DNA of 16,063 nucleotides. Source: Paramicrosporidium saccamoebae KSL3 (taxonomy: Eukaryota; Fungi; Cryptomycota). The stretch covers positions 25,637-41,699 of the forward strand of contig MTSL01000041.1 in assembly GCA_002794465.1 (NCBI GenBank), given 5' to 3'. The notes under the pieces are model-generated. The model did not search any database, was not told the DNA's origin, and was given only the letters and a program-made list of their open reading frames with translations. Positions 1 through 16,063 of the stretch are shown piece after piece. Numbering within the stretch: position 1 is the stretch's first letter; the number at the start of each line of letters is the position of its first letter. Both the position numbers and the translations under genes were made by a program.

Positions 1-2
1 AG

Positions 3-1085
3 AACAATACTCATGCCCTCTCACTTTGCGTGTCTCCCGACCAGGAATTTTTTTGCATTTTTGGTGCTGATCGGAACATTCGCGTATTCAGGATCAAGAC
101 AGGCAAGTTGTACCGAAAATATGATGAATCCATTTCTACATATCAGAGGAAGCCTCCCGCTGAGATGGACACGGAAATTTTCAACAGCAGGATGACCCAA
201 GAAGCTGAATTGGAAGAGACGCCCTACTTTAATCTTGTAAATTGTGTATACGACGAGAGTGGAAATTTCATCTTGTTCTCCACGCCCGTCGGAGTCAAGA
301 TTTTGAATCTCGTCACTAGTAAGGTTGCTCGTATCGTTGGTGACGGTGAGGATTGTCGGTTTATTAACTTGGCACTGTGCACAGGATCCCAGTACAAGAG
401 TGGCATGACAATGGAAATGGCAGCGTCTGCTAATCCTGCATTAGAGTCATCCAATGGAGTTCTTGGCTTCCTAGTCGCAACGGCATTTCGGAAGCACCGA
501 TTCTACTTGTTCACTTTGAACCAGATTCAGGCAGCGTCTGATAGTCGTGACATTGTGAATGAGAAAATAACCCAAGACGATTCTGCCGCCAAATTGCTCA
601 AGATCAAGAAACTTCCGAACAATGCAATCATGCGCACCACTCTCGGGGACATTCATCTGCAATTATTTGGTGATCTTGTCCCCTTGGCAGTGGAGAATTT
701 CTCGGCGCTGGCAAAAACTGGTTACTATGACAATTTGTTGTTCCATCGCGTCATCAAGGGATTCATGGTGCAGACGGGTGATCCACTCGGCGACGGAACG
801 GGGGGCAATTCCATTTGGGGAAAAGAGTTTCAAGATGAATATGATCCGACCCTCCGCCACACACCCTTTACTGTCAGCATGGCAAATTCAGGCCGCAACA
901 CGAATGGATCACAGTTTTTCATCACGACCGTCGGTTGTCCCTGGTTGGACGACAAACATACAGTCTTTGGCAGGGTCACAAAGGGGCAAGACGTGGTTGT
1001 TAAGATTGAGGCTGCCGATACGGATTCCCTGGACAAGCCCCGTACCGACATAAAAATCCTCCAAATCGAGTTGCTCAATAAATAG
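3..1085 (+). CDS. PPWD1: WD40 + cyclophilin-type peptidyl-prolyl isomerase (PPWD1/Cyp15-like), 5'-truncated by the window edge
   Basis: Frame is open from base 3 (NNTHALSLCVSPDQEFF...). It carries PPWD1-like WD-region motifs (DRNIRVF..TGKL.R.YDES, N..YDESGNFILF) and a C-terminal cyclophilin domain (FHRVIKGFMVQTGDPLGDGTGG, SMANSGRNTNGSQFFITT, WLDDKHTVFGRV). Stop TAG at 1083-1085. Confidence 0.93.
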   Translation, partial: NNTHALSLCVSPDQEFFCIFGADRNIRVFRIKTGKLYRKYDESISTYQRKPPAEMDTEIFNSRMTQEAELEETPYFNLVNCVYDESGNFILFSTPVGVKILNLVTSKVARIVGDGEDCRFINLALCTGSQYKSGMTMEMAASANPALESSNGVLGFLVATAFRKHRFYLFTLNQIQAASDSRDIVNEKITQDDSAAKLLKIKKLPNNAIMRTTLGDIHLQLFGDLVPLAVENFSALAKTGYYDNLLFHRVIKGFMVQTGDPLGDGTGGNSIWGKEFQDEYDPTLRHTPFTVSMANSGRNTNGSQFFITTVGCPWLDDKHTVFGRVTKGQDVVVKIEAADTDSLDKPRTDIKILQIELLNK

Positions 1086-1198
1086 GGGTATTTGCATAGT
1101 CTGGGGAAAAGTGTCAATTGCTTCGTAAAAAAGGCGGAACTCTGGTTAAATCCCTGGAGCCCCGGCCCATTGTACACGGTACATTGTAGACCACGCTC

Positions 1199-1414
1199 AT
1201 GGGTGTCTTGGCCAGAGTAAAGGACGCCGTCATGCGAAGAAACTCGTACTACATTGCCTCTATATTCGCGGGGGCTTTTGTGGCAGAGATTGTTGTGGAC
1301 AGCGGGATTAATGCCTTGTGGGATTGGAATAATCGCGGAGTAGGTCGTCGGATGGGTGGTCTGATGGTTTAGAAATTGTGGAAGGATATTGAATACAAAT
1401 ATGCTAATGTATAA
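1199..1414 (+). CDS. QCR9: Cytochrome b-c1 complex subunit 9 (QCR9/UQCR10), 60 aa; exons 1199-1339 and 1373-1414
   Basis: Manual translation with a 33-nt intron removed gives MGVLARVKDAVMRRNSYYIASIFAGAFVAEIVVDSGINALWDWNNRG|KLWKDIEYKYANV. This matches the Qcr9 pattern RN....IFAGAF....D.....W...N.GKLWKD. AATAAA at 1435-1440. Confidence 0.9.
1340..1372 (+). other. Spliceosomal micro-intron (33 nt) in QCR9
   Basis: GTAGGT...CTGAT...TTTAG; removal restores the conserved GKLWKD motif. Confidence 0.85.
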
Positions 1415-1466
1415 TATCTGCTGTGCGGACGATTAATAAAGGCCTTCCGCCGTCCTGGTCCTGGGT

Positions 1467-2162
1467 ATGGTTTCCGGGTTGGTTATAGTTTTCACCGTCC
1501 TGCTGGCCGGAATCATAGCTGCGCTGCTGTTAAAGACGCGGCGCATCCCTACCGGTGACACGACAATAATTTGCGGCCCAGCCGGCTCTGGAAAGACCCA
1601 ACTATTCCTAAAGCTAGTCGGAGGCCAGGCGGTATCAACAGTGAACTCGGCTGCGTGTAATTCTGGGACCACGAGTCATGGGAAAAAGATTGTTGACGTG
1701 CCGGGCAGTGCAAAGCTGCGTGGGAACTTGTTCGACGAGACCTTTCCCACTGCAAGGTGCGTTATCCTGTTGCTGAATGGCACCGAACTGGAGACGCTGC
1801 ATAACGACATTGGCTTCATCCTCCATGTAGTCTCTAAATGCATGAGCAGGAAATGTCCAATTCTACTGCTAGTTGGCAAGGATGACTTGGCCGGTGAGAT
1901 GGCACTTGTAAAGGCGACGAGCTCCTTGGACAGTGAACTGCAGCGCCTCACAAAGCAGTACGCTGAATCTGATACAGACGTCGATAGCGATGATCCTACT
2001 CGGGCTGATATTTTATACATTTTAAAGCAACTCGATCTGGAAGACGATCCCACGCTACTCTCTACTGCTGCCATTGCTTCGCGTTTTAATCTCCACAGTC
2101 TGACACACAACAAGTCAAATTCTGTTGAGCGAATCGTCCATTGGATGGACAATAAAGTCTAA
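1467..2162 (+). CDS. SRPRB: Signal recognition particle receptor beta subunit (SRPRB/Srp102-like GTPase)
   Basis: N-terminal transmembrane anchor (LVIVFTVLLAGIIAALLL), P-loop GPAGSGKT, G3 motif DVPG and G4-like GKDD. 231 aa, the typical SR-beta layout. Confidence 0.8.
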   Translation: MVSGLVIVFTVLLAGIIAALLLKTRRIPTGDTTIICGPAGSGKTQLFLKLVGGQAVSTVNSAACNSGTTSHGKKIVDVPGSAKLRGNLFDETFPTARCVILLLNGTELETLHNDIGFILHVVSKCMSRKCPILLLVGKDDLAGEMALVKATSSLDSELQRLTKQYAESDTDVDSDDPTRADILYILKQLDLEDDPTLLSTAAIASRFNLHSLTHNKSNSVERIVHWMDNKV

Positions 2163-2184
2163 ATTTATTTCGTTTCCTTTTTGG

Positions 2185-4379
2185 ATGCAGGGATGCCGAG
2201 CGGCGCGATTTTTCAGCACATTCCGGAGAGAAAGCAGTGCATTCGTTTCAAGTATTCGTGGCAAGAATAGGCCATGGGAGAGTGCTGGCACATTTAAAAC
2301 GGGCTCCGAGTCTCATCGATTCGAAAGGAGTGCTGAACTGAGCAAATCCGCTGAGACCGCCCACAAGGAAAATTCACCAAAAACCAGTGGGACATCTAGA
2401 TGGCGCCAAAAAAAGAGTTTTGAACAAAAGCCATTTGCAAAATCTGAAACGAGAGTATATGGCCAGGGTAAACAGTGGGAAAATGGTACTGGGAAAAAGA
2501 ATTATGGCCCTGGAGAGGACTTTGAAAGAGATCGATTCAACAAATCCGCCCTCAAGGATCGGAAAAAGATATCTGCGGATTCAAGACCACTAGTTGGAGA
2601 CCCGAAGAGGCGGACCAGGGACACGGACAGGTCGGGTTTGAGTACTCGGGTCAGTGACAGATCAGGCCCGACGAGTCGAACCAATGACGGACACGGCATG
2701 TCCAACTTGAGGAATCGGATCAATAGCAAATCTGGCATGTCAAATTCGAGTATTCGGGTCAATAGCGAACCTGTTATGTCAAACTCGAGAAACCGGGTCA
2801 GTGGCGCGCCTGGCATGTCAAACTTGAGAAACCGGGCCAGTGGTGAACCCGGTAAATCACCGTTACGCGCTCGGCCCGACTATGAATCAAATCCCAACAT
2901 AGACTCTAAGAACCGACGCAGTCGTGAGGTTTCTCATAGTAAGAATCATGGGGATTACAAGGGCTACAGGTCTGATAAATCGGGCAAATTTAAAAGATTC
3001 AGTCGACAAAGGCCATTTTCGCCTGGTGACCGACAGGAAAAAAGTATGAGACACACACAGTTATTTTCCAGAGTGCCAACAAAATTCCAACTCAACAAGA
3101 GTACCAATATGGCGCTGATGGATTACACCCGAAGCGGTGCTTGGACGGATCTGTCGCTTTCGCCGACCTTGATTGAGGGATTATCGGCAATGAAGTTGGC
3201 TGCCCCTAATCCGATGCAACTGACCATAGTTCCCGAGTTGCTAAAGGAAAAGAGCAAAGTGCTTTGTGCCTCAGAGACGGGGTCTGGCAAGACTTTGGCT
3301 TATTTGATTCCGTTGATCGAGAAATTAAAAGCCGAGGAATTGAACGATCCTGGTATGCGAGTCGCAGCTTCGCCTCGAGCCATTGTCTTGGTACCTAGCA
3401 ATGAGCTCGTCAATCAGGTGTACCGGGTTGCCAAGCTCCTCAGCCATCATGTCAAATTCCGTGTGGAACGCATGTCTGGCGCCGAGGACATGGAGAAGCG
3501 GAGACGCTCTGGTGCCGGGAGTGTGGATATGATTATTGCAAATCCTGCCCAGCTTTTATTTGCACACCAAGATGGCTTGCTGCACTTGGATCGGGTCAGC
3601 CATATATCCATTGATGAGGGCGACACTCTCCTTTCTGACGATTTTGGCCAGCAGATCAAAGAACTGCTTGCCCTGTTCCATCCTGAATTAAAGACTGTGG
3701 CCGTATGCTCCGCCACTATTCCCATCTCTCTTACAACACTTTTGCGGGACTTGTTCCCATCCATAGTGAGACTGGGCTCACCCAAGCTGCACATGGCATC
3801 AGATCGGGTTGATATGCGGTTCATTGATGTGCAGCGTCCCGGCAATGCCAAACTGCGTACCATTTTACATTGAGTACTGATCTTGTGTAGAGGCGTGTGA
3901 GGAGTTGTTGGCCAAAAACCCAGAAAAACGGACTTTGATCTTTTGCAATACTGCAGCCCATGCGAGTAGGATCCAGCGGATAATGTCTGAAAATCACAAT
4001 TTGGTGGATCTCTTGAACTCGGTTCCATCATTGTTACATGGATCAATACCCGAGAGACAACGACAAAGCGTCCTTGAAAGGTTCCAGACTGGTGACATTA
4101 AGCATTTGGTCTGCACCGATCTTGCCTCTCGTGGTCTTGACACTACTCTGGTACCATAAAACTCCAACTCATTATCCGTAGGTGACTCATGTGATCATGT
4201 ATGATTTCCCACGAAATACGGTAGATTTCATCCACCGTGCTGGACGTACGGGACGACTATTGGGAACCCGAGGGACAGTCAGCTGTCTCATCTCCCAACG
4301 GGATGAAGATTTGGCTCGTGCCATCAAACAGGCGATCAAGTCGCAAACCTCTCTCACCTCGGCAAAGTCGGTTAAATAA
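2185..4379 (+). CDS. DEAD-box RNA helicase, probably mitochondrial Mrh4/DDX28-like, about 709 aa; exons 2185-3856, 3891-4150, 4182-4379
   Basis: Q motif (PNPMQ), motif I (SETGSGKT), Ia (VLVPSNEL), II (DEGD), III (SAT), IV (LIFCN), V (TDLASRGLD) and VI (HRAGRTGR). Two introns join the three ORF-track pieces in frame. The Arg/Ser/Phe-rich, acid-poor N-terminus (MQGCRAARFFSTFRR) resembles a mitochondrial presequence. Confidence 0.85.
2695..2850 (+). repeat. Four in-frame 39-bp (13-aa) tandem repeats, consensus GMSN(L/S)RNRVxxxP, in the helicase N-terminal extension
   Basis: Units start at 2695, 2734, 2773 and 2812: GMSNLRNRINSKS, GMSNSSIRVNSEP, VMSNSRNRVSGAP, GMSNLRNRASGEP. Confidence 0.9.
3857..3890 (+). 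other. Micro-intron 1 (34 nt) of the helicase
   Basis: GTACCA...CTGAT...TGTAG. It contains the in-frame TGA at 3871, and removal gives continuous GNAKLQACEELLAKNP. Confidence 0.8.
4151..4181 (+). other. Micro-intron 2 (31 nt) of the helicase
   Basis: GTACCA...CTCAT...CGTAG; removal gives RGLDTTL|VTHVIMYDFP, the normal motif V continuation. Confidence 0.85.
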
Positions 4380-4386
4380 ATTTATT
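4375..4386. terminator. Back-to-back poly(A) signals AATAAA|TTTATT forming a perfect 12-bp palindrome between convergent genes
   Basis: AATAAA at 4375-4380 overlaps the helicase stop. The minus-strand AATAAA at 4386-4381 lies about 100 nt past the stop of the CBM gene. Confidence 0.6.
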
Positions 4387-4520
4387 GTCTGTCGAGAAGG
4401 GGCACATTCTTTGCACTATTGTCCGTCGGGAGGAGCACATTGTTACCATTATTATTATTGCCCGTCGGGGAGGAGCACACTCTTCACATTATTGTCGGTC
4501 GGGGAGGAGAACATTGTTAA
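4382..4520. repeat. Four diverged 34/39-bp tandem units arranged as two about 73-bp dimers; the rightmost unit encodes the C-terminus and stop of the CBM gene
   Basis: TATTG[TC]nnGTCG..GAGGAGCACA-like cores start at 4383, 4417, 4456 and 4490. Confidence 0.85.
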
Positions 4521-4917
4521 CATTTCCTGTGACGTCCGTTTCGCTGCAGAAATCTAGCGAACATCGCCAAACGCCATCCACCACAAACTTGAAATACCAC
4601 GTCTGGCCAGCATCCAAATTGACTGTGGAACGGAACACGCCCGTGTGGTCTTTGGTCATCAGAATGCTCTGCGACCATTCATCAAAGGTGCCCGTCAGTA
4701 TCACCTTGTTTCCACCATACTTCCAGATAAACTCATGCGGCGTCACATTCCTCATGCTGTTGGGGGCAATGGAGGGCGCTGGGGGTGTGGGGAGGACAGC
4801 AGCCATCTTATCGGTGTGCAGGGGCGCTGGCGGAGTTCGGGTCCTGGAACGGCCTCGTCGCGGCGTCTCAGTCGTAGCTGCTGGCTTGCCTCGGAAGCGA
4901 CTGAGAAGGGTCCCCAT
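4489..4917 (-). CDS. Stand-alone AMPK-beta-type glycogen/carbohydrate-binding module (CBM48-like; Crp1/Mdg1-like N-domain) with an N-myristoylation motif, 142 aa
   Basis: F.WKYGGNKVILTGTFDEW...YFKFVVDGVW...GNVNN is the AMPK1_CBM signature. It starts MGTLLS (MGxxxS). No C-terminal alpha/gamma-binding domain follows. Confidence 0.8.
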   Translation of the reverse strand: MGTLLSRFRGKPAATTETPRRGRSRTRTPPAPLHTDKMAAVLPTPPAPSIAPNSMRNVTPHEFIWKYGGNKVILTGTFDEWSQSILMTKDHTGVFRSTVNLDAGQTWYFKFVVDGVWRCSLDFCSETDVTGNVNNVLLPDRQ

Positions 4918-5019
4918 CTATTGACTTTGACACCTTCCCCTTCCGGAATATTACAAATTGCAACTTTAATTGTGATTGTGCAAGTTAGTATAATAGAGGA
5001 GCCATAAAAGAGTGTAGTG

Positions 5020-5098
5020 GCGGGTCCAAAGGGTTTGAGATTGAGCGTGGCCCCAAAGGGTACGAGATTGAGTGTGGCTCCAAAAAGATTGGAATCGA
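5020..5098. repeat. Three diverged, about 27-bp tandem units
   Basis: gcgggtccaaagggtttgagattga / gcgtggccccaaagggtacgagattga / gtgtggctccaaaaagattggaatcga. Confidence 0.7.
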
Positions 5099-5123
5099 GT
5101 ATAAACCCCCCCCCCATTCTATA

Positions 5124-6167
5124 TTAAGGATAGTCATCCAACTCGGATGACGTCCATTTGACAAACATGTCCACGCCAGTATCGACAAACTGGTACATGG
5201 ACAATAGAAACTCATAAAGTCCGTATGTGAGTGGTAACGGGACAATGTACAAGGGCCAAGTGCCGCCAAACATGTACAGGAGGACTGTGCAAAGCAAAAT
5301 TAGCATGGCAGTCATGCAGGAAAACTGACTTCCATCCCGCAATAGAGAAATGACGGCGAGGAAGGAGAGGGCTGCCGGCCAGAGATCCAAAAGTCCCTTG
5401 TCCAGAACCTTGTTGACCCATCTGGAATTCGCCAGGCCATTGGTAGTGCGACTGCGGAGCCAACTCCAGAAATCCAGATACTCTAATCGTACTCTTTCCT
5501 TCTTCTCTTGATTCGTTGTTCGGGTCGGAGTTGGTGGCATTGGGGGCGGTGTAGCCACTATTCTGATCGTATCAGGCCGTCGCTCCACCGTCTTTGTTGC
5601 CCATCGTCCCCTTGTCTCAATAGTCACAAATGTGCCATCCATCGCCATAAGTGTGGCTTCTTGAGTTGGATTTGTCATTCCCATCGAATCAAGGGGTGGG
5701 AAATAGGCCGGTATGAATAGCGTCATTAATAGAACGCTGATGACAAAGGTGCCCAACGTCATCCACGCAGTAAAGAACAGTACACTCAGCCGGTTTGACA
5801 ACAGCATGCTCAAAATGGTTCTGCGGAAATGATATGGTGTGAAGCATTGCTCGCACTGGTAGAACGAGTCCCGTCGCGGACTTTTGCTTCTCCAAATGCG
5901 GAGACAGCGTCGATGCACCCAGGCCATAGACCCGCTGCATCGGCACGGAGACACAAAACCATCATTTGGGACTTCCTCCTCTCTCTCCTGTCCTCCCAGC
6001 AAATGTGTCAGCTGCTCAGCAAGTGTTTGATGCGGCGGCTCCTTTCCACGCAACGGCCGCGTATCAGTAATAGGCACCTGCTCACTTTGGAAGCAAATAC
6101 GGCACTTTTTCTGGATCGTGTCGGCCGGCGAGATGGGCCGCCGGCTGACGGCAGTAGCAACGGACAT
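5124..6167 (-). CDS. Membrane-bound RING-CH (C4HC3, MARCH-type) E3 ubiquitin ligase, 347 aa
   Basis: CRIC...SPCRCSGSMAWVHRRCL..W...CEQC, with C-x-C-x7-H-x2-C spacing, followed by several hydrophobic segments. Confidence 0.85.
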   Translation of the reverse strand: MSVATAVSRRPISPADTIQKKCRICFQSEQVPITDTRPLRGKEPPHQTLAEQLTHLLGGQEREEEVPNDGFVSPCRCSGSMAWVHRRCLRIWRSKSPRRDSFYQCEQCFTPYHFRRTILSMLLSNRLSVLFFTAWMTLGTFVISVLLMTLFIPAYFPPLDSMGMTNPTQEATLMAMDGTFVTIETRGRWATKTVERRPDTIRIVATPPPMPPTPTRTTNQEKKERVRLEYLDFWSWLRSRTTNGLANSRWVNKVLDKGLLDLWPAALSFLAVISLLRDGSQFSCMTAMLILLCTVLLYMFGGTWPLYIVPLPLTYGLYEFLLSMYQFVDTGVDMFVKWTSSELDDYP

Positions 6168-6337
6168 TTCTTGTGTTGTTTAGCCCCTAGCGGCCTGTGT
6201 ATCCGGATGAGAATGACCGTTGGTCCGTTTCGTACTGCACCACTGTTTACCCAACGACGACTCAATTTGATTGGAGGACGATCCCAACTCTGAACCAATC
6301 AGCGCTATTTGATTTCCCGAGATTTACAATAGACTCC

Positions 6338-6373
6338 TTATGAGTGGATTTATGAGTGGATTTATAGGTGGAC
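6338..6373. repeat. 12-bp tandem repeat TTATGAGTGGAT x2 plus a degenerate third copy
   Basis: Directly visible; it lies upstream of the RING-CH gene. Confidence 0.8.
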
Positions 6374-6403
6374 TGTAGGATAGTCATCAAGGTTATAAGC
6401 GGA

Positions 6404-6645
6404 TATTGCTTAACAGAGTCTTTTAGTGCGCGAGAAAAAGGGTTTATTAAGAGCGCCATTGTAGACCACCGTCCTCATGTGGGATAGCTATCATCATTAT
6501 CAATCATAGGCGGGTGTTGCTTAACAGAGTCTTTTAGTGTACGAGAAGATGTATGTCTGTATTAAAGGCTCCATTATAGACCATCACCCTCGTATAAAGT
6601 AGCTGTCATGATTATTGGTCGTACGCAGTATTGTTTAGCAGAATA
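6404..6645. repeat. Diverged tandem duplication with a period of about 111-114 bp (two copies plus the start of a third)
   Basis: TTGCTTAACAGAGTCTTTTAGTG is identical at 6406 and 6517. CCATT[GA]TAGACCA occurs in both copies, and a partial third copy TTGTTTAGCAGAAT starts at 6631. Confidence 0.85.
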
Positions 6646-6717
6646 CCCAACTCCAGGGACATGTGATGTGCTCTTCGCAATCCTTTATTTTTGCTCCCTT
6701 GTTATGGGAATATTCAC

Positions 6718-7347
6718 TCACAACTGATCACTTTTTAAGAGTCTATCCATAGTCTGACGCAGTCTGTGCAGTATCTTGTTGGAGAAACAGTGCATTCTCT
6801 CATAGCAGGCCGGGACACTGTCTAATGCAGGCCGTGCATCAATATGGAAACTGGCGCCATCTCCGCCTCCCGAATAAAAATCAATCACATATCGCACCTC
6901 CTTTCCTTCTCGCTCCACATACCAGTCGTGTCGATCAAAGGGCCGTGTGTATCCTAGAAGCCACGTCCTAAACCATGCCCTCGGCGAGAGTTGGTCCGGC
7001 CGGCCCAGAAACCGACTCAACTTGGGGTCGGCGTTGGGATGGTAATAACGCTCCCAACAGAGTATCTTTTGCCATGTCTGTTCATTGACCATATTGTGAA
7101 TAGTCACAATAACCTCCATGTCCTCTGCCTGTGGGGTGTGGCCTTTTCGGCGGAGTGCATTAAAGAACATTTGCGGCGACGGGTAGAGCCAGGTGGCCGA
7201 GGCGTCCGCCCGCGGAATGCTCGAGCCTATTCTGGCCGAGGACATTCCCTCAACTAAACGGTCCAAGTCAGTGGGCATCTGATTCCGTTCGTCAATTGGG
7301 ACGGCACATGCATGGCCCGCCGAAGATGAATCTCGTGGACAGGACAT
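6718..7347 (-). CDS. HCCS: Holocytochrome c synthase (cytochrome c/c1 heme lyase), about 209 aa
   Basis: N-terminal CP heme motif (MSCP), W.YPSPQMFFNALRRKG, IHN.VNE..W..IL.WE, PFDRHDW and VRYVIDFY. First ATG is 7347 (the ORF track start is TTG). Minus-strand AATAAA at 6684-6689. Whether it is Cyc3- or Cyt2-type cannot be resolved. Confidence 0.92.
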   Translation of the reverse strand: MSCPRDSSSAGHACAVPIDERNQMPTDLDRLVEGMSSARIGSSIPRADASATWLYPSPQMFFNALRRKGHTPQAEDMEVIVTIHNMVNEQTWQKILCWERYYHPNADPKLSRFLGRPDQLSPRAWFRTWLLGYTRPFDRHDWYVEREGKEVRYVIDFYSGGGDGASFHIDARPALDSVPACYERMHCFSNKILHRLRQTMDRLLKSDQL

Positions 7348-7505
7348 TGCCGTCCCCGGTTTATTTAGATGCAATATTGAAGGTCATGCCGCGCTATATG
7401 TAGTTCTATTGTATATGAGATAATCATGTTTTATTTGGGTCCACAATAGTTCCTCTACAAAAGAAGCCATCCTTAAGGAATCCACGACCCTGGCCAATCA
7501 GAACA

Positions 7506-8213
7506 ATGCTTTCAGACGACCTCAGTCAGGCAGTCTCCCTCGGCGTACTCTCTCCTCCATTCATTGACATTTGTAGACCTCAATTATGGCCGTGCAATTT
7601 GACGGCGGGGTTGTAGTGGGCGCCGACTCCCGCACCACCACGGGCTCCTACATTGCCAATCGCGTCACCGACAAACTCACGCCCATCCATGACCTCATAT
7701 ACTGCTGTCGTTCCGGCTCGGCGGCTGACACACAGGCCATTTCGGATATTGTCCGATATCATTTGCAACTTGTCTCGGTGCAAAAGGGCGAGGCGCCCGA
7801 TGTAAAGACGGCCGCGACACTGTTTCAACAGATTTGCTACAACAACAAGGACAACTTGATGGCCGGCATTATTGTGGCCGGATGGGACAAGTATGAGGGC
7901 GGTTCAGTGTATAACATCCCTCTTGGAGGGTCCCTCCACAAGCAGCCCTTTGCCATTGGCGGTACGTTGGTGTTTCCCTTCTTTAATTGCAATAGGCTCT
8001 GGCTCTACATATATTTACGGATACTGCGACGCCGCTTACCACGACGGGATGAATCGCGATGAATGCATCCAATTTGTGGCAAACTCACTATCCTTGGCAA
8101 TGAGTCGCGACGGCTCCTCAGGCGGTGTCATTCGTTTGGCGATTATTGACAAGGACGGGGTGACACGGAAAGTGCTCCTCCAAGACGAACAGCCTAAATT
8201 CTGGCAAGGATAA
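7506..8213 (+). CDS. PRE3: 20S proteasome subunit beta1 (Pre3/PSMB6), about 213 aa; exons 7506-7544, 7577-7961, 7996-8213
   Basis: The spliced product is [13 protein letters not shown]|[35 protein letters not shown]...RSGSAADTQ...AIG|[12 protein letters not shown]...[10 protein letters not shown], with catalytic Thr1 after Gly. Confidence 0.95.
7545..7576 (+). other. Micro-intron 1 (32 nt) of proteasome beta1
   Basis: GTACTC...TTGAC...TGTAG; removal gives VSLG|TSIM. Confidence 0.88.
7962..7995 (+). other. Micro-intron 2 (34 nt) of proteasome beta1
   Basis: GTACGT...TTAAT...AATAG; removal restores the conserved GGSGS. Confidence 0.9.
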
Positions 8214-8323
8214 CTGATATAATAATATTTTCATTCACCATCCTCATTGGTTACTGTTCTTCTTGCAAGTTTCACTTGTCCAATAATAGAGCTGTCACAT
8301 CGAATCGTCGTATCAACAAGGCG

Positions 8324-8857
8324 ATGCCACCGATTCTTTGGTCGTTATTCTGTCTACTTGCTAGTGTTCTGGCTACACAACGTGATCCTGTATTGGATCA
8401 GCTGCGTGCCATTAAATTGCCGCACACTTTTACTCCCACTGAGGGACAAATGTTGATGAATCAGCTCGATATTATGGATCTCGCCATTGGTTTATTCTTG
8501 AGTGAAGACCGAGAGCGTGACATGAAGAGACAACAGGAGGTCTACTCTATGGTTTGGCCGTTATTGAAGTGCATATTTAGAAAGGATTTTGAGCCTGGCC
8601 AGCAATCTGGGCAACAGCCGCCTGGGTCTGGACAACAGCCTGGATCTGGTCAACAGTCTGGATCTGGTCAACAACCTGGATCTGGTCAACAATCAGGGTC
8701 ATCCCCATTCAACCAGCAGTCAGGGTCATCTCCATTCAATCAACAATCAGGGTCATCTCCTTTTAGCCAACAACAATCGGGTGGCCAGGCTCCGCAGTTT
8801 GGAGCTGATGCATCGTCACAGTCGCAACAGAATGATCAGGCCCCATCTCTCGGATAA
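8324..8857 (+). CDS. Secreted Q/S/G-rich repeat protein, family member A, 177 aa, unknown function
   Basis: Signal-peptide-like MPPILWSLFCLLASVLA, core LPHTFTPTE...YSMVWPLLKC and a C-terminal GSGQQ/QQSGSSPFN repeat tail. AATAAA at 8871-8876. Confidence 0.8.
   Translation: MPPILWSLFCLLASVLATQRDPVLDQLRAIKLPHTFTPTEGQMLMNQLDIMDLAIGLFLSEDRERDMKRQQEVYSMVWPLLKCIFRKDFEPGQQSGQQPPGSGQQPGSGQQSGSGQQPGSGQQSGSSPFNQQSGSSPFNQQSGSSPFSQQQSGGQAPQFGADASSQSQQNDQAPSLG
8597..8780 (+). repeat. Coding tandem repeats: 18-bp GSGQQ[PS] units followed by 27-bp QQSGSSPF[NS] x3
   Basis: Visible in the translation, with synonymous divergence between copies. Confidence 0.9.
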
Positions 8858-8990
8858 ATTGTTGTACTTAAATAAACCATATGACCACTTGTACTTGATT
8901 TTGGTGTGCTACTTGATTGGTCGATGGCTTGGAACTTTGCAACAGATTCAAGATGCAGTTTAAAGTCATCAATCCAATGTACTCTCGTTA

Positions 8991-9368
8991 ATGAAGATTA
9001 TCACAATATTAGCCGGAATCTTTGGCTCTATGGTGGCAGCCTCCAACTTTGGTGGCTCTTCCTTCAACTCGGGCAGCCAGCCCAACCAATCCAGCCAAAC
9101 TAACCAGGCTAATCAGCAAAACCGTCAAGTTCCTGGCCGTCTTCCGTTAAAGATGCGCGATATCACGCTTCCTCACCAATTCACGCTTGATGAGATGGAG
9201 GCAATTCGTGCCCGTTTGCGTGCCTTTAGTCTTGAGCTGCAGACGTTTGCGGCAGCATCCAGAATGATGTCGCAAAATCAACTGCAGATGAACTATGCTC
9301 AGGCCATTTGGCCCATTATGCAGTGCATGATGAGCAATCAAGATGGAGTCTGCCCTAGTGGTCAATAA
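8991..9368 (+). CDS. Secreted Q/N/S-rich protein, family member B, 125 aa, unknown function
   Basis: Signal-peptide-like MKIITILAGIFGSMVAA, an N/Q/S tract, and core LPHQFTLDE...YAQAIWPIMQC. AATAAA at 9364-9369 overlaps the stop. Confidence 0.8.
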   Translation: MKIITILAGIFGSMVAASNFGGSSFNSGSQPNQSSQTNQANQQNRQVPGRLPLKMRDITLPHQFTLDEMEAIRARLRAFSLELQTFAAASRMMSQNQLQMNYAQAIWPIMQCMMSNQDGVCPSGQ

Positions 9369-9520
9369 ATATCATTTAGTTCTGAATACTATAACAAATT
9401 ACTCTACTCTGTATTTACCACCTGTCAAGCTATTGGCGGCTGGCAGTTGTCTCACCATGTTTGACCCCATTGGACAATACTTCATACCATCTCGATTCAT
9501 AGTTTCATACCATTCCCTCT

Positions 9521-9527
9521 TATATAA
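9521..9527 (+). promoter_or_regulatory. TATA-like box TATATAA
   Basis: About 30 nt upstream of the ATG at 9557. Confidence 0.45.
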
Positions 9528-9556
9528 GGGCCTTGAGTGTCTGAGTTGGCACAATA

Positions 9557-9727
9557 ATGAACTTTATCACTGCAATCGTCTTTTTGGTTCCCAGCATCTC
9601 TCTTTTGGCTGCTGTTCGCGTGAAACCCCCAAGCGTTTCCAGTCACACTGCAACACGTCCAGCCGTTAGTGAACCAGTGCATAACGTTTCTTCGACAACC
9701 ATAGCCACCACATCATCAGTCGCATGA
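9557..9727 (+). CDS. Small secreted Ser/Thr/Pro/Val-rich peptide, 56 aa, absent from the ORF track
   Basis: MNFITAIVFLVPSISLLAAVRVKPPSVSSHTATRPAVSEPVHNVSSTTIAHTSSVA*. It has a hydrophobic signal-like N-terminus, an A at -3 of the ATG, an upstream TATATAA and a downstream AATAAA at 9739-9744. Confidence 0.62.
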   Translation: MNFITAIVFLVPSISLLAAVRVKPPSVSSHTATRPAVSEPVHNVSSTTIATTSSVA

Positions 9728-9838
9728 ATAACCAACTGAATAAAAGCGCATGTTTGCGATTCAATAGCGTGACTACTCGTGACCCGTCCACAATGCATAG
9801 CTGTGAATCAGTAAAGTGTGGATGATTCAAAGGCTATT

Positions 9839-9890
9839 GATTGGCCAAACAAAGATGATTGACTGGCTAGAGCCGAGGTGGTTGATTGGT
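9839..9890 (+). promoter_or_regulatory. Clustered inverted CCAAT boxes (GATTGG) upstream of family member C
   Basis: GATTGG occurs twice (starting 9839 and near 9884) with a GATTGA variant between them. Similar boxes precede the PRE3, RING-CH, member B and LITAF genes. Confidence 0.35.
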
Positions 9891-9964
9891 AGATTACTCG
9901 AAACGAAGAAGCAGACTTGTCTTATACGTCTGGGCCTGGAGGTTGCCAACGGAATTCACTGAAT

Positions 9965-10750
9965 ATGCATTGTAAGAGCTACTTGTTGATTGCTTCGATC
10001 CCGGCGTTGGTCGTTGCTTCTAATTGGAATCAGCCACAACAGCAGAACAGCTGGGGACAATCTCAGCAGCAGAATAACGGTAATCAGCCGCAGCAGCAGA
10101 GTAGCGGTAATCAACCACAGCAACAGAATAGTTGGGGACAGGGACCGCAAAATAGCCCATCGTCATCCCAGCAGGGCTGGAACAGTCCGCCGCCACCCAA
10201 GCAGTCCAGCTGGAATCAACCGCCTCCGAAGCAGTTTAATGCAAACTCATCACCTCAAGGCCAGTCTTCAACCCCCACGCATCACTTTACTTTGGATGAG
10301 ATCAAAGCCATGGATATCAAGCTTGCTAATATGCTGCAAGGCCTAACCCTGTTTATTGACTTTCGAAAGAAGAATCCGGGCGACGATGTCGTGAATATAC
10401 CCGAGGTGCAGAAACTGTATTCATTTGCCAAGCCTTTGTTGGATGCGGCAGATCGAGTGGAGGCAGAAGATGCTAAGGCGAGGGATGGAACCTCTGGAAT
10501 GCAGCCATTTGTGCAACCCAACCAGTCTGGACAGCAGTCTGGGCAACAGTCTGGACAGCAGTTTGGACAACAGCCCAACCAATCTGGACAACAGTCTAAC
10601 CAATCTGGCCAACAGCCTAACCAATTTGGTCAACAATCCAATCAATCTGGTCAACAGTCTAACCAATTCGGCCAGCAGTCCAACGGTCAGCAATCCTCGC
10701 AACAGCCTAACCAGTTCGGACAACAGTCCAACGCTGCTCCTCTCTGGTAG
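9965..10750 (+). CDS. Secreted Q/N-rich repeat protein, family member C, 261 aa, unknown function
   Basis: Signal-peptide-like MHCKSYLLIASIPALVVA, N-terminal NQPQQQ/NSWGQ repeats, core THHFTLDE...YSFAKPLL and C-terminal [PS]NQ[SF]GQQ repeats. AATAAA at 10765-10770. Confidence 0.85.
   Translation: MHCKSYLLIASIPALVVASNWNQPQQQNSWGQSQQQNNGNQPQQQSSGNQPQQQNSWGQGPQNSPSSSQQGWNSPPPPKQSSWNQPPPKQFNANSSPQGQSSTPTHHFTLDEIKAMDIKLANMLQGLTLFIDFRKKNPGDDVVNIPEVQKLYSFAKPLLDAADRVEAEDAKARDGTSGMQPFVQPNQSGQQSGQQSGQQFGQQPNQSGQQSNQSGQQPNQFGQQSNQSGQQSNQFGQQSNGQQSSQQPNQFGQQSNAAPLW
10019..10144 (+). repeat. Coding repeats NQPQQQ / NSWGQ in member C
   Basis: SNWNQPQQQNSWGQSQQQNNGNQPQQQSSGNQPQQQNSWGQG. Confidence 0.8.
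10514..10733 (+). repeat. Coding 21-bp (7-aa) tandem repeats [PS]NQ[SF]GQQ plus SGQQ tetrads in member C
   Basis: Visible in the translation. Confidence 0.9.
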
Positions 10751-11044
10751 TTACCCTTTGTATGAATAAACAAATTGTGCTAAACCTCTAATGCAAGTCG
10801 CTCTACATGGCAAATCCGCATCCAACGTATATATCCCTACGCGACGCCAAACTCACTTTATAATCACACTAGCTTAGCTCGGCTTAATTGCTACATTTAT
10901 CACCCACCCATTCTCATCTCACCCCCCCCGATACACTTGGGGTTAATCAGACTATACTCAGATACACATAAGCCATTGGTCAGTCTTCTTTTTAAGGAGA
11001 CTCTCCCTCGTTATGATCCATTCAACTTGATTGGCTCCCCCAGC

Positions 11045-11461
11045 ATGAATCCCGAAGGCGAGAAGGCGCCTTTTCAGGCGTACCCAGCTGTCCCACCGCC
11101 CACTTACACAGCCGCAACTGGCGACCCCTCGGCCGGAACTTCGTTCGTAGCCATCCCGGCGATGCGCTACGACACCATGACGAGCTATGTGGAGGACGGG
11201 AGTGGAGTGCAGACTGTGATTACAGCCGGCGCCATCTTGGACAGACCGATTATGGTGCGGTGTCCGTTTTGCAAAACGACCGTGACGACCGAAACAAAGC
11301 CCGCTACCGGATGCCTGACCTGGCTTTGTTGTTTGGCAATGAGCGCCGTGGGATTGGTCTATGGGTGCTGTCTCCTGCCGTTTTGCTCCAGGAGGTTGAG
11401 GGATGTTGAGCACATCTGTCCAAAATGCCATAACTTGATTGCGCTCTATAAGCGCATCTAA
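11045..11461 (+). CDS. LITAF-domain (SIMPLE-like) zinc-binding membrane-associated protein, 138 aa
   Basis: N-terminal PPPTY (PPxY), CPFC, a hydrophobic Cys-rich stretch (TGCLTWLCCLAM...GCCLLPFC) and DVEHICPKC. First ATG is 11045. Confidence 0.88.
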   Translation: MNPEGEKAPFQAYPAVPPPTYTAATGDPSAGTSFVAIPAMRYDTMTSYVEDGSGVQTVITAGAILDRPIMVRCPFCKTTVTTETKPATGCLTWLCCLAMSAVGLVYGCCLLPFCSRRLRDVEHICPKCHNLIALYKRI

Positions 11462-11636
11462 TGAATGTGAATACATACTGCTGTTTATAGGATGAAAAAT
11501 AATGTTTAAGTATTTAAACAGGCTTTGCCAACACTGCATAATAGAAGCGATCCGCACATGCGGGAAGAGAACTCTGATAATTCAATCGCTCATCAGTAGC
11601 CCTCTCAACTTTTACTTTTGATGATATGTGGTGACT

Positions 11637-11820
11637 AACCCACTGCCCCACACGTCTATTGCCTCGCAAATCCACTGCCCAACAGGACTATTGCCTCGCA
11701 AGCCCACGATTCCCGCAAATTCGCTGCTCCGCAAACCCAATACCCCATAGATTCGCTGCCTCGCAAACCCACTACCCCACAAATTCACTGCCCCCGCAAA
11801 CTCACTACTCTACAGATTTA
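11637..11820. repeat. Non-coding minisatellite, about 32-33 bp x 5.7, consensus AACCCACT[AG]CCCCACA.ATTC.CTGCCTCGCA
   Basis: Units start at 11637, 11669, 11701, 11734, 11766 and 11799. They abut directly with no unique spacers. Confidence 0.88.
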
Positions 11821-11825
11821 CAAAA

Positions 11826-12980
11826 TCACAAAGCCTTCATCTTTTGAAGGATGGCAGCCTTCCGTCTTTTCTTGGAGGGCTCACTTAAGAGTACTACCTC
11901 GAAAAACTTGTTGGCAGTCAGGTTGATTGGCAGATCCATCATCAAAGACACCATGTACTCTCCATATCCTGCCAATGTGGCAAATTCATCGGCTGCATAT
12001 ACGCGAGATTGTTGGAACAGATTGTAAAATGGTCGTAGCAGGGTGGAAAAGGATGCGGAGAATGCATCACGGATCGCTACTGCGGCGATTACCGCCTCAT
12101 CACCAAGCCCGAACGCAGCATAAACTTCAGGTGTAATACAGTAAAACATGAGAATGTCTGAGATTAACCGTTTTCCATAAGACAATGCCCATTCAATCTT
12201 TGCATCCTGATGGGTAAGACGGCCCAACTCATAAGCCATGGCTGCCGCTTTTTCTTGTCGATTCCAAATGCCCTTGCTAATGTAAATTTTTTTCCCATCA
12301 GAGTCATGTGAAGAAAACGAAATAAAGTAGTCACGATTTGTCTGACGGATTAGCTGAGGATCAAAATTATAGCGCGCAGCCAAGTAAAAGACTTCGGCAG
12401 TTTTCTCATTCAACTTTAGCGGCGGTAAGAAACGGTATGGCAGGAACCCTTTCTGGATGTCGGCAACAAAGAACGCTGTGGAAAGTGAACAGTAGAGGAG
12501 ACATGCCAAGTGGGTGCGTTTCCATGAGATGGCTTTGAGGAACACTAGCGACAAGGCTGCGTTCCCCAGTACAAAAAAGCTCCACTCGAGAATCCACAGC
12601 ACCATGTTTTGCTGCACCATTGTGATAACCCATTGTGGGTTACGACACAGGGCGAGCAAAGAGTACCAACTGACGGCAAAGGCGGCGGGGCGCATGGTAT
12701 TGGATGACATGGAAAAGACTTGAACCGCCTTCCATAATCTGGCAACCCATCTGCGCTGCACCACCAATGCCAAAGTCAACAACTGGAGCAGAGAATACGG
12801 GAATACGAACAGTGTGGCACTGGCAGATAAAATGTTGGGATAGTCGAGGCTACTAGATAATACGTGAAAGTAAACTTGAACTATCTGGCAGATTGTAGCA
12901 ACGGATTGGACCGAAAAGATAGTGATCAAGGGGACTAAGTACAGCGTTTCAATTCTAGATCGGATCCACCATGCGGCCAT
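11826..12980 (-). CDS. Ste24-like M48 peptidase paralog 1, predicted catalytically dead, 384 aa
   Basis: Colinear with the two neighbouring paralogs, but HEXXH reads YELGR, the ExxAD motif reads VYAAD, SHP reads SEP, and NAFY is lost. Confidence 0.8.
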   Translation of the reverse strand: MAAWWIRSRIETLYLVPLITIFSVQSVATICQIVQVYFHVLSSSLDYPNILSASATLFVFPYSLLQLLTLALVVQRRWVARLWKAVQVFSMSSNTMRPAAFAVSWYSLLALCRNPQWVITMVQQNMVLWILEWSFFVLGNAALSLVFLKAISWKRTHLACLLYCSLSTAFFVADIQKGFLPYRFLPPLKLNEKTAEVFYLAARYNFDPQLIRQTNRDYFISFSSHDSDGKKIYISKGIWNRQEKAAAMAYELGRLTHQDAKIEWALSYGKRLISDILMFYCITPEVYAAFGLGDEAVIAAVAIRDAFSASFSTLLRPFYNLFQQSRVYAADEFATLAGYGEYMVSLMMDLPINLTANKFFEVVLLSEPSKKRRKAAILQKMKAL

Positions 12981-13050
12981 GTTTAGAAGATTAGTCCATC
13001 ATAGTGTCCATTCAATAAATACTCCTTTATTGCCCTCTGATCAGGATATA

Positions 13051-14271
13051 TTAGCGCATCTGGGCCATTTGTTTCCGAATTGCCGCAATCCGCCGTTCAT
13101 TGGAGGGATGGGAGCAATAGACGGCCTCATAGAGCCAATTCCCCGTTTTATGGAAGGAAATCTCCTCCAAAGCCTTGATCAAGGATTCTCCGTATCCCAT
13201 TTCAGCTGCAAACCGATCTGCCCTCAACTCCACATGCTGACTCCACAGATTTGAGAGCGGAGTCAGGGCCAAAGAATAGAGAGAGTGGAAGGTTTCACGC
13301 AACGCAATGGCTGCAACTATCGGCTCGGTATCAAACCCAAAGGCGGCGTAGACTTCGGGCGAGGGAAGGATAATGTAAAACATGACCACGTTCCAGAACG
13401 TCTGACTCAGTAATATTCCGTAAAGTCGAACAGTCAAGTCGTTGTTGAAGCGGTGTCCAAGCTCGTGGGCCATCACAGCGGTTACACTTGACGGTGTATT
13501 CCCCTCTAAAAGGTAGTCTCCGATGATGATCTTTTCCCGTAGAAGGGATCGCGTATAGAATGCATTGTTTAAACGCTCGCCCTCGTAGATTTGCTTTGTA
13601 TCAAAGTAATCTTGTCTTGCAAGCTTGAAAAGCGGCTTTGTGTTCTTGTCCTCTTTTAGTCGCGGCAAGAATTCAATGGGCAGAAAGCCCCTCTCCCAGT
13701 CAACAAGCGTTGTTACAATAGTCACCAGACAGAACCAGAAACATGCCACATGGCGACTCTTTTTGGCATTCAGTTTTAGCAAACAAATTGCCAAAAAGAC
13801 ACTCCCCACGATGCTGAGAAAGTATTCTGCAAAGAGTAGAAGGAGCCCTTTGATCGACATTGCCAGGTGAATATAATTGAACAAATTGAGGGATATTAGC
13901 GCGCTCCAAAAGACTGTGAAATCCACTGATCGGACCAAGAGGGAGCCGTTCGCGAACCGTCCCTCGTTGGCCCTTTTCCAGAGGCGTGGGATCCACTGCT
14001 TCTTAAACGACATCGAGTAGCAGCCTAGCGTCAGTAGACCCGCCGGAAATAGCGTTAGTGTCAACATCATTCCAACACTCTCCCTAGTCCCCATTGTTGG
14101 GTTCGATCTTGCGTACATGATCAGATGAGCGGTCTGAAAAGCAATTGCACAACACTGAATCACCAACGAAACCAGCAGCGGAGCGTAAAATATTTTCTTT
14201 GCTTGATCTTTCGAGGGTAACCAGCGTTTTGCCGCTGCTGCATCGGGCAAGAGGGAGAGGTCAGTAGCCAT
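13051..14271 (-). CDS. Ste24/CAAX prenyl protease 1-like M48 zinc metalloprotease paralog 2, about 406 aa
   Basis: Multi-TM N-half, NNAFY, AVMAHELGH (13453-13467), ELRADRFA and SHPSNERRI. Start is 14271 by alignment with paralog 3 and a minus-strand TATAAAT at 14294-14300; 14283 is an alternative. Confidence 0.88.
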   Translation of the reverse strand: MATDLSLLPDAAAAKRWLPSKDQAKKIFYAPLLVSLVIQCCAIAFQTAHLIMYARSNPTMGTRESVGMMLTLTLFPAGLLTLGCYSMSFKKQWIPRLWKRANEGRFANGSLLVRSVDFTVFWSALISLNLFNYIHLAMSIKGLLLLFAEYFLSIVGSVFLAICLLKLNAKKSRHVACFWFCLVTIVTTLVDWERGFLPIEFLPRLKEDKNTKPLFKLARQDYFDTKQIYEGERLNNAFYTRSLLREKIIIGDYLLEGNTPSSVTAVMAHELGHRFNNDLTVRLYGILLSQTFWNVVMFYIILPSPEVYAAFGFDTEPIVAAIALRETFHSLYSLALTPLSNLWSQHVELRADRFAAEMGYGESLIKALEEISFHKTGNWLYEAVYCSHPSNERRIAAIRKQMAQMR

Positions 14272-14541
14272 GGTCTGGAGCATCCACGCCAAGTATTTAT
14301 ATTTCCCAATCTGGAAGAATTTGGCACAAAGTGTCCATAGTGGGTGGTTGGCTGGCTCTTGTTGAGGAGGTGACAAAATTGATGGAAATGATTATAAAAG
14401 AGTTTACCCGTGGCAGTGTTTACCCACCCATATGATCGGACTCGCCAGCAAAAGATGCACATACCAGAAGGAATGGGAGCATTACACGACAGTCCAAGTG
14501 ACCAGTTTTAACAAAACGTTAGTTTAATAATACCCTATAGT

Positions 14542-15753
14542 CTATGCAGATTTTTCATTCATAAGGGCGTTAGCGGCCTCGACGCGGTGCTCGTTAGATG
14601 GATGGGAGAGAAAGACATACTCGAAAATCTTGCTTGCTGTCCGGTTCTCCCCTAGAGCTCCAAAAAACTCTTTCAGGCCTTTGCCATGTCCCAATTTGAC
14701 GGCATACGCATCCGCTTCATATTCATGGCTAATACTTAAGGCCATGTACACTGGCTGAAATAGTGTGCTAGCAACACCTCTAAAAATATCCATAATGGGC
14801 AGGGCAGCAATCACCGGCTCACTTTCAAAGCCGAACAGTGAAAATATTTCCGCATTCGGGATGACGAAATAAAACAGTGCCGCATTGCAAAGAGTTTCCG
14901 TAATAAGATCCATCCCCATACGTTTGAGATTGTGCCGGTTAGCGCGATGTCCAAGCTCATGCGCCATTATGGCCACGGTTTGATCAGGACCGTTAAGTGC
15001 CAATAACGGCCCCCCAATCACAATGATCTCTGAAAATATGGAACTAGCGTAGAACGCATTGGTAATATTAAGTGTCCGAACACGAGATGTGTCAAAGTTT
15101 TGGTGCTCGGCAAGCTTGAAGATTTCTTCATTGGACGGGATGCGAGGGAGGGCTGGTGCAAACCTGAGTACAAAAAGAATCTTTTCCAAAATTAGCAAGT
15201 CCACCAGGAGGGCTGCCGCGCAAAAGACGAAACAAGCCAAATGGCGACGGGGCCAGCTGGATACTTTCAGCAGCAGCAGGCCGAGGGCCACGCAAAGGGC
15301 AGAATCCAACAAGTACTGAGCCATGATTACCATGTTACTTGTACCAGTGGTTCCCACCACCATTAGCAAATAGGTCCCCAGTAGCCAGAACAAAGTCCAA
15401 GCAGAATAGAAGCGCGCAGAACGCACCCAGAGGGGCTTGTCTGCCATCTCGCCTGCGCAAGCCCACTTCCAAACCTTTGCCACTCCGTGCCTCTTGAAAA
15501 TGATAAAGTAGAACAGCATTGTAACTATTCCCACCAGAGAGAGTGCCATGCTACTCCAATCCATAACATAGTCTAAGAACGTCAAACCAGGTCGGTGGTT
15601 TTGATAAAGGTGGAGTATTTGTGCAAGTGAAGCAACGGCTTGCAGGACGAGACTAAACACGAACGATCCATATATGAATTTAGTAACCAGCTGCTTGTTG
15701 AGCTGCCAAGATGCTTTTCCGTCGTCCTGGAGAACAGTGGTGGCAGCTGTCAT
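14542..15753 (-). CDS. Ste24/CAAX prenyl protease 1-like M48 zinc metalloprotease paralog 3, 403 aa
   Basis: Multi-TM N-half, TNAFY, AIMAHELGH (14947-14961), EYEADAYAVKLG and SHPSNEHRV. An in-frame stop upstream fixes the ATG at 15753. Confidence 0.88.
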   Translation of the reverse strand: MTAATTVLQDDGKASWQLNKQLVTKFIYGSFVFSLVLQAVASLAQILHLYQNHRPGLTFLDYVMDWSSMALSLVGIVTMLFYFIIFKRHGVAKVWKWACAGEMADKPLWVRSARFYSAWTLFWLLGTYLLMVVGTTGTSNMVIMAQYLLDSALCVALGLLLLKVSSWPRRHLACFVFCAAALLVDLLILEKILFVLRFAPALPRIPSNEEIFKLAEHQNFDTSRVRTLNITNAFYASSIFSEIIVIGGPLLALNGPDQTVAIMAHELGHRANRHNLKRMGMDLITETLCNAALFYFVIPNAEIFSLFGFESEPVIAALPIMDIFRGVASTLFQPVYMALSISHEYEADAYAVKLGHGKGLKEFFGALGENRTASKIFEYVFLSHPSNEHRVEAANALMNEKSA

Positions 15754-16063
15754 AGTGAGGCTCCGTTATGTCTGTACCCTGGTCTGCCACCATGGTGGGA
15801 GTGACCAGGGGAGGGAGCCTGACGTTTCCAAATTGTCTGCAAGACAAAAGGGACAAAGGTTTGCAAGGAGCCTTTTGCTTAATTACAGAACCTGCGGAAT
15901 TTTTAGGCACTCGTCAGTGTATCACATTGTCTACAGAGCAAGTTTGCCTTTGAAAATGACAGTGGCTGAGACGTGGCGGACCTAACGGCTACGTTTAACA
16001 TGCAGCTGTGGTATAGGTGTCGCGTAGTGGGGATAAATAGTATGGACTGTCAGGCGAGAAGAG

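Follow-up and report, generated by a model that had tools for sequence, protein, structure and literature searches.

Three genes, A, B and C, lie on the plus strand of the window, the whole 16,063-nt stretch of Paramicrosporidium saccamoebae contig MTSL01000041.1 that we analysed, and the coordinates and motifs given for them in the initial annotation are all correct. Each protein is composed of a signal-like N-terminus, a core of ~70 aa and uncharged Q/S/G/N/P repeats. Gene A, delimited by its ORF and translation, runs from the ATG at 8324 to the stop at 8857 (8324–8857; 177 aa). Hydropathy marks a signal-like segment at residues 1–17 (8324–8374), followed by the predicted hairpin core at residues 21–90 (8384–8593), with the single mature Cys at residue 83, and by an uncharged Q/S/G/P tail at residues 91–177 (8594–8854) with 18-nt and 27-nt tandem repeats (8620–8773). 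Orthologues of A are present in L002 and L003. Gene B (8991–9368; 125 aa), whose exact protein is in NCBI, contains a signal-like segment (residues 1–17; 8991–9041), an N/Q/S-rich linker (residues 18–48; 9042–9134) and the core (residues 49–125; 9135–9365), which carries Cys at 112 and 121 and predicted helices at residues 66–90 (9186–9260) and 95–117 (9273–9341). Gene C, likewise defined by ORF and translation, extends from the ATG at 9965 to the stop at 10750 (9965–10750; 261 aa). It contains a signal-like segment (residues 1–18; 9965–10018), a Q/N/S/P/W-rich N-tail (residues 19–103; 10019–10273), the core (residues 104–172; 10274–10480), with helices predicted at residues 110–136 and 146–173, and a Q/S/G/N C-terminal tail with four FG (residues 173–261; 10481–10747). 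The mature window proteins contain 0–2 Cys, and mature C contains zero. C-type orthologues include P0034, P0035, P0037, P0044, P0045 and P0047, as well as those in L004, L006, L008 and L011.

Between B and C lies an unannotated ORF, D (9557–9727, plus strand; 56 aa), composed of a signal-like N-terminus followed by an S/T/P-rich peptide, with no Pfam match. Conserved CATTGG and TATATAAG are located upstream of it, and a DNA alignment with L002 shows conservation of a promoter-like block and of the first 28 codons. ORF D is inside the cluster, yet it is not a family member. Downstream of C, a LITAF-like zinc-ribbon gene occupies 11045–11461 (plus strand; 138 aa from its own ATG; Pfam zf-LITAF-like, E 2.3e-19); it shows 82% identity to L007, and its orthologues in L004, L007 and L010 begin at the aligned Met. 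This gene is a conserved downstream neighbour of C, outside the A/B/C family. The NCBI model is a 481-aa protein (window 9965–11461) that implies a 51-nt GTAGTT...AG 'intron' at 10747–10797 (plus strand), containing AATAAA, which deletes the C stop and fuses C with LITAF. C and LITAF are separate genes in relatives, and the intron inferred in the proteasome gene is 34 nt with GTACGT, versus the 51-nt GTAGTT 'intron' of the C–LITAF model. The fusion is probably wrong and the 'intron' probably an annotation artefact. Our analysis corrects two gene models of the reference annotation that are probably fusions.

The cores of A, B and C share H-x-F-T-x2-E-x7-L-x9-F without gaps, with the H at 8423, 9174 and 10280, respectively, as first noted from the DNA. 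The element Y-x3/4-[WK]-P-[LI]-[LM] is also found in all three, and the Cys after WPxxx is common to A and B. BLASTP relates A to B (E 2e-8, 61 aa) and B to C (E 4e-4, 15 aa), while A and C are not significantly similar pairwise. One reading is that the likeness is meaningless, a coincidental motif in chance ORFs or a low-complexity artefact; the insignificant A–C comparison and the confinement of the B–C signal to 15–20 residues point that way. However, profile–profile comparison by hhalign, using subfamily profiles built from orthologues, aligns A with B (99.3%, E 4.8e-20, 68 columns) and A with C (95.9%, E 5.6e-9, 51 columns), and gives 41% for B with C (E 2.8e-4, 20 columns), so that C is linked to the family mainly via A. 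Without guidance, MAFFT aligns the C cores to the A cores, and a Gln and a Pro are invariant in that alignment. Together with orthologues in many independent assemblies and a dN/dS of about 0.01, these results refute a chance or low-complexity origin, to which we assign a negligible probability. The tree has one branch that splits off B (98/93) and another that splits off C (100/99); what is left over is A. The subfamily comparisons bear out the proposed paralogy, and the sequence evidence makes the three genes paralogues of ancient divergence within a hitherto undescribed family of small, putatively secreted proteins.

We searched a profile of the three cores against 1.84 billion (1.84e9) sequence representatives, which returned 35 matches at E ≤ 1e-3. 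About 33 of the 35 are short, secreted-looking proteins of 70–270 aa, none of them named. The long matches P0033 and P0036 are spurious: both are bacterial giant repeat proteins that match via a reiterated 'THTLTPAEIAAI'-like stretch. Word-indexed searches with the C core alone and with a 40-sequence alignment added only unnamed metagenome proteins, and scans of JGI metagenomes with A-type and B-type patterns yielded no confirmed relative. So far, Paramicrosporidium and uncultured organisms whose gene order is similar are the only known carriers of the family. In Pfam, A, B and C gave no match better than E 0.039, all below the cut-off, and no Pfam family was matched by more than one of 40 family members. 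PDB sequence searches with single proteins and with a 40-member profile found no relative (best E 0.22), and Foldseek of two AF2 models against PDB gave a best E of 6.7 for B and nothing for C. A literature search found no paper on this A/B/C family. The claim that the domain is unrecognised thus stands for Pfam, PDB sequences and PDB folds, and none of the outcomes named beforehand as speaking against the initial annotation (a match to a characterised family, a non-significant profile alignment, unsupported signal peptides) was observed. Whatever its function, the trio represents a new protein domain family with three subfamilies, which could enter family databases.

About a dozen uncultured relatives share the gene order of the trio. 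Nine independent contigs, whose GC content ranges from 33% to 66%, show all or part of the order proteasome-A-B-C(-LITAF). Specifically, L008 and L011 contain proteasome-A-B-C, L004 contains proteasome-A-B-C-LITAF, L007 contains A-B-C-LITAF, L002, L003, L012 and L016 contain partial versions, and L006 contains a rearranged one. No sampled locus has more than one copy of any paralogue, and tandem expansion is absent, in taxa down to 47% heme-lyase identity. Gene order is kept across the whole window, so the cluster may be a product of general synteny and not of a functional link. A candidate trio-specific upstream motif, TGATTGG (CCAAT box), is enriched (10 versus 3.85 expected), but it was dropped, being found also upstream of unrelated neighbours.

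The cores are under very strong purifying selection (dN/dS 0.01–0.02). In comparison with L002, at dS above 1, dN/dS is 0.009 for the A core and 0.020 for the B core. The tails have a dN 10–17 times higher than the cores, reaching 0.19–0.27 against the nearest relative, and also carry indels. Core identity between orthologues is 31–53%, in taxa where heme lyase is 47–62% and RINGv 27–29% identical.

The N-termini of A, B and C each contain a 9-residue hydrophobic stretch (mean Kyte-Doolittle 2.5–2.9), followed by V-x-A before the predicted cut. The signal-like character proposed for them is supported by this hydropathy heuristic and recurs in nearly all full-length family members. Consistent with the reported lack of a TM segment or GPI tail, no later 19-residue stretch has TM-like hydropathy and the C-terminus is not hydrophobic; an ER-retention (K/HDEL) ending is likewise missing from A, B and C. 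We infer secretion of the three proteins from hydropathy only.

The low-complexity tract is, as described, C-terminal in A, N-terminal in B and on both sides in C. These tracts are short (30–90 aa), with 2–3% charged residues, 23–37% Gln, 6–16% Pro and 0–2% Lys. Flanking of the core by repeats holds for the window trio but is not a constant feature of the family, as some A orthologues are tailless: A has no tail in L011 and L012, where B and C bear tails. Tails thus shift between paralogues across lineages, an interchange that fits subunits of one assembly, and therefore the conserved function probably sits in the hairpin core. The repeats read GSGQQPGSGQQ, PGFGQQ and NQFGQQ in the window clade and GPGGPGG in L011. 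In the Paramicrosporidium clade, the tails carry 1–5 FG dipeptides set in Q/N/S spacers; distant orthologues lack them. Tail chemistry tracks genome GC content, and neither sequence nor composition is conserved between lineages.

AF2 predicts the helical hairpin that had been suspected for the core with high confidence (pLDDT about 90–96) and leaves the tails disordered. Specifically, the B core has a pLDDT of 84–96 (34-sequence alignment) and the C core 89–96, with the C tails mostly below 50 (26-sequence alignment). A two-helix hairpin is an easy prediction, a point that speaks against the scaffold reading developed below. The idea of complementary core charge, with acidic A and basic B, was rejected, since the median net charges are −2 (A), 0 (B) and −2 (C) with wide scatter. 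Of 18 A members, 13 have exactly one Cys in the mature protein, and 12 of 18 B members have a Cys at the column homologous to that of A. Among the nine loci with both A and B, seven have the Cys in both, two in neither and none is discordant, a pattern that represents about one evolutionary event, because the tree groups the A proteins without Cys in a single clade and five of the six such B proteins in a second one. Window B has a second Cys nine residues past the first (C-x8-C), and the two might instead bond within the molecule.

The unrecognised domain, the hairpin (in AF2), the paralogy and the signal-like N-termini hold from the initial interpretation; we further infer oligomerisation, a disulfide, a role for the tails and a location. 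We tentatively propose, with somewhat less than even confidence, that A/B/C form an extracellular hetero-oligomeric scaffold, linked by disulfides, in the spore or invasion apparatus. Each protein would enter the secretory pathway via a cleaved signal peptide. The conserved unit would be a two-helix hairpin of ~70 aa, with an invariant L-P-H-x-F-T-x-x-E before it, whose T-x-x-E could serve as an N-capping box, and W-P-x-x-x-C at its end. The hairpins, about 50% hydrophobic with an a/d stripe, would pack into a hetero-oligomeric helical bundle, in which a covalent link may join the single Cys of A to that of B, the two being equivalent in position, where helix 2 ends. On whichever subunits bear them in a given lineage, the charge-free Q/G/S/N/P (or G/A/S) tails, with aromatics at intervals, would form a disordered, cohesive or elastic matrix around the hairpin scaffold. 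This elastic matrix is the weakest step of the proposal, given the poor conservation of tail sequence and composition between lineages. The most likely site would be an extracellular spore or invasion structure, either polar filament or spore wall.

A different reading is that A, B and C are host-directed effectors, released into the host nucleoplasm or cytoplasm, where the hairpin would bind a host target and the Q/N/FG tails would engage host low-complexity proteins. Small size, signal-like N-termini and the intranuclear lifestyle are in accordance with this reading, as are the fast, indel-bearing tails and the FG dipeptides of the Paramicrosporidium clade. Effector families usually expand, contract and diversify. 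The trio, in contrast, remains at no more than one copy per paralogue in every sampled locus, and few parts of the locus evolve as slowly as its core; moreover, FG is missing from distant orthologues, and the single conserved odd Cys suggests covalent self-assembly. We consider an effector role unlikely. Far more doubtful still is the specific idea that in the Paramicrosporidium clade the FG/Q/N tails interact with the host nuclear-transport machinery and so give the parasite, or products of it, entry to the amoeba nucleus.

The proteins may also belong to a vegetative-cell surface coat or to the secretory pathway rather than to a spore structure, for instance as a matrix at the parasite–host interface or as a luminal wall- or membrane-biogenesis factor whose tails are glycosylated spacers. 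The evidence for secretion and constraint applies here just as it does to a spore structure. In addition, the tails in L004 and L011 are S/T/A-rich, which is typical of O-glycosylated wall proteins, and the conserved neighbour LITAF is membrane-associated. Retention at the surface, however, finds no K/HDEL ending, TM segment or GPI-like tail to account for it, and we judge a vegetative role improbable. Returning to the scaffold, its most specific form would make the trio the polar-filament core of Paramicrosporidium-type ('short-branch') parasites, a helical-bundle polymer linked by disulfides, with elastic Gln/Gly-rich tails and no sequence relationship to the PTPs of canonical Microsporidia; we regard this as unlikely, though of consequence. 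Paramicrosporidium branches at the base of the microsporidian radiation and possesses a polar filament, and homology finds no known filament protein in it (Quandt 2017). The conserved, syntenic and constrained trio supplies candidates for spore or polar-filament building blocks. If it is filament or spore-wall material, it would reveal whether the apparatus shares components with that of Microsporidia or differs in its parts. If it is the filament core, it would give molecular access to the filament outside canonical Microsporidia for the first time, and the question raised by Quandt et al., whether the filament originated once or more, would become testable.

Among known systems, the tails resemble elastomeric or cohesive low-complexity proteins in composition only, namely in charge-poor Q/G/P/S repeats with spaced aromatics. 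Such proteins include wheat HMW glutenin, spider MaSp2 and flagelliform silk (PGQGQQ, GPGQQ, GPGGX) and the FG-nucleoporin domains. FG nucleoporins have dozens of FG and are not secreted, whereas A/B/C have few FG per tail, none in distant orthologues, and signal-like N-termini. Spore wall proteins such as the Gly/Ser-rich tandem-repeat SWP1 of Encephalitozoon cuniculi, part of the extracellular spore structure, likewise combine a signal peptide, a non-repetitive part and uncharged tandem repeats (PMC7040029); however, no homology was detected, and the A/B/C repeats are Gln-dominated and lie on different sides of the domain in each paralogue.

Microsporidian polar-tube proteins come from a related parasite group with a polar filament and are secreted, as is predicted for A/B/C. 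P. saccamoebae, a parasite of the amoeba nucleus, belongs to Rozellomycota and is not a canonical microsporidian, but its spores have a polar filament; its proteome gave no significant match to polar-filament (PFP) HMMs (Quandt 2017). A/B/C match no Pfam model that would indicate PTP homology and show no sequence or fold similarity to known polar-tube or spore-wall proteins in Pfam, PDB or Foldseek. In PTP1, the central repeat region is divergent and the ends, which bear Cys, are more conserved, and polar-tube assembly is disulfide-dependent, because the tube dissolves in DTT (PMC7040029). PTP1 is Pro-rich and larger (about 370–450 aa), while the A/B/C tails are Gln-rich; PTP2 is basic and Lys-rich, while the A/B/C cores are near neutral with 0–2 Cys. 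A/B/C thus have neither a PTP1-like Pro-rich nor a PTP2-like basic, Lys-rich, multi-Cys composition, and they are mutual paralogues, whereas PTP1 and PTP2 are not. A signal peptide, a feature of PTPs, is predicted by the hydropathy heuristic in A, B, C and most of their full-length relatives. PTP1/PTP2 and PTP4/PTP5 are clustered genes in Microsporidia (PMC7040029), and the A-B-C order in the nine contigs parallels them, as an analogy to PTP loci and not as membership.

The genes A (8324–8857, 177 aa), B (8991–9368, 125 aa) and C (9965–10750, 261 aa) encode neighbouring paralogues, each composed of a signal-like N-terminus, a core of ~70 residues and tails of Q/S/G/N/P repeats. The two core motifs reported in the initial annotation, H-x-F-T-x2-E-x7-L-x9-F (at 8423, 9174 and 10280) and Y-x3/4-[WK]-P-[LI]-[LM], are exact in sequence and position in all three proteins. 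Judged by hydropathy rules only, each N-terminus contains a hydrophobic stretch followed by V-x-A, in agreement with the proposed signal peptides, while neither a later TM-like segment nor a hydrophobic C-terminus is found in any of the three, as expected if TM segments and GPI tails are lacking. In the DNA the repeats are arranged in tandem; the tracts they encode contain 23–37% Gln, 2–3% charged residues and an F or W every 5–27 residues. Protein B exactly matches an NCBI protein on contig MTSL01000041.1 (GCA_002794465.1) of the Paramicrosporidium saccamoebae genome (MTSL00000000), and the neighbouring genes (cyclophilin-WD40, SRP receptor beta, DEAD helicase, AMPK-CBM protein, RING-CH protein, cytochrome c heme lyase, proteasome beta subunit with a short intron, LITAF-like protein and three M48 peptidase paralogues) are compatible with a compact eukaryote.

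Pairwise BLASTP relates A to B (E 2e-8, 61 residues) and B to C (E 4e-4, 15 residues), and the A–C comparison is not significant. A profile of the three cores has 35 matches at E ≤ 1e-3 among 1.84 billion representative proteins, 16 of them at E < 1e-10; none of the 35 carries a meaningful name, and the majority derive from metagenome assemblies of Logan, ENA or JGI. All are 70–270 aa long apart from two giant repeat proteins of bacteria, whose similarity lies in a reiterated short stretch and which were rejected as spurious. The matches sort into three subfamilies corresponding to A, B and C, and hhalign comparison of the subfamily profiles connects A with B (99.3%, E 4.8e-20, 68 columns), A with C (95.9%, E 5.6e-9, 51 columns) and B with C (41%, E 2.8e-4). 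In addition, MAFFT aligns C-type cores onto A-type cores unaided, with invariant Gln and Pro. Maximum-likelihood phylogeny places B (98/93) and C (100/99) each to one side of a branch, with A making up the rest, indicating that the triplication is older than the sampled lineages.

AlphaFold2 models built with the family alignment predict confident helices in the core, consistent with the helical hairpin suggested initially. In B, the predicted helices span residues 66–90 and 95–117, with block-mean pLDDT of 84–96 for residues 51–110 and a disordered first 50 residues; in C, they span residues 110–136, 140–143 and 146–173, with block-mean pLDDT of 89–96 for residues 111–170 and both tails disordered. 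Neither model has a structural neighbour in the PDB, and the domain stays as unrecognised as it was on first reading. Read directly from the sequence, helix 1 of B carries a clean a/d stripe (M69, I72, L76, F79, L83 and F86), and hydrophobic residues make up about half of the helices, so a lone hairpin would be expected to pack against partners. An invariant L-P-H-x-F-T-x-x-E precedes helix 1, the T-x-x-E of which could serve as an N-capping box.

Of 18 A members, 13 have a single Cys in the mature protein and 14 have a Cys after W-P-x-x-x; 12 of 18 B members have a Cys at the homologous column, some with a second near the C-terminus. Among nine loci with both A and B, seven have the Cys in both proteins and two (L011 and L012) in neither. 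All A proteins that lack the Cys group in one clade, as do five of the six such B proteins in another, so the co-loss amounts to roughly one event and is suggestive without being statistical proof. Odd cysteines of secreted proteins usually bond between molecules, and we predict a disulfide joining A and B where helix 2 ends.

Cores and tails evolve very differently. In comparison with L002, the nearest relative, the cores give dN/dS values of 0.009 (A) and 0.020 (B) at dS > 1, whereas non-core dN is 0.19–0.27 with many indels. Tail chemistry tracks genome composition, being Q/G/S/N in the clade of the window, P/Q in L007, A/S/M/P in L004, GPGG plus A/S in L011 and G/I/N in L006. The tails of C orthologues, for example, vary with GC content yet are all nearly uncharged: GPGGPGG and Ala/Ser/Met repeats in L011 (4969–5922; 66% GC), Ala/Ser/Pro/Met in L004 (8630–9157) and Gly/Ile/Asn in L006 (9285–9845; 33% GC). 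Tails also shift between paralogues, as A stops directly past the core in L011 and L012, with B and C long-tailed. Because tails vary and move and cores are constrained, the core is the constant functional unit.

Gene order in relatives is also retained. The 53.6-kb ENA contig L008 repeats the window's left part, cyclophilin gene through proteasome gene, and then has A, B and C; L004 (GCA_047514055.1; 60% GC) carries RINGv, heme lyase, ankyrin, proteasome, A, B, C and LITAF genes; L011 carries heme lyase, proteasome, A, B and C; L007 carries A, B, C and LITAF. Shorter arrangements are proteasome–A–B in L002, proteasome–A (inverted)–B in L003, and A then B in L012 and L016; in L006, LITAF and a C-like gene share a strand and lie next to an A-like gene, and L010 has C with LITAF farther along. 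Identity between the window and the taxa of these contigs is 47–62% for heme lyase, 27–29% for RINGv and 31–53% for the aligned A, B and C cores. The LITAF-like zinc-ribbon gene (11045–11461) is a recurrent downstream neighbour of C in very divergent contigs (L004, L006, L007 and L010, besides the window), and is duplicated in L007.

The NCBI model of C is a 481-aa protein, in which the stop of C is spliced out via a 51-nt GTAGTT...AG interval (10747–10797) that contains AATAAA, joining C to the LITAF gene. This fusion through a weak 51-nt 'intron' is probably an annotation error, since C and LITAF are separate in relatives, whose LITAF proteins begin at an aligned Met corresponding to 11045; the inferred intron of the proteasome gene is 34 nt with GTACGT. 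Likewise, an 875-aa NCBI protein (1467–4379, +) merges an SRP-receptor-beta ORF with its own stop (1467–2162) and a DEAD-box helicase, which are separate genes in the syntenic L008. The helicase N-terminus contains a 39-nt tandem repeat (2695–2836), and a 73-nt repeat lies in the intergenic region following the helicase (4382–4524). Between B and C lies an unannotated 56-aa ORF D (9557–9727, +), which has a signal-like N-terminus and is otherwise rich in S/T/P; its first 28 codons, and an upstream TATA-like and CCAAT-like block with CATTGG and TATATAAG, are conserved in L002. TGATTGG, the reverse complement of the CCAAT box, is found 10 times in the window, where 3.85 would be expected (1 of 200 shuffles gives as many), at 6268, 6295, 7494, 8914, 9838, 9883, 11028 and others; most copies lie in intergenic regions upstream of genes, B, C and LITAF among them, and it is probably a general promoter element in this genome. 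Downstream of LITAF, the convergent intergenic region contains ~3.6 copies of a 32-nt C/A-rich tandem repeat (11640–11818), followed by a tandem array of three paralogues (11826–15753, −), multi-pass membrane proteins that each have an M48 peptidase domain. HELGH is present in the two upstream copies; the third (11826–12980) has YELGR at that site and scores only 22 bits to Pfam, and so may be a pseudo-peptidase.

P. saccamoebae is an intranuclear parasite of Saccamoeba that retains a normal mitochondrion and has spores with a polar filament (Quandt et al. 2017); no protein component of that filament is known (PMC5701793). Tentatively, and with somewhat less than even confidence, we favour A, B and C as a structural scaffold, a self-assembling part of the parasite's own extracellular structures. 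These putatively secreted proteins might instead be host effectors, but a fast-evolving, host-specific role is unlikely: conservation is deep, no locus has more than one copy of any paralogue, and a small hydrophobic hairpin carrying an odd cysteine is very strongly constrained, all of which favour a self-assembling extracellular component. A vegetative surface or secretory role for the trio is similarly improbable, and some probability belongs to none of these three readings. The proposed scaffold has a parallel in the microsporidian filament proteins, which are secreted proteins with clustered genes, joined by disulfides and in part built of divergent repeats (PMC7040029). The trio has no homology to these proteins and a different composition, and is therefore not a member of their families, but it resembles them in architecture.
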